This document shows, piece by piece, positions 1 to 64,000 of a stretch of DNA of 64,000 nucleotides. The stretch lies in NCBI GenBank assembly GCA_050950145.1, contig JBMNHB010000001.1, forward strand, positions 140,266-204,265, given 5' to 3'. The notes under the pieces are model-generated. The model saw only the letters and a program-made list of their open reading frames with translations, was not told the origin of the DNA and ran no database searches. The stretch comes from Candidatus Dojkabacteria bacterium. GTDB taxonomy: Bacteria; Patescibacteriota; Dojkabacteria; SC72. The position numbers and the translations under genes were made by a program. Within the stretch, counting starts at the first letter, position 1. The number at the start of each line of letters is the position of its first letter.

Positions 1-114
1 GCTAAAGATAAGTGGGGTAACCTTGTTGGTACCAGAACAAGAAAGAACAGAAGAACTGAGAAGTTTATTATTAAAACTAGAAGAACTAAAACAAGACCGT
101 TTGCTAAGAAATAA
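1..114 (+). CDS. rplB: 50S ribosomal protein L2, C-terminal fragment (5' end outside window)
   Basis: Frame 1 translates to ...AKDKWGNLVGTRTRKNRRTEKFIIKTRRTKTRPFAKK*, matching the conserved basic C-terminus of L2. It sits directly upstream of S19 as in the S10 operon. Confidence 0.7.
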   Translation, partial: AKDKWGNLVGTRTRKNRRTEKFIIKTRRTKTRPFAKK

Positions 115-131
115 TTTATATATAACAAAAT

Positions 132-449
132 ATGTCTAGATCGCTTAAAAAAGGACCATACACAGATGAAAAATTAATGAAGAAAGTAGCCAAAGCTAAG
201 GAGACAGGAAGCATGGCACCTATTAAAACATGGGCAAGATCTTCTACTATTACTCCAGAAATGGTTGGTATGAAATTCTTAGTGCATAATGGTAAAAAAC
301 ATGAAGAAGTATTGGTAGTTGAATCAATGATAGGTCATAGATTAGGAGAATTTGTAATGACAAGGAAGTTTAGAGGTCATGCAAAGAAAGGTAAATTATC
401 TAAAGTCTACGGAAGTAGCGGTAGATTTGAAGAATCTAAATCAGAATAA
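132..449 (+). CDS. rpsS: 30S ribosomal protein S19
   Basis: ORF translation GPYTDEKL...[16 protein letters not shown] is a canonical S19 signature. Operon position after L2. Confidence 0.95.
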
Positions 450-454
450 AAACT

Positions 455-796
455 ATGGAAGACAAAATTGTAACAGTAAAAGTTAAAGATATAGCAGAAT
501 CACCACTCAAATTAAGATTGGTTGTGGATGTAGTAAGAGGAAAAAGTGCTGCAGAAGCATTAGAAATGCTTGAGTTGGTAAATAAAAAGGGTGCAGCTAT
601 AGTTAAAAAAGCCATAATGTCAGGAGTTGCAAATGCAAGAGAGAAATATGGTGTAGATAAAGATGCATTAGTAATTAGTAAAATATCTGTAGATGAAGCA
701 AAAATACTAAAAAGAACAAGATTTGAATCAAGAGGTAGGGTCTCAAGGATAGATAAAAGGAGATCACATATTAATTTAGAATTAACAGTCAAGTAA
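455..796 (+). CDS. rplV: 50S ribosomal protein L22
   Basis: 113 aa; operon position S19-L22-S3 and L22-like sequence (KSAAEALEML...). Confidence 0.9.
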   Translation: MEDKIVTVKVKDIAESPLKLRLVVDVVRGKSAAEALEMLELVNKKGAAIVKKAIMSGVANAREKYGVDKDALVISKISVDEAKILKRTRFESRGRVSRIDKRRSHINLELTVK

Positions 797-797
797 G

Positions 798-1448
798 ATG
801 GGAAGAAAAGTACATCCAAAAGCTATAAGAATTGGAATAAACAAAGAATGGGATTCAAGATGGTATGCACATAAGACAGATTTTCCTAAAACTCTGTCAC
901 AGGATTTAAAGATAAAAGAGAAGATCAACGAATCTATGAAAGATGCTGGTATAGATAGAATAAGAATTAAGAGGTCTGTTGGTAAATTGGAGATTCTCGT
1001 ATATGTAGCAAGACCAGGTGTTGCAATAGGAAGAGGTGGAGAAGGAATTGATCTTTTACAGAAAGAATTAAAGAGGATGACTAAAACAGAAGTAGATCTT
1101 AAGATTAGAGAGGTTAGAAAAGCTGATCTTTCAGCAAGAGTTGTAGCAAAAACAATAGCTGATGGAATTGAAAGAAGACAACCTTCTAAATTACTAGTAG
1201 CAAGTGCAATAGAAAAGATTATGGCGGCAGGAGCAAAAGGTACAAAGATTTGGGTGTCTGGGAGAATTAATAATGCAAGTCAGGCAAGAACAGTTAAAGC
1301 AGGAGCAGGTTCTGTACCAGCACAAACTTTTAGGGCAAATGTAGACTATGCAAGTATTGCTGCAGAAACACAAGATGCTGGATTAATGGGTATTAAAGTT
1401 TGGATTTACAAAGACGAACAAGATAATATTGATGAAACTGAAGAATAA
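798..1448 (+). CDS. rpsC: 30S ribosomal protein S3
   Basis: MGRKVHPKAIRIGINKEWDSRWYA... carries the KH domain and S3 C-terminal domain motifs; operon position. Confidence 0.95.
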   Translation: MGRKVHPKAIRIGINKEWDSRWYAHKTDFPKTLSQDLKIKEKINESMKDAGIDRIRIKRSVGKLEILVYVARPGVAIGRGGEGIDLLQKELKRMTKTEVDLKIREVRKADLSARVVAKTIADGIERRQPSKLLVASAIEKIMAAGAKGTKIWVSGRINNASQARTVKAGAGSVPAQTFRANVDYASIAAETQDAGLMGIKVWIYKDEQDNIDETEE

Positions 1449-1465
1449 TATTTTAAAATAAAGAT

Positions 1466-1879
1466 ATGTTACAGCCAAGGAAAAGAAAACATGCAAAAGA
1501 ATTTAGAGGAAAGATGAAAGGAGTTGCTACTGTTAACAACGAAGTAACCTTTGGTGAATACGGATTAAAGGCAATGGAACAGGGTTGGATTAATGCAAGA
1601 GAAATAGAGGCAGCAAGAAGAGCTGTTGCAGGATATACGAAGAGGAAGGGAAAAGTATGGATAAAAGTCTTTCCTCATAAACCATATACGCAAAGGTCTA
1701 TAAATAGTAAAATGCAGGGGGGAAAAGGTACTGTAGAGGGATATGTAGCAGTAGTATTACCTGGAACAATTCTATTAGAAATTGGTGGTGTTGATGAACA
1801 GACAGCAAAAGAAGCGATGAGATTAGCAGGACACAAGTTTTCTGTAAAATCTAAATTTGTGGCTAAAAGAGAGATATAA
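1466..1879 (+). CDS. rplP: 50S ribosomal protein L16
   Basis: MLQPRKRKHAKEFRGKMKG... is a typical L16 N-terminus; 137 aa. Confidence 0.95.
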   Translation: MLQPRKRKHAKEFRGKMKGVATVNNEVTFGEYGLKAMEQGWINAREIEAARRAVAGYTKRKGKVWIKVFPHKPYTQRSINSKMQGGKGTVEGYVAVVLPGTILLEIGGVDEQTAKEAMRLAGHKFSVKSKFVAKREI

Positions 1880-1927
1880 CTTGAGAATAGCGTGAATAAT
1901 TGATAAAATACAAACCGGAATTTAAAA

Positions 1928-2194
1928 ATGAAGAAAAATAAAGAAGAAAAAACAAAAATTGAAAGTAAAAAGAGAGAAATAGAGGGAGTTGTTGTTAGTA
2001 ACAGCATGGAGAAGACTGTAAAAGTTAGAGTAGATACCCTTGAAAGTCACCCTATTTACAAGAAAAGAGTTAAGAGGAAAAAGGTTTACTTTGCTCATAC
2101 AGAAGAAGAACTTGAAGTAGGAGATAAAGTAGTAATTAGAGAGAGCAGACCATACTCTAAGAAAATAAGATGGGTTGTTCTTAAGAAAGTATAG
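1928..2194 (+). CDS. rpsQ: 30S ribosomal protein S17, with a 15-aa Lys-rich N-terminal extension
   Basis: ...[38 protein letters not shown]...[17 protein letters not shown] matches S17. Only 48 nt separate it from L16, so no L29 gene lies between them. Confidence 0.9.
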
Positions 2195-2196
2195 TT

Positions 2197-2568
2197 ATGA
2201 TACAGAAAGAATCAATAGTAAAAGTAGCAGATAATAGTGGTGCAAGAGAAGCAAAAGTGGTTTCTATACCAGGTGCTTCTAAAGTAAGATACGCAAAAAT
2301 AGGGGATATTGTTGTTGTTTCTATTCAGAAAACAATACCAAATACAGGAGTAAAAGATCATGAACTATACAAAGCTGTTGTAGTAAGAACAAAGAAAGAA
2401 TTAAGAAGAAAAGATGGAACATATGTAAGATTTGATGACAATGCAGTTGTTTTAGTAGATCCAAAGAACAAGACACCAAAAGGAACAAGAATCTTTGGGC
2501 CTGTAGCAAGAGAATTAAGAGAAGGTGGTTTTGATAAAATATTATCTTTAGCACCAGAAGTACTTTAA
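2197..2568 (+). CDS. rplN: 50S ribosomal protein L14
   Basis: [22 protein letters not shown]... is a canonical L14 start; 123 aa. Confidence 0.95.
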
Positions 2569-2580
2569 AGAAATATAACT

Positions 2581-2985
2581 ATGAAGATTAAAAAAGGAGA
2601 CACAGTAAAAATATTATACGGAAAAGAGACAGGAAAACAGGGTACTGTAGTTGCTGTAAGTCCTAAGAAAAACAGTGTAATTGTTGAAGGCTTAAACCTT
2701 TACAAAAGACATTTAAAAGGAGATGGTCAAACAAGGCAATCTGAAATTTTGACAATTGAAAAACCATTTGAGTTGTCAAAAGTTATGTTAGTTTGTCCTA
2801 ACTGTAATAAACCAACAAGAGTAGGTATTAAAAGAGTTGATGGAAAGCCTGTTAGAGTATGTAAGAAATGTAATAAGGATATTGTTGAAAAAGAAAAGAC
2901 AACAGTTACAAAGAAGAAAGTAGAAAAGAAAGAAGTTAAGAAAACAACTAAAACAAAAACAGTTAAGAAAGAAAGTAAAAAGTAA
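2581..2985 (+). CDS. rplX: 50S ribosomal protein L24, with a Cys4 zinc-ribbon-like motif and a Lys-rich C-terminal tail
   Basis: KOW-type N-terminus (KIKKGDTVKILYGKETGKQGTV). The C-terminal region reads CPNCNK...CKKCNK, followed by a roughly 30-aa K/E/T-rich tail. Confidence 0.9.
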   Translation: MKIKKGDTVKILYGKETGKQGTVVAVSPKKNSVIVEGLNLYKRHLKGDGQTRQSEILTIEKPFELSKVMLVCPNCNKPTRVGIKRVDGKPVRVCKKCNKDIVEKEKTTVTKKKVEKKEVKKTTKTKTVKKESKK

Positions 2986-2987
2986 AT

Positions 2988-3542
2988 ATGAACAGATTAC
3001 AAGAAGAATACAATAAAAGAATAAGTAAGGAATTAATGAAAGAACAAAACTATGGTAATGTCATGGAAGTTCCTACTTTGAAAAAGATTGTTGTAAATAT
3101 TGGAGCTGGAGAAACAGTAGAGAACAAAGGAGCAATGGATGAAATAGTAGAAATGCTTACGAAGATAACAGGACAAAAACCGGTTATTAACAAAGCAAAG
3201 AAAGCAGTATCAGCATTTAAGATAAGGCAAGGAATGGATATTGGAGCATCAGTCACATTAAGAGGAGATAGAATGTGGCAGTTTTTTGACAAATTGGTAA
3301 ATATTGTTTTACCAAGAACAAAAGACTTCAGAGGATTAAGTCCAAAATCTTTTGATGGAGCAGGGAACTATTCTTTAGGGATAGAAGATCACACTGTATT
3401 TGTTGAGATAGATCCTAACAATGTCACAAAGATAAGAAGTCTTGAAGTTACAATTGTAACTACAGCAAAAGATGACGAGGGTGGTAAAGCTCTTTTAGAT
3501 AAATTTGGATTCCCATTCACTAAGAATGTCAACCGCAGCTAA
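2988..3542 (+). CDS. rplE: 50S ribosomal protein L5
   Basis: 184 aa; conserved NIGAGE...[22 protein letters not shown] motif region. Confidence 0.95.
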
Positions 3543-3720
3543 AGAATACAAAGCAAAAAAACTAAAGAAAAGCTCAAAGTATAGTACCAGAGTGTATAAC
3601 AGATGTGCACAATGTGGAAGGGCAAGAGGTTACATTAGACATTATGGATTATGTAGAATCTGTTTTAAACAATTAGCGAGTCAGGGGAAAATCCCTGGTG
3701 TTAAAAAATCTATTTGGTAA
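3526..3720 (+). CDS. rpsZ: 30S ribosomal protein S14, type Z (zinc-binding)
   Basis: [13 protein letters not shown]...[39 protein letters not shown] has the CxxC...CxxC motif and is about 64 aa. ATG chosen at 3526 rather than the TTG at 3505. Confidence 0.9.
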
Positions 3721-3736
3721 TTTAATAAATAAAAAA

Positions 3737-4120
3737 ATGAACGACTTAATAGCAGATATGCTAACAAGAATACAAAATGGAATAATGAGGAAGAAAGAGA
3801 GTGTCTCTGTTATAAACACTAATATTAATAGAGAAATACTTTCTGTTCTCAAAAAAGAGGAAATGATAGATGATTTTGAAGTTAGTGAAGACAACAGAAC
3901 AGTAGAAGTTAAGATTGCTTACAATGATAAAGAACCAGTTATTACAAAACTACAAAAAGTAAGCAAACCAGGACAGAGAATCTATGTTTCTAAGAAAGAA
4001 ATAAAACCGGTAATGAACGGAAGAGGTATCTCTATAATCAGTACCTCAAAAGGAGTTATGTCAGGTGCGGTTGCCAAGAGCCAAGATCTTGGAGGTGAAT
4101 TTATATGTAAAATTTGGTAG
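3737..4120 (+). CDS. rpsH: 30S ribosomal protein S8
   Basis: MNDLIADMLTRIQNGIMRKK... is a canonical S8 start. The internal ATG at 3737 was chosen to avoid overlap with S14. Confidence 0.9.
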   Translation: MNDLIADMLTRIQNGIMRKKESVSVINTNINREILSVLKKEEMIDDFEVSEDNRTVEVKIAYNDKEPVITKLQKVSKPGQRIYVSKKEIKPVMNGRGISIISTSKGVMSGAVAKSQDLGGEFICKIW

Positions 4121-4122
4121 TT

Positions 4123-4665
4123 ATGTCTAGAATAGGACAAGAAACAATCAAAATTGAAGAAGGGGTTGAAGTATCATTGAATGGATCAGAGGTACATATT
4201 AAAGGTCCTCTTGGAGAAATGACAATCAATTTACCAGGAGACCTTGAGATAAAAATGGAGGGAGGAGAGATAACATTGAAAAGAAAAAATGAGACAAAAC
4301 AAGCAAAATCAAATCATGGTACTTACAGAATGCTAATTAACAATGCAGTTTATGGTGTTAAGAATGGATACTCTAAAAATTTAGAGTTGGTAGGAGTAGG
4401 TTACAGAGCAAGAATGGAGGGTGGAGATTTAGTTATGAGTCTTGGTTGGAATCATCCAATTAAGATGGTAGCTCCAGAAGGAGTTCAAGTTGAAGTACCT
4501 GAAGAAACAAAGATAACTGTAAAAGGATATGATAAACAGAAAGTTGGAGAATTTGCAGCAAAGATTAGAGAAGTTAGAAAACCAGAACCTTACAAAGGAA
4601 AAGGTGTAAGATATGAAGGTGAGTATGTAAGAAGAAAGAGTTCTAAAGCAAGTGTAGCAGCTTAA
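4123..4665 (+). CDS. rplF: 50S ribosomal protein L6
   Basis: MSRIGQETIKI...; two-domain L6. ATG at 4123 preferred over the TTG at 4114. Confidence 0.9.
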   Translation: MSRIGQETIKIEEGVEVSLNGSEVHIKGPLGEMTINLPGDLEIKMEGGEITLKRKNETKQAKSNHGTYRMLINNAVYGVKNGYSKNLELVGVGYRARMEGGDLVMSLGWNHPIKMVAPEGVQVEVPEETKITVKGYDKQKVGEFAAKIREVRKPEPYKGKGVRYEGEYVRRKSSKASVAA

Positions 4666-4689
4666 AATATATAGATAATTATTAAAGAA

Positions 4690-5016
4690 ATGGCAATTAA
4701 AACTAAAAACGAAAGAAGAATAAGAAGAAAAAAGCATATAAGGAAGACTCTTCATGGGACTTCTGAAAAGCCAAGAGTATTTGTATTTAAGAGCAACAGA
4801 TACTTCTATGCTGGTATTGCTAATGATGATAAAAACATCGTTATTAAATCTATGATGTCAAAAGGAAATGAAAAAGATATATTAGTAATGGCAAAGAAGT
4901 TTGCAACATTAGCTAAGAAGTACGAATCATTAGTTTTTGATAGAAGTGGATATAAATATCATGGATTAATAAAATCTTTTGTTGAAGAATTAAGAAAAGA
5001 AGGAGTTAATATTTAG
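4690..5016 (+). CDS. rplR: 50S ribosomal protein L18
   Basis: N-terminal basic region (RRIRRKKHIRKTLHGTSEKPRVFVFKSNRY) typical of L18. Confidence 0.9.
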   Translation: MAIKTKNERRIRRKKHIRKTLHGTSEKPRVFVFKSNRYFYAGIANDDKNIVIKSMMSKGNEKDILVMAKKFATLAKKYESLVFDRSGYKYHGLIKSFVEELRKEGVNI

Positions 5017-5026
5017 AAAGTAAAAA

Positions 5027-5719
5027 ATGGACGAAAAGAAATTTAGAAAATCTAGAGGAGAAAAGAAAGTATTTGAGAAGAAAACTCTTCCAGTAAGAAG
5101 GGTTGCTAAGGTTACCAAAGGAGGGAAGAAGTTAAGATTTAGTACAGTAGTTGTTGTAGGTGATAGAAATGGAACAGTTGGAGTTGCTCTTGGAAGGGGA
5201 GCAGATGTAAGGACAGCAGTAGCACAAGGAGAGAGGTTAGCAACAAAGGTAGCAACAAGGATAGAATTAGCTGGAGACACTATTCCTCATGAAGTTATTC
5301 ACAAATTTGGTGCTTCTAAAGTACTTTTAAGGCCGGCAAGACCAGGTACTGGAGTAATTGCAGGATCTTCTGTAAGAACAGTATTAGAATTAGCAGGTGT
5401 AGATAATGTATACGGAAAGATTTTAGGTAGTTCTGATGCAAATGGTAATGCATATTGTACATTTGAAGCGCTAAAAATATTGAGAAATGCAAGAGTATTG
5501 TCAAGAATGACAAAAATGCAAGAAAGAATTGCTTTAAAGGCAGAAACAGAAAAGGAAAGAAGAGCTAAAGAAGAAAAAAGAAGGAAGAAAGAGATGGCGA
5601 AAAAGAAAGCTGATAAAAAGAGTAAATTTGCAAAGAAAGATAGAAAGAAACCTGTTAAAAAAGAGGTTAAGAAAGAGGAAACTAAAAAAGCAGAAGATAA
5701 AGTAAGTAAAGAAAAGTAA
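5027..5719 (+). CDS. rpsE: 30S ribosomal protein S5, with a roughly 70-aa Lys/Glu-rich C-terminal extension
   Basis: S5 core (VRRVAKVTKGGKKLRFSTVVVVGDRNGTVGVALGRGADV...). Tail is KAETEKERRAKEEKRRKKEMAKKK... Confidence 0.95.
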   Translation: MDEKKFRKSRGEKKVFEKKTLPVRRVAKVTKGGKKLRFSTVVVVGDRNGTVGVALGRGADVRTAVAQGERLATKVATRIELAGDTIPHEVIHKFGASKVLLRPARPGTGVIAGSSVRTVLELAGVDNVYGKILGSSDANGNAYCTFEALKILRNARVLSRMTKMQERIALKAETEKERRAKEEKRRKKEMAKKKADKKSKFAKKDRKKPVKKEVKKEETKKAEDKVSKEK

Positions 5720-6162
5720 TGAAACTAGAGAATATACCAAAAAGAAAAAATAGAATAATGGCAGGAAAGAGAAAAGGAAGAGGGTATGGATCTGGTGTTG
5801 GTGGTCATACAATTGGAAGAGGTACAAAAGGTCAAACATCTAGAGCTGGACATAAATCTATGCAGTTCTTTGAAGGTGGTAATGTACCATTCTTTAGAAG
5901 AATGCCTAAATACAAAGGTTTTAATCAGAAATTTAAAGTAGAAGCTCAGGCTATTAATTTAGAGACTCTAGAGAAAGAATTCAAAGATGATGATGTTGTA
6001 AATATGGAAACTCTGCTTAAAAAAGGAATTGCTAAAAAGAATTCAAAAGCAGTAAAGATCCTAGGTAAGGGTGATATTAAAAAGAAACTTACAATAGAAG
6101 GTATTGAAACATCACAATCTGCACTTGCAAAAATAGAAAAAGCTGGTGGTTCTATAAAATAA
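5719..6162 (+). CDS. rplO: 50S ribosomal protein L15
   Basis: GKRKGRGYGSGVGGHTIGRGTKGQTSRAG matches L15. Its start overlaps the S5 stop (TAATG), so no L30 gene lies between S5 and L15. Confidence 0.9.
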   Translation: MKLENIPKRKNRIMAGKRKGRGYGSGVGGHTIGRGTKGQTSRAGHKSMQFFEGGNVPFFRRMPKYKGFNQKFKVEAQAINLETLEKEFKDDDVVNMETLLKKGIAKKNSKAVKILGKGDIKKKLTIEGIETSQSALAKIEKAGGSIK

Positions 6163-6175
6163 CCTCCTAAATACA

Positions 6176-7441
6176 ATGAAAAAATTGATTGAGAGACTCA
6201 AGCAAATTTTTAAAACAAAAGAAATTAGAGATAAAATAATCTTCTCTTTATTAATCTTAGTCATTTTTAGACTACTTTCCTCAGTTCCGGTAGCAGGTAT
6301 CCCTGCAGATGCTATTAAAAGTCTTTTTGAGGGAACAAGTATGGGAGATGTTCTTTCTGCAGTATCAGGTGGTGTTTTAGAAACAGCATCTATTGTTGCG
6401 ATTGGTCTAACTCCGTATATTAATGCCTCTATTATCTTCCAACTATTAGGTACAGTTATCCCAGCACTAGATGAAACAAGAAAAGAAGGTGCTGATGGAA
6501 GAAGGAAAATATCTATGTATACAAGACTTCTTACTGTACCACTAGCTGTATTACAATCTTTTGTTATTTACTCAACTTTGTTAGGTTTTGGATTAATTAC
6601 TAAATTAGGACCGTTAGAATTAGCAACAATGGTAGCAACATTTACTGCAGGTTCCGTAATGATGATGTGGTTTGGTGAATTAATATCCGAAAGTGGTCTT
6701 GGTGGTGGTACATCTTATCTAATTATGTTGGGTATTTTAGCTGGTATTCCTGGAACTGTAAGATCTAACTTTGTAATGATGGATGGATTACAGAAAGCCT
6801 TGTTCATCGCTATCTCGCTAATAATGATTATTGCCGTAGTTGTTGTTACAACAGCAGAAAGAAGGGTCAAAGTACAATACTCAAGAAGAGTTAGGACAGG
6901 AGGAGCATTAGAAAGTTATGTTCCTATTAAACTAACTCAATCAGGAGTTATGCCAGTAATTTTTGCAATGGCATTTCTTTCTTTTCCACAATTAGTAGGA
7001 AAATTCCTTGTTAGTAAGAATTTTAACCCAACTGTTACAGATATCGCTCAAAAAGTAATGGATTTTCTAAATAATCCATATGCTAAAGATATACTAACCT
7101 TTGTTTTAGTTATTGCGTTCTCATTCTTCTATCTATCTGTTGTATTCAAAACAGATGAATTAGCAGAGAATTTACAAAAACAAGGAGCTTTCATTCAAGG
7201 TATTAGACCTGGAGAACAGACATCTCGATATTTGCAAAAGATTAGTCTTAGACTTGCTGGTGTTGGTGCAATCTTTTTAGCATTACTCTCAATCCTTCCT
7301 GATATATTTGTAAGAATAGGATTAGTAAGTGGTGCAGTATTCTCTGGTACGGGACTCTTAATTGTAATAGGTGTGATTCTTGAGATTAAAAGGCAGGTGG
7401 AATCTATGATTACAACAAGGAGTTATGATAAATACCTTTAA
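6176..7441 (+). CDS. secY: Preprotein translocase subunit SecY
   Basis: 421-aa polytopic membrane protein after L15, with a SecY-like sequence. Confidence 0.95.
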   Translation: MKKLIERLKQIFKTKEIRDKIIFSLLILVIFRLLSSVPVAGIPADAIKSLFEGTSMGDVLSAVSGGVLETASIVAIGLTPYINASIIFQLLGTVIPALDETRKEGADGRRKISMYTRLLTVPLAVLQSFVIYSTLLGFGLITKLGPLELATMVATFTAGSVMMMWFGELISESGLGGGTSYLIMLGILAGIPGTVRSNFVMMDGLQKALFIAISLIMIIAVVVVTTAERRVKVQYSRRVRTGGALESYVPIKLTQSGVMPVIFAMAFLSFPQLVGKFLVSKNFNPTVTDIAQKVMDFLNNPYAKDILTFVLVIAFSFFYLSVVFKTDELAENLQKQGAFIQGIRPGEQTSRYLQKISLRLAGVGAIFLALLSILPDIFVRIGLVSGAVFSGTGLLIVIGVILEIKRQVESMITTRSYDKYL

Positions 7442-7478
7442 TAGAAGGTGCTAATATAATCTTTGTTTAATAACATAT

Positions 7479-8153
7479 ATGAAAAACATCTTAAATAAAC
7501 CAGCAACAATCCTTTTTCATGGACCATCTGGTTGTGGAAAGGATACCCAGGTAGATCTTCTTGTTCAAAAATATGGTTTTGAGAATATAGGTACAGGTGA
7601 GATGATTAGGAAAATGTATGATGCAAAGGATGAAGATGCTGTAATTGCCACCGAAGAATATACATCTAAAGGACTATTTGTTCCTAACGATATCATATAT
7701 AACAGAATGTTTCCCAAGTGGCTTAATAGATTTGATTCTAAAAAGAATTGGGCTTTTGTTTCCGTAGTAAGGGATGTGGGACAAGTTGAACTTTTTGATG
7801 AATTACTTAAATCTAAAGGAAGAGAACTAGATCTTTTCATACATTTTACCCTTTCTGCTGAAACAGCGATAGAAAGAATGTCTGTTCGTACATATTGTCC
7901 TAGTTGTGGCATGACATTCCACCCCAAGTTTAAGAAAGAGAAGGTACAAGGAATTTGTGATAAGTGTAATACGAAATTGATTCAAAGAGATGATGACAAA
8001 CCAGAGAAAATTAGAAAGAGAATAGAAGAATACAATAGAACTATTAGTCCGATATTGGAAAAATATAGAGAAAGAGAGATCTTAGTTGAAGTAGATGCAG
8101 CACCAAGTATTGAAGATATTCACAAGGAAATACTTAGGATATTAGATTTGTAG
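7479..8153 (+). CDS. adk: Adenylate kinase with a zinc-binding lid
   Basis: P-loop FHGPSGCGKDTQ. Lid region has CPSCG...CDKC. Position after secY. Confidence 0.9.
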   Translation: MKNILNKPATILFHGPSGCGKDTQVDLLVQKYGFENIGTGEMIRKMYDAKDEDAVIATEEYTSKGLFVPNDIIYNRMFPKWLNRFDSKKNWAFVSVVRDVGQVELFDELLKSKGRELDLFIHFTLSAETAIERMSVRTYCPSCGMTFHPKFKKEKVQGICDKCNTKLIQRDDDKPEKIRKRIEEYNRTISPILEKYREREILVEVDAAPSIEDIHKEILRILDL

Positions 8154-8159
8154 AGAGAT

Positions 8160-8792
8160 ATGAAAACTAATTTTGTTTTTGAACACTCTACTCCAGAAGA
8201 GTCAGCGAAGAAAAAACCTGCAATCTTTTTATTCCACGGATATGGAAGTGATGAGAGAGATTTATTATCACTTGTAGAAGATTTTAAAGAGACACATCAT
8301 ATTTTTAGTTTAAGAGGTCCAATTACCGTTTTTCCAGGATATGCATTTTGGAATTTTGAAGAAAATGGTCAGCCTGTAAGTGCCGAATTTGATGAGGTGT
8401 TGAAATCTGCACAGGTTTTCATCAATGAGGCAATTCAAGAATATAACTTAGACACTAAAAACATTGTATTGTTCGGCTTTAGTCAGGGAGCAATGTTAGC
8501 ACAAAGTTTAGCATTGATTATGGGGGAGAGTATAAGTAAGGTTGTTGCACTTAGTGGTTATGTACCAGATTTTGTAAAAGAAGATAGATATACTAAAAAG
8601 TCTGTTAAACATCTTAAGATTTTTATATCTCATGGTATTGATGATATGGTTGTGCCTTATCAGTGGGGAGAAGAGAGTAGTGAATATCTTAAATCACTTC
8701 GAGCAAAAGTTACTTTTAAATCATATGTTAGTGGACATTTTGTAACACCTGAGAATGGAAAAGATTTAGTAGAGTTTATAAAAGAAGAATGA
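8160..8792 (+). CDS. Alpha/beta hydrolase, phospholipase/carboxylesterase family
   Basis: GFSQG nucleophile-elbow motif, FLFHGYGSDE, and a late HG..D region. It occupies the slot normally held by map. Confidence 0.7.
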   Translation: MKTNFVFEHSTPEESAKKKPAIFLFHGYGSDERDLLSLVEDFKETHHIFSLRGPITVFPGYAFWNFEENGQPVSAEFDEVLKSAQVFINEAIQEYNLDTKNIVLFGFSQGAMLAQSLALIMGESISKVVALSGYVPDFVKEDRYTKKSVKHLKIFISHGIDDMVVPYQWGEESSEYLKSLRAKVTFKSYVSGHFVTPENGKDLVEFIKEE

Positions 8793-8882
8793 TGAAAGTG
8801 CTTGTAAAAATGTCTTTTTTTTGCTATCCTTACCTTGTCTATTTCAAAGGCATCTAACATAGTAATATTTATATTATTTATG

Positions 8883-8911
8883 TTGATTTACTAGTCTTCC
8901 TTTGGTATAAT
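8883..8911 (+). promoter_or_regulatory. sigma70-like promoter upstream of infA
   Basis: TTGATT, a 17-nt spacer, then TATAAT at 8906-8911. This lies about 36 nt upstream of the infA ATG. Confidence 0.5.
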
Positions 8912-8947
8912 TCCAAAGATTCCACTAGTGTGGATTATTGACTAACT

Positions 8948-9181
8948 ATGAATGATAGTAAAAAAGTTTTTGAATTTGATGGAGTAGTGAAAGAGAGTTT
9001 ACCAAATACTCAATTCATTGTTGAGATTGAGGTAAATGGATCTAAACACGAAGTTATTGGATATCTCTCTGGCAAGATGAGAATGCATTACATTCGTATT
9101 CTTGAAGGAGATAAGGTAAAGATAGAGATGACTCCATATGATAAAGAGAGGGGTCGAATAATTTATAGATATATGGATTAA
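8948..9181 (+). CDS. infA: Translation initiation factor IF-1
   Basis: S1-like fold; sequence ...[40 protein letters not shown]... matches IF-1. Confidence 0.95.
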
Positions 9182-9182
9182 A

Positions 9183-9299
9183 ATGAAAGTAAGAGCTTCT
9201 GTAAAAAAGAGATGTTCAGAATGTTACACTGTTAAAAGAAAAAACAGGGTATATGTCTATTGTAGAAAGAATCCTAAACATAAACAGAGGCAGGGTTAA
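9183..9299 (+). CDS. rpmJ: 50S ribosomal protein L36
   Basis: Not in the ORF track. Manual translation gives [38 protein letters not shown] (38 aa, C-x2-C...C...H zinc ribbon). Canonical position between infA and rpsM. Confidence 0.9.
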
Positions 9300-9322
9300 T
9301 TATTAATTTATTTAATTAAAAA

Positions 9323-9706
9323 ATGGCAAGAGTCGCAGGAATTGAAATACCAAATGATAAGAGATTATGGGTCTCTTTGATGAGTATATATGGAATTGGA
9401 GAAGTAAGTGCAAAGAAGATTTGTGAAGGAGCTAATATAGATCCAGTAGTATTTGTAAAAGATCTTTCAGAAACAGAGTTGGACAGGGTTAGAAAATATA
9501 TTGAAGAAAACTTTAGTGTTGAAGGTGAATTAAGACAAGAGAGATTTAGAGATATCAAAAGGTTAAAAGATATCAGAACATACAGAGGAATTAGACATAA
9601 ATTAGGTCTTCCAGTAAGAGGTCAAAGGACTAGACACAATGCTAGAACTAGAAAAGGTAGAAGTAGACCTGTTGGAGGATTAAAGAGAACATTAGATAAA
9701 ACTTAG
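9323..9706 (+). CDS. rpsM: 30S ribosomal protein S13
   Basis: MARVAGIEIPNDKRLWVSLMSIYGIG is a canonical S13 start. Confidence 0.95.
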   Translation: MARVAGIEIPNDKRLWVSLMSIYGIGEVSAKKICEGANIDPVVFVKDLSETELDRVRKYIEENFSVEGELRQERFRDIKRLKDIRTYRGIRHKLGLPVRGQRTRHNARTRKGRSRPVGGLKRTLDKT

Positions 9707-9712
9707 TACAAA

Positions 9713-10102
9713 ATGGCAGAAGTTAAGAAAACTAAAAAATCTACAAAAGGGAATGTTCAGAGTGGAGTTGCCACTATTTTAGCAACATTTAATAATACGA
9801 TTATTACGTTATCAGATGAGAATGGAGAAACTTTAGGACAAGGAAGTCCATCAATGGTTGGTTTTAAGGGAGCAAAAAGAAGCACAGCTTATGCAGCTAC
9901 AAAAGCAGCTATGGATGTAGCAGAAAGGGTTATCAAAAAATATGGATTAAAAGAAGTTAAGGTTATAGTTAAAGGACCAGGAGCAGGAAGAAATGCAGCT
10001 GTTAAGGGTTTAGATTCTGCAGGACTTAGGATAACAATGTTAATGGATAAGACACCTATTCCACATAATGGATGTAGACCAAAGAAAACACCTAGAAAAT
10101 AA
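9713..10102 (+). CDS. rpsK: 30S ribosomal protein S11
   Basis: 129 aa; GVATILATFNNTIITLSDENGETL...AYAAT matches S11. Confidence 0.95.
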   Translation: MAEVKKTKKSTKGNVQSGVATILATFNNTIITLSDENGETLGQGSPSMVGFKGAKRSTAYAATKAAMDVAERVIKKYGLKEVKVIVKGPGAGRNAAVKGLDSAGLRITMLMDKTPIPHNGCRPKKTPRK

Positions 10103-10119
10103 TTTGTATTTATATATAA

Positions 10120-10731
10120 ATGGGTAGATATACAGGACCAAAAGAAAAACTAAGTAGAAGAGAAGGAGTAGAACTCAATCTTAAAGGATCAAGATCTTTT
10201 TCAGATAAAGCAGGATTAAAAAGAAAACCTTTTCCTCCTGGACAGCATGGAGGTAAAAGAAGAGCAAGACTTTCTAACTACGGTTTTCAGTTAAGAGAGA
10301 AGCAGAAAGTTAAAAGAACCTATGGACTAAGGGAGAAAAATATGGTTGCTGCATACAAAGAGTCAGACAGAAGATCAAAAAACAGAAATACAGATAAAGG
10401 ATTAGAATTCTTAAGAATTTTAGAATTAAGACTTGATAATATTGTATATCTTGCAGGCCTAGCTCCTTCTAGAGCAGCAGCAAGACAATATATAACCCAT
10501 GGACATGTAAAACTTAATGGGGAAAAGAAAACCATACCATCCTTTGAAGTTAGAGAGGGTGATTCTGTTGAGTTAAAGCAAGCAAAATTAGCTCCTTCAG
10601 AGAAATTATTCAAGACACCAGATTGGATTGAAACAAAAGGTTCATCTTGTAAGGTTGTAAGATTACCAATTAGAGATGATATTGATGAAGGAATTAAAGA
10701 GAATTTAATTATTGAATTCTACTCTAGATAA
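10120..10731 (+). CDS. rpsD: 30S ribosomal protein S4
   Basis: MGRYTGPKEKLSRREG... with an S4 domain (ARQYITHGHVKLNG). Confidence 0.95.
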   Translation: MGRYTGPKEKLSRREGVELNLKGSRSFSDKAGLKRKPFPPGQHGGKRRARLSNYGFQLREKQKVKRTYGLREKNMVAAYKESDRRSKNRNTDKGLEFLRILELRLDNIVYLAGLAPSRAAARQYITHGHVKLNGEKKTIPSFEVREGDSVELKQAKLAPSEKLFKTPDWIETKGSSCKVVRLPIRDDIDEGIKENLIIEFYSR

Positions 10732-10748
10732 TTTTATTTTATTATCAA

Positions 10749-11711
10749 ATGGAAGTTTTTAAAGATATTAAAGTTACAATTAAAGAAGAAGCAGAGAATT
10801 ACGGACTTTTTGAAATTTCTCCATTACCAAGAGGATATGGACATACATTAGGAAATGCTTTGAGAAGAATTCTGTACTCAAGCTTAAGAGGTTCTGGAAT
10901 TACAAGTGTAACTATAAAAGGGGTTGATCATGAGTACTCAACATTGGAAGGTATTCAAGAAAATATGCTTGATATCATTATGAATCTAAAACAGGTTAAG
11001 TTTAGTACAAAATCAGATGATCCAGCATTTTGTAAAATTAGTGTAAAAGGAAAGAAAGTTGTAACTGCAAAAGATATTCAAACAACAGGAGATGTTGAAG
11101 TTGTAACTAAGGATTTACATATTGCAACCCTAACAGATGCATCTTCATCTCTAGATATGGAAGTTATGATTGAATCTGGAGTTGGATATAAAGCAGCACC
11201 AGCAGGTGGAAGAAAAGAGGTTGGTGTAATTCCTTTAGATTGTGATTTTACCCCAATTGAGAGAGTTAGTTTAATAGTAGAGCAAGCAAGAAAAGGTCAA
11301 GAAACAGACTTAGATGCAGTTTTAATTGGTGTCTTAACAGATGGAAGTATTACACCAAAAGATGCATTACTAGAATCTGCAAAAATACTTCAGGAGTTTG
11401 CAGGTAAAGTCATGATTGCAATGGGAATGGCAGCAAAAGAAGTAGAAGCAATCCAAGAAGAAGTAAATACTCCTGACACACAGGAAGAAGCAGAAGATGC
11501 CCAAAATGATGAAATTGGTGCATGGAAGATTGAAGAGTTACCAATATCTAAGAGATCTAAAACAGGTCTTCTTTCAGGTGGATTTAAAACAGTTGCAGAT
11601 TTAAGAGGTACAACAGCAACAGAATTATTAAATCTTCCAGGTTTTGGAAATAAATCATTAAATGAGATATTAGAACTTTTAAATGAATACGGAATTAATA
11701 TTAACGGTTAA
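10749..11711 (+). CDS. rpoA: DNA-directed RNA polymerase subunit alpha
   Basis: 320 aa; N-terminal domain (FEISPLPRGYGHTLGNALRRILYSSL) and a C-terminal HhH domain. Confidence 0.95.
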   Translation: MEVFKDIKVTIKEEAENYGLFEISPLPRGYGHTLGNALRRILYSSLRGSGITSVTIKGVDHEYSTLEGIQENMLDIIMNLKQVKFSTKSDDPAFCKISVKGKKVVTAKDIQTTGDVEVVTKDLHIATLTDASSSLDMEVMIESGVGYKAAPAGGRKEVGVIPLDCDFTPIERVSLIVEQARKGQETDLDAVLIGVLTDGSITPKDALLESAKILQEFAGKVMIAMGMAAKEVEAIQEEVNTPDTQEEAEDAQNDEIGAWKIEELPISKRSKTGLLSGGFKTVADLRGTTATELLNLPGFGNKSLNEILELLNEYGINING

Positions 11712-11716
11712 TTTTA

Positions 11717-12241
11717 ATGTATAAAGGTGTTAAAACAGTAAAATTAGGAAGAAAAGCGTCACATAGAAGTGCTTTAAAGCAGAACCTCTTAAGGTCACTT
11801 TTAGAGAGAGGTCATGTTGTAACTACAACGCCTAGAGCCAAAGTTCTTAAAAGGGATATGGAATCATTAATAGAGAAAGGGAAGAAGAACAGTGAAGATA
11901 TTAGTTTTGTAAGAAAGTTACAGTTGGTTTTGGGAAATGAAAAACTTACAAAGAAATTCGTTGAATATGTAAAGGGAGAAAAGACAGGAGTGACATTAGT
12001 AAAGATTGGTTTTAGAGCAGGAGATAATGCAGAAAAGACAAAAGTATCTCTTGTAGGAATAGAGAAGAAAAAGAAAACAACTAAAAAAGAGAGAGAAGTA
12101 GAAGGAAAAGAAGAGAAAAAAGAGACAAAAGAAATTAGGAGGGAAGGAAATAGAATAGGATTATTTAGTAGAGATAAGAAGGTTGATACAACTTCTGTTG
12201 TCAAACATACAGAGAGAGCTAGAACAAGATCTGGACTTTAA
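11717..12241 (+). CDS. rplQ: 50S ribosomal protein L17, with a Lys-rich C-terminal extension
   Basis: LGRKASHRSALKQNLLRSLL is the L17 signature. 174 aa against the usual 120. Confidence 0.9.
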   Translation: MYKGVKTVKLGRKASHRSALKQNLLRSLLERGHVVTTTPRAKVLKRDMESLIEKGKKNSEDISFVRKLQLVLGNEKLTKKFVEYVKGEKTGVTLVKIGFRAGDNAEKTKVSLVGIEKKKKTTKKEREVEGKEEKKETKEIRREGNRIGLFSRDKKVDTTSVVKHTERARTRSGL

Positions 12242-12257
12242 TTATTAGTTATAACAA

Positions 12258-12695
12258 ATGAAATATAAAACAGTTTGGACAAAAAAAGAAGACATTGAAA
12301 GAAAATGGTATATAGTTGATGTTAAGGACCAGGTTCTTGGAAGAGTTGTTACTAAAATAGCTTCTCTTTTGATTGGAAAAGAAAAACCTGAAATAGTACC
12401 AGATGTTGATTGTGGAGATTATGTAATTGTAATAAATAGTGATAATGTTAAGTTAACAAGAGGCAAGGAATCAAAGAAAACATATTTCAGACACTCAGGA
12501 TATCCTGGTGGAGCTAAAGAAACTACTTTTGAGAGACAGATGGAGAAAGATTCTACTAAAGTAATAGAAGACGCTGTTAAGAATATGATTCCAAACAATA
12601 AGTCAAGAGAGAGAAGATTAGCAAGACTGTATGTATATAAAAATTCTGTACACAAACATGCTGGACAGAATCCAACAGAGATTAAATTTAATTAA
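12258..12695 (+). CDS. rplM: 50S ribosomal protein L13
   Basis: WYIVDVKDQVLGRVVTKIASLLIGK is a canonical L13 motif. Confidence 0.9.
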   Translation: MKYKTVWTKKEDIERKWYIVDVKDQVLGRVVTKIASLLIGKEKPEIVPDVDCGDYVIVINSDNVKLTRGKESKKTYFRHSGYPGGAKETTFERQMEKDSTKVIEDAVKNMIPNNKSRERRLARLYVYKNSVHKHAGQNPTEIKFN

Positions 12696-12704
12696 TAAAC
12701 AGAA

Positions 12705-13094
12705 GTGAAGTATTTTGAAGGAATAGGAAGAAGAAAAAGATCAACTGCTAGAGTGAGAATCTATGCAGGAGATAAAACATCTACCATCAATGGAAAAGCA
12801 ATAAGTGAGTTTTTTGGTAGTAGAGAAAATGCTGAATCAATAGTACAAAGACCTTTAATAGTTGTTGGATTAGAGAAGAAATATTATTTTACAGCTAAGG
12901 TAAACGGAGGAGGAGTTACAGGTCAATTAGAAGCAATTAGACTTGGACTTGCAAGGGCATTATATAAGATGGATGAGTCATTAAAAGCAACACTTAGAAA
13001 AGAAGGTCTTATTACAAGAGATTCAAGAGAGGTTGAAAGAAAGAAGTACGATCATGTAAAAGCAAGAAAGAAACCTCAGTTCTCCAAGAGATAG
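12705..13094 (+). CDS. rpsI: 30S ribosomal protein S9
   Basis: GRRKRSTARVRI... ending ...KKPQFSKR, typical of S9. Confidence 0.9.
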   Translation: MKYFEGIGRRKRSTARVRIYAGDKTSTINGKAISEFFGSRENAESIVQRPLIVVGLEKKYYFTAKVNGGGVTGQLEAIRLGLARALYKMDESLKATLRKEGLITRDSREVERKKYDHVKARKKPQFSKR

Positions 13095-13117
13095 TTTCTA
13101 TCAGCAAGTTTTCAACA

Positions 13118-13146
13118 TTGACGAGTGTATCTTGTTATTATACAAT
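13118..13146 (+). promoter_or_regulatory. sigma70-like promoter upstream of the hypothetical gene at 13174
   Basis: TTGACG, a 17-nt spacer, then TACAAT, located 28 nt upstream of the ATG at 13174. Confidence 0.4.
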
Positions 13147-13173
13147 TTCTGTATTAAGTTAATTACTTATTCT

Positions 13174-13638
13174 ATGTCAAATATTGAAGATGAGGGGCAA
13201 GAAGTTCCTAATTATGTAGATTTGGGTGATGGTCGTGTAACTATTGAGTATGATGATATAGGACAGAAGCTAGATTTGGCAAATATGTTTCCTGAGAACT
13301 CAGCTGAGCTAGAAGGAGATAAGGTTGAAGAGCTGTATTTTGTTACTAGTAGTGGAAATATATACAATTTAAACTCAGAAGGAATTTTAATAAGTGCAAA
13401 TAGAGGTGGAAAACAATACTGCTTAAAACCTGAAAACCTCAAACACTTGGGTTTAGAGGTTGGTTCTCGTTTTTATCATCCATTTGAACCAAGGGTTATA
13501 AAAACATCTCCTGTTACAAAAATTGTTGCAATAACAGGAAAAAAATATTCAGATGAAATGAAGGGAAATGTAAGAAAGTCTGATATTAAAGAAAAGTTTG
13601 AAGAGATAATGGGTAAAGGGAATGTTCATACTTCTTAG
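13174..13638 (+). CDS. Hypothetical protein (154 aa, acidic N-terminus)
   Basis: ORF MSNIEDEGQEV...; no recognizable motif. The ATG at 13174 is chosen because the track's TTG start overlaps the promoter -10 element. Confidence 0.45.
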   Translation: MSNIEDEGQEVPNYVDLGDGRVTIEYDDIGQKLDLANMFPENSAELEGDKVEELYFVTSSGNIYNLNSEGILISANRGGKQYCLKPENLKHLGLEVGSRFYHPFEPRVIKTSPVTKIVAITGKKYSDEMKGNVRKSDIKEKFEEIMGKGNVHTS

Positions 13639-13727
13639 TTTACCTATAGGGAGACTTCTTCATTGGTTGAAAATTTTTTTTGTATCTCATATCATTTATT
13701 TGTATAAGTTTTCATATACAGATATTT

Positions 13728-14669
13728 ATGGATAAGAAAAAGTTTTTCAGAATAGGTGGGATAGTCCTTCTTGTTATCGTAGGACTTGTTCTAACAGCTG
13801 TGATTGGAATAGCTGTTCTAAAAAATTTTGTTGTAGAACGAAGTCTGAGTTTGCCATATGATTCAGGAGAATATTTTAGTAGTGATCTTGCTGTTCCAAG
13901 TACTTCTCTTAGTATGGATAGTTTTGCTTCTAAATCAGTAGGTGTTGGTAGCAATGAAATGAAAGCCGAGTCAGCATCTCAAGAAGAAACTACTAATACT
14001 TCTCAAAAAGATAAAAATATAATCAAAAGAGGAGACCTTAAAGTAGATGCAGATGATATTGATGCTACTATTAAAGAAATAGATACTATTGCAAAAAAAT
14101 ATCAAGCAGAATCTCAAAATACATATGATAGTGGTAAAGGGATAAGTAGAAGAGTTAATGTTGAGTACAAAGTAAAGGTTGTCGATTTTGAAAACTTTTT
14201 CAATGAGTTAAAGAATATGGGTGTGGAAATAGTGTCTGCATCTTCAGGTATAACTGATGTAACTAATGAGGTTATTGATTTACAGGCAAGGTTGAAGACA
14301 TATAGAAATACAGAAGCACAATTACTTGAAATTCAAAAGACTGCTAAAAATGTGAATGACACAATGGCTGTATATAGAGAGTTGAATAATATTCGCTATG
14401 AAATAGAAAGGATTGAATCTCAACTTAAACATTATGCAAATCAAACAGAATACTCTACGGTTACAATATCAGTCTTTCAGAGTCATGTAGGTGCAGTGAT
14501 AGAAGATGATAAGTGGAGACCATTAGGAACACTAAAGAATGCATTAAGAGCTTTTGTAACTGTTCTTAAAGGTTTAGGTTCAGTACTGATATGGTTAGTA
14601 GTATTTGGGACTCCAGTTGTAATAATAGTTCTTGTTATCAGATACATTGTTAGAAAGAGGAAAAAATAG
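13728..14669 (+). CDS. Membrane-anchored coiled-coil protein, DUF4349-like architecture
   Basis: N-terminal TM (FRIGGIVLLVIVGLVLTAVIGIAVL), central coiled-coil region (LQARLKTYRNTEAQLLEIQ...) and a C-terminal TM (LIWLVVFGTPVVIIVLVIRYI). A TTGAAA-17-TATCAT promoter lies at 13667-13695. Confidence 0.45.
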   Translation: MDKKKFFRIGGIVLLVIVGLVLTAVIGIAVLKNFVVERSLSLPYDSGEYFSSDLAVPSTSLSMDSFASKSVGVGSNEMKAESASQEETTNTSQKDKNIIKRGDLKVDADDIDATIKEIDTIAKKYQAESQNTYDSGKGISRRVNVEYKVKVVDFENFFNELKNMGVEIVSASSGITDVTNEVIDLQARLKTYRNTEAQLLEIQKTAKNVNDTMAVYRELNNIRYEIERIESQLKHYANQTEYSTVTISVFQSHVGAVIEDDKWRPLGTLKNALRAFVTVLKGLGSVLIWLVVFGTPVVIIVLVIRYIVRKRKK

Positions 14670-14681
14670 TATAATGTAGGT

Positions 14682-14984
14682 GTATAAGTACTATTAGATG
14701 GTTGCATCTACCCTTCGGGAGTAGATGAGGAAAGTCCGGACTTCGTGTCAGTCTCGAACATATCGAGATAAGTGCCAACGAGAGTTGGGAGGGAGTGATC
14801 TTTCGGAGAAAAGGGCAACAGAAAGATACCGCCTAGTTTACTAGGTAAGGGTGAAATGGTGGTGTAAGAGACCACCGGGTAGGCAGTAATGTTCTATCGC
14901 TGGTAACCCCCACTTGAAGCAAGGTAAAACCGCTTAGATAGATAACCATCGTTATACAGAATCCGGCTTATTATGTACTTATAC
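14682..14984 (+). ncRNA. rnpB: RNase P RNA (bacterial type A, reduced size)
   Basis: Contains the universally conserved P4 strand GAGGAAAGTCCGGAC (about 14725), AGGGCAACAGAAA, the GGTAAGGGTGAAATGGTGGTGTAAGAGACCACC module and the 3' P4 strand ACAGAATCCGGCTTA. A perfect 10-bp P1 pairs GTATAAGTAC (14682-14691) with GTACTTATAC (14975-14984). The region is GC-rich relative to its neighbours. Confidence 0.85.
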
Positions 14985-15007
14985 ATTTTTATTTTAATGA
15001 AAGAGTA

Positions 15008-15601
15008 ATGGAAAAAGAGGTTTCTAGTCTTCCTGAATGGCTTCAGAGAGAAGTAGAGAAAAAGAATACAATTACAACAATTTATAATAATCTTATTTCT
15101 GGTAGGATAAGTACTAGGAATTTTTCTCCAATCAATGGAATGGACTCATATCAACAATTAACAGAGTTCTATGCATTATTAATACCCGGTTGTTCATCAG
15201 AAGAGTTATTCGTTGCATTAAATAAAAAGCTTAATAAATTAGCTTGGCAAGAGGTTATTATTGATAAGGATTATTTAAGAAACAAGCGAAGAAAAAACGC
15301 TCCTGATATTGATCAATTTGATGAATATCAACTAGGAGTTCTCTCTATGGCATACAGATTAAATATAGTTACTGATGATAATATTAGTTTTCTTAGCAGA
15401 TTAACTAGTTTAGAAGAAATAATTAAGATATCTTTTGATGTTGATAGTACCTCGGAAATAGAGGAGATAAAAGAAAAAGTTCTAACATGTCCAATACCTG
15501 ATAGAGGAGGTAGTTATATTCCAAGCAATCTCCTTTCTTACTTTACAGACTTAGACGATGAAGATTCCGACCTAGACCTTTTAGAAAATTTTGAGTATTA
15601 G
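15008..15601 (+). CDS. Hypothetical protein (197 aa, acidic C-terminus)
   Basis: Long ORF with no recognizable motifs; its 3' end overlaps the convergent fmt by 59 nt. Confidence 0.4.
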   Translation: MEKEVSSLPEWLQREVEKKNTITTIYNNLISGRISTRNFSPINGMDSYQQLTEFYALLIPGCSSEELFVALNKKLNKLAWQEVIIDKDYLRNKRRKNAPDIDQFDEYQLGVLSMAYRLNIVTDDNISFLSRLTSLEEIIKISFDVDSTSEIEEIKEKVLTCPIPDRGGSYIPSNLLSYFTDLDDEDSDLDLLENFEY

Positions 15602-16520
15602 TAATATTTCTTCCCTCAATCTGAAACTCTACCAATCTCAAACACTTACTATTATCTTTTGTTGTAAAAAGCAAATCTTCTCCTTTAACAAAAAGCTTAC
15701 CAATTTCATTACACACATTCTTACAGTTAATTAACTCTGCTTTGTAAATTTTCATTACCTTTTCTGACAAATTCTTATCCTCACCTTTAGGTAACCTAAC
15801 CCATGCAACAGGCCATGGAAGAAAAGCTCTAACCATTCTCTCAATATATACAGGCTTGTACATATCCCATTTGATTTCTGCTTTCTCTTTGGAAATATCC
15901 TTCTGCCAACAATATGTAGCTTTAGAACGATCTTGCTTTTGAGGAACAATCTTGCCGTCTATCCAATTTCTTAAAACAGGAAGAAGAATCTCTGCACTCT
16001 TCTTAACCAACCTCTCTCTTAGTAAAATATTCGTATCATCGGGTCTAATATCTTCTTTGTAAACGTCAAGAACATCACCCTCATCTAAACCTTCACTCAT
16101 TAGCATAATTGAAATACCTGTCTCTTTCTCTCCATCTAAAATAGCTTTCTGTATTGGTACAGCTCCTCTGTATTTAGGTAAAATTGAGAAATGAATGTTA
16201 ATACAACTATACTTTGGATAGTCTAAAAATTCCTTTGGAACAATCTCTCCAAATGCCTTACAAACGACAATATCTGGCTTGTATTGATTGGCAATTTCAA
16301 TATATCTCTCTTTCTTACTCTCTGTATGTTCAACAGGAATATTATTCTCTAAAGCATATCTCTTAACATCAGAAGGAGTCATTATCTGCTTTCTTCCAAC
16401 AGGTCTATCAACTGTTGTTATCACACAAACAACTTCAAAATCTTCACTCTCATGAAGAACTCTTAGAGTCTCTACAGACTCCCAACCACTACCTAAAAAT
16501 ATTGTTTTTACTTTATCCAT
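15543..16520 (-). CDS. fmt: Methionyl-tRNA formyltransferase
   Basis: N-terminal formyltransferase fold (IFLGSGWESVETLRVLHESEDFEVVCVITTVDRPVGRKQ), an SLLP-like motif (HFSILPKYRGAVPIQ) and a C-terminal domain. Confidence 0.9.
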   Translation of the reverse strand: MDKVKTIFLGSGWESVETLRVLHESEDFEVVCVITTVDRPVGRKQIMTPSDVKRYALENNIPVEHTESKKERYIEIANQYKPDIVVCKAFGEIVPKEFLDYPKYSCINIHFSILPKYRGAVPIQKAILDGEKETGISIMLMSEGLDEGDVLDVYKEDIRPDDTNILLRERLVKKSAEILLPVLRNWIDGKIVPQKQDRSKATYCWQKDISKEKAEIKWDMYKPVYIERMVRAFLPWPVAWVRLPKGEDKNLSEKVMKIYKAELINCKNVCNEIGKLFVKGEDLLFTTKDNSKCLRLVEFQIEGRNITNTQNFLKGLGRNLHRLSL

Positions 16521-16550
16521 AGTCGATATTTTACTATAATACAGCAGAAT

Positions 16551-17579
16551 ATGAAAATGTCAGAATTTACATACAACCTATCAGAAGAAAGAATAGCTAA
16601 ATTTCCACCTGAAGAAAGAGGTACTACTAAACTACTTGTTTTAGATAGAAAAGAAAAAAGTATTACACATAGGAAATATTCAGATTGTGTTAAATATATG
16701 AAAGAAGGAGATGTCGTTGTCCTTAATGAAACTAAAGTTGAAAAAAGAAGAACATATTTTGTTGATGGTAAAGAAAGAATACATGAGGTTCTTTTTCTTA
16801 ATCAACAACAAGATGGAAGTTGGTTATGTTTAATAAAAAAGAGTAAGCAACTTAATGAAAACGATATTCTTAGTAACCTGGTTTGTAAAGGAATCCAGTT
16901 GCAGATTGTAAAAAAGAGTGAAAAAGGGGTTGTTGTTAAATTACTATCGGACCTAAATCCAGAGGAAGTTTTTGAGAAGGTAGGACATACACCAATTCCT
17001 CCGTATATGAAGAGGGAAGATACAGAAGAAGACTTTGAGAGATACAACACAGTATTTGGAAAACATTTTGGTTCTGTTGCCTCTCCAACTGCTAGTTTGA
17101 ATTTAACAGAAGATCTTTTAGAAAAAATTAAAAAGAAAGGTGTGAAAATAGCCAAAGTTGATTTAAAAGTAGGTTGGGGTACATTTGCTCCTGTTAGGGA
17201 AGAGAATATTGAAGATCATGAAATTCATGAAGAAGAAATTTCATTACCATTAACTTCTGCAAATGTTATTAATGAAGCTATTGAAAACGGTGGAGATGTT
17301 TGGGCTTTTGGAACAACAGTTGCAAGACTACTTGAGAGTTGTGCAACAAAAGATGGTTTTGTAAAAGCATATGATGGTATTACAAATCTTTACATCTATC
17401 CGGGATATGAATGGAAAGTTGTTGATCATTTAATCACAAACTTTCATATGCCTGATTCTTCTTTGATTCTTCTAGTTTCATCATTTGCAGGAAAAGAGTT
17501 AATTAAAAAAGCATATGATGAGGCTTTGAAAAATGAATATATGTTCCTAAGTTATGGAGACAGTATGTTAATCCTTTAA
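16551..17579 (+). CDS. queA: S-adenosylmethionine:tRNA ribosyltransferase-isomerase
   Basis: 342 aa; FTYNLSEERIAKFPPEERGTTKLLVL is the QueA N-terminal signature. tgt is nearby. Confidence 0.85.
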   Translation: MKMSEFTYNLSEERIAKFPPEERGTTKLLVLDRKEKSITHRKYSDCVKYMKEGDVVVLNETKVEKRRTYFVDGKERIHEVLFLNQQQDGSWLCLIKKSKQLNENDILSNLVCKGIQLQIVKKSEKGVVVKLLSDLNPEEVFEKVGHTPIPPYMKREDTEEDFERYNTVFGKHFGSVASPTASLNLTEDLLEKIKKKGVKIAKVDLKVGWGTFAPVREENIEDHEIHEEEISLPLTSANVINEAIENGGDVWAFGTTVARLLESCATKDGFVKAYDGITNLYIYPGYEWKVVDHLITNFHMPDSSLILLVSSFAGKELIKKAYDEALKNEYMFLSYGDSMLIL

Positions 17580-18403
17580 AAATTTTTCTTTGCAGAAAAT
17601 ACAATTTTAGTATTCCATCTCCTATCACCAACTTCAATAATCTTGTTTAGATATGTGAAATACTCTTCCTGTTTCACTAATTTTATATCTTCAATTACAT
17701 ATCCTGCTTTAGAAAAAAGATTTCTATACGTCTCTAATGAAGCAAAATTTACAATCTCTTTTGCTTCTCTGTAAAGGCTGTCAAAACCCCATGTATATTT
17801 ATTAAGGAACTCTCTAACCTCATACCATGCTCCAGTAATATTCCCATTTTGTATAGTTAAATGATTAGGGAAAGGACTCAGGTATGTGTATTTATTAAGA
17901 AATGTCTTTGCTTCTTCTACATTCCTTAACTTGAATGACTCTACTTCATGAATATTTGAACAAGATGCAGTATCTAAGACACCGTCTCTCACAATTATCC
18001 TTCCACTGTTTGTTAAATATTTTGAAAGTGTTTTAAGCAGTTCAACTACAGAAACAAACCCATCTTCATATGAATATATTTCATGAAGCAAGGAATTTAG
18101 AATTATGTAATTAAACAATCCATTCTCCAGAATAAAAGCGTCTAATTCATCAAACTTAGATAGAAAAATATTGTTTGGATAGTTTTCCTTTGCTCTCTCA
18201 ATCATGAAATCCGATTTATCAAAACCCACAGAGATAGAAGAGGGATGTATAGTATTTAGATATTTGAATATACTACCTGATCCACAGCCAAAATCTAGAA
18301 TATTGCTTTTCTCCGGCTCTTTGTATTGAATGAAATCAAAGATGATAAGCTTGTCGTCTACATTTTTTTCCATTCTTTGTGCATATATCTGTTCGTTTCC
18401 CAT
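17576..18403 (-). CDS. Class I SAM-dependent methyltransferase
   Basis: SAM-binding motif I (ILDFGCGSGSIFKYL) and an acidic post-I residue (VGFDKSD). Substrate unknown. Confidence 0.7.
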   Translation of the reverse strand: MGNEQIYAQRMEKNVDDKLIIFDFIQYKEPEKSNILDFGCGSGSIFKYLNTIHPSSISVGFDKSDFMIERAKENYPNNIFLSKFDELDAFILENGLFNYIILNSLLHEIYSYEDGFVSVVELLKTLSKYLTNSGRIIVRDGVLDTASCSNIHEVESFKLRNVEEAKTFLNKYTYLSPFPNHLTIQNGNITGAWYEVREFLNKYTWGFDSLYREAKEIVNFASLETYRNLFSKAGYVIEDIKLVKQEEYFTYLNKIIEVGDRRWNTKIVFSAKKNF

Positions 18404-18492
18404 TCCTTATCCGTTATATCCTTCCATAACCGTTTTTGTCAAATCTAGGGTGTAATTGCAGAATTGTGGTGTTTAGTATGGTATAACTAGAT

Positions 18493-19194
18493 ATGTTAGA
18501 TTTCTTTAGACAATTGTTTTCACCAAATAGTATAAGGACAACTTCTTTTTTTACTCTGTATCAAAACATTGTTCGCTGGAGAAATGCTAAGGTGTATCCA
18601 TATTCTTTCAATTTACCAGAAGCCATATCTATGCCAGAATCATTTTGGAAAGATGTAATTAAAATATATAGACTAACAGATGCAGACGGTAAGGAGAGAG
18701 CAATGTCTATTTGGTATGCAGATGGAGAGTTAATAGCAACACCTCCTACAAGAGGTGACGAGAAATCTGTTACAACAAGAGATTTTGTTTCTGTAAAGTA
18801 TTCTCCACACCCAACAAGGAAAGGATATTACAGAAAAGAGGTTTTTGTTAATCAAAAATCCGTAAAACGGGAAGATGTATTTCATGAAAAAGCACCAAAG
18901 AAAGTAGATATTAGCTACCTGTTTAATATGCATACTCATCCAAAGCATTCGATGGATGATGGTACAACTCTGTATAGTTTTTTTTCAGCTCAAGATATCA
19001 GAAGCTTAATATCTTCTCAGTCAATAATGGCAGGTCTTGTGACAGATAAGTTGTGGCTTTTAATGAGAACTTCTGAAACTTCTAATTCTGTCCCATTTAA
19101 TGATGGAGATATTCTAACTGTTGATATGCTCAAAAATGATATGAAATTAGGAGTATATTGTGCTGACTTTAACAGTAAAGTAATTAAGCAATAG
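18493..19194 (+). CDS. Hypothetical protein (233 aa)
   Basis: ORF between the methyltransferase and tgt. Contains MHTHPKHSMDD...SFFSAQD (see findings). Confidence 0.4.
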   Translation: MLDFFRQLFSPNSIRTTSFFTLYQNIVRWRNAKVYPYSFNLPEAISMPESFWKDVIKIYRLTDADGKERAMSIWYADGELIATPPTRGDEKSVTTRDFVSVKYSPHPTRKGYYRKEVFVNQKSVKREDVFHEKAPKKVDISYLFNMHTHPKHSMDDGTTLYSFFSAQDIRSLISSQSIMAGLVTDKLWLLMRTSETSNSVPFNDGDILTVDMLKNDMKLGVYCADFNSKVIKQ

Positions 19195-19206
19195 TTTTAA
19201 TGAATT

Positions 19207-20235
19207 ATGGAATTAAAAGATTTTGGTAAAAATTTTGTCTTTATGCCAGATGCAACAAGAGGTGCTGTGAGGTCTTTGACAACAGAGCAACTTAAAGAAA
19301 CAGGAACCGAAGCTATTGTTACAAACACACTACACTTGATGATGAATCCTGGAGAAGAGAATATTAAAAAACTTGGAGGAATTAAAAAATTCATGAATTG
19401 GGGTGGAATAGTATTAACAGATTCTGGAGGTTTTCAAGTATTTTCATTAATTCATTCTCAAAAATGGAAAGGTACAGTTCATGAAAACGGTGCTACTTTT
19501 AAATCACCAACAACAGGTGATTTGTATGAATTAACTCCTGAGAAATCCATAGACATGCAAATGGCTATTAATTCAGATGTTTTGGTTACGCTAGATGATT
19601 GTAGGCAGGCAATATTAGAAAGAGATGAAGCAGAAATGTCTGTTAGAAGGACAATTGACTGGGCAAAAAGGTGTAGGAAGCATTTTGATGAGGTGTATGG
19701 TGGAACAAAAGAGACAGGGAAATTGTTAAGCTGTGTTGTGCAAGGTGCAAATTATTTAGATTTGAGAAAAAAATGTGCAGAAGAGTTAAGTGAGATAGGT
19801 TTTGATGGATATAATTTCGGGGGTTTTGTTGTGACTGAAGGTGGTGAGTTGGTTTTAGAGGAGATGCGAGCAGTTGTTGAAAACACTTCGCAGGATAAGT
19901 TTAAATATGCAATGGGTGTAGGGAAGCCAGAAGATATCAGAATTGTAGCTGAATTAGGTTACAAGGTGTTTGATACTGTTTTGGTGACAAGGAATGCGAG
20001 ACATGGAACTTTGTATTCAGATGATATGGAAGATGGAATATTAAGAATCAAAAATGCTGAATATGCTTTGGATGAAAAACCAATTGATTCTGGTTGTGAT
20101 TGTTATACTTGCCAGCGTCACAGCAGAGCATATGTTCATCATCTGATAAGGGTTAATGAGATAACAGGTTTGGTTTTAGCAACAATCCATAATTTACGGT
20201 ATTACCAAAGAATAATCGAAGACTTAAACCGATAG
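19207..20235 (+). CDS. tgt: Queuine tRNA-ribosyltransferase
   Basis: LTDSGGFQVFSL active-site region and the zinc site CDCYTCQRHSRAYVHHL. Confidence 0.9.
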   Translation: MELKDFGKNFVFMPDATRGAVRSLTTEQLKETGTEAIVTNTLHLMMNPGEENIKKLGGIKKFMNWGGIVLTDSGGFQVFSLIHSQKWKGTVHENGATFKSPTTGDLYELTPEKSIDMQMAINSDVLVTLDDCRQAILERDEAEMSVRRTIDWAKRCRKHFDEVYGGTKETGKLLSCVVQGANYLDLRKKCAEELSEIGFDGYNFGGFVVTEGGELVLEEMRAVVENTSQDKFKYAMGVGKPEDIRIVAELGYKVFDTVLVTRNARHGTLYSDDMEDGILRIKNAEYALDEKPIDSGCDCYTCQRHSRAYVHHLIRVNEITGLVLATIHNLRYYQRIIEDLNR

Positions 20236-20240
20236 CACGT

Positions 20241-20768
20241 TAGGGTCTGTCCTAGATCTGTCCCTAGTATTTGCTCCATGGATAATCTTTTGGGTGTTTA
20301 ACTAACCCTTCTACAACTGGGTTCTTTCGTATATATGTTGTTGCTTGTTCTAAATCTTTTTTGTATCTTAAAATATTAGCATTATAACGGCCTTGAAATA
20401 CATGTCCGACTCTTTTGTATTTTTTATTTATCTGCATAGCATAGCTAATAGTTACACTTTGCATAAACTTTGAAATTATCCTAGGATTTTTTCCTGTTTT
20501 AATAATAAGGTGAAAATGATTATCCATAATGCAAAAAGCAATCAATCGAAGATCTGTTTTATAGATATTTTTATAGAGAAGATTGATAAAAAGTTGTTTG
20601 TCTTCTGCGTGTTTTAAGACAGCGTCTCTGTTGTTTCCACGGTTGTATATGTGATAGTAAGAATGAGGTTTGTATGTTCTTGATGTTCTTGGCATGTTTC
20701 AAGGATATCTCATATTTATTAAATCCAGATGAACGAAATAGTTAGGGACGGATCTGGGACAGATCTAG
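20241..20768. mobile_element. Small RAYT/IS200-like element: Y1 transposase gene flanked by REP-like imperfect inverted repeats
   Basis: Left end TAGGGTCTGTCCTAGATCTGTCCCTAG (20241-20267) and right end TAGGGACGGATCTGGGACAGATCTAG (20743-20768). They share a perfect 12-bp inverted core, TAGATCTGTCCC and GGGACAGATCTA. Confidence 0.55.
20264..20695 (-). CDS. tnpA: REP-associated tyrosine transposase (RAYT), IS200/IS605-family Y1 HUH transposase
   Basis: HuH motif DNHFHLII. GHVFQGRY and the C-terminus Y..NPVVEGLVKHPKDYPWS match the TnpA_REP/COG1943 pattern. 143 aa. Confidence 0.8.
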   Translation of the reverse strand: MPRTSRTYKPHSYYHIYNRGNNRDAVLKHAEDKQLFINLLYKNIYKTDLRLIAFCIMDNHFHLIIKTGKNPRIISKFMQSVTISYAMQINKKYKRVGHVFQGRYNANILRYKKDLEQATTYIRKNPVVEGLVKHPKDYPWSKY

Positions 20769-20997
20769 CAAGGTGGTATGTTGAGGTAGAGGTAAAAAAA
20801 TGGTATTATTACGTAATCCTTATGGTAAAAGGATTTTGGGAAAACAGATTTTTGATAAAAGTAAAACATTTTTGAAATTTTATGATTTTTGAAATTTTTG
20901 AAAATTCGTTGTTTTATACTGGAAGGCTTTTTGGGGTCTTTGTTTCCTAAAATCTACCTTTGAGGGGTATGATTAAATTTTTAAAATATGTACTTAT

Positions 20998-22530
20998 ATG
21001 AATATTGGTGTTATTTTACCTATAATGCTAGGGATAGTAATCCTCGCGGTTGTAGTAACTGTATTAGTTTTGAAATATGGTCTTAAGTGGGTGAATATTA
21101 AGGATATTCCAGTAGGTGAGCTTGAGAAAGCTGCAAAGAAAGTGATGGGAGATAAGATGAGCAAAGCTGAGCAAGAGATAGAAGAGATGAAAAATAGAGA
21201 GGAGAAAAGGATTAGGGAGATGAGAAAAGAGAGTACGGAACATGAAGAGATTTTAATTGAAAGAGAAAAGAAGCTGAATAAAAGGTCAAGAATTTTAGAT
21301 GAGAAGAGTGAAGATTTAAATGCCAGAGAGATAAAGTTAAAAAATGGTGTTGAGAGATTGGAGATAGATAGAACTGATCTTAAAAAGGAACTAGAAAAAA
21401 TTTCAGGATTGTCAAAAGAGGAAGCTAGAGAAAAATTAATTGCAGAAGTTGATCAAGACATGAAAGAGTATGAAGCTAAGAAAATTAGACAGGCGGAGAA
21501 GAATATAGAAATGGTTGCAGATGAGAAGGCGCAAAAGGTTTTGGTTGAAGCTATGCAACAAGTAGCTACAGATTATGTGGGAGAGACTACAACAAAGACA
21601 ATTAAAGTTGATGATGAGAAAGTAAAAGGTAGAGTAATTGGAAAAGAAGGTAGAAATATTAGAGCTTTTGAACAGTTAACAGGAGTAGATGTAATTGTAG
21701 ATGAGTCTCCAAATGCTATAGCTCTTTCTTCTTTTGATCCTTTAAGAAGAGAAATTGCATATGTTGCTATGACAAAATTAATCGCTGACGGAAGAATCCA
21801 TCCTGGATCGATAGAAGAGGCTGTTAGAAAAGCAAAGAATGAGATTTCTGTAGAGATTAAGAAGAATGGACAGGTACTTGCAGATGAAGCAGGTTGGCCT
21901 GATATGGATTTAGGGTTAATGAAGTTAGTAGGTAAGATGAAATACAGAAGTAGTTATGGGCAATCTTTAATGTCCCATACTATTGAGGTGATAAGACTAG
22001 CAGAAGTTTTGGCAAGTGAAATAGGTGCTGATGTAGATTTGGTGAAAAAAGCTGCCCTTTTACATGATGTTGGTAAGGTTTTAACTCACAAAGTAGATAG
22101 TCCACATCATCAGATCTCTGGGCAGATAGCTAGGAAATATATGTTAGATGAAAAATTAGTTAATGCAATTGAAGCTCATCACTTAGATATTGAAGCTCAA
22201 AGTCCAGAAGCCGTTATTATTTATCTAGCGGATGCTATTTCTGGTTCAAGACCTGGTGCTAGAAAAGATAGCTATGAGCAATATATTCAGAGAATAGAAG
22301 GAATTGAAACTGCAGCAAAGGAAATAGGTGGAGATAGAATTCAAGATGTGTTTGCAATTAAGGCTGGAAGAGAGATTCGAATTATTGTAAATCCAAAATT
22401 GGTTTCAGATGATGAGGCAGTTGTTATGGCAAGAGATATTGCAAAGGAGATAGAGTCAAAGCAAAGTTATCCAGGTAATGTAGAAGTGACAGTTATTAGG
22501 GAAACAAGAGCAACAGATGTAGCAAAATAG
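20998..22530 (+). CDS. rny: Ribonuclease Y
   Basis: N-terminal TM, coiled coil, KH domain (GRVIGKEGRNIRAFE) and HD domain (LLHDVGK). Confidence 0.9.
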   Translation: MNIGVILPIMLGIVILAVVVTVLVLKYGLKWVNIKDIPVGELEKAAKKVMGDKMSKAEQEIEEMKNREEKRIREMRKESTEHEEILIEREKKLNKRSRILDEKSEDLNAREIKLKNGVERLEIDRTDLKKELEKISGLSKEEAREKLIAEVDQDMKEYEAKKIRQAEKNIEMVADEKAQKVLVEAMQQVATDYVGETTTKTIKVDDEKVKGRVIGKEGRNIRAFEQLTGVDVIVDESPNAIALSSFDPLRREIAYVAMTKLIADGRIHPGSIEEAVRKAKNEISVEIKKNGQVLADEAGWPDMDLGLMKLVGKMKYRSSYGQSLMSHTIEVIRLAEVLASEIGADVDLVKKAALLHDVGKVLTHKVDSPHHQISGQIARKYMLDEKLVNAIEAHHLDIEAQSPEAVIIYLADAISGSRPGARKDSYEQYIQRIEGIETAAKEIGGDRIQDVFAIKAGREIRIIVNPKLVSDDEAVVMARDIAKEIESKQSYPGNVEVTVIRETRATDVAK

Positions 22531-22564
22531 GGTATAAAACGACTGTCTTCTAGTAGGATATGCT

Positions 22565-22605
22565 ATAGGGGAGAAGAAAATTATATAATCTCCCCTATTT
22601 TTAAT
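22565..22605 (+). terminator. Rho-independent terminator after rny
   Basis: Perfect 10-bp stem ATAGGGGAGA/TCTCCCCTAT with a 14-nt loop, followed by TTTTAAT. Confidence 0.6.
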
Positions 22606-22909
22606 GAAATCGCGATTTAACAAAATAATTTAAAGGTAAATTGATGTAAATAATACAAAAGTATTGATATAAAAGCACTTCACGGTGGTTCTTAATGAGT
22701 AAAAATTTTGCTTCTAATAAAAATAGAGAATAGGAACCTAAGAATTTACTTGTTAATAAACGGTTTCTTAAAGTCTACGTGTATGGTCCTATAGTTCTTT
22801 ATCACTTGACCAAACCTTCACAATTTCATATTTTAGAAGTGGATATACATAAATATCCTTTGCAAGGGCAATTTGTGTATATATCAAAAAAAGAAAGGAG
22901 GTTACAACA

Positions 22910-23179
22910 ATGTTAAAGAAAGATTTGATTGACAAAATTGCAGCAACAGGCCTCACAAAGAAACAGGCTGGTGCAGCATTAGAGGCAGTATTGGATGCAA
23001 TCTCTGATTCTCTTAAGAAAGGAGAGCCAGTACTCTTGACAGGTTTCGGTAAATTTGAAGTCAGAACAAGAGCAGCAAGAACAGGAATCAATCCTAAGAC
23101 TCTTGAAAAGATTAAACTTCCAGCAACAAAAGTTCCTGCATTTAAAGCAGGAAAAGCTCTAAGAGCTGTTGTCAAGTAA
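22910..23179 (+). CDS. hup: DNA-binding protein HU
   Basis: 89 aa; GFGKFEVRTRAARTGINPKT has the HU arm motif. A strong SD (AAAGGAGGT) sits 7 nt upstream. Confidence 0.9.
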   Translation: MLKKDLIDKIAATGLTKKQAGAALEAVLDAISDSLKKGEPVLLTGFGKFEVRTRAARTGINPKTLEKIKLPATKVPAFKAGKALRAVVK

Positions 23180-23280
23180 GACTGCCGGTATTTCTTTGTA
23201 GATAAAGAAATGGGAAAAGGATCCGTACGGGTCCTTTTCTGTTTACTATTGATTGAAAATGCTCTAAACTATATAAGCCC

Positions 23281-24690
23281 ATGTTAAAAGATTTTTTTGT
23301 TCCAACAAATAAGAATAAAAAGAAACCTTATCTATTAAGAAAAATCGCAATTGTTGTATATACAGTTCTTTTGCTTGTTGTAAACTATGCTGGTGGAATT
23401 TTAGGTATAGACCAAGCATACGCTAGTACCATAAGTCCTGCTAATGTAATTGCTTTAACTAATCAAGAAAGGCAAGCAGCAGGATTATCTGCTCTGTCTA
23501 ATAATGCACAATTAGCATCAGCGGCACTTGCCAAAGCCAATGATATGTTTGCTAAACAGTATTGGGATCACTTTGGCCCAAATGGAGAAACACCGTGGCA
23601 ATTTATCAAAGCAGCAGGATACAATTATGTATATGCAGGGGAAAATCTAGGAAAAGGTTTTAGAACAACGGAAGGTTTGGTTGAAGCATGGATGGCAAGT
23701 CCAACACATAGAGATAATATATTAAGCGCAAATTACAAAGATATAGGTGTTGCCGTTGTAGAAGGTGTACTCTTAGAAAAACAGACTATTTTAGTGGTAC
23801 AAATGTTTGGTAATTTAACAACATCAGTACAAGGGAGTGTAGCACCTGCACCGGCACCAACACCAAAAACAACTCCACCTCCAAAGGTAGTGACAGGAAC
23901 ACAGAAAGTTGTAACACCAAAAGAACAAGGTGAAATAAGAAGTATTAGAATAACTTCTCCAGGAATGGGAGAGACTATTACCGACCCATCAACCAATATC
24001 AAAGGAGAAACGACAAATACATCTGGAGAATATACTGTAGGAATATTGGAAAATAATGAACTAGTTGGTTCTACTACAACTTCTGGTAATAATTGGGAGT
24101 TTAGCAAGAATAGTGATTGGAGTGAAGGAGAACATAAAATCATTGCAAACATACAAGGGAGTGACGTTAAGTCAGAGGAAAGCTCTTTTATCGTAGATTC
24201 TAAACCACCACTTATTGTTAAAGAAAGTGTGAATGTTCATAGGTTAACTGATGAATATAAACTTTCTTTTGATATTGACGGAGATTGGTCAAAAGCAGAT
24301 GTGGTTGTTGGATCGGATATATTACCAATTACAGGATTCGGTGGTAAGGAATCTGTAAGTATAAATATTCCTAAAGATAAAGATACAACCATGGTAGAGA
24401 TTATCGTATCAGACAGTGTAGGAAATTCATCAACTCTGGATGTCTCAGAACATTTCAAGGAAGAAGAAAAAGCGACTCTTAAGATAATTCCAACAATGGG
24501 ATTGAGTGTTAAAGATGGTATCAATATTGGGTTGGTATTGTTTGTATTTATACTTCTCTTTGTACAGATAGTTTGGTATCTAAAGAGAGGTAAAATAAAA
24601 GAAGCTACAGGAGATATCTTTACAGTAGGTGTATGGTGGCTTGTTATAGCTGTAGCAATATTTAATGGATTCTCTGGAGTAATTACATAA
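23281..24690 (+). CDS. CAP (SCP/PR-1-like) domain surface protein with N- and C-terminal membrane anchors
   Basis: N-terminal TM, CAP domain region (NQERQAAGLSALSNNAQLASAA...HRDNILSANYKDIGVAV), a Pro/Thr linker, beta-rich domains and C-terminal TM helices. Confidence 0.65.
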   Translation: MLKDFFVPTNKNKKKPYLLRKIAIVVYTVLLLVVNYAGGILGIDQAYASTISPANVIALTNQERQAAGLSALSNNAQLASAALAKANDMFAKQYWDHFGPNGETPWQFIKAAGYNYVYAGENLGKGFRTTEGLVEAWMASPTHRDNILSANYKDIGVAVVEGVLLEKQTILVVQMFGNLTTSVQGSVAPAPAPTPKTTPPPKVVTGTQKVVTPKEQGEIRSIRITSPGMGETITDPSTNIKGETTNTSGEYTVGILENNELVGSTTTSGNNWEFSKNSDWSEGEHKIIANIQGSDVKSEESSFIVDSKPPLIVKESVNVHRLTDEYKLSFDIDGDWSKADVVVGSDILPITGFGGKESVSINIPKDKDTTMVEIIVSDSVGNSSTLDVSEHFKEEEKATLKIIPTMGLSVKDGINIGLVLFVFILLFVQIVWYLKRGKIKEATGDIFTVGVWWLVIAVAIFNGFSGVIT

Positions 24691-24706
24691 ACATGAGTAA
24701 CTGCCT

Positions 24707-25504
24707 ATGAGACAAGAGAGAATAGAAATTAAAAATGAATTACTTTATCTATTTCTAGTACTTCTTGTTACTGAAATCTTTAATGATTCTGTCCTTAGTG
24801 CTAAATTTTCTACAACAGTAATAATTGGCATTGTAGGAATAGTTCTTCTTTTAATATGGTTTACTAGAACATTCAACCTCTATTCTAAAAAGAAAGTTTC
24901 AAAGTACAGTAATGTCTTAATGAAAATATCTTTGCGACAAAGACTATTCTCTTACTTCATACTACCAACAATATTTTACTCTTCCCTTTTAGTTTTTCTC
25001 TTTTTTAATAGAAACGATCTGTTAGGTCATTTCGTAATAGCTATGTGTATGCTCCTCTTACTTATCCTTTTCTTGAATGTAAAAAGTTCTATGAATAAAC
25101 ACTATACATTACATATTGCAACTAAGGCAGTATTTGATTTTATGTGTATAACGACTCTTTATCTCCTATTAAATGCCTTCTTAAGGATAGGGTTTTCTAT
25201 GACAGAATATATGTTACTAGGATTTTTCTCTTCCTTAGTTTTGTATATATTTGTACTAAAGCTACATGACAGGCTTGGTTTAGTTGAAATACTTACAGCT
25301 TTTGCAAGTTCAATATTTGTATCAGTATCTATGATTCCTTTTTGGAATAGAAATATCTTCATAATTCCTGCAGTAGGTGCACTTACTTTTTACTTAATCA
25401 TTTCACTCTGGAATATTAGGTTTTCTGGTAAAGTTAAATTCACAGATTACCTAGCACCAGTTCTTTATGTCATATTTGCAATGGCTTTAATATTTACAAT
25501 GTAA
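24707..25504 (+). CDS. Polytopic membrane protein, hypothetical
   Basis: 265 aa with about 7 hydrophobic segments; no known motif. Confidence 0.4.
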   Translation: MRQERIEIKNELLYLFLVLLVTEIFNDSVLSAKFSTTVIIGIVGIVLLLIWFTRTFNLYSKKKVSKYSNVLMKISLRQRLFSYFILPTIFYSSLLVFLFFNRNDLLGHFVIAMCMLLLLILFLNVKSSMNKHYTLHIATKAVFDFMCITTLYLLLNAFLRIGFSMTEYMLLGFFSSLVLYIFVLKLHDRLGLVEILTAFASSIFVSVSMIPFWNRNIFIIPAVGALTFYLIISLWNIRFSGKVKFTDYLAPVLYVIFAMALIFTM

Positions 25505-25508
25505 AGAG

Positions 25509-26216
25509 ATGCACAACAGAGATATTGTGTTGAAAATAGGTGGGTCAATTCTGTATCAAGATAATCAAGATATTAATTTTGATTTGATGGGAAAGATTAA
25601 GAGTTGGTATGTAGGAAATAGGGAACAATATGTTAAAGTTGTAATGGTTACAGGAGGTGGTGCTATGTCAAGAAATCTTCAACAAAGAATGAAGGGGAAT
25701 ATTGCTAATGAAAAGGCTCTTCATACAATTGCAATGTCTGTTACTCAAACAAGTGCTGAGCTTCTAGCAGGGTTTTTAGGAGATCATAATATCTATATAC
25801 CTAAGAAGATAGGGGATGCATACCAATATATGCTAGAGGATGGCTCTAGGACCATTGTAAGTGGTGGTTTGAAAGTAGGCTGGAGTACAGATATGGATGC
25901 AGCTGTGTTTGCAGATATTCTTCATGAGAAAAGAATCTACAAGGTTTCAGATATTGATTACATATATGATAAAGATATTAAGATTTATCCTGATGCTAGA
26001 CCAATTAAAGATATGTCGTGGGAAGATTACTTCCAACTATTTTCTATTACAGATGATGATACTCATCAAGCGAACAGTAATATCCCGATAGATAAAGAAT
26101 GCGCAAGGTTTTGTAGAGTAAAAGGAATGTCGTTTTTTATCTGTGGTGGTAAAAATCTATATGAAAAAGAAAGCTTGGGAGATGTGTTTGCTGATGGCAC
26201 TTTAGTACATCCCTAA
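25509..26216 (+). CDS. pyrH: Uridylate kinase, archaeal type (amino acid kinase family)
   Basis: IVLKIGGSIL, VVMVTGGGAMSRN, VSGG...GWSTDMDAAVFADIL and C-terminal FICGGKN...GTLVHP mirror archaeal UMP kinase motif order. Confidence 0.7.
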   Translation: MHNRDIVLKIGGSILYQDNQDINFDLMGKIKSWYVGNREQYVKVVMVTGGGAMSRNLQQRMKGNIANEKALHTIAMSVTQTSAELLAGFLGDHNIYIPKKIGDAYQYMLEDGSRTIVSGGLKVGWSTDMDAAVFADILHEKRIYKVSDIDYIYDKDIKIYPDARPIKDMSWEDYFQLFSITDDDTHQANSNIPIDKECARFCRVKGMSFFICGGKNLYEKESLGDVFADGTLVHP

Positions 26217-26674
26217 TCAATTTTCGTTATCTTGTAACTATCTACTCCAACAGGTGTAGTTATCTCCACTTTATCTCCTACCTTTTTACCTACAACAGAT
26301 TTTCCAATAGGGGATAGGTGAGAGACTTTCCCTTCTAATGGATTTGCTTCATCTTCACTAACAATCTGATATTCAAGTGTCTTTTCTCCTTCTAATGTTA
26401 CTACATCTCCAATATCTACACTATTTTTTTTCGTTTCTTTTACTATCTTTGCATATTTTATTTTCTCCTTGATTTCTGCAATTCTCTGTTCATTTATATG
26501 TTGTTCTTCAACTGCCATCGTATATCCATCATTTTCACTTAAATCTCCTTGATTTCTCATTTCATTTAAAGTGTTTGCAATTTCCTTCCTTAAATGAGTT
26601 TCTCTTTCTTTCAATTCTTCTTTGAGTTTGTCTAAACCTTCTTTAGTTGTTAGATATTGATTATTTTCATCCAT
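26213..26674 (-). CDS. greA: Transcription elongation factor GreA
   Basis: Coiled-coil tip with GDLSENDGYTMAVEEQ (conserved D/E) and a C-terminal FKBP-like domain (IGDVVTLEGEK...VGVDSYKI). Confidence 0.9.
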   Translation of the reverse strand: MDENNQYLTTKEGLDKLKEELKERETHLRKEIANTLNEMRNQGDLSENDGYTMAVEEQHINEQRIAEIKEKIKYAKIVKETKKNSVDIGDVVTLEGEKTLEYQIVSEDEANPLEGKVSHLSPIGKSVVGKKVGDKVEITTPVGVDSYKITKID

Positions 26675-26781
26675 AATTTCATATTTTTATATAACCGGGT
26701 CTGATGATATACATTAGTATTTTGTATGTCAAGGGTAGCAAATAATGGGGTTAATATGATAAAATTAATACCTAATGAGAT

Positions 26782-26856
26782 GCCGCTATCGTCTAACGGT
26801 TAGGACATAGGATTCTCAATCCTACAATCGGGGTTCGATTCCCCGTAGCGGTACCA
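26782..26856 (+). tRNA. tRNA-Glu (anticodon CTC), CCA encoded
   Basis: Manual cloverleaf: acceptor GCCGCTA/TAGCGGT with a G1-U72 wobble, D-stem GTCT/GGAC, anticodon stem TAGGA/TCCTA with loop TTCTCAA (CTC), T-arm CGGGG-TTCGATT-CCCCG, discriminator A, then CCA. Confidence 0.8.
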
Positions 26857-26879
26857 GTTTAGTTTACTCAACTATATCC

Positions 26880-27986
26880 ATGAAGAATCTCTCTCTTCCC
26901 AATTATGATAATTGTATAACCAACTTAGCTTGCAGTATACAAAAATATTTCAACCTTAATCCAAAACACAAAACAATCCCTGTTCTTGATAAAGTTCTTA
27001 AAGAAACCAAACCTAAGAATGTAGTTGTTCTTCTCTTTGATGGAATGGGTACTAATTTGTTAAAAAGGAAATTAGAGAAGGAGGATTTTTTAATGCAACA
27101 TATGGTAGAAGAATTAACTTCTGTAGTTCCAGCCACAACAACAGCTGCTACTACATCCATGATGACTGGATTAAATCCAGTAGAACATGGTTGGCTTGGT
27201 TGGGATTTATACATTAAACCTGTTGATAAAGTAGTCACTATGTTTATGAATAAAGTTAAAGATACAGGAGAGATAGCAGCAGACTATGATGTTTCAAGAA
27301 CATACTATCCATACAAAACAATTATTCAACAGATAAATGAAGCAGGGGAGTATACAGCTAAAGATTTCTTCCCATTTGGTGAAGATCCATATACAGATAA
27401 TGATGATTTAACTAAGAAGATAGTAGAAGAATGTTCTAAAGAGGGAAAGAAATATCTCTATGCATATCTAATACATCCTGATTCTATGATGCATGATTTA
27501 GGTACAGAAGCTAAAGAAGTTAATGAATACTTTAAAGAAATTGGAGAAATAGTAAAAGGTATTGCAGATCAGTTAGAAGATACTTTAATAATTGTTACAG
27601 CAGATCATGGTCACTTAGAGTGTGAAAATATTCTTCTTACAGACTACCCAGATTTTTTTGAAACTCTTGCTAGGACAACATGGGTAGAGAGCAGATGTTG
27701 TGCATTTAAGGTCAAAGAAGGTAAAGAAAAAGAATTTGAGGATCTATTTGAGAAGTATTTTGGTAAAGACTTTGTTTTGAAGACAAAAGAAGAGGTAATT
27801 GAAAAGAAACTATTTGGTGATGGAGAGGAAAACAAGTTATTTAGAGATTCTTTAGGTGATTATTTAGCTTTAGCTGTTGCAAATAAAGACTTTAGATATG
27901 ATGAAAGAACTAGTGTTCTGAAATCTATTCATGCAGGATTTACAGAAGATGAGATGAATATACCCCTTATATTGATATCTAAGTAA
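26880..27986 (+). CDS. Alkaline phosphatase superfamily protein (type I phosphodiesterase / nucleotide pyrophosphatase-like)
   Basis: Metal-site motifs VVLLFDGMG and PATTTAATTSMMTGLNPVEHGW (TGLxPxxHG), plus a late DHGH. Confidence 0.6.
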   Translation: MKNLSLPNYDNCITNLACSIQKYFNLNPKHKTIPVLDKVLKETKPKNVVVLLFDGMGTNLLKRKLEKEDFLMQHMVEELTSVVPATTTAATTSMMTGLNPVEHGWLGWDLYIKPVDKVVTMFMNKVKDTGEIAADYDVSRTYYPYKTIIQQINEAGEYTAKDFFPFGEDPYTDNDDLTKKIVEECSKEGKKYLYAYLIHPDSMMHDLGTEAKEVNEYFKEIGEIVKGIADQLEDTLIIVTADHGHLECENILLTDYPDFFETLARTTWVESRCCAFKVKEGKEKEFEDLFEKYFGKDFVLKTKEEVIEKKLFGDGEENKLFRDSLGDYLALAVANKDFRYDERTSVLKSIHAGFTEDEMNIPLILISK

Positions 27987-28070
27987 AACAAACAATAATA
28001 ACTGTTTGCCCAAAACCCTCTTTTATGTTAACCTTAATAGGTTCTTACATTATTTTATCCTTAAATTAAT

Positions 28071-28640
28071 ATGAAAAAAGGATTACCAACATGGGCAATA
28101 ATTGTCGGTATCATTGTAGTTGTAGGAGGATTTCTCCTTTCTACTCACAATAGACTTGTACAAGCCAATGAAGAAGTAGATAACCAGTGGGCACAGGTTG
28201 AGAGTCAATATCAAAGAAGATTTGACTTAATTCCTAACTTGGTTGAATCTGTTAAGGGAGCTATGGCTCAAGAAGAGGAAGTTTTCTCTAAGATTGCAGA
28301 AGCTAGAACAAGATACTCATCAGCAGAAACGAGTAGTGAGAAAGCAGAAGCAGCTACAGAAGTTGAGGGTGCACTTGCTAGATTACTTGTTGTTATAGAA
28401 AACTATCCAGAACTTAAATCTCTAGAAACAGTTGACACATTAATGTCTCAGTTAGAGGGTACAGAGAATAGAATTGCTGTTGAAAGACAGAGATACAATG
28501 ATCAGGTAAAAGAATTTAACTCAGATGTTAAAACAATTCCAACTAAATGGATTGCATCTATGTTTGGATTTGAAGAGAAAGCATATTTTGAATCAGTAGA
28601 AGGTTCAGAAGTTGCTCCTAAGGTTGATTTAACTAATTAA
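28071..28640 (+). CDS. lemA: LemA family protein
   Basis: N-terminal TM and the LemA signature (HNRLVQANEEVDNQWAQVESQYQRRFDLIPNLVE). Confidence 0.85.
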   Translation: MKKGLPTWAIIVGIIVVVGGFLLSTHNRLVQANEEVDNQWAQVESQYQRRFDLIPNLVESVKGAMAQEEEVFSKIAEARTRYSSAETSSEKAEAATEVEGALARLLVVIENYPELKSLETVDTLMSQLEGTENRIAVERQRYNDQVKEFNSDVKTIPTKWIASMFGFEEKAYFESVEGSEVAPKVDLTN

Positions 28641-28650
28641 ACAATCTTAA

Positions 28651-29394
28651 ATGAAAATTAAAAATATTGTAATATCTTTTGTACTTCTTTTGTTGTTTGC
28701 AACACCTGTTGTAGCCTACTACGATTTGGGCTCTCCAGAAGGATATGTTAATGACTATACTAATACTCTTACATATGAACAGAAGGATGCATTAGAGAGT
28801 AAGATTTTCACATTTGAGCAGGAGAGTACAAATGAGATTGCTGTTGTAATCATTGATAGTATGAAAGGTGATTACATTGAGAATTTTGCAGTAAAACTTT
28901 TTGAAAGCTGGGGGATTGGGAAAGAGAAAGAAGATAATGGGGTATTAATACTTGTTTCAATGAGTGAAAGACAGATGAGGATTGAAGTAGGATATGGTTT
29001 AGAAGGTTCTCTTACAGATGCTCAGGCTAGTTGGATTATTAAGAATGTAATGGTTCCTAATTTTAAGGAGAATGGATATTATGAAGGTATTGATGGTAGT
29101 GTAGATAAAATTATTGCAATAACTAAAGGGGAATTTGAAGTACCAGAAGAAAAGAATGTTAGGCCATTTATAACTCCCATTGTTATAGCCATCATTATTT
29201 TAGGAGTAATCATAGCTCTCACAATTCAAAAAAAGAAGTATCCTAATTTGGGGAGGTGGAATACAGATAGCAATTCTTCCTTTTCATCTAGTAGTTGGAG
29301 TAGTAGTTCTAGTTCTAGTAGTAGCTCCGGCAGTAGTTCTAGTAGCTTTGGAGATGGAAGCTCTGGAGGAGGTGGTGCTAGTGGAAGTTGGTAG
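28651..29394 (+). CDS. TPM-domain protein with a C-terminal TM and Ser/Gly-rich tail
   Basis: YVNDYTNTLTYEQKDALESKI...NEIAVVIIDSM...GVLILVSMSERQMRIEVGYGLEG is the TPM/TLP18.3 fold signature. The tail is SSSWSSSSSSSSSSGSSSSSFGDGSSGGGG. This is the conserved LemA-TPM pair. Confidence 0.8.
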   Translation: MKIKNIVISFVLLLLFATPVVAYYDLGSPEGYVNDYTNTLTYEQKDALESKIFTFEQESTNEIAVVIIDSMKGDYIENFAVKLFESWGIGKEKEDNGVLILVSMSERQMRIEVGYGLEGSLTDAQASWIIKNVMVPNFKENGYYEGIDGSVDKIIAITKGEFEVPEEKNVRPFITPIVIAIIILGVIIALTIQKKKYPNLGRWNTDSNSSFSSSSWSSSSSSSSSSGSSSSSFGDGSSGGGGASGSW

Positions 29395-29998
29395 TTTTAG
29401 AAAAGGTATTCTTAAACGAGATTTCTTTCTTCAAGATATATTTGTTGTACTTAGAGAATTGTTGGGAAAAGTATTAATTCATCAAGAAGGGGATATTGTT
29501 ACAGGAGGAAGAATAATTGAGGTAGAGGCATATCCAGGAGGAGAAGATAAAGGATCGCATACATACCTCAACAAGAGAACACCTAGAACAGAAGTTCAAT
29601 TTGGAGTAGGTGGACATGCATATATCTATACTGTTCATACTCATCATCTTCTGAATATTGTTGTAGGTGAGGAAGGTAAACCAGGAGCTGTTTTAATACG
29701 GGCAATAGAACCAATGTATGGTATTGATAATATGAAAGAGAGAAGAGGTATGGAAGATTTAAAGTCTCTTACAAATGGTCCTGGTAAGTTTACACAAGCT
29801 ATGAATATTACAAAATTATTGAATGGTATAGATCTTTGTAATAATAATTCTGAATTATTTTTAATAGATGATGGTTTTAAGGTTAGAGAAAAAGATATTG
29901 TTAAAACTAAAAGAGTAGGTATTGATTATGCAGAAGAGTTTAGAGATGTACCTTGGAGATGGTATTTGAAAGATAATATGTTTGTTAGTAGGGTGTAG
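29348..29998 (+). CDS. mpg: DNA-3-methyladenine glycosylase (Mpg/AAG family)
   Basis: LLGKVLIHQ...GGRIIEVEAYPGGEDKGSHTY...GGHAYIYTVHTHHLLNIVV...GAVLIRAIEP matches methylpurine glycosylase. The true start is uncertain; the listed ORF overlaps the TPM gene by 47 nt. Confidence 0.75.
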   Translation: MEMEALEEVVLVEVGSFRKGILKRDFFLQDIFVVLRELLGKVLIHQEGDIVTGGRIIEVEAYPGGEDKGSHTYLNKRTPRTEVQFGVGGHAYIYTVHTHHLLNIVVGEEGKPGAVLIRAIEPMYGIDNMKERRGMEDLKSLTNGPGKFTQAMNITKLLNGIDLCNNNSELFLIDDGFKVREKDIVKTKRVGIDYAEEFRDVPWRWYLKDNMFVSRV

Positions 29999-30046
29999 TA
30001 GAATTTAAAGAAGTAAGTACAAAATATACTAAGTTCAATTAGGTCT

Positions 30047-30913
30047 TTACCTCATACACAAAGCTCCCTCTCTAACCCAAGAATATGCAACAGTACCATC
30101 TTGAAATACTACTAACTGTCTAACAAAATCTTTCTTAGGGTCATGTTTGGTTACATAATCAGTATATCTCAAAATATTTCCTTTGTAATCAAAAACACCC
30201 CCTCCCCATACATGTCCATGACACATTTTTGCATTTCTCCTTAACCATATACGTATTCCCAGTAAGTTCAATATGGATGGTGTAAATTCACTTCTACTAC
30301 CATCGGGATGTCCAATTGGCCATGAAGTAATATTATTTATTCCCATTCTAATTAGAGCATGTACAGCCTCTTCATATTTTTTTGCACTATTGACACCATC
30401 TTTTCTCAAGAGTAAGGTACCTCTTACTCCTAATCCATGTTTCTCCACATTATGAACAATCTTTTCAAACTTAGGATAGCTTTTAATGTTGTATGTCTCA
30501 GCTTGTTTCTTCTCATCTACATCATGTATTGATATTGCAACATTGTTTAACCCTAATTCTCTCCATGTATCTAAATATCTATCACAGAACTCTTCATTTC
30601 CAAGTAAAATACCATTAGAAAAAAGATTTACATTTGGAAAATATGCTCCTTGATCTGCACATTTCTTGTATATTTTCAAAGCATTAGTAAGAGCATCTGG
30701 ATCTGTTGTTGGTTCTCCACTTGAAGTTAGTGATAGAGACCAACCACCATATCTTGCTGATAATTTTATTGCTGATTCCAAATTTTTATCATATAGCTTA
30801 TTTATCTTTGCCTGTGGTCTTAAATATTTACCAGCACAAAAGTCACAGTTCGCATTACATGAACCACACCCAACTAGTGCAGAGACACTGTATATTTTTT
30901 CAATACATGCCAT
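30047..30913 (-). CDS. Radical SAM protein of unknown function
   Basis: N-terminal CGSCNANCDFC (C-x3-C-x2-C) and a glycine-rich SAM motif (SLSLTSSGEPTTDP). 288 aa. Immediately downstream of nrdR on the same strand. Confidence 0.7.
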   Translation of the reverse strand: MACIEKIYSVSALVGCGSCNANCDFCAGKYLRPQAKINKLYDKNLESAIKLSARYGGWSLSLTSSGEPTTDPDALTNALKIYKKCADQGAYFPNVNLFSNGILLGNEEFCDRYLDTWRELGLNNVAISIHDVDEKKQAETYNIKSYPKFEKIVHNVEKHGLGVRGTLLLRKDGVNSAKKYEEAVHALIRMGINNITSWPIGHPDGSRSEFTPSILNLLGIRIWLRRNAKMCHGHVWGGGVFDYKGNILRYTDYVTKHDPKKDFVRQLVVFQDGTVAYSWVREGALCMR

Positions 30914-30930
30914 ATTTATTGATTAATTAA

Positions 30931-30960
30931 TTTATTTATTTATTTATTTATTTATTTATT
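30931..30960. repeat. Tetranucleotide simple sequence repeat (TTTA)x7.5
   Basis: TTTATTTATTTATTTATTTATTTATTTATT read directly. It lies 18-47 nt upstream of the radical SAM start codon, which is on the minus strand. Confidence 0.9.
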
Positions 30961-31058
30961 AACCAATGATAACCATGTCTTCCAATGAATGATATATAGA
31001 TGGGTGGATGGGTTTTGAAAGTAGTAAAGGTTAGAAAATGAGTTTTGAAAACAAAACT

Positions 31059-31556
31059 TTACTTATTCTCTTCTGTTATATGACTACATCTTGCTATATA
31101 GTTCTGAAGAATTTCCTGAAGTTCTTTCTTCTCTTTGTCATTTTTTAAGAAGTAAGAGATATAGTTCATAGCAGCACCCATATTTTTTTGTACAAGTATA
31201 CATACTGTAATATCAAACAACTCTTGGGTACTGATTTCTTTAAGATTTTTTGCAATAATGATTTTTTCTACTTCTTCAGTACAAATTTTAGCATTAGTAG
31301 CACAATCTCCTGTGTCTGCATTTTTTTGTTTTAGAAAAGAACTTAAGATACTACTGAAAAGTTTTTCGTGTGAGTATTTCTGTTTTGAAGAATTTCTTTT
31401 CTTAACTATTATATAGTCTAGATTAACACTTTCATATGTAGTGAATGTATTAAGACAGTGTATACATTTCCTTCTTCTCCATGTAGCATATCCAGAAAAT
31501 GTTTCTCTTGAATTTGTTACAACCATTTCCTGACTATTACAAAATGGACATTTCAT
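31059..31556 (-). CDS. nrdR: Transcriptional repressor NrdR
   Basis: MKCPFCNSQEMVVTNSRE...RRRKCIHCLNTFTTYE zinc ribbon followed by an ATP-cone domain. Confidence 0.9.
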   Translation of the reverse strand: MKCPFCNSQEMVVTNSRETFSGYATWRRRKCIHCLNTFTTYESVNLDYIIVKKRNSSKQKYSHEKLFSSILSSFLKQKNADTGDCATNAKICTEEVEKIIIAKNLKEISTQELFDITVCILVQKNMGAAMNYISYFLKNDKEKKELQEILQNYIARCSHITEENK

Positions 31557-31611
31557 TAGCCTATGGATATATCTTAATACCTAATTATACCTAAAAATAG
31601 TATAATATACT

Positions 31612-32259
31612 ATGACAAAGTTTGACATAATAACAATATTTCCTAAAACAATAGAGGAATATATAAATACAGGAATAATAAGAATAGCAAGAGAAAAAGG
31701 TCTTGTTAAAATTAATGTTCATGATCTAAGAAAATGGGCTACTGATAGACACAAAACAGTAGATGATACACCATACGGAGGTGGTCCAGGTATGATAATG
31801 AAGGTAGAGCCAATATACAAAGCTATCCAAGAATTAAAGAAGGAAAACACTTTAGTTGCAATTACAACACCAAAAGGAGAACAACTTAAACAAAAAAAGT
31901 TAGTAGAATTTTCCAAAGAAAAAGACTTACATATGATAATTCTTTGTGGAAGATATGAAGGTTTTGATCAGAGGATACATGATCACTTAGTAGACTATGA
32001 ATTTTCAGTAGGGGAGTATGTTCTCTCTGGAGGAGAGTTACCTGCTTTAGTCTTGGTAGATGGCATAACAAGACTAATTTCAGGAGTATTAGGTAATGAA
32101 TCTTCATTAGAAAATGAATCATTCAATAATGATATGTTAGAATATCCTCAATATACAAAACCAGAAGTATTCAACAAATGGTCTGTTCCAAAAGTACTTT
32201 TATCAGGTAATCATAAAGAGATTGAAAATTTCAGAAAAAAAGGGCAGAAAATGGTATAA
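31612..32259 (+). CDS. trmD: tRNA (guanine37-N1)-methyltransferase
   Basis: FDIITIFP...TPYGGGPGMIMKVEPI matches TrmD (SPOUT fold). Confidence 0.95.
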   Translation: MTKFDIITIFPKTIEEYINTGIIRIAREKGLVKINVHDLRKWATDRHKTVDDTPYGGGPGMIMKVEPIYKAIQELKKENTLVAITTPKGEQLKQKKLVEFSKEKDLHMIILCGRYEGFDQRIHDHLVDYEFSVGEYVLSGGELPALVLVDGITRLISGVLGNESSLENESFNNDMLEYPQYTKPEVFNKWSVPKVLLSGNHKEIENFRKKGQKMV

Positions 32260-32312
32260 TGCTCCATACCTAAAAAGTAGGTATTTCCAGAAAGTATCTT
32301 AATTGTATTTTT

Positions 32313-32786
32313 ATGAATATGAAGAATAATAATAACAAGGTCATAATATCTAAAGATAAGTTTAATGAACTAAAAGAAAAACTTAGGGTTCTAATTAAGA
32401 GAAAGAAAGAGTTAGGTAAGAACCTAGAACAAGCTAGGTTAAGTGATGTAAGTGAGGATACTGATGCAATCAATGCAGTAGTTAATGAGATGCAGCATAT
32501 AGAGCAGGAAATGCTTGAAACAGAAAATACTATATCAAATTCTGAGATATTAAAGAAATCATCTTCTAAGAGTAAGATACAGATAGGATCAGAGGTGAAA
32601 GTGAAAGTAAATGGTAAGACAGTTACATATATAATTGTTTCTGATGTAGAAGCAGATCCACTACAAAACAAAATTTCTGACAGTTCTCCAGTGGGTGAAG
32701 CTTTGATGAAAGCTAAGAAGGGTAGTAAAGTTAAAGTGGAAGTAGGAGATAAAATAGTTGAATATGAGATTTTAGATATCTCCTAA
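32313..32786 (+). CDS. GreA/GreB-family transcription factor, second paralog
   Basis: Same two-domain layout as greA at 26213-26674. The tip motif is ARLSDVSEDTDAINAV and the C-terminal FKBP-like domain reads IGSEVKVKVNGK...VEVGDKIVEYEI. Confidence 0.7.
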   Translation: MNMKNNNNKVIISKDKFNELKEKLRVLIKRKKELGKNLEQARLSDVSEDTDAINAVVNEMQHIEQEMLETENTISNSEILKKSSSKSKIQIGSEVKVKVNGKTVTYIIVSDVEADPLQNKISDSSPVGEALMKAKKGSKVKVEVGDKIVEYEILDIS

Positions 32787-34096
32787 ACAATTATCTCATC
32801 TAAGTCTTCAATCTTTACTCTTTGTTGTTGCATGGTATCTCTATCTCGTACTGTAACAGTTCCATTTTCTAATGTTTCGTAATCAATTGTAATACAGTAA
32901 GGTGTTCCGATTTCATCCTGATATCTGTACCTCTTTCCAATATTACCTCTTCCATCCCATACAACTTTGTAAGAATCAGAAAGTAAATCAAAGACCTCTC
33001 TAGCTTTCTTTACAATATCTTCTTTATTTCCAACAAGTGGGAATATTGCAGCTTTGTATGCAGCAATATCTTTGTGTATTTTTAGTACAGTTCTCATATT
33101 TCCTTCTCCTAGATCTTCTTCCTCATACGCATCAAGAAGTAGATAGAGGAATGTTCTAGTAACACCTCCAGAAGTTTCTACAATATTAGGAATATATTTT
33201 TCGTTTGTAATAGGATCTGTATATGTCAAATCTGTTCCAGAGAACTTCATATGTTGAGTTAAATCATAATCACCTCTCCAGTGTATGCCTTCATTCTCAG
33301 CCCATCCCCATGGAGTTAAATATTCAATATCGTATGCATCTTTAGCATAAAATACTAATTTATCTTTTGGATGTTGATAGAATCTTAGATTGTCGTGTTT
33401 TCTGTAAAGCTCTTTATAGAATTTCATCCTTTCTTCTTTCCAATATTCAAAATATTTTCCCATATCATCAGGGTGTACAAAGAACTGTAAATCCCACTGT
33501 TCAAACTCTCTAGATCTAAAGGTGAATCTTCCAGGAGTCACCTCATTCCTAAAAGCTTTACCAATCTGTGCTATACCAAAAGGAATCTGTTGTCTTGTAC
33601 TATCTACAACATTCTTAAAGTTTAGATATATATTCTGACATGCCTCACCTCTTAGGTATGCTTTTACTTTAGATCCTTCAATTACACCAACCTCAGTTTG
33701 AAAAAGAAGATTATATGATCTTGGTTCAGTAAAATCTTTCTTACCACAATTTGGACATTTCTCTTCAATATCTTCTGGCCTAAATCTTTGGTGACAACCC
33801 TTACATTCAACAACCTCATCACCGAAATGATCTACATGTCCTGATGCTTCCCATACCTTAGGATGTGTAATGATAGTTCCATCAATTCCAACAACATTCT
33901 CTCTCTTATCAACCATATTCTTCCACCAATACCTCTTAAGATTGTTTAACATCTCAACACCTACAGGACCATAGTCATAGAAACCTCCTATACCACCATA
34001 TATTTCAGAGTTTGGATAAATTATTCCTCTTCTTTTACAAAGGGCAACTATATTGTCAAGTGTATTTTTATCTTCCATGGATTTATTATATATCAA
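32783..34096 (-). CDS. glyS: Glycyl-tRNA synthetase, alpha2 archaeal/eukaryotic type
   Basis: 437 aa; class II motifs, N-terminal LCKRRGIIYPNSEIYGGIGGFYDYGPVG and a C-terminal anticodon-binding domain. Confidence 0.9.
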   Translation of the reverse strand: MIYNKSMEDKNTLDNIVALCKRRGIIYPNSEIYGGIGGFYDYGPVGVEMLNNLKRYWWKNMVDKRENVVGIDGTIITHPKVWEASGHVDHFGDEVVECKGCHQRFRPEDIEEKCPNCGKKDFTEPRSYNLLFQTEVGVIEGSKVKAYLRGEACQNIYLNFKNVVDSTRQQIPFGIAQIGKAFRNEVTPGRFTFRSREFEQWDLQFFVHPDDMGKYFEYWKEERMKFYKELYRKHDNLRFYQHPKDKLVFYAKDAYDIEYLTPWGWAENEGIHWRGDYDLTQHMKFSGTDLTYTDPITNEKYIPNIVETSGGVTRTFLYLLLDAYEEEDLGEGNMRTVLKIHKDIAAYKAAIFPLVGNKEDIVKKAREVFDLLSDSYKVVWDGRGNIGKRYRYQDEIGTPYCITIDYETLENGTVTVRDRDTMQQQRVKIEDLDEIIV

Positions 34097-34140
34097 ATAT
34101 TTAACTAAACCAACAAAGGAGTTTAATCTTACTGTAAAGA

Positions 34141-35103
34141 TTAGTATGTTTCTGTAAGTTTTTCATAATCATAGTAGTTAGGAAAGGAAAAGCCTCTCCT
34201 GTCAGTTTTACAGTCATATGAAAGGTAGTGGAGAACCTCGTGTATATATGTTAGTTTATCATATATTTCTTCTTTGTTTAAGAAATGTTTATTTATTCCT
34301 AAAGCTAGAGTGGACAGAGCAGTTATTGCTAAAAGATATGGAAGCGTCTCTTTGTTTGCTTTTGCATATGTTAATGCTCCAGTTACTACCGCAGAGCATG
34401 TGTATACATTATTCATATATTGCCAAAATTTCGTTCTTTGAGTATTAATGTATATATAGCGGTCAGGGTAATTCATTTTACCTGCAACATATATTGGCTG
34501 TATTAAATCTTTGAGTTTTTTCTTAGGGGGCTTGTTCTCGTATTTTTTCTGTACACGATTTAAGGAAAAGGAGATAGTTGTAAGTAACTCAAACATTGAA
34601 GGAATATTGAACTTTTCTTGTAGAATGGCATTCACATCCCTAAAGTTTCCGCTTAGTCCAGCAACCTGCAATTTTTCTAACAACTCTATTGCATTATTAT
34701 ACCCGTTTTTTTCACCATAACCGTTTAAGAATGGTTGTATATTACATTCCCAGTAATGTGTGTTTTTGTTGAAAGCCCTTTCATTCTTTTGAAGGATTGT
34801 TAATGCTAGAGATTCTGTGGTTAATTCATCGAAAAACCATGTACCCATATTTAATATCCTTAAGGCTTCTTTTTCTGCTCCAGATTTCTCTCCTCCCTCT
34901 TCTTTGTTTGGGTTATATTCTCTCTTAATATTGGTAACAGGTATATCAGGATGTTCTCTTTTTAATCTTTCTTTCAGATAATTAGGAAAGTAGTATGGTA
35001 GTGCATCTACAACTCTCTCAACATATCCAGGTTCAAAAAATTCTGGAATACCTTCCTCTCTTTCATATACATATTCATTTTCTGGTGTAATTTCTGTTTC
35101 CAT
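34141..35103 (-). CDS. Hypothetical protein with a C-terminal HExxH motif (tandem paralog A)
   Basis: 320 aa. Conserved acidic N-terminus ENEYVYEREEGIPEFFEPGYVERVV; HEVLH at 34228-34242, followed by a conserved C-terminal tail. Confidence 0.5.
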   Translation of the reverse strand: METEITPENEYVYEREEGIPEFFEPGYVERVVDALPYYFPNYLKERLKREHPDIPVTNIKREYNPNKEEGGEKSGAEKEALRILNMGTWFFDELTTESLALTILQKNERAFNKNTHYWECNIQPFLNGYGEKNGYNNAIELLEKLQVAGLSGNFRDVNAILQEKFNIPSMFELLTTISFSLNRVQKKYENKPPKKKLKDLIQPIYVAGKMNYPDRYIYINTQRTKFWQYMNNVYTCSAVVTGALTYAKANKETLPYLLAITALSTLALGINKHFLNKEEIYDKLTYIHEVLHYLSYDCKTDRRGFSFPNYYDYEKLTETY

Positions 35104-35105
35104 AT

Positions 35106-35882
35106 TTAGTATATTTCTTTTAATTTTTGAAAATCTTTTAAAGTTTCAAATGTAAAACCACTTCTTGGTATATCTTCCTCTCCCTCTATGCTTAAATAGT
35201 GTAATATCTCATGTATGTATATCTCCTTTTTGTAACAATCATCTATTCCTTCCATATCTTGACTAATATACATTTGAATACGATCTTTATTTTTAATTAA
35301 ACAACCCCAGATAACTCTTGTCTCATATTCATTAGAGTCAATCTCTTTATTATTCTTACTTAAATTTTTCCCATACGAATACACGATATCGTATAAGTTA
35401 GGTTGATTTAATCTCTCTAACTTCTCATTTGCATATTTAAAATCTCCGCTCAAAAAAGCAATCTCTAGAATTTCTATCGTCCTCTGGTCATAAATTTTTT
35501 GTAAAGCTTCTAAGTCTTTTTGATATCCAATACTATTCTGTATGTTTTCACCGTTCATTCGTAAAGATGTTAATGCAAGGTGTGTAATTAATATTTCTGC
35601 TAAGTGTCGAGAACCTGCAGATAGGTAGAAGAAATCGTCCTTTTTACTTTCTCTCCTATTATCATAGCGATTCTTTTGTTCTTCGTTAATCTGTTTAAAA
35701 ATATTAGGATCAGTTAAAATCTCTATATCAGGATTTTCTATTTTAAGATAAATTTTAAGTTCTTCTGGAATATATGGGGGAAGCATATTTATAACTCTTT
35801 CAACATATCCAGGTTCAAAAAATTCTGGGACACTTTCGTCTCTTTCATACACATATTCATTTTCTAATGGTATGTTTTCCAT
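35106..35882 (-). CDS. Hypothetical protein with a C-terminal HExxH motif (tandem paralog B)
   Basis: 258 aa. N-terminus ENEYVYERDESVPEFFEPGYVERVI; HEILH at 35199-35213. Lies 2 nt upstream of paralog A. Confidence 0.5.
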   Translation of the reverse strand: MENIPLENEYVYERDESVPEFFEPGYVERVINMLPPYIPEELKIYLKIENPDIEILTDPNIFKQINEEQKNRYDNRRESKKDDFFYLSAGSRHLAEILITHLALTSLRMNGENIQNSIGYQKDLEALQKIYDQRTIEILEIAFLSGDFKYANEKLERLNQPNLYDIVYSYGKNLSKNNKEIDSNEYETRVIWGCLIKNKDRIQMYISQDMEGIDDCYKKEIYIHEILHYLSIEGEEDIPRSGFTFETLKDFQKLKEIY

Positions 35883-35990
35883 TTCAAAATATTTAAGGGC
35901 AGGAAATTAAAACTTTTATCATTATATCAATCTTTTATATTAATATCTATCTTTTCTTTAATCTTTCTAACTATTTTGATATATTAATAT

Positions 35991-36974
35991 ATGCCTAATG
36001 AAAATAATAAATCTGAAATAATTATCCCATCATGGTTGCTTTTTACTGTCTTTGGTATTTGGATATTAGCAATTCCATTATTAATATTTGTATTTACCAA
36101 TAATGAGGTTTCTTCAGCCAAGCCTGAAGTTTTAGGAATAGAGCAAGGACTAGTACGAGAACCAATAATTGTAGGGACTCAGCAAGAAGAAAAGAAACCG
36201 GAATCAACTCCAACAGTAGAAGAAGATATTATAGGAGAGTTAATTGTTGGAGTACCTTTGTATACACTATCAATATGTTACGAAGAGTATTGTCAATATT
36301 TTAATAATGATGATTTTAGAACTTTTTCAACAGGTAGAAGTTTAAATATAGAGAAGTTTAATGATTTCCTAAATACTCGTATTATTCCATTTTTTGAAAA
36401 GAAATATGGAGAGAAAACAATAGTGAAGAATAGTAAGGGAGAGTTTCTTGCAAAGTTAGAAGATGTGGAAATAGTATATTCAACAATCTACGATAAAATT
36501 AACAGTTCATTTATCAGTGGTGTTAAGAATATTAAGATAGATTTGGATTACAAAATATCTCCAGGAACAGATGGAAAATACGCTGAGAAATATATTGAGG
36601 TAGATAACTCACAACAAAGATTATATGTTTGGAATAAAGGAAAGGTAGAAAAGGTCATTCTGCTTTCTGGTCCTGTGTATGGATGGCAGGTATATGGGGT
36701 GTTTCCAATAGTAGATAAAGGAAGGGAACCAATCGCCCCTGGGGGTAAATATATGCCGTATTGGATGGCATTTTACTATAGTAAGAAACAAGATTCATGG
36801 TATGGTTTGCACGGCTTAATATGGAAGTATAGAGATGATGGTAGTAAATGGTTTGAACCAGTATCTAATATTGGTACTAGACAGAGTGCAGGGTGTATTA
36901 GAATGGTTCTTGAAGATGCTAAGTATCTCTATGAAAGATTTGAAAAAGGTGACCTCATTCTAATTCACGAATAG
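35991..36974 (+). CDS. L,D-transpeptidase (YkuD domain) with an N-terminal membrane anchor
   Basis: Catalytic motif HG...NIGTRQSAGCIRMV near the C-terminus. Confidence 0.8.
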   Translation: MPNENNKSEIIIPSWLLFTVFGIWILAIPLLIFVFTNNEVSSAKPEVLGIEQGLVREPIIVGTQQEEKKPESTPTVEEDIIGELIVGVPLYTLSICYEEYCQYFNNDDFRTFSTGRSLNIEKFNDFLNTRIIPFFEKKYGEKTIVKNSKGEFLAKLEDVEIVYSTIYDKINSSFISGVKNIKIDLDYKISPGTDGKYAEKYIEVDNSQQRLYVWNKGKVEKVILLSGPVYGWQVYGVFPIVDKGREPIAPGGKYMPYWMAFYYSKKQDSWYGLHGLIWKYRDDGSKWFEPVSNIGTRQSAGCIRMVLEDAKYLYERFEKGDLILIHE

Positions 36975-36993
36975 GGGCCCAATAATCTTTTTG

Positions 36994-37002
36994 TGATATA
37001 AT
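36994..37002 (+). promoter_or_regulatory. Extended -10 element (TGATATAAT) upstream of lysS
   Basis: A TG dinucleotide plus TATAAT lies 30 nt upstream of the lysS ATG. No clear -35 element. Confidence 0.3.
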
Positions 37003-37031
37003 CAAGAGATTTTAATTCTCATCATATTTGT

Positions 37032-38570
37032 ATGGAAGAAAAGGTAACAAGTGATTTAATTGGTCAAAGAGAAGTTAGACTTCAGAAATTAGCAAAATTA
37101 AAAGAGATAGGAATTAATCCATATCCAAGTAAGTCGTATAAAAAAGATAGTATTGGTGATATTCTTAACGAGTTTGAAAAGTATGATGGAGATGAAACGA
37201 TATTAGTTGGTAGAATAACGGCTTGGAGAGAACATGGGAAATTAGTTTTTGGGGATCTAATGGAACAGTCAGGTACTATCCAATTTATGATACGAAAAGA
37301 CGATTTAGTTGAGGATTTGAAAAAAGGATATCTTGGTTGGGATAAGTTAGAACTTTTAGATCTAGCAGATTTCATAGAAGTATATGGAACTATTGGTAAA
37401 ACTAAGACAGGACAGATTACCATTATGGTTAAAAATATCCGATTACTCTCAAAAGCACTAAGACCAATCCCCAGAGAGTTAGAAAACAAAGATCAGAGAT
37501 TTAGAAGAAGATACTTAGACTTAGTTATTCATCCAGAAAAGATGAGAATGTTTGAAAGAAAAGCTAAATTCTGGCAGGTACAGAGAGATTTCCTAAGAAA
37601 AGAAGGCTTTATGGAAGTTGAAGTCCCAATTATGGAACCAGTTACAGGTGGGGCAGATGCTAAACCATTCATTACACATCATAATGCGTTAGATCAAGAT
37701 TTCTACCTTAGAATTTCAACAGAGTTGTATCAGAAGAGATTAATAGGTGCAGGTTTTGAGAAGATATATACTTTTGGTCCTCATTTTAGAAATGAAGGTA
37801 TGGATGATGAACATCTTCAAGAATTTTATGATATTGAATGGTATTGGGCATATGCTGATTACAGAGATAATATGAAGCTAGTAAGAGAACTATTCTTAGA
37901 GATTGCTAAGAAGGTGTATGGTAAAACAGATTTTGAAACAAGGGGGCATAAATTTGATTTAGCAGATGAGTGGAAGGAGATAGATTATGCAACTTCAATC
38001 AAAGATAATTTTGATATTGATATTTTCAAGGATAGTGATGAAAAGATATTGGATGTGATAAAGAAGAATAATATTGAAATGGGTGGTGAGGTGAATAGGA
38101 ATAGGATGATTGATACACTTTGGAAAGATATTAGGACTAAGATATCAGGACCAGCATTTCTAGTTAATCAACCCAAATTCATTTCTCCTTTAGCTAAATC
38201 ACATGAGGATAATGAAGAATTAACACAGAGATTCCAGGTAATAATAGCAGGAAGTGAATTAGGTAATGGATATTCTGAGATTAATGATCCACAGGATCAA
38301 TTAGAAAGATTCTTAGAACAACAAGAGTTAAGAGAGAGTGGGGATGACGAGGCACATATGTTAGATATAGATTTTGTAGAGATGTTGGAGTATGGTATGC
38401 CACCTGTTAGTGGATATGGTCATAGTGAGAGAATATTCTGGTTTATGGAAGATGTAACTGCAAGAGAGGGTACTTTCTTCCCACAGATGAGAATTGAGAC
38501 AGAGAATATAACAAAAGAGATATATAAAGATAAGGTAAAGTTTGAAGATACAAAGAAGAAAAAGAAGTAG
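37032..38570 (+). CDS. lysS: Lysyl-tRNA synthetase, class II
   Basis: N-terminal OB anticodon-binding domain and class II motifs (FRNEGMD..H..EF..IEWY; GGG..IDR). Confidence 0.95.
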   Translation: MEEKVTSDLIGQREVRLQKLAKLKEIGINPYPSKSYKKDSIGDILNEFEKYDGDETILVGRITAWREHGKLVFGDLMEQSGTIQFMIRKDDLVEDLKKGYLGWDKLELLDLADFIEVYGTIGKTKTGQITIMVKNIRLLSKALRPIPRELENKDQRFRRRYLDLVIHPEKMRMFERKAKFWQVQRDFLRKEGFMEVEVPIMEPVTGGADAKPFITHHNALDQDFYLRISTELYQKRLIGAGFEKIYTFGPHFRNEGMDDEHLQEFYDIEWYWAYADYRDNMKLVRELFLEIAKKVYGKTDFETRGHKFDLADEWKEIDYATSIKDNFDIDIFKDSDEKILDVIKKNNIEMGGEVNRNRMIDTLWKDIRTKISGPAFLVNQPKFISPLAKSHEDNEELTQRFQVIIAGSELGNGYSEINDPQDQLERFLEQQELRESGDDEAHMLDIDFVEMLEYGMPPVSGYGHSERIFWFMEDVTAREGTFFPQMRIETENITKEIYKDKVKFEDTKKKKK

Positions 38571-38623
38571 TTCTTTGCTTCTTAAAAACAGCTCTGTATC
38601 AATACCTTCCAAACTTTTAAACT

Positions 38624-38652
38624 TTGACTAATTATCCACTTTTTGATAAAAT
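38624..38652 (+). promoter_or_regulatory. sigma70-like promoter of the large surface protein gene
   Basis: TTGACT, a 17-nt spacer, then TAAAAT. A 9-bp inverted repeat (TTGATAAAA at 38644-38652, TTTTATCAA at 38687-38695) spans the -10 element and the 5'UTR. Confidence 0.4.
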
Positions 38653-38702
38653 AAGCGTATGGGATGTAAGTAATCCCTATATAAGTTTTTATCAAACTTT
38701 TT

Positions 38703-41700
38703 ATGAGAAAAAAACTTTTAAAAAGATTATCTGCCTTTTTAAATATTTCCTTAGTAGTTCTCCTTTTAATTCCGAATTTTGTAATTCCAGCAAGTGTTTT
38801 TGCTGTAGATTCAGTGTTTCCTAGTACTAATGAGATAAATAAAACAAATGGATGGGCATATGTTAATGAACAGAGTAAAGTACCAGGTAGTACTACTTTT
38901 GAATTTAAAAGTACTAGAGACTTCTTCTCTTGTTTTGAGTACAGAACAGATGGAGATACATCTCAAATATTAGCTGAGAATGGGGGGAAAAATTATAACG
39001 CAGAAATAACAGATGGTCTTTATCCATATGTATGTGTTAAGAATAATATGAAGAGTAAAGTAATTAATGCGAACCAATATATAGAAATTAGATTATCATT
39101 TGAAGCAGAAAAAGATGAAAGATTTGCATGGACAAGATTTAATGTTCTTCCTGTTGTTCCTCCTCCTACAGTACCTGTTTTAGAGTATCCGATAAATGGT
39201 GTAATAATAAATGATAATACCCCGTTAATGCAGTGGGCAGATTCAAATGGTGATATTTCCCACTATATGTACAGAATCTTTTACAATTGTAAAGATTCTT
39301 CAAATATTCCAGGTTCTTGTTCTGTGTTTCCTAATCTAAATGGTTTAAGACGAAACACATCAGAATATCAAGCAGGTGTTACTGCAGACAGAGTATATCA
39401 CTGGCAAGTTAAAGCTGTTAATAATCAGGGATTGGAAAGTGAATGGAGTGAATTAGAAACATTTACTATTGATAGTACTCCACCTTCTGTTCCAACAGGC
39501 TTGTATTGGAGAACAGTGGATGATAATAAAATTGTAGAGTGTGGAGGATATAGTAGTTCACGCCATTTAGCAGCACATTGGGATGCAATTGTAGGAGATC
39601 CTACCTTTAGTCATTATGAGTACTCATCATTTAATGCACCAAATGGAAGTGCAGGATTGGTTGAGAGAGTGTTTTATGAAAATTTCTTTGATAGTTCCTC
39701 TTTTTGGACTGTTCCAAAACAGGGAACATATGGATACCAATTGAGAAGTGTGGATAAAGTAGGAAATAAATCAGCATGGGCTTTAGAAAACATTGTAGGT
39801 ATTGAAAATGCTTGTAAAATAACAATAGACTGGACTGCTCCAGTTGTTGAAATTACATCTCCTTTAGCAGATACATATGTTAAAGGGAGTGTTGATTTCA
39901 GAGGTACTATTAATGAACCTAATCTTCTTCGATATTGGTATAGAATATTGAAATCAGAGACTGATAAATCAGTTTTCTCAGATACGATATATGCAGACAC
40001 AGGTTTTGAGAACAAATTAATATATACATGGGATACTACAAAAAACAGTGATGGTGTATATGAAATGAGATTAGATGCAAGAGATAAAGCACTTAACAAA
40101 ACAAATGATTCTATTGACACTATTTATGTAACTGTAGACAACACAGCACCAACAGGAGACATTTTAGGTATTAGATACGACAATACTAGAAATGGAAATA
40201 TCGTAGATGTTACTAACTTCGTTACAAACGATAATTCACCTCTAATATACGGAACATATGGAGATAATTATGAAGTTGATACAGTAGAAGTAAAAATAGG
40301 TGAGATTTCTGGAGCAGTACTTTTAGATGATAGTGGTAATTGGACTGCACAGTTCCCTGACTTAGCAGATGGAACATATAATATTTCATTAAAAATAACA
40401 GATAAGGCTGGAAACGAAACAGAGTTAACACAGGAAATAGTAATTGATTCTGTAGCGCCTAGAGCAACATATACTCACTACATAGATGGAGAAGTATTTG
40501 AAGGGGATATTGCAGAAGTAAAAAGTTTAAGCCAATTATCATTTACAGCATCATATACAGATGCAGATCCTTCTTCAGGATTAAAATATGATTCATTTGC
40601 AATATTCCAAGCTCAAGATGATGGTTCCTTTAGATTTTCTGCAAATGGTAAAAAGGCATACTGCTCATGGAGAAGAGCTCCAAATCTAGTAGATTTAAGT
40701 GGTGGTACAACAACATACGAGCTTACAGAACAGATACCATTTACGAACTGTATTGCAACTTTACCAGACGGAGAATATTACATGGCTCATCATGTGTATG
40801 ATAATGCAGTAAGAAAAGATATTCCAACAATCATGCAATTTAGAGATGTACTAGGTTTACACTTTAAAATTAAAAATACTCCAGTTGTAACAATTTCTTC
40901 ACCATATACAGAGGTAGTACAAGGTGCTCTTTCATTTACAGTAGAGGCACTAGCTACAGATGGTAATGCTCCTCTTACATATGAATGGACAGGGTCAAAC
41001 GGAGTATTTAGTACCAATCCATCTTTTGTCTTTAGTCCTGCTACAGTAGGTGCACATACATTCACAGTAAGAGTAACAGATACTGATGGAGACTATGATG
41101 AAGATACGATAACAATTACAGTTAATGAACCACCTCAGATTCCTCCTGTAGAGAATCCTGATAACCCTGGAGTACTAGGTACTACAACCACAACAAAAAC
41201 AGTAAAAGCTACTCCTAGAAACAGAACTCTGTATGCAGTTAATGTCTTAGATACATCTTCAGAAGTTACAGAAAAAGAAGAAAGTTCTGATGAAATAAAA
41301 GAAGATACTCCAGAAGTGTTAGGGGAGGAAGAAGCATCTTGTAAAGTTAAAAAGCCTCTATCAGGATATGTGTATGTAGATAAGAATAAAAATGATATTA
41401 AGGATAAGAATGAAAAAACTTTTGAGAATATAAAAATAAAAGTAACAACTAAAGAAAATGGAAAAGATGAAATAGTAGAAGAACTTCTAACTGATGTGAA
41501 GGGAGAGTGGAAGATCAACCTATGTCCAGGAAAATATAGTATAACCATAGATACAACAACAATCCCTAAAGGTTACAAACTCAACGGAGATTCCACTGTA
41601 GAAGTAAATGTTTTAGATAATGATGTTGATGGAGTAGAACAATCATTCAATCTTTCTGAAACAAAGTCATTTATTCAGAAGTATTGGTGGATTCTGCTAT

Positions 41701-41759
41701 TAATCATATTACTACTTACAGGATTAGTTGTATCAAAATCTAACAAAGAGGAAGAGTAG
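38703..41759 (+). CDS. Large cell-surface protein (1018 aa) with a signal peptide, multiple beta-sandwich (Ig/FN3-like) domains and a C-terminal TM anchor
   Basis: Signal peptide MRKKLLKRLSAFLNISLVVLLLIPNFVIPASVFA. Repeated beta-rich modules, a Thr/Glu-rich linker and the C-terminal anchor YWWILLLIILLLTGLVV. Confidence 0.7.
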   Translation: MRKKLLKRLSAFLNISLVVLLLIPNFVIPASVFAVDSVFPSTNEINKTNGWAYVNEQSKVPGSTTFEFKSTRDFFSCFEYRTDGDTSQILAENGGKNYNAEITDGLYPYVCVKNNMKSKVINANQYIEIRLSFEAEKDERFAWTRFNVLPVVPPPTVPVLEYPINGVIINDNTPLMQWADSNGDISHYMYRIFYNCKDSSNIPGSCSVFPNLNGLRRNTSEYQAGVTADRVYHWQVKAVNNQGLESEWSELETFTIDSTPPSVPTGLYWRTVDDNKIVECGGYSSSRHLAAHWDAIVGDPTFSHYEYSSFNAPNGSAGLVERVFYENFFDSSSFWTVPKQGTYGYQLRSVDKVGNKSAWALENIVGIENACKITIDWTAPVVEITSPLADTYVKGSVDFRGTINEPNLLRYWYRILKSETDKSVFSDTIYADTGFENKLIYTWDTTKNSDGVYEMRLDARDKALNKTNDSIDTIYVTVDNTAPTGDILGIRYDNTRNGNIVDVTNFVTNDNSPLIYGTYGDNYEVDTVEVKIGEISGAVLLDDSGNWTAQFPDLADGTYNISLKITDKAGNETELTQEIVIDSVAPRATYTHYIDGEVFEGDIAEVKSLSQLSFTASYTDADPSSGLKYDSFAIFQAQDDGSFRFSANGKKAYCSWRRAPNLVDLSGGTTTYELTEQIPFTNCIATLPDGEYYMAHHVYDNAVRKDIPTIMQFRDVLGLHFKIKNTPVVTISSPYTEVVQGALSFTVEALATDGNAPLTYEWTGSNGVFSTNPSFVFSPATVGAHTFTVRVTDTDGDYDEDTITITVNEPPQIPPVENPDNPGVLGTTTTTKTVKATPRNRTLYAVNVLDTSSEVTEKEESSDEIKEDTPEVLGEEEASCKVKKPLSGYVYVDKNKNDIKDKNEKTFENIKIKVTTKENGKDEIVEELLTDVKGEWKINLCPGKYSITIDTTTIPKGYKLNGDSTVEVNVLDNDVDGVEQSFNLSETKSFIQKYWWILLLIILLLTGLVVSKSNKEEE

Positions 41760-41781
41760 AACTTCAAAACTAATTAAAAGA

Positions 41782-41814
41782 TAGAGTGTACCATCCCATA
41801 GATGGTATACTCTA
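41782..41814 (+). terminator. Hairpin after the surface protein gene
   Basis: 14-bp stem TAGAGTGTACCATC / GATGGTATACTCTA with one G-U pair and a CCATA loop. The downstream U-tract is weak. Confidence 0.4.
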
Positions 41815-41817
41815 TAT

Positions 41818-42195
41818 ATGGACTCAGTAAAAGATATTCTCTCTCAACTAAAGACACAAACACCCCAAGTTAAAAAGAAAAAAAGTTCCCAACAGGAACT
41901 TTTTGATGTTGATCAGTTAGCTACGAATCCTAAGAAAATATTTGGTGATAGAGGAAAATATATATCAACAGAATATCAAAGATATGGATTAAGGCTAGCA
42001 GGTAAGTTAGATGATAAAAAAAGATTAACAATGTATATCAAATGGGCAAAAACAAAACCAAGAGCTATACTAGAATCAGCTCTCAGTTTTGTATCAGACT
42101 ATCCTAATGCAGAGAGCAAATCCAAATTATTTATGTGGAAAGTAAAACAATTAGAAAATGAAAGAAAAGGGCAAAAACAAAAAAATACTAAGTAA
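41818..42195 (+). CDS. Hypothetical basic protein (125 aa)
   Basis: ORF with no recognizable motifs. Confidence 0.4.
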   Translation: MDSVKDILSQLKTQTPQVKKKKSSQQELFDVDQLATNPKKIFGDRGKYISTEYQRYGLRLAGKLDDKKRLTMYIKWAKTKPRAILESALSFVSDYPNAESKSKLFMWKVKQLENERKGQKQKNTK

Positions 42196-42970
42196 ACAAA
42201 TACAAATGTATTTCAAAAGAGAGTTTCAATACAAAGGTCAGATGATTGCTTGGATAATTGCTGATATTATTAAAATTTTTGGACTCTGCTTCATCTGGTT
42301 AGCAGCATCAAAAGTAAGTAATGTAGTAGATCAAGAATATATAGTTTCCTATTATATCCTAGTAATGTTTGTTAGTAAGTTTACATCAGATTACACAGTA
42401 GAATTTGGAGTAAGAAATATTTTAGATGGAAGATTCTCAAACTTTTTAGTTAAACCATACAACTATCTTTTGGAATATCTTGGAACTAATATTGGTAGTA
42501 ACATCCTTAGGATAATTCTGTTTCTTCCTGCATTTATAATTGCAATATATTTTGCTTGGGTAAATAACTTTTGGACAGTGGAATTTAACCCATACCTTAT
42601 CTTTCTTTCTGCAGTAGCAATTCTTTTAGGTTTTGGGATTAGCTTCCTATTGGGAAATATTATCTCTCTTGCAGCTGTGAAGATAAAAGAGATGGATGGT
42701 ATTAGAATATTTTACTACAATGTTGCATCCTTACTTTCTGGAGAATTCATACCAATTGTTTTCTTACCTCAAGGTGGTAGGTTTGTACTTGAAGTTCTCC
42801 CTTTTAGATATACTCTCTCTTTTCCTGTTGAAATATTACTTGGGAGATTAAATGATTACCAAAAAGAAATTGGTTTTTTAATTGCAACTGTTTGGTTAGT
42901 TATTCTTTTTATCATATACAAAATTGTTTTTAAGAAAGCTATTAAGAAATATGAAGCAGAAGGAATTTAA
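42158..42970 (+). CDS. Integral membrane protein, ABC-2-type permease-like (6 TM)
   Basis: About 6 hydrophobic helices at ABC-2-like length. The start is probably internal (MYFKREFQYKG near 42206). No ATPase gene is adjacent. Confidence 0.4.
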   Translation: MKEKGKNKKILSKQIQMYFKREFQYKGQMIAWIIADIIKIFGLCFIWLAASKVSNVVDQEYIVSYYILVMFVSKFTSDYTVEFGVRNILDGRFSNFLVKPYNYLLEYLGTNIGSNILRIILFLPAFIIAIYFAWVNNFWTVEFNPYLIFLSAVAILLGFGISFLLGNIISLAAVKIKEMDGIRIFYYNVASLLSGEFIPIVFLPQGGRFVLEVLPFRYTLSFPVEILLGRLNDYQKEIGFLIATVWLVILFIIYKIVFKKAIKKYEAEGI

Positions 42971-43781
42971 AAAAACAAAAAAGAAAAGAAGAGGAATATT
43001 TTACTACTTAAGAGTATGGAGTAGGGTTTTTAAAGGAGGAATGAAAAGAAGCTATCTTTACAAAACAGATATATTTGTAAGGATATTAAGAACAATGTTA
43101 GTTGTTGGTATTCAAGTACTTCTTCTTAATGTTCTTTTTGGTAAGAATGAACTGTATGTAGGTTGGAGTAAGTCCGAGGCATACTTGGTGATAGGGATAT
43201 GGAATCTTCTTAACTATTTAGGTTGGTCTGTTTTTTCAACGAATCTTCTTTATTTAGAATCAAAAGTAATTGAAGGTAAGTTTGATTACATACTTCTTAA
43301 ACCAATTTCATCTGATTGGTATGCATCATTTTCTGATTTTTTCATTACAAATTTTGTCACAGCTATATCAGGTGTGATCTTAATTTTTTACTACATAATT
43401 GTAGAGTGGGGGAAGATATCCTTAGTAAATGTTTTAGTTGGTCTTGCTGCAATACTTGTAGCATTTTTAATTTGGTATTCAATCTATCTCTTCTTTGCTG
43501 CTTTTACAATCTCTAATCCTAGAAATGGAATACTTTCAATTGCAAAAGAATTACTTGGTCTTACTAAATATCCAATTGATGTATTTGGAGAGTCAATGAA
43601 AGTAGTTTTCTATACTGTTATACCAATAGCCTTCTTAACAACACTTCCTGCTAATATTATTATCGGAAGAGGAAAGTATGAATTTATATTAATAGGGTTA
43701 GGTGTTGGGTTAATACTTCTTTTAATTGCAAAGTTAGTATGGAAGATGAATGTTAAGAGATATTCTAGTGCGAGTAGTTAA
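42924..43781 (+). CDS. Integral membrane protein, ABC-2-type permease-like (6 TM), paralogous partner
   Basis: Similar topology to the upstream gene, with an overlapping start. Confidence 0.4.
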   Translation: MFLRKLLRNMKQKEFKKTKKKRRGIFYYLRVWSRVFKGGMKRSYLYKTDIFVRILRTMLVVGIQVLLLNVLFGKNELYVGWSKSEAYLVIGIWNLLNYLGWSVFSTNLLYLESKVIEGKFDYILLKPISSDWYASFSDFFITNFVTAISGVILIFYYIIVEWGKISLVNVLVGLAAILVAFLIWYSIYLFFAAFTISNPRNGILSIAKELLGLTKYPIDVFGESMKVVFYTVIPIAFLTTLPANIIIGRGKYEFILIGLGVGLILLLIAKLVWKMNVKRYSSASS

Positions 43782-43895
43782 AAAAGCACCCTCCCCTGCT
43801 TTTTAAAGGCAGACAAGAGGGTGGACCTTGGTCTAGAGTGGAGGACTTGCACCTCATTAAAAGGGATCCTATTTCCCTTGCACTCTACATAATTG

Positions 43896-44891
43896 TTAAA
43901 GATACTTTCTAGCTATATTTAGTACTTTTCCTAAAAGTTCATCTAATGAATCTGCTTTCATTAACACTCCTGATGCATATGTATGACCTCCACCTCCTAG
44001 CTCTTCTGCTATTACTCTTACATCTTGATAACCCTTTGTACTTCTAAATGATACAAACCAATCATTCTCTGTATTCATATCAGGCTTAATGATAAAGCCC
44101 CAATGAACTCCTTGTATATATCTTAAATATTTATCTCTCAAAAATGCTTGTGCTTCACTAGCACCCTGTTTCAGTTCCAGATCATTCTCCAAATCACTTC
44201 TATCTATAGACATGTATGCCATATCTTTTTCAATAATTAGTGATTGAAGATATTTAACAATTGCATGAGTTGCCTCTCTTGGGAACTTAGAATTTCGGTA
44301 TGCAAAATCTTCTAAATCTACATCTATTACACTCTTTGCCTCAGCAAATACCCTATGAGTATTTGGTGTTGTAATATCGTAAAGAAACCTACCTGTATCT
44401 GCAACAATTCCATACTGTATTAATGATGCACTATCTTCATTAAGTTTAAATCTTCTACCATATATCTTCTTAAGGGTCATATATACCTGTTCAGTAGCAG
44501 AACTCATATTCTCATTAATTATTGTTACATTCTCTCTCTTCTCAAAAAATGTATCATGATGATCAATTACAACGGTTGGAAGTAATTCATTTACACTATC
44601 ATCATCCTCAATACACAAACTCAGATCTCCAGCATCAGTAATTAATATACAATCGTACCCAATACTATCCAATCTCTTTACAATCTCAATCTCCTTCATT
44701 TTAGGTAACCTCATAGATGGATTCTGTTTAGCTTGTATTGTAAAAACCTTCTTAGGATAGATCTCCATTAAAACATGTCTTAACAGAAGGGAACTACAGA
44801 ATGCATCAACATCTGGTCCTTTATGCGTAAGGATTAATATCCTCTTAGAACTCTCCACAACTTTCTTTAATTGTTTGTATTCGTTTCTCAT
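43896..44891 (-). CDS. nrnA: DHH-family phosphoesterase (NrnA-like oligoribonuclease / pAp phosphatase)
   Basis: DHH motif VVIDHHDT and DHHA1 motif GGGGH. The internal ATG at 44891 avoids overlap with serS; the track ORF extends to 44969. Confidence 0.75.
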   Translation of the reverse strand: MRNEYKQLKKVVESSKRILILTHKGPDVDAFCSSLLLRHVLMEIYPKKVFTIQAKQNPSMRLPKMKEIEIVKRLDSIGYDCILITDAGDLSLCIEDDDSVNELLPTVVIDHHDTFFEKRENVTIINENMSSATEQVYMTLKKIYGRRFKLNEDSASLIQYGIVADTGRFLYDITTPNTHRVFAEAKSVIDVDLEDFAYRNSKFPREATHAIVKYLQSLIIEKDMAYMSIDRSDLENDLELKQGASEAQAFLRDKYLRYIQGVHWGFIIKPDMNTENDWFVSFRSTKGYQDVRVIAEELGGGGHTYASGVLMKADSLDELLGKVLNIARKYL

Positions 44892-44955
44892 ATTCTTGAT
44901 AATACCAAAAGAGCAGAATATAATACAGAGATAGTATAAAATTAATAAAAATACC

Positions 44956-46224
44956 ATGTTAGATATCAAGAGAATTGTAGAACAGAAAGAAGAAGTTCAA
45001 AAAGGTCTTCTCAAAAGAATGAATCCTGAAGATTTCAATCTAGATGAAATAGTATCTTTGTATGAAGAGAGAAAGAAGTTACAAACAGAATTTGACAGTG
45101 CTAGAGCAGAACAGAACAGTTTTAATGAAAAAATGTCAAAGATTGATAAAAAGGGAGATGAATTTAAAAAACTTCTTGAAGAATTAAAAAAGAAATCAGA
45201 AGAAGTAAAAGGGATTGAAGAAAAATTAAGAAATACAGAAACAGAATTAAAATCTAAAGTAGAAGTCTTACCAAATGTACCTGATGAAGATGTAGTAGCA
45301 GGTGGAAAAGAGAAAAATGAAGTAGTAAAAGAAGTTGGTAAAAAACCAGAGTTCTCCTTTGCAATTAGAGATCATGTACAACTTGGAACAGATTTAGATA
45401 TATTTGATTTTGAAAGAGCATCAAAGATATCGGGAAATAACTTTACAATGTATAAAGGATTAGGAGCACAGCTAGAATGGGCATTAATTAACTATTTCAT
45501 ATCAGAACATCTTAAAGCAGGATACGAGATGATAATCCCACCGAATCTTGTATCTAGAGAATCTGCATATGCTGCGGGACAATTACCCAAATTTGAAGAT
45601 GATGTTTACTGGGTACAAGATGGTCTCTGTTTAATACCGACAGCTGAAACAGTTTTAACAAATATGTATAGAGATGAGGTTTTAAGTGAAGAAGATTTAC
45701 CTAAGAAGTTCTTTGCATATACACCTTGTTACAGAAGAGAAGCAGGTAGCTATCGAGCAAACGAAAAAGGACTAATTAGAATGCATCAGTTTGACAAGGT
45801 TGAGATGTATCTGTTTGTAAAACCAGAAGATGCTAGTCAAGCTATAGACGAATTAGTGAACAGAGCAGAGGAATTAGTTGCTGGACTTGGTTTACATTAC
45901 AGAGTTGTAAAACTTGCAGCAGGAGATTGTTCTGCAGGTATGGCTAAAACGTATGATGTAGAGGTATATATCCCATCAATAGATAAGTACTATGAAGTAA
46001 GCTCAATATCTAATGCAAGAGATTATCAAGCAAGAAGAGGGAATATGAGATACAAGAGGGAGGATGGAAAACTAGAATTCTTAAACACATTAAATGCCTC
46101 AGGACTTGCAACAAGTAGATTGATGGTAGCTTTGGTAGAAACATATCAGAATGAAGATGGAAGTATAGATATACCAGAAGTACTAAGACCTTACATGGGT
46201 GGAGTAGATAAAATTACAAAGTAA
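44956..46224 (+). CDS. serS: Seryl-tRNA synthetase
   Basis: N-terminal coiled-coil arm and a class II core (FRREAGS...GLIRMHQFDKVE). Confidence 0.95.
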   Translation: MLDIKRIVEQKEEVQKGLLKRMNPEDFNLDEIVSLYEERKKLQTEFDSARAEQNSFNEKMSKIDKKGDEFKKLLEELKKKSEEVKGIEEKLRNTETELKSKVEVLPNVPDEDVVAGGKEKNEVVKEVGKKPEFSFAIRDHVQLGTDLDIFDFERASKISGNNFTMYKGLGAQLEWALINYFISEHLKAGYEMIIPPNLVSRESAYAAGQLPKFEDDVYWVQDGLCLIPTAETVLTNMYRDEVLSEEDLPKKFFAYTPCYRREAGSYRANEKGLIRMHQFDKVEMYLFVKPEDASQAIDELVNRAEELVAGLGLHYRVVKLAAGDCSAGMAKTYDVEVYIPSIDKYYEVSSISNARDYQARRGNMRYKREDGKLEFLNTLNASGLATSRLMVALVETYQNEDGSIDIPEVLRPYMGGVDKITK

Positions 46225-46228
46225 AAAG

Positions 46229-46789
46229 ATGAGTATATTCCTGGGATTCTTTCCAGATAGTAAGTCTAAAGATGAAATAGTTACTGTAACAGAGAGTGTA
46301 AAAGAAATCTTCAAAGACTTCGGTATTGATGTAAGATGGAGTAATCCTAAGACATACCACTGTACACTTCTTTTTGTAGGAAACAAAGTATCTCCAATCC
46401 TTCTCGCAATTTACAAAATATATCTAAAGAAATTTCAATTCAAAAAATTTATAGTTAGATTTAATGCAGTAAAATTAGGAATATCTAGAAAATACAGAGA
46501 ATTAATATACCTTGACTTACTTGAAGGAGGAGAACAGATGAGAGAGATATATCTTCAACTTAAACACCTCCTTAAGAACAAAACAGATGTTCACTTTCTT
46601 CCACACTTAACACTAGGTAGAGTAAACAAAGACTTAACACAACAAGAGAGTATTAATATTGCAAAAGATTTGGTAAATGTTTCAAAGAGGACCAATGTAA
46701 ACAAGATATCTTTTGAGGTAAACAGCATTGATTTAGTAAAGTCAGAAGATGGTGTATATACCGTACAGATGAGTATTACCGGTTCTTAG
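46229..46789 (+). CDS. thpR: 2H phosphoesterase (RNA 2',3'-cyclic phosphodiesterase / LigT family)
   Basis: Two H-x-T/S-x motifs: YHCTLLFVG and LPHLTLGRV. Confidence 0.75.
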   Translation: MSIFLGFFPDSKSKDEIVTVTESVKEIFKDFGIDVRWSNPKTYHCTLLFVGNKVSPILLAIYKIYLKKFQFKKFIVRFNAVKLGISRKYRELIYLDLLEGGEQMREIYLQLKHLLKNKTDVHFLPHLTLGRVNKDLTQQESINIAKDLVNVSKRTNVNKISFEVNSIDLVKSEDGVYTVQMSITGS

Positions 46790-47672
46790 ACATGAAAGCT
46801 AATGTCTTCTCCTCTAACTCTTTGTAATCTTTTATGTAATTTACTTTCATATTTCTTCTAAACCAAGTTCTCTGTCTTTTTGCATATTGATTAGTATGAG
46901 TAATAATATCTCCTTTAACTTCTTCTAAACTTTTTTCTTTTTCAAAATATTTATCAAACTCCTGATATCCAATGGTTTGTAGTGCAGGATATCTCTCTAA
47001 ATTATTTTCTCTAACCATAATATTCTCTTCAAGTAAGCCACTCTCAAACATTTTATTTACTCTCTTACTAATTCTTTCTTTTAGTATCTCTCTATCAATA
47101 TCTAAAAAGAAATACAGATGATTTAGTTCTTCATCTTTTTCTATACTTGGAAGACCTGATTTAATAATCTTTTGTAATCTTCTTGGATTATTCCTATCAC
47201 TTTCATTTAACTTTTCTAAAATTTCTTTACCTATCTCTTTCTGTAATTCCTTAATATCTTCTGTAATTAATTCTGTATCTCTATATTTACCATCCTTTTC
47301 TTCCTTCTCTAATTTGTAGTTGAATACAACCGAATCTATATACAATCCTGTTCCACCAACAAGTATTGCTACTTTATCCTTAGGTAAATTCTTTAGTAAT
47401 GCAAATACATCTTTTTGATATCTATATAGATTGTATTTCTCTTTTACAGAGACATATGAAAAAAGATAGTGTGGAATATTATCAATATACCAAACATCAT
47501 TCTCTGTTCTATCAGGTACAGGCTTTGCTGTTCCAATAGAGATCTCTTTGTATACCTGTCTTGAATCTGCATTGATAATTACACCATTGATTCTTTTTGC
47601 AAGTTTAAGAGCAATGTCTGATTTACCTGATGCAGTACAACCTGAGATTACAATAATTGGAGAATTAATCAT
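46776..47672 (-). CDS. miaA: tRNA dimethylallyltransferase
   Basis: P-loop ISGCTASGKSDIAL, DSRQVY and IGTAKP motifs. Confidence 0.9.
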   Translation of the reverse strand: MINSPIIVISGCTASGKSDIALKLAKRINGVIINADSRQVYKEISIGTAKPVPDRTENDVWYIDNIPHYLFSYVSVKEKYNLYRYQKDVFALLKNLPKDKVAILVGGTGLYIDSVVFNYKLEKEEKDGKYRDTELITEDIKELQKEIGKEILEKLNESDRNNPRRLQKIIKSGLPSIEKDEELNHLYFFLDIDREILKERISKRVNKMFESGLLEENIMVRENNLERYPALQTIGYQEFDKYFEKEKSLEEVKGDIITHTNQYAKRQRTWFRRNMKVNYIKDYKELEEKTLAFMSKNR

Positions 47673-48183
47673 TTCTGAAAAATAATTTTACTAATCCAAA
47701 ATTCACCCATGTCATTACAATTGTAACTATTCCTGTTAGTAGTAGGAATGTAAATGCTTCACCACTTAGAAAGATTAGGAATGAAGCAAAGAGTAAAACA
47801 ATGAATATGGATATTTGAAGTGAATCTTTTAGAAATTCTTTTCTAAGAGCTTGCATATCTGGATTCTTTTGCATTCTGTGTGCATTGTAGAAACCGACAG
47901 ACATTCCAATATGTATAAGATTAACTGTAAGAACAATTATTGGTGTTAGTAGATATATATAACTAATTACAATTTTAAGTAGTAAGTTTGCAACGAGAAA
48001 AGCTAAAAGTGTGAGTAGGGCGGATAGTAAGAAAGAAGTTGTTGTAAGACCTATGAACTTTTTACTTCTTGTTAAATACCAAACAGCAAGTAATATTACT
48101 GCTAGGATAAGGAGGAACATAATCGAAAGAGCTACTATCTGATATATACTCCAATTATTTATTACATGTTTAAACATTTCCAT
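47665..48183 (-). CDS. Hypothetical membrane protein (4-5 TM)
   Basis: Hydrophobic 172-aa ORF translationally coupled to its upstream and downstream genes. Confidence 0.4.
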   Translation of the reverse strand: MEMFKHVINNWSIYQIVALSIMFLLILAVILLAVWYLTRSKKFIGLTTTSFLLSALLTLLAFLVANLLLKIVISYIYLLTPIIVLTVNLIHIGMSVGFYNAHRMQKNPDMQALRKEFLKDSLQISIFIVLLFASFLIFLSGEAFTFLLLTGIVTIVMTWVNFGLVKLFFRND

Positions 48184-48185
48184 AA

Positions 48186-49445
48186 TTATATCTTCTTAAC
48201 ATTATCTATATACCAATTAGAAAAGAGTAGAGATACTTTTGCTAAAGCTATCAAAGCAATCATTCCCTTTGCAAATATCATCATTAGACTGGTACCTAAC
48301 AATGAAACAATTCCTAGAACTATAATAGTGGTAACAATTAAAAATATTTCGGAATCTCTGTTCTCTGCTATCGCTCTTACAAATATCATGGTTAAGATAA
48401 ATTGAATTGCTAGCAAGAATGTATCAACAGGGATATGTGTAAGCTTTAAGTATGCAAGATATATTACTATTGTTAATCCTGTTGCGAAGAAAGATCTTAG
48501 TAAACTTTCCTTTGTAGAATGTTTGAAAAGTAAAAGGTAAACATATGAGGTTACCAATGCAATTACTAAACCGATACTTACTTTTATGTAATCTGGAGAA
48601 ATGATATCTGGTTCTCTATCTGTTTCACTTTCATGATTAAAATTTGGTTCAATATGACCTGAGTTGTAAAGTAAGCTAGTTACTTTTGCCTCTTCCTCTG
48701 TTTCTGCATAGACCCCAAGTGTAATGGTTTGTTGAGCTGTTGTTCCTTCTGGTATCTCTTGTACTTCAAATGGAGTAACAAAGAAATCTATTTCAACTCC
48801 CATATATTCAGATTCATGTTCTTTTAAGAATTTTGTAAATTCTCTCTGTTTGTTTGGCCATGGTTTAAATACAGCGAAGTATCTATAACTACCGTCAGTT
48901 GTTCTAAATTTGTTTTTTGGTATATATACTGTTCTAAAATCACTGTAATCCCAATCTGTAGGATCATAGTTACTCCCAAAAATAACTACATATGGATCAT
49001 CTTCTTTATCAAAATCTACATCCTCTTTTCTAGTTACAATTTTGTATGAATGTCTACTGGTTGCTAACTGAGAAATTAATTTCGGATCTTTTGTAGTATT
49101 TACAATTATTCTTATTCGTGAAGATTCGTCATTTTCACTTTCTGTGTATATCGCAACTCTTTCTACCCCGAAGTTTCTTAATCTCCTGTAAATAATTTCT
49201 TTTACTTTTTGCAATTCTTTTTTATCTGTAGTACCAACAGATGCTACATATTCTTTAGACCAGTATTGTGAATCTTTAGTATTAAGGTTAAATGTAACCT
49301 TTTCAGAGACTTTTTCTGTTAAGGGAAGTGCTATTAGTGTTAAGGTAATTATTATCGCTGTTACTAATATGAGTAGTAAATACTTAAGGATTGGTTTGAA
49401 ATTTAATTTGTTTTTAAATTTGATTTTTTTGAATCTAATTTTCAT
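48186..49445 (-). CDS. Membrane protein with an FtsX/MacB-like topology (TM1, large extracytoplasmic domain, 3 C-terminal TMs)
   Basis: Topology inferred from hydrophobicity; no ATPase partner is adjacent. Confidence 0.35.
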   Translation of the reverse strand: MKIRFKKIKFKNKLNFKPILKYLLLILVTAIIITLTLIALPLTEKVSEKVTFNLNTKDSQYWSKEYVASVGTTDKKELQKVKEIIYRRLRNFGVERVAIYTESENDESSRIRIIVNTTKDPKLISQLATSRHSYKIVTRKEDVDFDKEDDPYVVIFGSNYDPTDWDYSDFRTVYIPKNKFRTTDGSYRYFAVFKPWPNKQREFTKFLKEHESEYMGVEIDFFVTPFEVQEIPEGTTAQQTITLGVYAETEEEAKVTSLLYNSGHIEPNFNHESETDREPDIISPDYIKVSIGLVIALVTSYVYLLLFKHSTKESLLRSFFATGLTIVIYLAYLKLTHIPVDTFLLAIQFILTMIFVRAIAENRDSEIFLIVTTIIVLGIVSLLGTSLMMIFAKGMIALIALAKVSLLFSNWYIDNVKKI

Positions 49446-49447
49446 GG

Positions 49448-50020
49448 TTATAGTAGGTCGGATATCTGGCCGAATATGACAAGTTTATCGTGTTCTAAAA
49501 TATTCATCAAGAAGGGTTCTTTCTTTTTTCTTGCAAAGTCAAAATCTTCTTTTGTTATTGCACTAATTCTAATCTGTCTGCCTAATATTTTTTCCAACTC
49601 TGTTATTGCAGTTGCTAAGTCGTTAACTCTCATGGTTCCGATGAAAAGAAAGTCTACATCTGTTTGGTGTTCATATTTCTTTTTAATGAAACTATTTGTT
49701 AGCACAACAACACTAACACCTTCAACTTTTTTAGCTACATCTATAATTGCTTTTCCAACTTCAGATTCCTTATAAAAGATAGCTCTTAAATCCCAGAGAA
49801 TAGAATTATCTTTATTTACTCTATAAACAACTTTGTTTCCTTCCTTTTTTGATTTTAAAATACCAGCACTTTCTAAATTCATTAACTCTCTTCTTACCGC
49901 ATTAATCTCTTCATTAAGGATTCTAACTAATTCTCTAACATGATGTGCTGCATCTAAATTAGAAAGGAATACCTCTAATACACTAATCCTAACTTTAGAT
50001 ATGAAAAGTTTTTTTAGCAT
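49448..50020 (-). CDS. Winged-helix regulator fused to a minimal nucleotidyltransferase-like domain
   Basis: N-terminal wHTH (ISVLEVFLSN...HVRELVRILNEEINAVRRELMNLESAGIL) and a TDVDFLFIG nucleotidyltransferase-like motif. Confidence 0.5.
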   Translation of the reverse strand: MLKKLFISKVRISVLEVFLSNLDAAHHVRELVRILNEEINAVRRELMNLESAGILKSKKEGNKVVYRVNKDNSILWDLRAIFYKESEVGKAIIDVAKKVEGVSVVVLTNSFIKKKYEHQTDVDFLFIGTMRVNDLATAITELEKILGRQIRISAITKEDFDFARKKKEPFLMNILEHDKLVIFGQISDLL

Positions 50021-50041
50021 TACTGCCCAATCTGCTTAATA

Positions 50042-51349
50042 TTATTGCTCAATTATATCAAATTTTCCGTCAGAAGTGGGGATGGCAGCAATCCATATTC
50101 TTCCTCGGTTAAATTTAATAGGTTTCCCAGTAGAATCATAGAACATTGTTCGTTCTGTTCTTGATGTCTTTTTCCATTTACCATTAATAATCTTCCCATC
50201 TTGTAGTATGGTTGCTTCTCCTTCTCCCTCTGTTGGAATTACAACTCTTGCAGTTCCATCTGAAGATGCATACATTTTTACTTTTTGTATTACAACATTT
50301 TTTGCACTAACTTGGGTTCCTGTTTCTTGGTCAACATCAATAGCTCCTCCAATTTTTCTAAAGTATGAATTAGTCTGTGGATCATATGTCCATATGGCAT
50401 CATACGCTCCTCTATTATTTAATCTCATATGAAAGACTGTCTTTACAACTGTCTTTGTTCCTCTCTCTTTTACATCTGTATCATTTTTGAATTCAAATGA
50501 TTTAATGGTACTGGGGAATGCATCCCAACCTTTCTTCTTTGCATAATCCCATGCATTAGTTATTGAATTATATTCGTTATGTGGGGAGAACCTTCTTCCA
50601 TCATTCCATCTCCAAGCACCAATTGTACTAAGGTCTTTGATTCCATACGCATATACATTACCACAAGCGTTTGCCTTTGGATCAGTACTCTCTGCACATC
50701 CATCTCTAATTAGTAATGGATCATATTCACTAGCCCACTCAAGATAGTATTGTCTAAGACTTCTAACAGGTCCAACTTTAGCAGGTGCACTGCTCCAAAA
50801 GATTCCCAAGTATCTTGTAATTCCACCCTCTGCATTTGTTTCGTAAACTATATCAGCACTGGTTAGTCCAGATTGAGGTCTAGCTGCAGAGTGATTATTA
50901 ATCATTACAGCTACAGGTCTTCTTCTTTTCATTACATCCATTTCTTTTTTAGTAAAAAGTAAACCATTTAATGGACTTACTTCTGTTTTTGGTTCTTTTG
51001 GTTCTGAAAGAAGAGGAAATTTAAATTTAAAAGGTGAAATACTATCTTCTGATGATATATAGTTCTCTTTAAATAGTGCTACCTCCGAAGGATGTACAGG
51101 TCTTAATCTATATATTGCAAAGTAGTAGAAAAGAGCAATTCCTATTAGGGTTAATATTGCAATAGTAGGGAAGATTAATTTTTTAAGTAATTCTTTTTTC
51201 TTATTAACAACAGTTTCTTCTTTCTTAACTTCTGGTTTTGCTATTATTTCTTTTTCTTTTGGTGTTTCTTCTGCATTTGTAACAGGAGTGTTTTCCTTGT
51301 TCTCTACAGGTACTTCTTTTCCATTTGATATTTCTACTACCTTTGCCAT
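50042..51349 (-). CDS. DUF3048 domain protein (YerB-like) with an N-terminal membrane anchor
   Basis: RPVAVMINNHSAARPQSGLTSADIVYETNAEGGITRYLGIF matches the DUF3048 core. Confidence 0.65.
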   Translation of the reverse strand: MAKVVEISNGKEVPVENKENTPVTNAEETPKEKEIIAKPEVKKEETVVNKKKELLKKLIFPTIAILTLIGIALFYYFAIYRLRPVHPSEVALFKENYISSEDSISPFKFKFPLLSEPKEPKTEVSPLNGLLFTKKEMDVMKRRRPVAVMINNHSAARPQSGLTSADIVYETNAEGGITRYLGIFWSSAPAKVGPVRSLRQYYLEWASEYDPLLIRDGCAESTDPKANACGNVYAYGIKDLSTIGAWRWNDGRRFSPHNEYNSITNAWDYAKKKGWDAFPSTIKSFEFKNDTDVKERGTKTVVKTVFHMRLNNRGAYDAIWTYDPQTNSYFRKIGGAIDVDQETGTQVSAKNVVIQKVKMYASSDGTARVVIPTEGEGEATILQDGKIINGKWKKTSRTERTMFYDSTGKPIKFNRGRIWIAAIPTSDGKFDIIEQ

Positions 51350-51437
51350 TGTAGATATATAGTAGCATAAAATACATCTATTTCAATATCTTCAATACTA
51401 TGTTACTATTTACTATTAAAATATCAGGGGTAAAGAT

Positions 51438-52469
51438 ATGAAAAAATCGTTAGTTTACTTTCTAATCCTTTTACTTTTAGTAGGTGGGTTAGTTACATAT
51501 ATTGTTTTAAGGAACAAGAATAAAGAAGGAGGGGATATAGAAAAGCAAGATTCAAAGAAAGAATCAGTTGTTGAAACTGTTGGAAAGGATAATGAAAAGG
51601 ATAAGGAAGAGGATGATAAAGAGATTATTAAAAAGACGACATCTAAAAAAGAGAGTGATACAGATTTCTCAACATATTCTTCTAAGAAACAGGAGGTTGG
51701 TGTGGTTGTAGAGGATGATATGTTTACATTAGAAAAGATTGTAGATACAGAGAGGGATGGATATCATGAATTTGTGTTTTCATTAAAAGGTCCGAGTAAA
51801 CCACATGCTGTTGCATATTACAGTGCCAGTTCAGGTGTGATTAAAGTTGAATTGTCTAATGTTGAGGAGGATAAAAGCGGGATTAAATATCAAGGAGAAA
51901 GAACAATTAACAAAGAAGGTGTAATTAGGTTGTATCATAATGTGTCTGGTTCTCAGAAGAAGAGTTTCTATGATATTGGATTATCACAGAGTACTGTATT
52001 TAAGCTTGATGTAGAAGAGTCTAGTGATGAGAAGTGGGATATTACATTGAATGTGAAATATCCAGGAGAAAAAGAAAGCTTAGGGAATCTTGGTAGTACA
52101 GAGTTTTCATCCAAAGAACAGACAATCACAGGAGTTGGAGCTGAGAAGAAAGCATCTATTAATTCCTTTGAATACGGTGCATCTGGTGGTGTATTGAAGT
52201 TTGTATTAGGTGTGTCTGCAGAAGGAGACAATCCAATACCATCAGCAACAGCTAAGTACAATGATGATGGAGATTTAGTAGTTACATTTGATAGCTTAAG
52301 TTTGGATAGGGTTGGTGGTTCATCTAAGACATATGATCTTCCTCTAGGTATTACTCTAAATACATCTAGGAGTGGTTCTACTTCTGTGTTTACATTTGTA
52401 GATGCAGGGTCTGAGTATAGATTGAGTGCAAGCTTAAGTCCTAATCAGGTGATAATAGAGATTAAGTAA
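51438..52469 (+). CDS. Hypothetical membrane-anchored or secreted protein
   Basis: N-terminal TM followed by a hydrophilic 300-aa region; no motif recognized. Confidence 0.4.
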   Translation: MKKSLVYFLILLLLVGGLVTYIVLRNKNKEGGDIEKQDSKKESVVETVGKDNEKDKEEDDKEIIKKTTSKKESDTDFSTYSSKKQEVGVVVEDDMFTLEKIVDTERDGYHEFVFSLKGPSKPHAVAYYSASSGVIKVELSNVEEDKSGIKYQGERTINKEGVIRLYHNVSGSQKKSFYDIGLSQSTVFKLDVEESSDEKWDITLNVKYPGEKESLGNLGSTEFSSKEQTITGVGAEKKASINSFEYGASGGVLKFVLGVSAEGDNPIPSATAKYNDDGDLVVTFDSLSLDRVGGSSKTYDLPLGITLNTSRSGSTSVFTFVDAGSEYRLSASLSPNQVIIEIK

Positions 52470-52472
52470 GAG

Positions 52473-52775
52473 TTATTTTTTGTTTCTCTTTCTTACAAAA
52501 GATATCTGTAGATCTCTATCTACACTGTTGGCAATTTGTACTAGTTTGTAAATAGAGATGTTTCTTTGTCCATTCTCTACTTTACTAATTGTTGTTCTAG
52601 GTATTCCACTTTTCACAGCTAGTTCTTCCTGTGTTAAACCTAGTTCATTGCGTAGGTCTCTTAAGGCTTCTATAGCTAGTTTGTCCTCAACCCTTTTGTC
52701 CATTTCTTCAATCTCTCTTTCTGTCATATATTTTTTTTGTACTTCTCTCCAAGGGATAAGTTTTGTTTTTCTCAT
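52473..52775 (-). CDS. higA: HTH-XRE antitoxin (HigA-like)
   Basis: LRDLRNELGLTQEELAVKSGIPRTTISKVENGQRNISIYKL is an XRE helix-turn-helix. It lies 4 nt downstream of the toxin gene. Confidence 0.7.
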   Translation of the reverse strand: MRKTKLIPWREVQKKYMTEREIEEMDKRVEDKLAIEALRDLRNELGLTQEELAVKSGIPRTTISKVENGQRNISIYKLVQIANSVDRDLQISFVRKRNKK

Positions 52776-52779
52776 ATTT

Positions 52780-53106
52780 TTATAATCTAATATTATTTTT
52801 TCTTTTAAGTGCTTTTTGTATTTCTTTCAAAGGTGTTCTTTGTGTCTTCTTTCTAAATGCAGAAAGAATTATTACAAAATTGTTGTAATAGCAGTAAATA
52901 ATTCTATATATTCCATCTACAATTATTCTAATTTCAAAAAGATCATATCCTTCTAGTTTCTTAGAATCAGGGTATTCAAGATATCCTTTCTGCTCAAACT
53001 CTGTTATTAATTCCCAATATCTTTTTCTAACAAGATTTGGTAATAAGTCTATCTCTTCCTCGGCTTGTTCTAGAATATATATTTCTTTCTTTAAAGATTG
53101 TGTCAT
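52780..53106 (-). CDS. higB: RelE/ParE-superfamily toxin, HigB/Gp49-like (DUF891)
   Basis: 108 aa; FEIRI...GIYRIIYCY...FVIILSAFRKKTQRTPLKEIQKA matches the Gp49-like toxin pattern, with the toxin-upstream arrangement. Confidence 0.6.
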   Translation of the reverse strand: MTQSLKKEIYILEQAEEEIDLLPNLVRKRYWELITEFEQKGYLEYPDSKKLEGYDLFEIRIIVDGIYRIIYCYYNNFVIILSAFRKKTQRTPLKEIQKALKRKNNIRL

Positions 53107-53213
53107 ATATGCAACAATATGTCAAATTATTTATATTCTAATATTCAAAAATTAAATGTAGATTAAATATGTTTTGGTATATAATTGGGGAATAATTTTT
53201 CTATACAACAAAG

Positions 53214-53795
53214 ATGATTAGTAGAGATAGGGTAGTAGAATTAATGGATAAATATATTTCAACACCTTGGCTTAAAATGCATATGAGGGAGAGTGAACAG
53301 ATTATGAGAGCCTTAGCTAAGCATTTTAATGAGGATGAAGATTTATGGGGATTAACAGGTCTTCTACATGATATTGATTATGATTATGTTGATAAGGATC
53401 CAGAGAGACATGTTGTTGAGTTTGATAAAATATTGGAGATGGAAGGATTAGTTAGAGGTGAAGACATTCTAGAAGATATGTATCATGCTATTAAAGCACA
53501 TTATGATGATCATCCTAAAATTGAACAAAAAAGAGAGAGTAGATTAGATTATGCACTTTCTGCATCTGAAAATTTATCTGGATTTCTAGTAGCATGTGCC
53601 TTGGTACAACCTAACAAGAAAATATCAGAGGTTACTACTGAGAGTGTTTTGAAAAAATTAAAGAAGAAAGATTTTGCAAAGGCTGTTAGAAGAGATCTAA
53701 TATATGATATTGAAAAGGCAGGTATATCTTTGGAAGAGTTTATACAGATAGCTTTAGAGTCTCTTAATGAAATTAGTGATGAGATTGGGTTATAA
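53214..53795 (+). CDS. HD-domain phosphohydrolase
   Basis: H..LLHDIDYD metal-binding motif; 193 aa. Confidence 0.7.
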   Translation: MISRDRVVELMDKYISTPWLKMHMRESEQIMRALAKHFNEDEDLWGLTGLLHDIDYDYVDKDPERHVVEFDKILEMEGLVRGEDILEDMYHAIKAHYDDHPKIEQKRESRLDYALSASENLSGFLVACALVQPNKKISEVTTESVLKKLKKKDFAKAVRRDLIYDIEKAGISLEEFIQIALESLNEISDEIGL

Positions 53796-53804
53796 TACTT
53801 CTAT

Positions 53805-53878
53805 CGGGGTGTAGTTCAGATGGCTAGAACGCTTGTATGGGGTACAAGAGGTCGCTCGTTCAAGTCGAGTCACCCCGA
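53805..53878 (+). tRNA. tRNA-Pro (anticodon GGG), no encoded CCA
   Basis: Manual cloverleaf: acceptor CGGGGTG/CACCCCG, D-stem GTTC/GAAC, anticodon stem CTTGT/ACAAG with loop ATGGGGT (GGG anticodon, G37), T-arm GCTCG-TTCAAGT-CGAGT, discriminator A. Confidence 0.8.
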
Positions 53879-54150
53879 TTTGACAAGATAGAAAATCTAT
53901 GTAGAATGTTATCTGTTTACCTAATACTTTAGAAAATGAATAATACTGAAAAGAAGAATAATAAATATATATTAGCTTATTCCCTGTTATTCTTAATTCC
54001 TTTGTTAGTACTTTTTATTAAAGGGTAATAGTTTTTCAAAAAGGGTTTGTTTTTTTCCTCAATCTATGCGATATTGTATGGATATTAGTTAACTGTCCGT
54101 ATAATAGAGTTTTTTGTTTAGATTAATAAATTAATTGTTATTCTTTAATA

Positions 54151-55176
54151 ATGGAAACAGAATCATTTCATCAAGATGAGGCAACAGAACCTACTCAGAT
54201 TGATAGCTCAAGATTAGATATGCAAAACTCTTATGAAGTACCTGTTAATGACTCTAGAGAATTGCATGAACCTCAACTAAACCCTAGAAATCTTCAATAT
54301 GAATATGTGGGGGATGTTGCTGGAGAACCTGTTTTTACTTCATATGCTGTCCAATTTCCTTTGAATCCAAATCCTAAATATCTGGAAGGATTGGGAAAGA
54401 TCAAAGAGAGTGATTCTTCATTTACTCGTTATACAAAGCTCATATTGATGGCAGGGACGGACAGAGCATTGATTGATTTGATAATAAACGGTATTTCCAC
54501 AGGCTTATCCCATGGAACAATGGATGTGATTTATAGAGTAGGTGTAGGAGAAAAAGTTGATACTGTATTAGATAATTTTGATATTGCAATAGGTTCTTTA
54601 CAAAGGAGGGTTATAGTCTCAGATATTATAGCAAAAAAGATTATGGAGACAGATTCGGATAGTATAATATCCATAGCTGGTGGAAGTTGTTTATTACCAA
54701 TTGAAGGGATTTATCAGTCAGGTAAAGAAGGTATGGTCATCACTAATATTGATAGATCAGATAAGGCAAATGAAAAAGCAGAGAAAACACTAAAAGATAT
54801 TAATAACAAGAGGAATCTTGGGTTATCTCTTAAGTCTGTTCAGAGGGATATACTAAAAAACGGTCTTCAGGTTCTTACCAGTGAAGAAGAACCAGAGATA
54901 ATTGAATGTACAGGATTTTGGGAGTACCTGAATAATGAACAACGAGAATCTTTATTAAGAAATATATCAGAAGGTGTTCAATCAAAAGATTCTTTCATAT
55001 TGACTGTATTAACAGATAATCCCCAACAGCACATTTTCGATGCTGTTAGATTTAAGAAATTATCATCTACAAAATTGGAAGATTTAATTCCGTTAGTAAA
55101 GAAATATCTTGGTAATATTGAAAGAGTTATAATAACACCAAATAATACATATGCGACTTTAGTTATTAAAAAATAG
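54151..55176 (+). CDS. Hypothetical protein (341 aa), co-oriented with the histidine kinase and 2 nt upstream of it
   Basis: ORF with no recognizable motif. Confidence 0.4.
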   Translation: METESFHQDEATEPTQIDSSRLDMQNSYEVPVNDSRELHEPQLNPRNLQYEYVGDVAGEPVFTSYAVQFPLNPNPKYLEGLGKIKESDSSFTRYTKLILMAGTDRALIDLIINGISTGLSHGTMDVIYRVGVGEKVDTVLDNFDIAIGSLQRRVIVSDIIAKKIMETDSDSIISIAGGSCLLPIEGIYQSGKEGMVITNIDRSDKANEKAEKTLKDINNKRNLGLSLKSVQRDILKNGLQVLTSEEEPEIIECTGFWEYLNNEQRESLLRNISEGVQSKDSFILTVLTDNPQQHIFDAVRFKKLSSTKLEDLIPLVKKYLGNIERVIITPNNTYATLVIKK

Positions 55177-55178
55177 GA

Positions 55179-57443
55179 ATGAGTAATTATGCTTATGCTC
55201 TCGTTGTTGTAGGTTTTGTCAATGTCCTTTTTGGTATATATATATTAACAACGGCAAAAAAAGCTCAATCTGTTCGATTCTTAGCACTTAGTTTTATTTT
55301 TGTAGGGCTTTGGGGAATAGGTTTGGCTGGATTCTTAAGTGCTAAAGTTGAATTAAGTGCTCTAGTATGGGCAAAATTTCATTATGTTGCTTCTATATAT
55401 GTTATTTATTTTGTACTTCTCTTTGTACTTTCATTAACAAGGGATGATAGGGTGAGATTATCTACTATGCTTCTTTTACATATACCTATTTTCATTTTAT
55501 CCTGTGCTGTAATCTTCTCTGATAAGCTTATTATTACAGGTATTAGTATTGAAAGTACAGGAAATGTTGCACTACTAAATAAAATAGGACACAGAACTTA
55601 TGGTGTGGTTTTTATTATTTATTATGTTGCTGCTTTAGTTATAAACTTGATTAGTACTATCAAGTCGCATGGTATTAGAAAAAATCAATTGCTATTAATT
55701 TTCATTGGATTGCTTTTAACAGGTGTCTTGTCTGGAACATTTAATCTTCTTCTCCCAATTGTAGGAAACTATAAACTAATTTGGATAGGCCCTTTGTTTA
55801 CAATTGTTTTTCTGGGATTAATGTTTTTGGCTATTGTTAAGTATCAACTATTTAATATTCGTCTTTTAGCTGGGAAAATAATATATATTTTTTGTAGTGC
55901 CGCATTAATCTATATTTCTTTCTTATTTTTTTTCAATGTTCACAATACAGTATTTCTAAGTAGTACCACATGGGAAGCGATCATTTTTGGTATTATTGTC
56001 TCAATCCTTTTTACATTGATATATGATAGGTTCCGAAATGTTTTGCAGAAGAACATCTCTTCTGGAATTATAAACTTAGGTTTTGAATCTAGTAAGTATA
56101 TTGATAAATTTACTGATAGCTTGGGAAATATAATTACAGAGAATGATGTATTAGAGGCGTTACATAGTATTATTAAGGAGACTATTAATCCGATATACTT
56201 TTCCGTTATAGTTAAGAGAGAATCAGAGATTATAAATAAACAATATACTGGTAACAAAGTTTTTGATGCTACTAAGATTTTTAAGATTGTAGATTCTTCC
56301 CTTTTTCGTGGTAAAACGAGTATTTCATTAGGAGAGATAATTGGTATTTTTCAAATGGATGATTCGGAGTATAAATCTAAATATTACGAATTTATCAATC
56401 TGCTTGAAGTGAATGATTTGTATCTATTAATACCTGTGTATTATGCTGGTGAATTAATTTCCATTTTGGTTCTGGGTAAAAGGGATTTGAATAGTACAAT
56501 GTATATCCAAGAGGAGATAACTTTTCTTCAGTCGTTAGCATCATTGACAGGGGCATCTTTAGTAAGGGCTAGTTTGTATGAACAAGTACTGGAATTTAAT
56601 AAAACATTAGAACAAAAAGTAAACGAACAAACCCAAGAACTTCAACAAAAGGTATTAGAATTAGAAGAAGCTAGAAGAAAAGAAAGAGATATGATAGATA
56701 TCATGGGTCATGAATTAAGAACACCAGCTACAATAGTAAAACTAAATGCAGAACTATTAGAAAAATATATAGAGAGTAATCCTAAAGATTTCAAAAAATA
56801 TTTAGATAGGATAAAGAATAGTATTGAGAATGAAATAAGGTTGATAGATACATTACTTTCTAGTGCTAAATTAGAAGGTCAAAAAGTAGAAATGAACAAG
56901 GAGAGAGTTTCTGTTCCTGAACAGATAGAGGTAGTATTACATGGTTATGAATATGAAGCAGAAGCAAAAGGACTAAAAATAATCTCTGATATAGATGAAG
57001 ATACTAAAGATGTATATGCAGATGAAGTAAGAGTAGGGGAAATATTAGATAATCTAGTTAGTAATGCGATTAAATATACAGATGAAGGATCTATAATTGT
57101 AAAAACAGAAAGTACAGATGACCATGTAAAAGTAAGTGTTATTGACACAGGAAAAGGTATTCCTGAAGAAGAGATACCGAAATTAGGAACAAAGTTCCAT
57201 AGGATTGAGCACTATATATCAGGTGAAGATGGTTTTAATATTGTAAGACCAGGAGGTACAGGTTTAGGCTTGTATGTAGTCTATGCTTTAGTTGAAATGA
57301 TGGGAGGTAAGATATGGGTAGATACCGAGGTGGACAAAGGTACCACATTTTCATTTACACTACCTGTATACAAAGGTCAGAGAGAAGATATTGTTTCTAC
57401 TAACAGTAAAAATATGTTTGATAAATTTGGTTTGAAAAAGTAA
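55179..57443 (+). CDS. Sensor histidine kinase with an N-terminal multi-TM (7TM-like) sensor domain
   Basis: HisKA H-box (MGHELRTPAT), N-box (LDNLVSNAIKYT) and G-boxes (DTGKGIP, GGTGLGL). No response regulator gene in the window. Confidence 0.85.
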   Translation: MSNYAYALVVVGFVNVLFGIYILTTAKKAQSVRFLALSFIFVGLWGIGLAGFLSAKVELSALVWAKFHYVASIYVIYFVLLFVLSLTRDDRVRLSTMLLLHIPIFILSCAVIFSDKLIITGISIESTGNVALLNKIGHRTYGVVFIIYYVAALVINLISTIKSHGIRKNQLLLIFIGLLLTGVLSGTFNLLLPIVGNYKLIWIGPLFTIVFLGLMFLAIVKYQLFNIRLLAGKIIYIFCSAALIYISFLFFFNVHNTVFLSSTTWEAIIFGIIVSILFTLIYDRFRNVLQKNISSGIINLGFESSKYIDKFTDSLGNIITENDVLEALHSIIKETINPIYFSVIVKRESEIINKQYTGNKVFDATKIFKIVDSSLFRGKTSISLGEIIGIFQMDDSEYKSKYYEFINLLEVNDLYLLIPVYYAGELISILVLGKRDLNSTMYIQEEITFLQSLASLTGASLVRASLYEQVLEFNKTLEQKVNEQTQELQQKVLELEEARRKERDMIDIMGHELRTPATIVKLNAELLEKYIESNPKDFKKYLDRIKNSIENEIRLIDTLLSSAKLEGQKVEMNKERVSVPEQIEVVLHGYEYEAEAKGLKIISDIDEDTKDVYADEVRVGEILDNLVSNAIKYTDEGSIIVKTESTDDHVKVSVIDTGKGIPEEEIPKLGTKFHRIEHYISGEDGFNIVRPGGTGLGLYVVYALVEMMGGKIWVDTEVDKGTTFSFTLPVYKGQREDIVSTNSKNMFDKFGLKK

Positions 57444-57488
57444 TTACTAGGTAGTATCCTTATCTATATAACTTTATAAATTACTCAA

Positions 57489-57695
57489 ATGAAAGTAAAA
57501 ATAGATCATGAGAAATGCATAATGTGTGGATCATGTGTAGCCGTATGTCCAGAGGTTTTTGAAATGAAAGATGATGGCACTGTAGAAGTAAAAAATGAAT
57601 ATAAGGATAAAGATATTCAGGATTCTGCACTAATTGAAAAAATTAAACAAGCTCAAGCAGCATGTCCTGCAACAGCTATTGTTACTGAAGAGTAA
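57489..57695 (+). CDS. Ferredoxin (single [4Fe-4S] cluster type)
   Basis: CIMCGSCVAVCPEVF plus a distal Cys (ACPATAI); 68 aa. Confidence 0.75.
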   Translation: MKVKIDHEKCIMCGSCVAVCPEVFEMKDDGTVEVKNEYKDKDIQDSALIEKIKQAQAACPATAIVTEE

Positions 57696-58589
57696 TTACT
57701 GTTTAAAATATTCTAAAATTTCAGGGATTAACTCTGTATCTACATCCCAATGTCCCTTACCATCAATTGTTACCAAGGTAACTTCTTTTCCATGGGCTTT
57801 AAGCCTTGCTATAAAGCTGGTAGTTAGAGAGTAGGGGACATTAACATCCTTATTTCCGTGCCAGATATGTATAGGGATATTCCTAATATTCTCTACTCTT
57901 GTGGAATTCCAAGTTGTAGCGTATGTAGTTGGTGCTAACAGAGCAATTTTAACAATACCACCAGGATATTTCTCTGCAAAATTCATAGTAGGTAATCCTC
58001 CCATACTAAATCCAATTAAATATACCTTATCAGATGTCGTAAAATTAGACTTAATATATTCAACTAATTTTCTTGTATCCTCTATAGCTGCAACATTCCC
58101 CCAGTTATCTCCATGTTGATTAGAAGCTGCAAGAATATATCCTTCCTTTACAAATGTATCAGCATATACCCTTAGATCTTTTAATAATTGATTATTAGGA
58201 TCTTGTGTTACAGAATATGTTGAACCGTGACTGTATATTACTATTGGGAAGTCTTTTTTCTTTTCAAACTTAGAATCAATTGCAATATATGCTAGCTGTC
58301 CATCAATAGTTTCAAATATCTCATGAACTTCAATAGGTTCTTCAGGTTCTACAACAACCTCCTCCTTTACTTCTTCCTTTTGCTCATTATTAATAGTATC
58401 TACAACCTCTTCTTTTTGAGTGAGTTTTTTGTAAAGAAAAATACCGATTAAAATCAGTAGAATCAAAAAAAGAGGAAGAAGAAAAAGTCTTTTTGGAGAT
58501 GATTTTCTCACATCTTTTTGTTTTAGAGAGTATTCCATTTTACTGTTATTTATTGTATAATATAAGGTATAGTAACAAATTGTTCGCAC
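57696..58589 (-). CDS. Alpha/beta hydrolase (esterase/peptidase) with an N-terminal TM
   Basis: GFSMGG nucleophile elbow, late D and H (GHWD). Confidence 0.7.
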   Translation of the reverse strand: MRTICYYTLYYTINNSKMEYSLKQKDVRKSSPKRLFLLPLFLILLILIGIFLYKKLTQKEEVVDTINNEQKEEVKEEVVVEPEEPIEVHEIFETIDGQLAYIAIDSKFEKKKDFPIVIYSHGSTYSVTQDPNNQLLKDLRVYADTFVKEGYILAASNQHGDNWGNVAAIEDTRKLVEYIKSNFTTSDKVYLIGFSMGGLPTMNFAEKYPGGIVKIALLAPTTYATTWNSTRVENIRNIPIHIWHGNKDVNVPYSLTTSFIARLKAHGKEVTLVTIDGKGHWDVDTELIPEILEYFKQ

Positions 58590-58621
58590 AATATTGTATT
58601 TAATATTTTACATGTAAAGTT

Positions 58622-59383
58622 ATGGCAAAAGCAAAAAAAGCTTTAGAAAAGAATGAAGTGATAGAAATTAATCTTGATTCTTTTGCAGTTCCAATAGCAA
58701 TAGTTGTTGCAGGTATTATAATTGCACTTGCAATATTTTTCGTTAATAAGGGTTCTAATGCAGAGGTTGAAGGTACACAATCGGCACCATCTGTACAAGG
58801 ACAGCAAGAACAAACCCAAAATGAAGATGCAGAAGTTACTGTATCAATAGGAGATTCTCTAACAATTGGAGATAGAAATAAGGCTAAGATTGCTATCGTA
58901 GAGTATAGTAATTTCGGTTGTGGTTACTGTCAAAGACATGCAATTGAGACATATCCAGAGATTAAGAGTAAATATATAGATAGTGGAGAAGTATTGTATG
59001 TGTTTAAGAATCTTCCTTTTAGTGAAGAAGGTACTGCATATAATTCAGCTTTAGCATTGCACTGTGTTGGAAAACTAGCAGATGCAGATAAAGCTGTAGA
59101 ATTTCATAGCAAAGCTTTTGATTTCGCAACAGATGAGGATATAAAGAATGCTGTAGTTGCACTTGGAGTTAATGCTGGAAAATATGATGCTTGTATGGCC
59201 AATCCTGATACTAAATCAGCTATTGCAGCAGAAAGAGATGAGGGTAGTGGTGTAGGTATTACAGGAACACCAGGATTTGTAGTAGGAAAGATAGATAAGG
59301 ATGGTAAAGTTACAGGTCCAATCATTAGAGGTGCATATCCACTCTCTACATTTGAAGCTACAATTAAAAAGTTATCAAAATAG
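58622..59383 (+). CDS. DsbA-family thiol:disulfide oxidoreductase, membrane-anchored
   Basis: N-terminal TM and a thioredoxin-fold CGYC active site. Confidence 0.8.
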   Translation: MAKAKKALEKNEVIEINLDSFAVPIAIVVAGIIIALAIFFVNKGSNAEVEGTQSAPSVQGQQEQTQNEDAEVTVSIGDSLTIGDRNKAKIAIVEYSNFGCGYCQRHAIETYPEIKSKYIDSGEVLYVFKNLPFSEEGTAYNSALALHCVGKLADADKAVEFHSKAFDFATDEDIKNAVVALGVNAGKYDACMANPDTKSAIAAERDEGSGVGITGTPGFVVGKIDKDGKVTGPIIRGAYPLSTFEATIKKLSK

Positions 59384-59403
59384 ATATATATTCTTAGTTA
59401 ATG

Positions 59404-59433
59404 AAAAGGGAGGTATTTCTACCTCCCTTTTTT
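59404..59433. terminator. Bidirectional rho-independent terminator between convergent genes
   Basis: AAAA, then stem GGGAGGTA / TACCTCCC (8 bp) with a TTTC loop, then TTTTTTG. Confidence 0.6.
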
Positions 59434-59458
59434 GTATCAACCCTTAGATCTCTTCTAA

Positions 59459-60625
59459 CTATTTCTTTTTGTCCTTCTTAATTATAGCTAAGTTTTGTTT
59501 ATCAAAGAAATCCTTTTTCATTCTTACAAATGCACCTAGTGCAACGGATGTTACAACGAAGCTATATAGTCCTCCAATAAAAGGTATTAACTTAACAATG
59601 GTAGTAACAACTCTACCAATTAAGAAAGACTTAAATGGTCTATAATCTTTAATCTTAAAAAGTCTTAATATTTCTCTACCGATTGCTAGCTCAACCCATA
59701 CACCTCCAAATATTATTGTGAAGATTAAAAATGCTGTAAGTATCCCTGCTAATGGAATACCGACTACAGAGATTAAAAGGAAGATAATTGGAATCCATGC
59801 AAAGAATAGAACAGCTAGACCAATTCCAAAGCTCTTTAGTAATTCCTCTGTAGATGTATTTATCTTCTTTAGTACTAAGCCTGTCTTAACAGGAGCCATA
59901 AAGATTAGGAATGCTCCTGCAATTAACATACTTGTAAATCCTATTATTACATTATTTATTTTTACTCCCCATGTTACTTCCTTTGGTATCCATTCCTTCT
60001 CTTCTTTATCAATCTCAACTCCTTGGCTTTTTGCAATCTTTTCTATTTCCTTTGCATCATAAATCTTACTACCTACTTTTGTTTCATCAATATTGTATTG
60101 TTGTGCAAGCATAATAACATCTCCCCTTACATTGCCTTTTACATTGGAAGTAGATGCAAAGACTCTTAAATCATCTCCCACATCTCCTGATAGATTATTA
60201 TCTGCAGTAAATACAATTAAATCCTTACCTGTAAAACCAGAGTGTATTATTGAAGATGCAAAGAGTGTTGCATTGTCTGAAACAACTCCTTCTATTTGTG
60301 CTTTGTATGCAAAGAGAGTTAAGTTTCCTTGTATTTGAGTGTTTTCTCCTATGAGTATGTTCTCAGCAAAGACATATACATTACCTGCAACATATCCATT
60401 GAGTTGGAAATTCTTACCAAAGGAAACCAGATCTCCATTTATAGTACCATTAATCTTGGCAGTATCACCAAAGAGGTAGAGATCATCATTTACATTCTTT
60501 CCTGTTTGCAATGTATATTGCTCTTTGAAAGAAAATTCTGCAGCTTGACTTCTATTTGGGACTAAAACACCAAGCATCAATACTATTAGTATTGGCAGAG
60601 CTATTAAAGAAAATATTTTCTTCAT
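59459..60625 (-). CDS. Secreted/membrane protein with N-terminal beta-helix-like repeats and a C-terminal polytopic membrane domain
   Basis: Signal peptide; repeated G(D/N)(V/L)xxxG motifs (bactofilin/polymer-forming-like); 4-5 C-terminal TMs. Confidence 0.4.
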   Translation of the reverse strand: MKKIFSLIALPILIVLMLGVLVPNRSQAAEFSFKEQYTLQTGKNVNDDLYLFGDTAKINGTINGDLVSFGKNFQLNGYVAGNVYVFAENILIGENTQIQGNLTLFAYKAQIEGVVSDNATLFASSIIHSGFTGKDLIVFTADNNLSGDVGDDLRVFASTSNVKGNVRGDVIMLAQQYNIDETKVGSKIYDAKEIEKIAKSQGVEIDKEEKEWIPKEVTWGVKINNVIIGFTSMLIAGAFLIFMAPVKTGLVLKKINTSTEELLKSFGIGLAVLFFAWIPIIFLLISVVGIPLAGILTAFLIFTIIFGGVWVELAIGREILRLFKIKDYRPFKSFLIGRVVTTIVKLIPFIGGLYSFVVTSVALGAFVRMKKDFFDKQNLAIIKKDKKK

Positions 60626-60710
60626 ATATTAAATTATTTAAATTATATCTTCACATTTAATTGTAACAGAAATTACTGTCATCGTAAAACATTTTGTGTA
60701 TAATTGTGAA

Positions 60711-61562
60711 ATGAAAGTTGGAATAATAATTGTAAATTTTAATGGTAGGCATCTCTTAGAGAAGAACTTACTCTCTGTTGTAAATAATGGATACGAGGAT
60801 TTTGAGATTGTAATTGTAGATAATGCATCTATAGATGGTAGTGTTGAGTATCTTAAGAAAGAATTCCCCTCTGTGAAGGTAGTAAAAAGTAAAGAGAATT
60901 TAGGTTTTGGTAAGGGAAATAATCTAGGTGTTAAAGAGTATCCTGACTATGATGCATATCTCTTTCTGAATAATGATGTATCTGTTCCTAAGGGATTTTT
61001 GGATGACTTGGTGAAAGAGCTACGAAAGGAAAATGTAGGGGCAGTTGGTCCAAAGATTTTGTATTCTAAAGAAAAAGTAGGTAGCGAAAAGAGAATCATT
61101 AATTCTGCAGGGATATATGTAGATAGACACTACATGGCATATGATAGATACGATAAGGAGGAAGATAATCCTAAATACAGTGTAGTAGAGGAGATAGATG
61201 CTCTCATGGGAGGAGCATTTTTAGTTAAAAGAGAGGTTTTTGAAAAAGTAGGAGGCTTTAATCCAAATATGTTCTTGTACTATGAAGATATTGACCTTTC
61301 TCTTAGAATTAGGGATTTAGGATACAAACTACACTATGTTGGAACATCTGAGGTATATCATGACCATATGGCATCTTCTAAGAGTTTAGGTATGAGGAAA
61401 AGAAACATTATGAATATGCAGAATAGATTTAGAAGTATACAGAGTAGAAAAGGGATATGGGTGGCAATAAAAGAGACAATCTGGTATCTTTTTAATTGGT
61501 TAATGTGGAAAATGATATACTCTAAGAGAGTTACGCTAAAAGAATTTTTAAAGGAGAAATAA
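60711..61562 (+). CDS. Glycosyltransferase family 2
   Basis: GT-A fold motifs: IIIVNFNG, DFEIVIVDNASIDGS and a DxD-like region (FLNNDV). ATG at 60711 (MKVG) is favoured over 60696. Confidence 0.8.
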   Translation: MKVGIIIVNFNGRHLLEKNLLSVVNNGYEDFEIVIVDNASIDGSVEYLKKEFPSVKVVKSKENLGFGKGNNLGVKEYPDYDAYLFLNNDVSVPKGFLDDLVKELRKENVGAVGPKILYSKEKVGSEKRIINSAGIYVDRHYMAYDRYDKEEDNPKYSVVEEIDALMGGAFLVKREVFEKVGGFNPNMFLYYEDIDLSLRIRDLGYKLHYVGTSEVYHDHMASSKSLGMRKRNIMNMQNRFRSIQSRKGIWVAIKETIWYLFNWLMWKMIYSKRVTLKEFLKEK

Positions 61563-62335
61563 TGAACAAGAATGATTTAGATCTCTACAAACAATTTGTA
61601 AAAACAACTTTCAAGATGAGATACAAAGGTTCGCTCTTAGGTTTTTTCTGGGTTCTTCTTAAACCTTTCTTCATGTTTTTAATCCTCTTTATCATCTTCT
61701 CACACACATCATCATCTATTGGGGGTCTTACACAACAACAATACGCTGTGTATCTTCTCTCTGGATTAATAGTCTATACATTTTTTAATGAAGGTATGAT
61801 CTGGGGTATGGGCTCAATTATGGAGAGGGCTGAATTAATTGTAAAAATCAATTTTAAAAGAGATGTTGTAGTTGCTAGTTCTTTAAGTATGGCTCTCATT
61901 AACTTCTCAATTAATCTTTTGATTGTACTTGTGGTAGCATTATTATTAAAGATTAGTATCAGTCTAGTTGGCCTTGCATATATTTTTTTCATAGGTTTTG
62001 TCATGTTCCTCTCTCTTTATGGTGTCTCTTTCTTTACTAGTATCTGGCTTGTTCATGTTAGAGATCTTCAGCATATTATGGAACTTGTCTTACAACTTCT
62101 CTTCTATGCTAGTGCAGTATTCTTTCCAGTTGAAATGATTCCAGAAAATTACAGATTTATTGTTTACTACAACCCTGTTGCAAGATTTGTAAAAGCCGTA
62201 AGAGAAGCTTTAATATTTGGAGAAATCACAGATTTGAAATTTGTTCTCTTGGCTTTAACGGTATCGATTGTTTTAGTAGTTCTAGGAAGATTGTATTTTA
62301 GCAAACATATTAAAAAAGTAGCTGAGCATTTTTAA
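61562..62335 (+). CDS. ABC-2-type polysaccharide/teichoic acid export permease (Wzm/TagG-like)
   Basis: 6-TM permease immediately upstream of an ABC ATPase. FKMRYKGSLLGFFWVLLKP is a typical ABC-2 N-terminus. Confidence 0.8.
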   Translation: MNKNDLDLYKQFVKTTFKMRYKGSLLGFFWVLLKPFFMFLILFIIFSHTSSSIGGLTQQQYAVYLLSGLIVYTFFNEGMIWGMGSIMERAELIVKINFKRDVVVASSLSMALINFSINLLIVLVVALLLKISISLVGLAYIFFIGFVMFLSLYGVSFFTSIWLVHVRDLQHIMELVLQLLFYASAVFFPVEMIPENYRFIVYYNPVARFVKAVREALIFGEITDLKFVLLALTVSIVLVVLGRLYFSKHIKKVAEHF

Positions 62336-62339
62336 AAAT

Positions 62340-63074
62340 ATGGAAGAGAATATAGCGATTAAAGTAACAAATTTAACAAAGAAGTTTAGAATACCTGAGC
62401 ATGGTTCTCCTACAACCCTGCAAGAGAGGTTTGTAAATCCTTTTGCAAAGAAAAAGATGGTAGACTTTGTAGCTCTTAAAGATCTCTCTTTTGATGTTAA
62501 AAAGGGAGAATTCTTTAGTGTAATTGGTCCTAATGGTGCAGGTAAGTCCACACTACTAAAACTGATATCAGGTATTTACATTCCTGATGGAGGTACAATT
62601 GATGTTAATGGTAAGCTTGTTCCTTTCTTGGAGTTAGGTGTTGGTTTTAATCCAGATCTTAGTGCAAGAGAGAATATATATCTTAATGGTACGATTCTTG
62701 GTCTTACTGAGAAGGAAATTAATGAGAGTGTTGATGATATTTTTGATTTTGCTGAACTTAAGGAGTTTGAAGACCTTTCTATCAAAAAGTTTTCATCTGG
62801 TATGCAGGTTAGGTTAGCATTTTCAATTGCAATTAGAGTTAAGTCAGATATTTTAGTACTTGATGAGGTATTAGCTGTAGGAGATGGGGAGTTCCAGAAG
62901 AAGTGTTTTGCATATTTTGATGATATTGTTGGTAAGAAGACAATACTGTTTGTATCTCATGGATTGGATAGTGTAAGAAAGTATTCTGATAGGGTACTTT
63001 GGTTGAAAGAAGACAAGACATATGAGATAGGGGAGCCTAATGATATTGTTGATAGATATAGTGCTACCTTTTAA
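62340..63074 (+). CDS. ABC transporter ATP-binding protein (Wzt/TagH-like, short form)
   Basis: Walker A GPNGAGKST, signature FSSGMQVRLAF and Walker B ILVLDE. Confidence 0.9.
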   Translation: MEENIAIKVTNLTKKFRIPEHGSPTTLQERFVNPFAKKKMVDFVALKDLSFDVKKGEFFSVIGPNGAGKSTLLKLISGIYIPDGGTIDVNGKLVPFLELGVGFNPDLSARENIYLNGTILGLTEKEINESVDDIFDFAELKEFEDLSIKKFSSGMQVRLAFSIAIRVKSDILVLDEVLAVGDGEFQKKCFAYFDDIVGKKTILFVSHGLDSVRKYSDRVLWLKEDKTYEIGEPNDIVDRYSATF

Positions 63075-63092
63075 GAATTTTAATTACCATAT

Positions 63093-64000
63093 ATGAAGAT
63101 AACAGAACTGTTTCAAAGAATAGTTAGTAGAATACCAATATATTTCAAACAACTACTTACCTCTTTTAAAAAGAATGGTATTTTAAATACCCTCAAAAGA
63201 GTTTTTAAGAAAATTTGGAGGTTTGTAATAACTGGTGGAGATGGTTCTAAGTTGATGAGAATATCATATGGGGAGTGGATGGAGAATGTAGAAGGTAAGT
63301 ATCTCAATCAAGAATCAATGAAAAGTGATTTAAAAAGGCTTAAAGTTAATCCTAAGTTTTCAATAATATTCCCAGTGTGGAATAAGTCTGAGGAGATGTT
63401 ACAAGCTGCTTTGGATTCAATAACTTCACAGGTATATGATAATTGGGAGATATGTATATCCGATGGTTCTAGTAAGAATGTTAAAGAGACTAGAGATTTC
63501 CTTAAGAACTTTGCTAAGGAGTATGGTAAGAAGGTTAAGTTTTCTACAATTGATATAGAGGGAATTAATATAATTGAGAATAGTAATAATGCATTGAGTA
63601 TGGCAACTGGAGAATATGTTGTGTTCATGGATTGTGATGATGAGATATCTAGGAATTGTTTGTTAGAGTTAGCTAAAGGTATTGATAGACATCCTGAGGT
63701 TGAATTCATGTATAGTGATTTTGATAAGATTGATGAGAATGGTAAGAGATTTAATCCTTCTTTCTGGCCTGATTGGTCTCCTCATACGCTGACTTCACAG
63801 ATGTATACTACTCATGTTACTTGTTATCGTAGGGATGTAGTAGAGGAGTTAGGCGGGCTTATTAAGGGTACTGAGGGTGCACAGGATTGGGATTTAGTAA
63901 TGAGGTATGTTACGAGGGGTAATTGGAAGGTATTACATATACCTAAGATACTCTACCATTGGAGGGTATATCCAGGTTCTACTGCACTAGCTGGTAGTGG
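63093..64000 (+). CDS. Glycosyltransferase family 2 (3' end outside window)
   Basis: Manual translation MKITELFQRIV...FSIIFPVWNKSEEMLQAALDSITSQVYDNWEICISDGSS...VVFMDCDDE shows GT2 motifs. The ORF is open to the window end, and the minus-strand track ORFs here are spurious. Confidence 0.7.
   Translation, partial: MKITELFQRIVSRIPIYFKQLLTSFKKNGILNTLKRVFKKIWRFVITGGDGSKLMRISYGEWMENVEGKYLNQESMKSDLKRLKVNPKFSIIFPVWNKSEEMLQAALDSITSQVYDNWEICISDGSSKNVKETRDFLKNFAKEYGKKVKFSTIDIEGINIIENSNNALSMATGEYVVFMDCDDEISRNCLLELAKGIDRHPEVEFMYSDFDKIDENGKRFNPSFWPDWSPHTLTSQMYTTHVTCYRRDVVEELGGLIKGTEGAQDWDLVMRYVTRGNWKVLHIPKILYHWRVYPGSTALAGS

Follow-up and report, generated by a model that had tools for sequence, protein, structure and literature searches.

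A tightly conserved, unnamed radical SAM family, some of whose genes adjoin an NrdR-like regulator in CPR bacterial and archaeal-type loci

Introduction

What does an NrdR-type protein regulate when the gene beside it does not encode a ribonucleotide reductase (RNR)? NrdR is held to be a dedicated repressor of RNR genes. In the Candidatus Dojkabacteria locus described here, which lies within a 64-kb stretch of contig JBMNHB010000001.1 (the window), the gene that adjoins an NrdR-like regulator encodes a radical SAM enzyme and not, as in the canonical NrdR-nrd systems, an RNR. We refer to this enzyme as rSAM288. Its position raises the question of what reaction it might catalyse, how its gene came to be paired with a regulator of this type and whether the pairing has a meaning for nucleotide metabolism.

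Results

The locus encodes an intact radical SAM enzyme and no RNR catalytic subunit

The original prediction described a radical SAM gene and an NrdR-like gene on the same strand, a convergent 3-methyladenine glycosylase gene as their neighbour and a window without nrdD, nrdA or nrdJ. Both ORFs were confirmed by ORF calling (Table 1), and the gene convergent with rSAM288 matches the Pfam family Pur_DNA_glyco with 200.9 bits. On the other side, trmD, identified by a Pfam match, lies upstream of nrdR and is divergently transcribed. The reading frame of rSAM288 is intact over 288 codons.

The lack of an RNR also held up, as a statement about catalytic subunits: the only ORFs of >520 aa in the window encode an Ig-domain surface protein and a histidine kinase, and a regular-expression search of the window for RNR active-site and glycyl-radical motifs gave no match, with NrdB-sized ORFs scanned in part only. 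The gene content of the window is bacterial (ribosomal-protein operon, RNase Y, GreA, TrmD). GC and GC3 equal those of native genes; recent transfer has left no compositional trace, and the composition is fully ameliorated.

Table 1. Positions of the features of the locus within the window.
Feature	Position	Strand	Description
rSAM288 (radical SAM enzyme)	30047..30913	minus	288 aa, intact ORF
NrdR-like regulator gene	31059..31556	minus	165 aa; Zn_ribbon_NrdR and ATP-cone
nrdR-rSAM288 spacer	30914..31058	minus	145 bp
Conserved 18-nt footprint CCACCCATCTATATATCA	30990..31007	minus	Candidate promoter or operator
Tetranucleotide microsatellite	30913..30960	.	(AATA)12 on gene strand, abuts rSAM288 start codon
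trmD-nrdR divergent region	31557..31611	.	55 bp; 17-bp palindrome ATAGTATATTATACTAT and promoter-like site
Methylpurine-DNA glycosylase (mpg)	29348..29998	plus	Native flank; right border of variable island
trmD	31612..32259	plus	Native flank; left border of variable island

rSAM288 represents an unnamed family with a fold like those of MoaA and viperin

rSAM288 has a single Pfam match, Radical_SAM (PF04055; 48.3 bits against a cut-off of 29.5), and is placed in the radical SAM superfamily by a CX3CX2C motif, a GGE motif and a partial TIM barrel. Residues 15-28 read GCGSCNANCDFCAG and residues 62-69 read LTSSGEPT. The cluster cysteines are C19, C23 and C26; these three, together with G66 and E67, are invariant in the family, as are four further cysteines (C3, C110, C231 and C286). 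Position 70 is Thr in the window protein and Cys in 95% of the family. When 39 members of archaeal, CPR bacterial and viral origin were compared, 27% of positions proved invariant and 49% were ≥90% conserved.

Among 5.8 billion proteins searched, 597 homologues were detected. Of these, the best 120 are nearly all 288 aa long and 73-82% identical, and most of them are encoded in Woese-, Nano-, Pace- and Parvarchaeota MAGs; the names carried by the homologues listed are only 'radical SAM protein' and the generic annotations AslB and MoaA/NifB/PqqE. The family occurs in DPANN archaea, in phages and in a small number of CPR bacteria, with identities of 58-82% across them. Clustering at 50% yields one full-length cluster plus fragments, and the next full-length relatives outside the family are only 42-45% identical. 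More distant relatives (~30% identity) are ~265-330 aa long, mostly ~290 aa, and all unnamed. Our literature search found no published work on the family and none on the RNR content of its host lineages. Judged by sequence, rSAM288 belongs to a radical SAM family that is tightly conserved and has no name.

The AF2 model of rSAM288 (pLDDT 93.4, pTM 0.91) consists of a six-stranded radical SAM barrel, (beta/alpha)6, followed by a five-stranded C-terminal beta domain. Foldseek ranked MoaA first (TM 0.65-0.67), followed by fungal and mouse viperins and then SPASM maturases, and the family profile matched MoaA (E 8e-13) and viperins (E 2e-10) in the PDB. By its modelled fold, the family is of the MoaA/viperin structural type. 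MoaA and viperin are both nucleoside-triphosphate radical SAM enzymes. Membership of rSAM288 in either of these two families was rejected, as was membership among QueE, the SPASM maturases or LipS1, with no model near its cut-off; indeed, no NCBIfam model attains its cut-off, and neither Pfam nor NCBIfam detects a SPASM/twitch domain.

Comparison with MoaA, the best structural and the best profile match, revealed both likenesses and differences. The N-terminal CX3CX2C motif is found in both proteins, N104, S126 and K163 of MoaA correspond to N100, S128 and R164, which are invariant in the rSAM288 family, and the extra conserved cysteines of rSAM288 are compatible with a second cluster. In contrast, the two MoaA models score far below their cut-offs (TIGR02666, 27.1 bits vs 284; TIGR02668, 24.7 vs 325), the C-terminal CX2CX13C motif is missing and the equivalents of MoaA K69 and R71 are Ser. 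MoaC, MoaB, MoaE and other Moco genes were absent from the neighbourhoods of rSAM288, and to our knowledge the host lineages are not known as Moco makers.

Viperin resembles rSAM288 in fold class and size (TM ~0.6), and the nucleotide kinases that adjoin many rSAM288 loci recall the kinase-associated pVips and the viperin-CMPK2 pair. The two differ in that viperin models score low (NF038283, 19.7 bits against a cut-off of 180; PADLOC pVip models, 19.1 and 17.3 bits), rSAM288 has another C-terminal domain, the invariant extra cysteines are absent from viperin and rSAM288 is linked to NrdR. Given that the equivalents of MoaA K69/R71 and of the viperin beta-2 lysine are Ser, a triphosphate substrate of rSAM288 is not assured.

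rSAM288 does not resemble glycyl-radical activases

A long NrdG-like activase encoded apart from its reductase had been proposed as one option, and the SSGEP segment had been taken for a PFL-AE/NrdG-like motif. This segment is the generic GGE (SAM-binding) motif of radical SAM enzymes, and the proposal failed. The NrdG2 model (TIGR02495) has a cut-off of 131.15 bits, of which rSAM288 attains 11.6 (E 0.13); the PflA model (TIGR02493) is not among the reported matches, and neither PFL-AE nor NrdG occurs among the PDB profile matches of the family. NrdG-like and PFL-AE-like models in a viral structure library ranked only 38-48, with TM scores of 0.42-0.45 to rSAM288. Within 6-10 kb of ~45 homologues, phage copies included, there is no glycyl-radical enzyme, NrdD among those sought.

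The adjoining regulator is a divergent NrdR-like protein

The regulator in the window has the same zinc-ribbon and ATP-cone architecture as canonical NrdR. Its zinc ribbon is matched by Zn_ribbon_NrdR (PF22811) with 53.4 bits against 27.2, and its cone, marginally, by ATP-cone (PF03477) with 28.2 bits against 25.8. The zinc-ribbon cysteines C3, C6, C31 and C34 are invariant in its clade, which is small (22 matches) and is marked by WRRRKC and YIIVKK motifs and by an insertion in the cone; a metagenome scan with the narrow NrdR-like alignment recovered one locus. The NrdR equivalog model TIGR00244 has a cut-off of 124.65 bits, and the protein scores only 63.4. We therefore regard it as a divergent NrdR-like regulator, and for the same reason its effector and operator may differ from those of canonical NrdR.

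NrdR-like genes adjoin rSAM288 homologues in eight independent loci

The NrdR-like gene lies next to an rSAM288 homologue in eight independent loci. The window and L056 have the two genes in tandem, as do the archaeal-type loci L009 and L018, where a CYTH gene separates them; in four CPR loci (L034, L039, L040 and L052) the two are divergent. Among the 11 informative loci, none has an RNR (nrd) gene beside the nrdR of this clade.

The typical predecessor of rSAM288 is another gene, found in 29 of the 40 non-redundant loci, which is divergently transcribed and encodes a 279-aa protein; its model is TrmBL2-like and combines a winged helix with a PLD-like domain. NrdR-like and TrmBL2-like genes never occur together upstream of rSAM288 in these 40 loci, an exclusivity that is consistent with displacement of one regulator by the other. 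The TrmB-like family may have wider roles, since it is about twice as widespread as the rSAM288 family (1181 vs 597 clusters). Most archaeal copies of rSAM288 stand without NrdR, and in most archaeal loci the TrmB-like regulator takes its place.

The intergenic DNA holds a conserved element and no canonical NrdR box

A scan of the spacer and other promoters for NrdR boxes, the check that the original prediction had called for, found none above chance. With the canonical tandem 16-bp box acaCwAtATaTwGtgt as query, the window yielded one match at ≤3 mismatches, inside coding sequence, where 2.2 were expected, and the best sites in 13 spacers of nine loci had 5-9 mismatches. No terminator and no riboswitch were found in the 145-bp spacer between nrdR and rSAM288, which ends in (AATA)12 at the rSAM288 start codon.

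The same spacer contains an 18-nt element, CCACCCATCTATATATCA, 77-94 nt upstream of the rSAM288 start codon, for which 0.06 chance matches are expected. The element is invariant downstream of nrdR in three Dojkabacteria-type loci (the window, L048 and L056); it is kept whichever cassette comes after nrdR, and the sequence around it diverges. We regard it as a candidate promoter or operator. The palindrome ATAGTATATTATACTAT (17 bp) occupies 31597-31613. Since the trmD-nrdR divergent region is identical in the sister strain L048, it is uninformative on conservation.

Homologues are encoded among enzymes of small-molecule nucleotide metabolism

Frequent neighbours of rSAM288 encode an AAA_28 kinase, a CYTH triphosphatase and a ~270-aa paralogous radical SAM protein, the gene for which usually overlaps the rSAM288 stop codon. 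Genes for a TMPK-like kinase, NT5C-like nucleotidases and a metallophosphoesterase (Metallophos) are found at further loci. Directly upstream of rSAM288 in L012 and L022 are genes for a TMPK-like kinase, a third radical SAM protein with weak similarity to viperin (34 bits to a pVip model) and a dCTP-deaminase-like protein (DCD; 130 bits). In a phage-like region, the gene for a 30%-identical relative is surrounded by those for IMPDH and adenylosuccinate synthetase. Overall, the theme shared by the neighbourhoods of the family is small-molecule nucleotide metabolism. An ATP-cone search and a motif regular expression found no RNR gene in 907 kb of fetched loci, a result that is not significant given that ~1 was expected.

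The cassette was probably acquired from a DPANN-type donor and occupies a variable island

The rSAM288 of the window is 81% identical to archaeal copies, compared with 62-70% to other CPR copies. In a rough neighbour-joining tree it is nested in the archaeal crown beside the NrdR-bearing loci L009 and L018, and the other CPR copies lie at the base. The NrdR-like protein of the window is 61% identical to that of L009, a DPANN-type contig. Because the enzyme nests by L009 and L018 and the regulator also points to L009, the two genes were probably acquired together from a DPANN-type donor. Such a transfer would resemble those of haloarchaea, in which NrdR has moved into archaea along with the genes it controls, as nrdR-nrdAB cassettes (PMC3019208); cross-domain transfer together with an adjoining enzyme gene is a likeness between the window pair and the canonical system.

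A sister Dojkabacteria strain (L048) encodes an NrdR-like protein 86% identical to that of the window, and its flanks are syntenic with those of the window, with GreA, TrmD and NrdR on one side and MPG and TPM on the other. Between them, its island holds genes for a CYTH protein of the type found after nrdR in L009 and L018, a NUDIX protein, three unknown genes and MazG; rSAM288 is absent. Its absence from the same island indicates that rSAM288 is dispensable in the sister strain, and speaks against essentiality.

Viruses carry the gene as well. The phage locus L038 has an rSAM288 homologue between the terminase gene and those for portal and protease, and four IMG/VR contigs encode homologues of 58-70% identity, two of them together with the paralogue. 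NADAR and HD genes neighbour the homologues in viral contigs. GenBank phages gave just weak matches (30%).

Discussion

Because rSAM288 recurrently travels with an NrdR-like regulator, it probably carries out nucleotide chemistry. The reading that we prefer, with moderate confidence, is that rSAM288 is a radical SAM enzyme that modifies free nucleotides and is carried in a mobile, NrdR-like-linked cassette. The motifs, the fold class, the degree of conservation, the recurring NrdR linkage, the surrounding nucleotide enzymes, the phage copies and the horizontal transfer are demonstrated; we infer the nucleotide substrate, the chemistry and regulation by the NrdR-like protein. SAM would be cleaved at the [4Fe-4S] cluster bound by C19, C23 and C26, and the resulting 5'-deoxyadenosyl radical would act on a free nucleotide in the barrel, abstracting a hydrogen atom from its sugar. 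C3, C110, C231 and C286 could serve a reductive or dehydrating step either through an auxiliary Fe-S cluster or as redox-active thiols. The gene travels with a putatively ATP/dATP-sensing, NrdR-like repressor as a two-gene cassette, which the Dojkabacteria lineage probably gained from a DPANN-type archaeal donor and whose site is the variable island bounded by trmD-nrdR and mpg. Expression would probably be tied to deoxynucleotide/ATP status through the NrdR-like protein, and rSAM288 would therefore adjust or feed the (deoxy)nucleotide pool.

The original prediction had allowed, as its second option, for an unrelated radical SAM enzyme that shares its regulation with nucleotide metabolism. This suggestion points the right way and is strengthened by the NrdR adjacency in eight loci of both domains and by the nucleotide-enzyme neighbours. 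The lack of a canonical NrdR box, the horizontally moving cassette of DPANN type and the phage copies are points that go beyond the prediction. The missing boxes and the placement of the regulator in a divergent clade below the equivalog cut-off also set the window pair apart from the canonical NrdR-nrd system. Against the preferred reading stand the NrdR boxes that were not found, the score of the regulator below the equivalog cut-off, the Ser residues at the equivalents of MoaA K69/R71 and of the viperin beta-2 lysine, the lack of NrdR beside most archaeal copies and the absence of rSAM288 from the L048 island; moreover, evidence from gene neighbourhoods is by nature indirect.

The main rival is a function in biological conflict resembling that of viperin, whose products are the ddhNTP chain terminators. 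In such a nucleotide-centred module, rSAM288 would make a nucleotide analogue or destroy a nucleotide signal, serving antiviral defence in cells and counter-defence or superinfection exclusion in phages, with the NrdR-like protein sensing the dNTP disturbance caused by infection. We consider this possible, if rather unlikely. Structural and profile searches alike place viperin among the best matches of rSAM288, yet the pVip models reach only 17-19 bits, and NF038283 remains at a small fraction of its cut-off. The kinases beside rSAM288 in archaeal loci are reminiscent of kinase-associated prokaryotic viperins, the trio upstream of it in L012 and L022 (TMPK-like kinase, third radical SAM protein, DCD) fits the same picture, and the island after nrdR varies by strain, with NUDIX, MazG and CYTH genes in L048; archaeal synteny, however, is stable (TrmB-like regulator, topA) and does not follow the pattern of defence islands. 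The phage copies, as well as the NADAR and HD genes near viral homologues, would also suit a role in conflict, but defence genes do not usually retain identity this high between domains and viruses.

A second rival would have rSAM288 synthesise deoxynucleotides independently of RNR, by removing the 2'-OH of ribonucleotides with the SAM-derived radical starting the reaction and the invariant cysteines acting as reductant; the enzyme would then be a compact RNR substitute in reduced genomes and phages. The recurrence of the NrdR linkage across domains fits this proposal, as do operon partners such as kinases, DCD (dCTP to dUTP) and NT5C. Phages very often carry RNR as an auxiliary gene, and rSAM288 occurs in phages. 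The extreme conservation of the protein is also in keeping with the proposal, and its four extra invariant cysteines, two of them near the termini, recall by analogy the active-site and shuttle pairs of RNR. No neighbourhood contains an RNR gene, but a count of zero in the fetched loci is what chance could give. Given the gap in the L048 island, and since we know of no radical SAM enzyme with such chemistry, we judge the proposal improbable. Its boldest form, in which rSAM288, by itself or jointly with its paralogue, reduces ribonucleotides at the 2' position by radical SAM chemistry and provides a fourth, RNR-unrelated deoxynucleotide route under NrdR, is more improbable still; if it were true, DPANN archaea, some CPR bacteria and phages would use an RNR-unrelated route to deoxynucleotides under a classical RNR repressor.

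It is also improbable that rSAM288 acts on a macromolecule (tRNA, rRNA or protein) or a cofactor, with its place beside nrdR a hitch-hiking accident of a mobile cassette. The proximity of trmD in the window, the lack of NrdR beside most archaeal copies and the generic annotations AslB and MoaA/NifB/PqqE could be read in this way. A single accident is argued against by the adjacency in eight loci, where the two genes are arranged in three ways: in tandem, in tandem around a CYTH gene, or divergently. Furthermore, the other recurrent neighbours are small-molecule nucleotide enzymes rather than RNA or protein partners, and rSAM288 has neither a SPASM/twitch domain nor a peptide-precursor context.

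The weakest candidate, an NrdG-like activase of a glycyl-radical RNR encoded elsewhere, has in its favour the position of a radical SAM protein beside nrdR, a shared superfamily and the link of NrdG to nrd regulation, but is scarcely credible in view of the low NrdG2 score, PDB matches free of PFL-AE and NrdG, the poor fold rank, the lack of a glycyl-radical partner in the loci examined (some phage copies carry the rSAM288 gene alone) and a larger protein, which differs from the small activases in its full barrel and its conserved C-terminal beta domain.

Repeatedly and in both domains, an NrdR-like gene is coupled to a radical SAM enzyme that is uncharacterised, and no RNR gene lies alongside. 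This coupling points to an NrdR-linked (deoxy)nucleotide step that would be new to knowledge, in the smallest cellular genomes and in phages. The locus also illustrates cleanly how genes, that of the regulator included, have passed from DPANN archaea into CPR bacteria. rSAM288 is compact and highly conserved, its family passes between archaea, bacteria and viruses, and it should express easily, so that its reaction is directly testable.

A strain-variable site downstream of nrdR

Between the window and the sister Dojkabacteria contig L048, the site downstream of nrdR differs in gene content: it is an island of nucleotide-pyrophosphatase-type genes that varies from strain to strain. In L048 the flanks are those of the window and the radical SAM gene is replaced by the genes listed in the table.

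Features of the window and of related loci
Feature	Locus	Position	Description
(AATA)n tetranucleotide microsatellite	window	30913-30960	12 copies, motif as read on gene strand; abuts radical SAM start codon
Perfect palindrome ATAGTATATTATACTAT	window	31597-31613	17 bp, in 55-bp trmD-nrdR divergent region; overlaps trmD start codon
Island downstream of nrdR	L048	5635-9193	CYTH, NUDIX, 275-aa unknown, MazG-like, 162-aa unknown, 267-aa transglutaminase-like protein
Overlapping three-gene set	L012	8107-9850	directly 5' of enzyme; TMPK/dNK-like kinase, radical SAM, dCTP-deaminase-like gene
Overlapping three-gene set	L022	8272-9991	as in L012
TPM-domain gene	window	28651-29394	
Glycosylase ORF	window	29348-29998	as listed, from TTG start
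Enzyme gene	window	30047-30913	
Phage region	L038	2-9613	
30%-identical enzyme relative	L055	5001-7249	
279-aa divergent protein	L001	6083-6922	also at 28 other loci
Element 5' of CYTH	L009	5383-5463	
Element 5' of CYTH	L018	754-835	

No Shine-Dalgarno sequence is visible at the radical SAM start (30913-30960). The repeat tract before the gene could be slippage-prone and influence expression, or it could be a scar left by cassette insertion. Across the trmD-nrdR divergent region, conservation of the palindrome is uninformative because the L048 copy is identical. The window enzyme retains all family-invariant residues other than position 70, where it carries Thr vs the Cys found in 95% of the family (SSGEPTC).

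On the right flank, the glycosylase ORF as listed overlaps the TPM-domain gene by 47 bp, and its Pfam match begins at residue 26; the true start is probably further downstream than the listed TTG. The TPM-domain protein has a long C-terminal tail rich in Ser and Gly.

Phage and archaeal-type contexts

An enzyme copy with 68% identity lies between the terminase large subunit and portal genes of a phage region (57% GC) binned in a 'Pseudomonadota' MAG, and the next gene there encodes a head maturation protease fused to a NUDIX domain. The more distant relative in L055 shares 4 bp with the adenylosuccinate-synthetase-like gene next to it, and IMPDH and a phosphoribosyltransferase-like gene lie close by; the surroundings are a phage-like series of small ORFs on one strand.

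In L012 and L022, the three-gene set looks like a second nucleotide-modifying module. Its radical SAM protein (239-245 aa) gave the best prokaryotic-viperin score, though still a weak one. The 279-aa protein encoded divergently from the archaeal operon had no Pfam match, and its predicted structure is TrmBL2-like, combining a winged helix with a PLD-like domain. Its family comprises at least 1181 clusters, every one annotated as hypothetical.

Two archaeal-type loci, L009 and L018, have in common a CCC-N4-5-T(A/G)TATCAACCC ATG element just 5' of the CYTH start. This element is similar to CCACCCATCTATATATCA, the sequence conserved in the Dojkabacteria loci, and may be a regulatory site that was co-transferred.

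What the first reader, a model, noticed from the sequence alone, without database searches (positions are those of the whole stretch)
34141..35882. Tandem pair of diverged paralogs with a C-terminal HExxH motif and a strikingly conserved acidic N-terminus: an unassigned putative metallopeptidase family
The two adjacent minus-strand genes are separated by 2 nt. Both encode proteins that share a near-identical 35-residue N-terminus, M-E-x-I-x-x-ENEYVYER(E/D)E(G/S)(I/V)PEFFEPGYVERV(V/I). Both also share a C-terminal block, YIHE(V/I)LHYLS...GF(S/T)F...(Y/F)(E/Q)KL.E.Y. The HExxH lies about 30 residues from the end, and the middle 200 residues are highly diverged. Neither protein has a signal peptide or TM segment. 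The motif placement does not match the families I can recall, where HExxH sits earlier in the protein (SprT, ImmA/IrrE, M48). The pair sits upstream of glyS on the same strand and divergent from an L,D-transpeptidase. Conserved termini with a variable core in tandem duplicates is the pattern seen in rapidly diversifying immunity, effector or regulatory proteins. The locus could be a new cytosolic zinc hydrolase family, or an anti-toxin/immunity-like array.
Basis: partly seen in the sequence, partly recalled or inferred. Interest (0 to 1): 0.7.

Follow-up and report, generated by a model that had tools for sequence, protein, structure and literature searches.

The report
Unassigned HExxH hydrolase pair beside glyS
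Two neighbouring genes of a Candidatus Dojkabacteria genome encode old paralogues from a very small, unnamed protein family that probably acts as a zinc-dependent hydrolase; the family is a modest curiosity, not a new kind of system.

Summary
Two minus-strand genes, B (35106-35882, 258 aa) and A (34141-35103, 320 aa), lie 2 nt apart. They are paralogues (BLASTP E 3e-31) sharing a near-identical N-terminus and a C-terminal IHExLHYLS block.

No model in Pfam, NCBIfam, PHROGs or PADLOC matches them, and no PDB sequence does. An exhaustive profile search of 1.84 billion representatives found only 26 clusters. These come from Dojkabacteria, plus a Woesebacteria MAG and a MAG labelled Chloroflexi.

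His-Glu-x-x-His-Tyr is kept in 36 of 37 members. One upstream Glu (A E93, B E96) is kept in all 37.

I read the pair as cytosolic zincin-like metallohydrolases (confidence about 0.5). In this reading, an inference from secondary structure only, the conserved termini build the catalytic module and the variable middle is an inserted helical domain.

The immunity or effector array reading is not supported. The locus is fixed (YkuD, then B where present, A, glyS). Copy number is only one or two, and dN/dS is 0.22.

No conserved third zinc ligand lies downstream of the motif, and activity is untested.

The parts
35106..35882 (-). Gene B, 258 aa: the short paralogue, with no insert before the HExxH helix
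   Evidence: ORF. Orthologues P0002-P0005 and P0022 are 34-61% identical. AF2 model pLDDT 86.5, pTM 0.85.
34141..35103 (-). Gene A, 320 aa: the long paralogue. It is identical to P0007, an NCBI 'hypothetical protein ACOX0R_00940' from Candidatus Dojkabacteria
   Evidence: AF2 model pLDDT 76.8, pTM 0.78.
35104..35105 (-). 2-nt spacer between B's stop and A's start (TAA-AT-ATG). The spacing suggests translational coupling
   Evidence: The same 2-nt spacing occurs in L005 and L017.
35718..35831 (-). B N-terminal conserved block, residues 18-55 (VPEFFEPGYVERVINMLPPYIPEELKIYLKIENPDIEI)
   Evidence: pLDDT 94-98, with two short helices and a strand at 54-56.
34936..35049 (-). A N-terminal conserved block, residues 19-56 (IPEFFEPGYVERVVDALPYYFPNYLKERLKREHPDIPV)
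   Evidence: Pairwise identity among A-type orthologues is 0.82-0.88 here, against 0.02-0.45 in most of the protein. Synonymous sites vary, so the constraint is on the protein. dN/dS is 0.08.
35595..35597 (-). Codon of B Glu96, an invariant Glu in the G...L.E helix and a candidate third metal ligand or catalytic residue
   Evidence: Kept in 37 of 37 members. Position read.
34825..34827 (-). Codon of A Glu93, the same invariant Glu
35199..35213 (-). B HEILH motif (residues 224-228), near the end of helix 215-230
34228..34242 (-). A HEVLH motif (residues 288-292), near the end of the long helix 254-294
34279..34440 (-). A-specific helical hairpin insert (residues about 222-275) between the beta-hairpin and the HExxH turns. 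It is moderately hydrophobic
   Evidence: Kyte-Doolittle 19-residue maximum 1.45. Helices 222-247 and 254-294. The insert is absent in the B type and polar in the 291-293-aa A type.
35921..35949 (-). Promoter-like site (TAGATA-17-TATAAT with an upstream TG) in the 108-nt divergent spacer upstream of B
   Evidence: This is a consensus match only.
32783..34078 (-). glyS (dimeric glycine--tRNA ligase), lying 62 nt downstream of A with no terminator-like site between them. It is probably co-transcribed with B and A
   Evidence: The same order is found in all Dojkabacteria-type loci.

Best explanation
A and B are two old paralogues of a very small, lineage-restricted family of cytosolic HExxH metallohydrolases with a minimal zincin-like catalytic module, most likely peptidases.

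Proposed mechanism:
- The two His of I-H-E-x-L-H-Y-L-S, at the C-terminal end of a helix, hold a zinc ion.
- The motif Glu activates water.
- A beta-hairpin just upstream, together with the short strand of the conserved N-terminal block, forms the small sheet that flanks the cleft.
- The third ligand is either the invariant upstream Glu (A E93, B E96) or the D/E/N residue five positions after the second His.

On this reading, 'conserved termini, variable core' has a structural cause. The two termini together build the catalytic module. The 130-200 residues between them are a faster-evolving inserted helical domain that still carries the invariant Glu. A variable helical hairpin also sits before the active-site helix: absent in B, hydrophobic in A, polar in most A-type orthologues.

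B and A are probably translated together (2-nt spacer), are probably co-transcribed with glyS, and may act as a heteromer.

Shown: the paralogy, the motif conservation, the absence of any family assignment, the fixed locus, the variable copy number and purifying selection.

Inferred: metal binding, catalysis, the split-module architecture (from secondary structure and pLDDT only), the identity of the third ligand, co-transcription and heteromer formation. The substrate is unknown.
For: - Paralogy: E 3e-31.
- Motif conservation: H, E, H and Y are kept in 36 of 37 members. The upstream Glu and three Gly are kept in 37 of 37, across sequences only 16-35% identical. The one exception, P0029, has lost all of H, E and H together.
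- Selection, window against L025: dN/dS is 0.05 in the HExxH block and 0.08 in the N-terminal block, against 0.25-0.28 in the middle.
- Model quality: all five AF2 models of B agree (pLDDT 84-86.5, pTM 0.85). The order of elements is helix, helix, strand 54-56, helical domain, hairpin 193-197/202-206, helix 215-230 carrying HExxH, then a break at Ser231.
- Both paralogues keep the motif in all five tandem loci.
- Operon hints: a promoter-like site lies upstream of B and no terminator-like site lies before glyS.
Against: - No profile-to-sequence link to any peptidase family exists. Two members hit Peptidase_M10 at E 0.023, which is just the motif.
- No invariant E, H or D lies C-terminal to the motif, as the zincin definition requires. 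Position +5 is Asn, Thr or Ser in 13 of 37 members.
- I could not read model coordinates, so the proximity of E93/E96 to the two His is untested.
- AlphaFold may be biased towards a zincin-like arrangement for any HExxH helix.
Confidence: 0.5

Rival explanations
1. The HExxH site binds a metal, but the chemistry is not proteolysis. It could be another hydrolase (amidase, esterase, nuclease) or an oxygenase, as in the HExxH-domain hydroxylases.
For: - There is no conserved downstream third ligand.
- The overall fold has no significant PDB match.
- The large all-helical domain is unlike the usual zincin C-terminal subdomains.
Against: - NCBIfam, which I recall includes an HEXXH-motif-domain model (TIGR04267, from memory), gave no hit even at E up to 10.
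- No RiPP or biosynthetic genes lie nearby.
Confidence: 0.2
2. The family is an accessory factor tied to glycyl-tRNA synthetase or translation, for example a processing, quality-control or regulatory partner of GlyRS. This would explain why it always sits just upstream of glyS in Dojkabacteria. This reading can overlap with the best explanation.
For: - The A-type gene lies 18-130 nt upstream of glyS on the same strand in all 17 Dojkabacteria-type loci examined.
- No terminator-like site lies between them.
- A and glyS share a block of about 90% nucleotide identity with L025, while the flanks are 64-80% identical. This suggests they were exchanged together.
- The A-type N-terminal block is more conserved than the catalytic motif, as a docking surface for a conserved partner would be.
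Against: - The whole neighbourhood (LysRS, YkuD, X, GlyRS, GreA-like, TrmD) is syntenic in these genomes, so adjacency is not specific evidence.
- Distant members from other lineages sit in unrelated contexts without glyS.
Confidence: 0.12
3. This is a non-enzymatic, rapidly diversifying immunity, antitoxin or effector-like array.
For: - A and B orthologues are only 33-61% identical between genomes whose GlyRS is 86-96% identical and whose LysRS is 82-92% identical.
- B is present or absent even among close relatives.
- The insert before the HExxH helix is swapped between forms.
- One distant, motif-less member lies next to a trypsin-like protease, a reverse transcriptase and a GmrSD gene.
Against: - The locus is a fixed housekeeping one, with only one or two copies.
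- No neighbouring gene is conserved with the distant members.
- There are no PADLOC or PHROG hits and no viral contig homologue.
- dN/dS is 0.22 overall, with no block above 0.36.
- The catalytic-type residues are almost invariant.
- The neighbour YkuD diverges just as fast (dN/dS 0.23).
Confidence: 0.06

Closest known systems
Minigluzincins (projannalysin, proabylysin, selecase) and the M48 catalytic cores they model (HtpX, BepA)
   Same: - They share a small sheet plus an HExxH active-site helix in a compact module.
- Some members of the present family carry a hydrophobic helical hairpin next to the catalytic helix, loosely recalling membrane-embedded M48 enzymes.
   Different: - There is no detectable sequence similarity.
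- From general knowledge of these families, they place the third ligand on a 'glutamate helix' after the motif. The present family has no conserved ligand there, and distant members end 17-20 residues after the motif.
- The present family adds a helical domain of about 130-200 residues between the N-terminal block and the hairpin.
Mini-zincins of Pfam PF06262/DUF1025 (Acel_2062, PDB 3e11; TTHA0227, PDB 2ejq)
   Same: [quoted passage not shown]
- The sheet is a minimal three-stranded one (PMC3890501).
- The helix breaks three residues after the second His at a small residue: Gly there, Ser/Thr/Gly/Cys here.
   Different: - Their motif is HEXXHXXGXXD, with Asp at +6 as the ligand. The present family has HExxHYLSx(D/N/E), with the polar residue at +5, and it is Asn, Thr or Ser in 13 of 37 members.
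- They are about 110 aa, against 254-381 aa here.
- There is no Pfam hit.
SprT/Wss1/Spartan-type and ImmA/IrrE-type HExxH proteases
   Different: There are no sequence-profile hits. The motif is placed at the extreme C-terminus. No downstream His or Glu ligand is conserved, and there is no DNA-binding or HTH partner.

Membership tests
Zincin metallopeptidases (MEROPS clan MA, as defined in PMC3890501) | Conserved HEXXH motif on a helix | tested here: met
   H, E and H are kept in 36 of 37 family members. The motif lies near the end of predicted helices 215-230 (B) and 254-294 (A).
Zincin metallopeptidases (MEROPS clan MA, as defined in PMC3890501) | A third zinc ligand (Glu, His or Asp) C-terminal to the motif | tested here: inconclusive
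   No invariant E, H or D lies downstream. Position +5 is D19, E5, N10, T2, S1 of 37. A position 8-11 residues after the second His is Arg in most members and His in six. The only invariant acidic residue is upstream (E93/E96), and its distance to the His pair could not be measured.
Zincin metallopeptidases (MEROPS clan MA, as defined in PMC3890501) | Zincin fold: a mixed beta-sheet of at least 3 strands packed against the active-site helix | tested here: inconclusive
   [not shown]
Zincin metallopeptidases (MEROPS clan MA, as defined in PMC3890501) | Zinc binding and peptidase activity | not testable with these tools
   This needs purified protein, metal analysis and activity assays.
Any curated family (Pfam-A, NCBIfam, PHROGs, PADLOC) or solved structure, by sequence | A profile match at or near the curated threshold | tested here: not met
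   A and B give no Pfam hit at E up to 10. The 37 members give only scattered chance hits. PHROGs and PADLOC give nothing significant. PDB sequence profiles give a best E of 0.21-0.37, to unrelated proteins.
Mini-zincin PF06262/DUF1025 | HEXXHXXGXXD motif in a protein of about 110 aa | tested here: not met
   The motif here is HExxHYLSx(D/N/E). Lengths are 254-381 aa, and there is no Pfam hit.
Polymorphic immunity, antitoxin or effector arrays | Variable multi-copy arrays linked to a toxin or effector partner or to mobile elements | tested here: not met
   There are one or two copies at a single fixed locus between YkuD and glyS. No partner gene is conserved. There is no defence-model hit and no viral homologue.
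Polymorphic immunity, antitoxin or effector arrays | Diversifying (positive) selection | tested here: not met
   Nei-Gojobori dN/dS is 0.22 for A against its closest orthologue, and no block exceeds 0.36. Site-level tests were not possible with the few sequences available.

The most novel reading that the evidence does not exclude
The family may be a topologically unusual zincin. Its catalytic module would be split: an N-terminal block and a C-terminal hairpin plus HExxH helix, separated by an inserted helical domain. Its third metal ligand would be an invariant Glu supplied from upstream of the motif (A E93, B E96), rather than from a downstream helix or turn as in the Glu-, Met- and Asp-zincins. 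It would act as a lineage-specific protease, perhaps an A/B heteromer, expressed together with GlyRS in Dojkabacteria.
Probability: 0.25. Interest if true: 0.55.

Novelty: new variant of a known kind. Interest (0 to 1): 0.36.

Why it matters
If the reading is right, this adds an unrecognised and very rare branch to the HExxH metallohydrolases. Its architecture would be unusual: the motif sits at the extreme C-terminus, no canonical downstream ligand is present, an invariant Glu lies upstream, and the catalytic module is assembled from the two termini.

It would also give Dojkabacteria, which are reduced uncultured CPR bacteria, a lineage-specific cytosolic protease linked to an essential translation gene.

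The practical value is modest. The result provides a seed alignment and testable residues for a new family entry, and it shows that 'conserved ends, variable middle' can have a structural explanation and need not reflect an arms race.

It does not bear on any long-standing open question, and the family's rarity limits its reach.

Tried and rejected
- **Profile libraries.** Pfam, NCBIfam, PHROGs and PADLOC, run on A and B and on all 37 members, gave only chance-level hits.
- **PDB sequence searches.** Profile searches with A4 and A5 matched only TBC1D20 (E 0.21) and a putative DNA-binding protein (E 0.37), which I read as noise.
- **Foldseek against the PDB with the B model.** Nothing was found.
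- **afdb50.** This library was not available.
- **Third word-indexed homologue search, using the wide alignment.** It hit the candidate cap and added only P0029.
- **The search for related loci with A5.** The alignment had no stretch conserved enough to search with.
- **J-domain idea.** I considered it because of 'LKERLKREHPD'. I rejected it because the Asp is not conserved (B has NPD, distant members have HP followed by various residues) and there is no DnaJ Pfam hit.
- **RNA element or T-box leader for glyS.** No Rfam match was found in 32000-37200 at E up to 1. Synonymous sites vary in the conserved N-terminal block.
- **Conserved partner gene near distant members.** None was found.
- **Extra family copies.** None was found elsewhere in the window or in neighbouring ORFs of the other loci.
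- **Literature.** There were no papers on Dojkabacteria plus metallopeptidase, and the search for zincins with a ligand N-terminal to the motif gave nothing useful. The minigluzincin paper PMC3774397 is not held.
Full report
**1. The observation**

The window has about 32% G+C. Gene A's protein is identical to an NCBI entry, 'hypothetical protein ACOX0R_00940, Candidatus Dojkabacteria bacterium', found on a 749-kb contig.

The junction reads TAA-AT-ATG, a 2-nt spacer.

BLASTP aligns the two proteins end to end at 29% identity with E 3e-31. The N-terminal and C-terminal blocks and the position of HExxH are as described: A residues 288-292 and B residues 224-228, which is 28 and 30 residues from the end.

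The downstream gene is the dimeric glycine--tRNA ligase (E 1.4e-170). Its real start is probably the ATG at 34078, which gives 431 aa as in its orthologues. The divergent upstream gene is a YkuD-type L,D-transpeptidase, followed by LysRS.

**2. Family size and spread**

No profile library recognises either protein. Pfam, NCBIfam, PHROGs and PADLOC gave nothing at E up to 10. Nothing appeared when all 37 collected members were scanned. No PDB sequence matches a family profile.

The word-indexed searches of 5.8 billion clusters returned 6 hits for B and 15 for A. An exhaustive HMMER profile search of 1.84 billion 50%-identity representatives found only 26 clusters at E up to 1e-3.

Among 185,579 species-representative genomes, three carry the family. 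Two are labelled Dojkabacteria. The third is labelled Saccharibacteria but has Dojkabacteria-like synteny. Two distant members carry organism labels, one Candidatus Woesebacteria and one Chloroflexi MAG. No viral contig encodes a relative. The metagenome hits come from activated sludge and fermentation samples.

**3. What is conserved**

The 37-sequence alignment includes pairs only 16-35% identical to B. Its invariant positions are one Glu (A E93, B E96, in a G...L.E helix) and three Gly. H, E, H and Y of I-H-E-x-L-H-Y-L-S are each kept in 36 of 37. The single exception, P0029, has lost H, E and H together (TEGVVS).

No conserved Glu, His or Asp follows the motif. Position +5 after the second His is D19, N10, E5, T2, S1 of 37. 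That pattern looks more like a capping or turn residue than an obligatory ligand. Distant members end 17-20 residues after the motif.

Among A-type orthologues the N-terminal block VVDALPYYFPNYLKERLKREHPDIPV is more conserved than the motif block. Pairwise identity is 0.82-0.88 in the N-terminal block, against 0.57-0.66 in the motif block and 0.02-0.45 in most of the rest. In this block, 39% of codons for identical residues differ synonymously between orthologues, so the constraint is on the protein and not on the RNA.

**4. Predicted structure**

The A model is moderate (pLDDT 76.8, pTM 0.78). The B model, built on the 37-sequence alignment, is confident and reproducible: its five models score 84-86.5 pLDDT, with pTM 0.85.

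The order of elements in B is:
- a disordered acidic tip (residues 1-5 or so);
- two short helices and a strand (54-56) in the conserved N-terminal block;
- an all-helical domain (61-178) that carries the invariant Glu and the A.LSGD motif;
- a beta-hairpin (193-197 and 202-206);
- the helix 215-230 with HExxH, which breaks at Ser231;
- a short tail.

In A, a helical hairpin of about 55 residues is inserted between the beta-hairpin and the HExxH turns. This insert is moderately hydrophobic in A (Kyte-Doolittle 1.45). It is clearly hydrophobic in several distant members (up to 2.1), polar in the 291-293-aa A-type orthologues, and absent in the B type.

Two cautions apply:
- Foldseek found nothing significant.
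- I could not read coordinates. The distance from E93/E96 to the His pair is therefore untested, and so is the idea that the N-terminal strand joins the hairpin sheet. Both remain inferences from secondary structure and conservation.

**5. Genomic context and evolution**

In all 17 Dojkabacteria-type loci examined, the order is LysRS and YkuD on one strand, then B (where present), A and GlyRS on the other.

Copy number and gene type:
- Five lineages carry the B+A tandem: the window, L005/L006, L014, L017 and L023. The 2-nt spacing is the same in L005 and L017.
- The other lineages carry only an A-type gene.
- The closest relative of this genome's A (P0008, 86% identical, locus L025) has no B at all.
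- The A and B types each have their own orthologues, so the duplication is old and B has been lost repeatedly.

Distant members are single genes in unrelated contexts with no shared neighbour.

The family evolves much faster than its housekeeping neighbours. The table gives amino-acid identity between this window and related Dojkabacteria loci.

| Protein | Identity to orthologues |
|---|---|
| A | 33-56% |
| B | 34-61% |
| GlyRS | 86-96% |
| LysRS | 82-92% |
| YkuD | 55-74% |

Selection is nevertheless purifying. The values below compare the window with L025.

| Gene or block | dN/dS |
|---|---|
| A, whole gene | 0.22 |
| A, N-terminal block (19-57) | 0.08 |
| A, HExxH block (284-320) | 0.05 |
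| A, middle (58-283) | 0.25-0.28 |
| YkuD | 0.23 |
| GlyRS | 0.03 |

Two signs of recombination appeared:
- Against L025, A and glyS are about 90% identical in nucleotides, while LysRS is 80%, YkuD 77% and the GreA-like gene 64%. The A-glyS block therefore looks like an exchanged segment.
- Within this genome, the first 36 or so codons of A and B share more synonymous codons than the rest of the genes (20 of 25 against 36 of 68, p = 0.015). This is not seen in L005 or L014.

A promoter-like site lies upstream of B, and no terminator-like site lies before glyS. No Rfam element is present in 32000-37200.

**6. Interpretation**

The best-supported reading is a pair of cytosolic zincin-like HExxH metallohydrolases, probably peptidases (confidence about 0.5). 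The conserved termini form the catalytic module, and the variable middle is an inserted helical domain. Third-ligand candidates are E93/E96 (upstream) and the +5 D/E/N residue.

The rivals, in order of confidence, are:
- a metal site with non-peptidase chemistry (0.2);
- a GlyRS-linked accessory role (0.12), which rests on adjacency that is not specific because the whole neighbourhood is syntenic;
- an immunity or effector array (0.06), which conflicts with the fixed locus, the one-or-two copy number, the lack of a partner gene and purifying selection.

**7. Comparison with known families, and verdict**

The closest known families are the minigluzincin/M48 cores, the DUF1025 mini-zincins and the SprT/Wss1 proteases. 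The resemblance is in the motif and in a weak fold similarity only. No family-level membership test is met. The zincin requirement for a ligand C-terminal to the motif (PMC3890501) is not clearly met either.

I therefore file this as a new variant of a known kind. It is real, unassigned and somewhat unusual in architecture, but it is very rare, untested, and has no bearing on a major open question. Interest is 0.36.

Noticed in passing
window 34078-34096 (minus strand): The mechanical ORF for glyS starts at TTG 34096 (437 aa). Its orthologues are 431 aa, and an ATG at 34078 (MEDKNTLDN...) fits that length. The real start is therefore probably 34078, which leaves a 62-nt A-glyS spacer.
   Followed up: partly
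window 32313-32786 (+): A 157-aa GreA-like gene scores below the NCBIfam GreA cut-off (96 against 145 bits). Most of its orthologues hit only the C-terminal GreA_GreB Pfam domain, while a second, complete GreA lies a few kb away in related loci. The gene is also very divergent between close relatives (54% amino-acid identity against L025). Its stop overlaps the convergent glyS stop by 4 nt.
   Followed up: partly
L007 6001-6936 (P0029): A distant family member has lost the whole HExxH motif (TEGVVS) but keeps the invariant upstream Glu. It sits 56 nt after a 977-aa trypsin-domain gene, with reverse-transcriptase (RVT_1) and GmrSD_N genes nearby. It may be a pseudo-enzyme in a defence-like or mobile neighbourhood.
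   Followed up: partly
window 32783-35103 compared with L025 8001-10327: The region is a mosaic. A and glyS are about 90% identical in nucleotides to L025, while the flanking LysRS (80%), YkuD (77%, only half alignable) and GreA-like gene (64%) are much more diverged. dS is 0.31 for A, against 1.45-1.63 for LysRS and YkuD. This suggests recombination between Dojkabacteria lineages across this block.
   Followed up: partly
window 35991-36974 (+): The YkuD L,D-transpeptidase gene evolves about as fast as A and B (55-74% amino-acid identity between genomes whose aaRS genes are 82-96% identical; dN/dS 0.23). It gives no NCBIfam hit. The whole YkuD-B-A stretch is therefore a fast-evolving pocket between conserved aaRS genes.
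   Followed up: no
L025 7877-8000: The closest relative of this genome's A gene has only a 124-nt spacer where B sits in the window. B is therefore present or absent even between close relatives. The blastn comparison aligned only about 10% of B's length to L025; I made no dedicated search of the spacer for a B remnant.
   Followed up: partly
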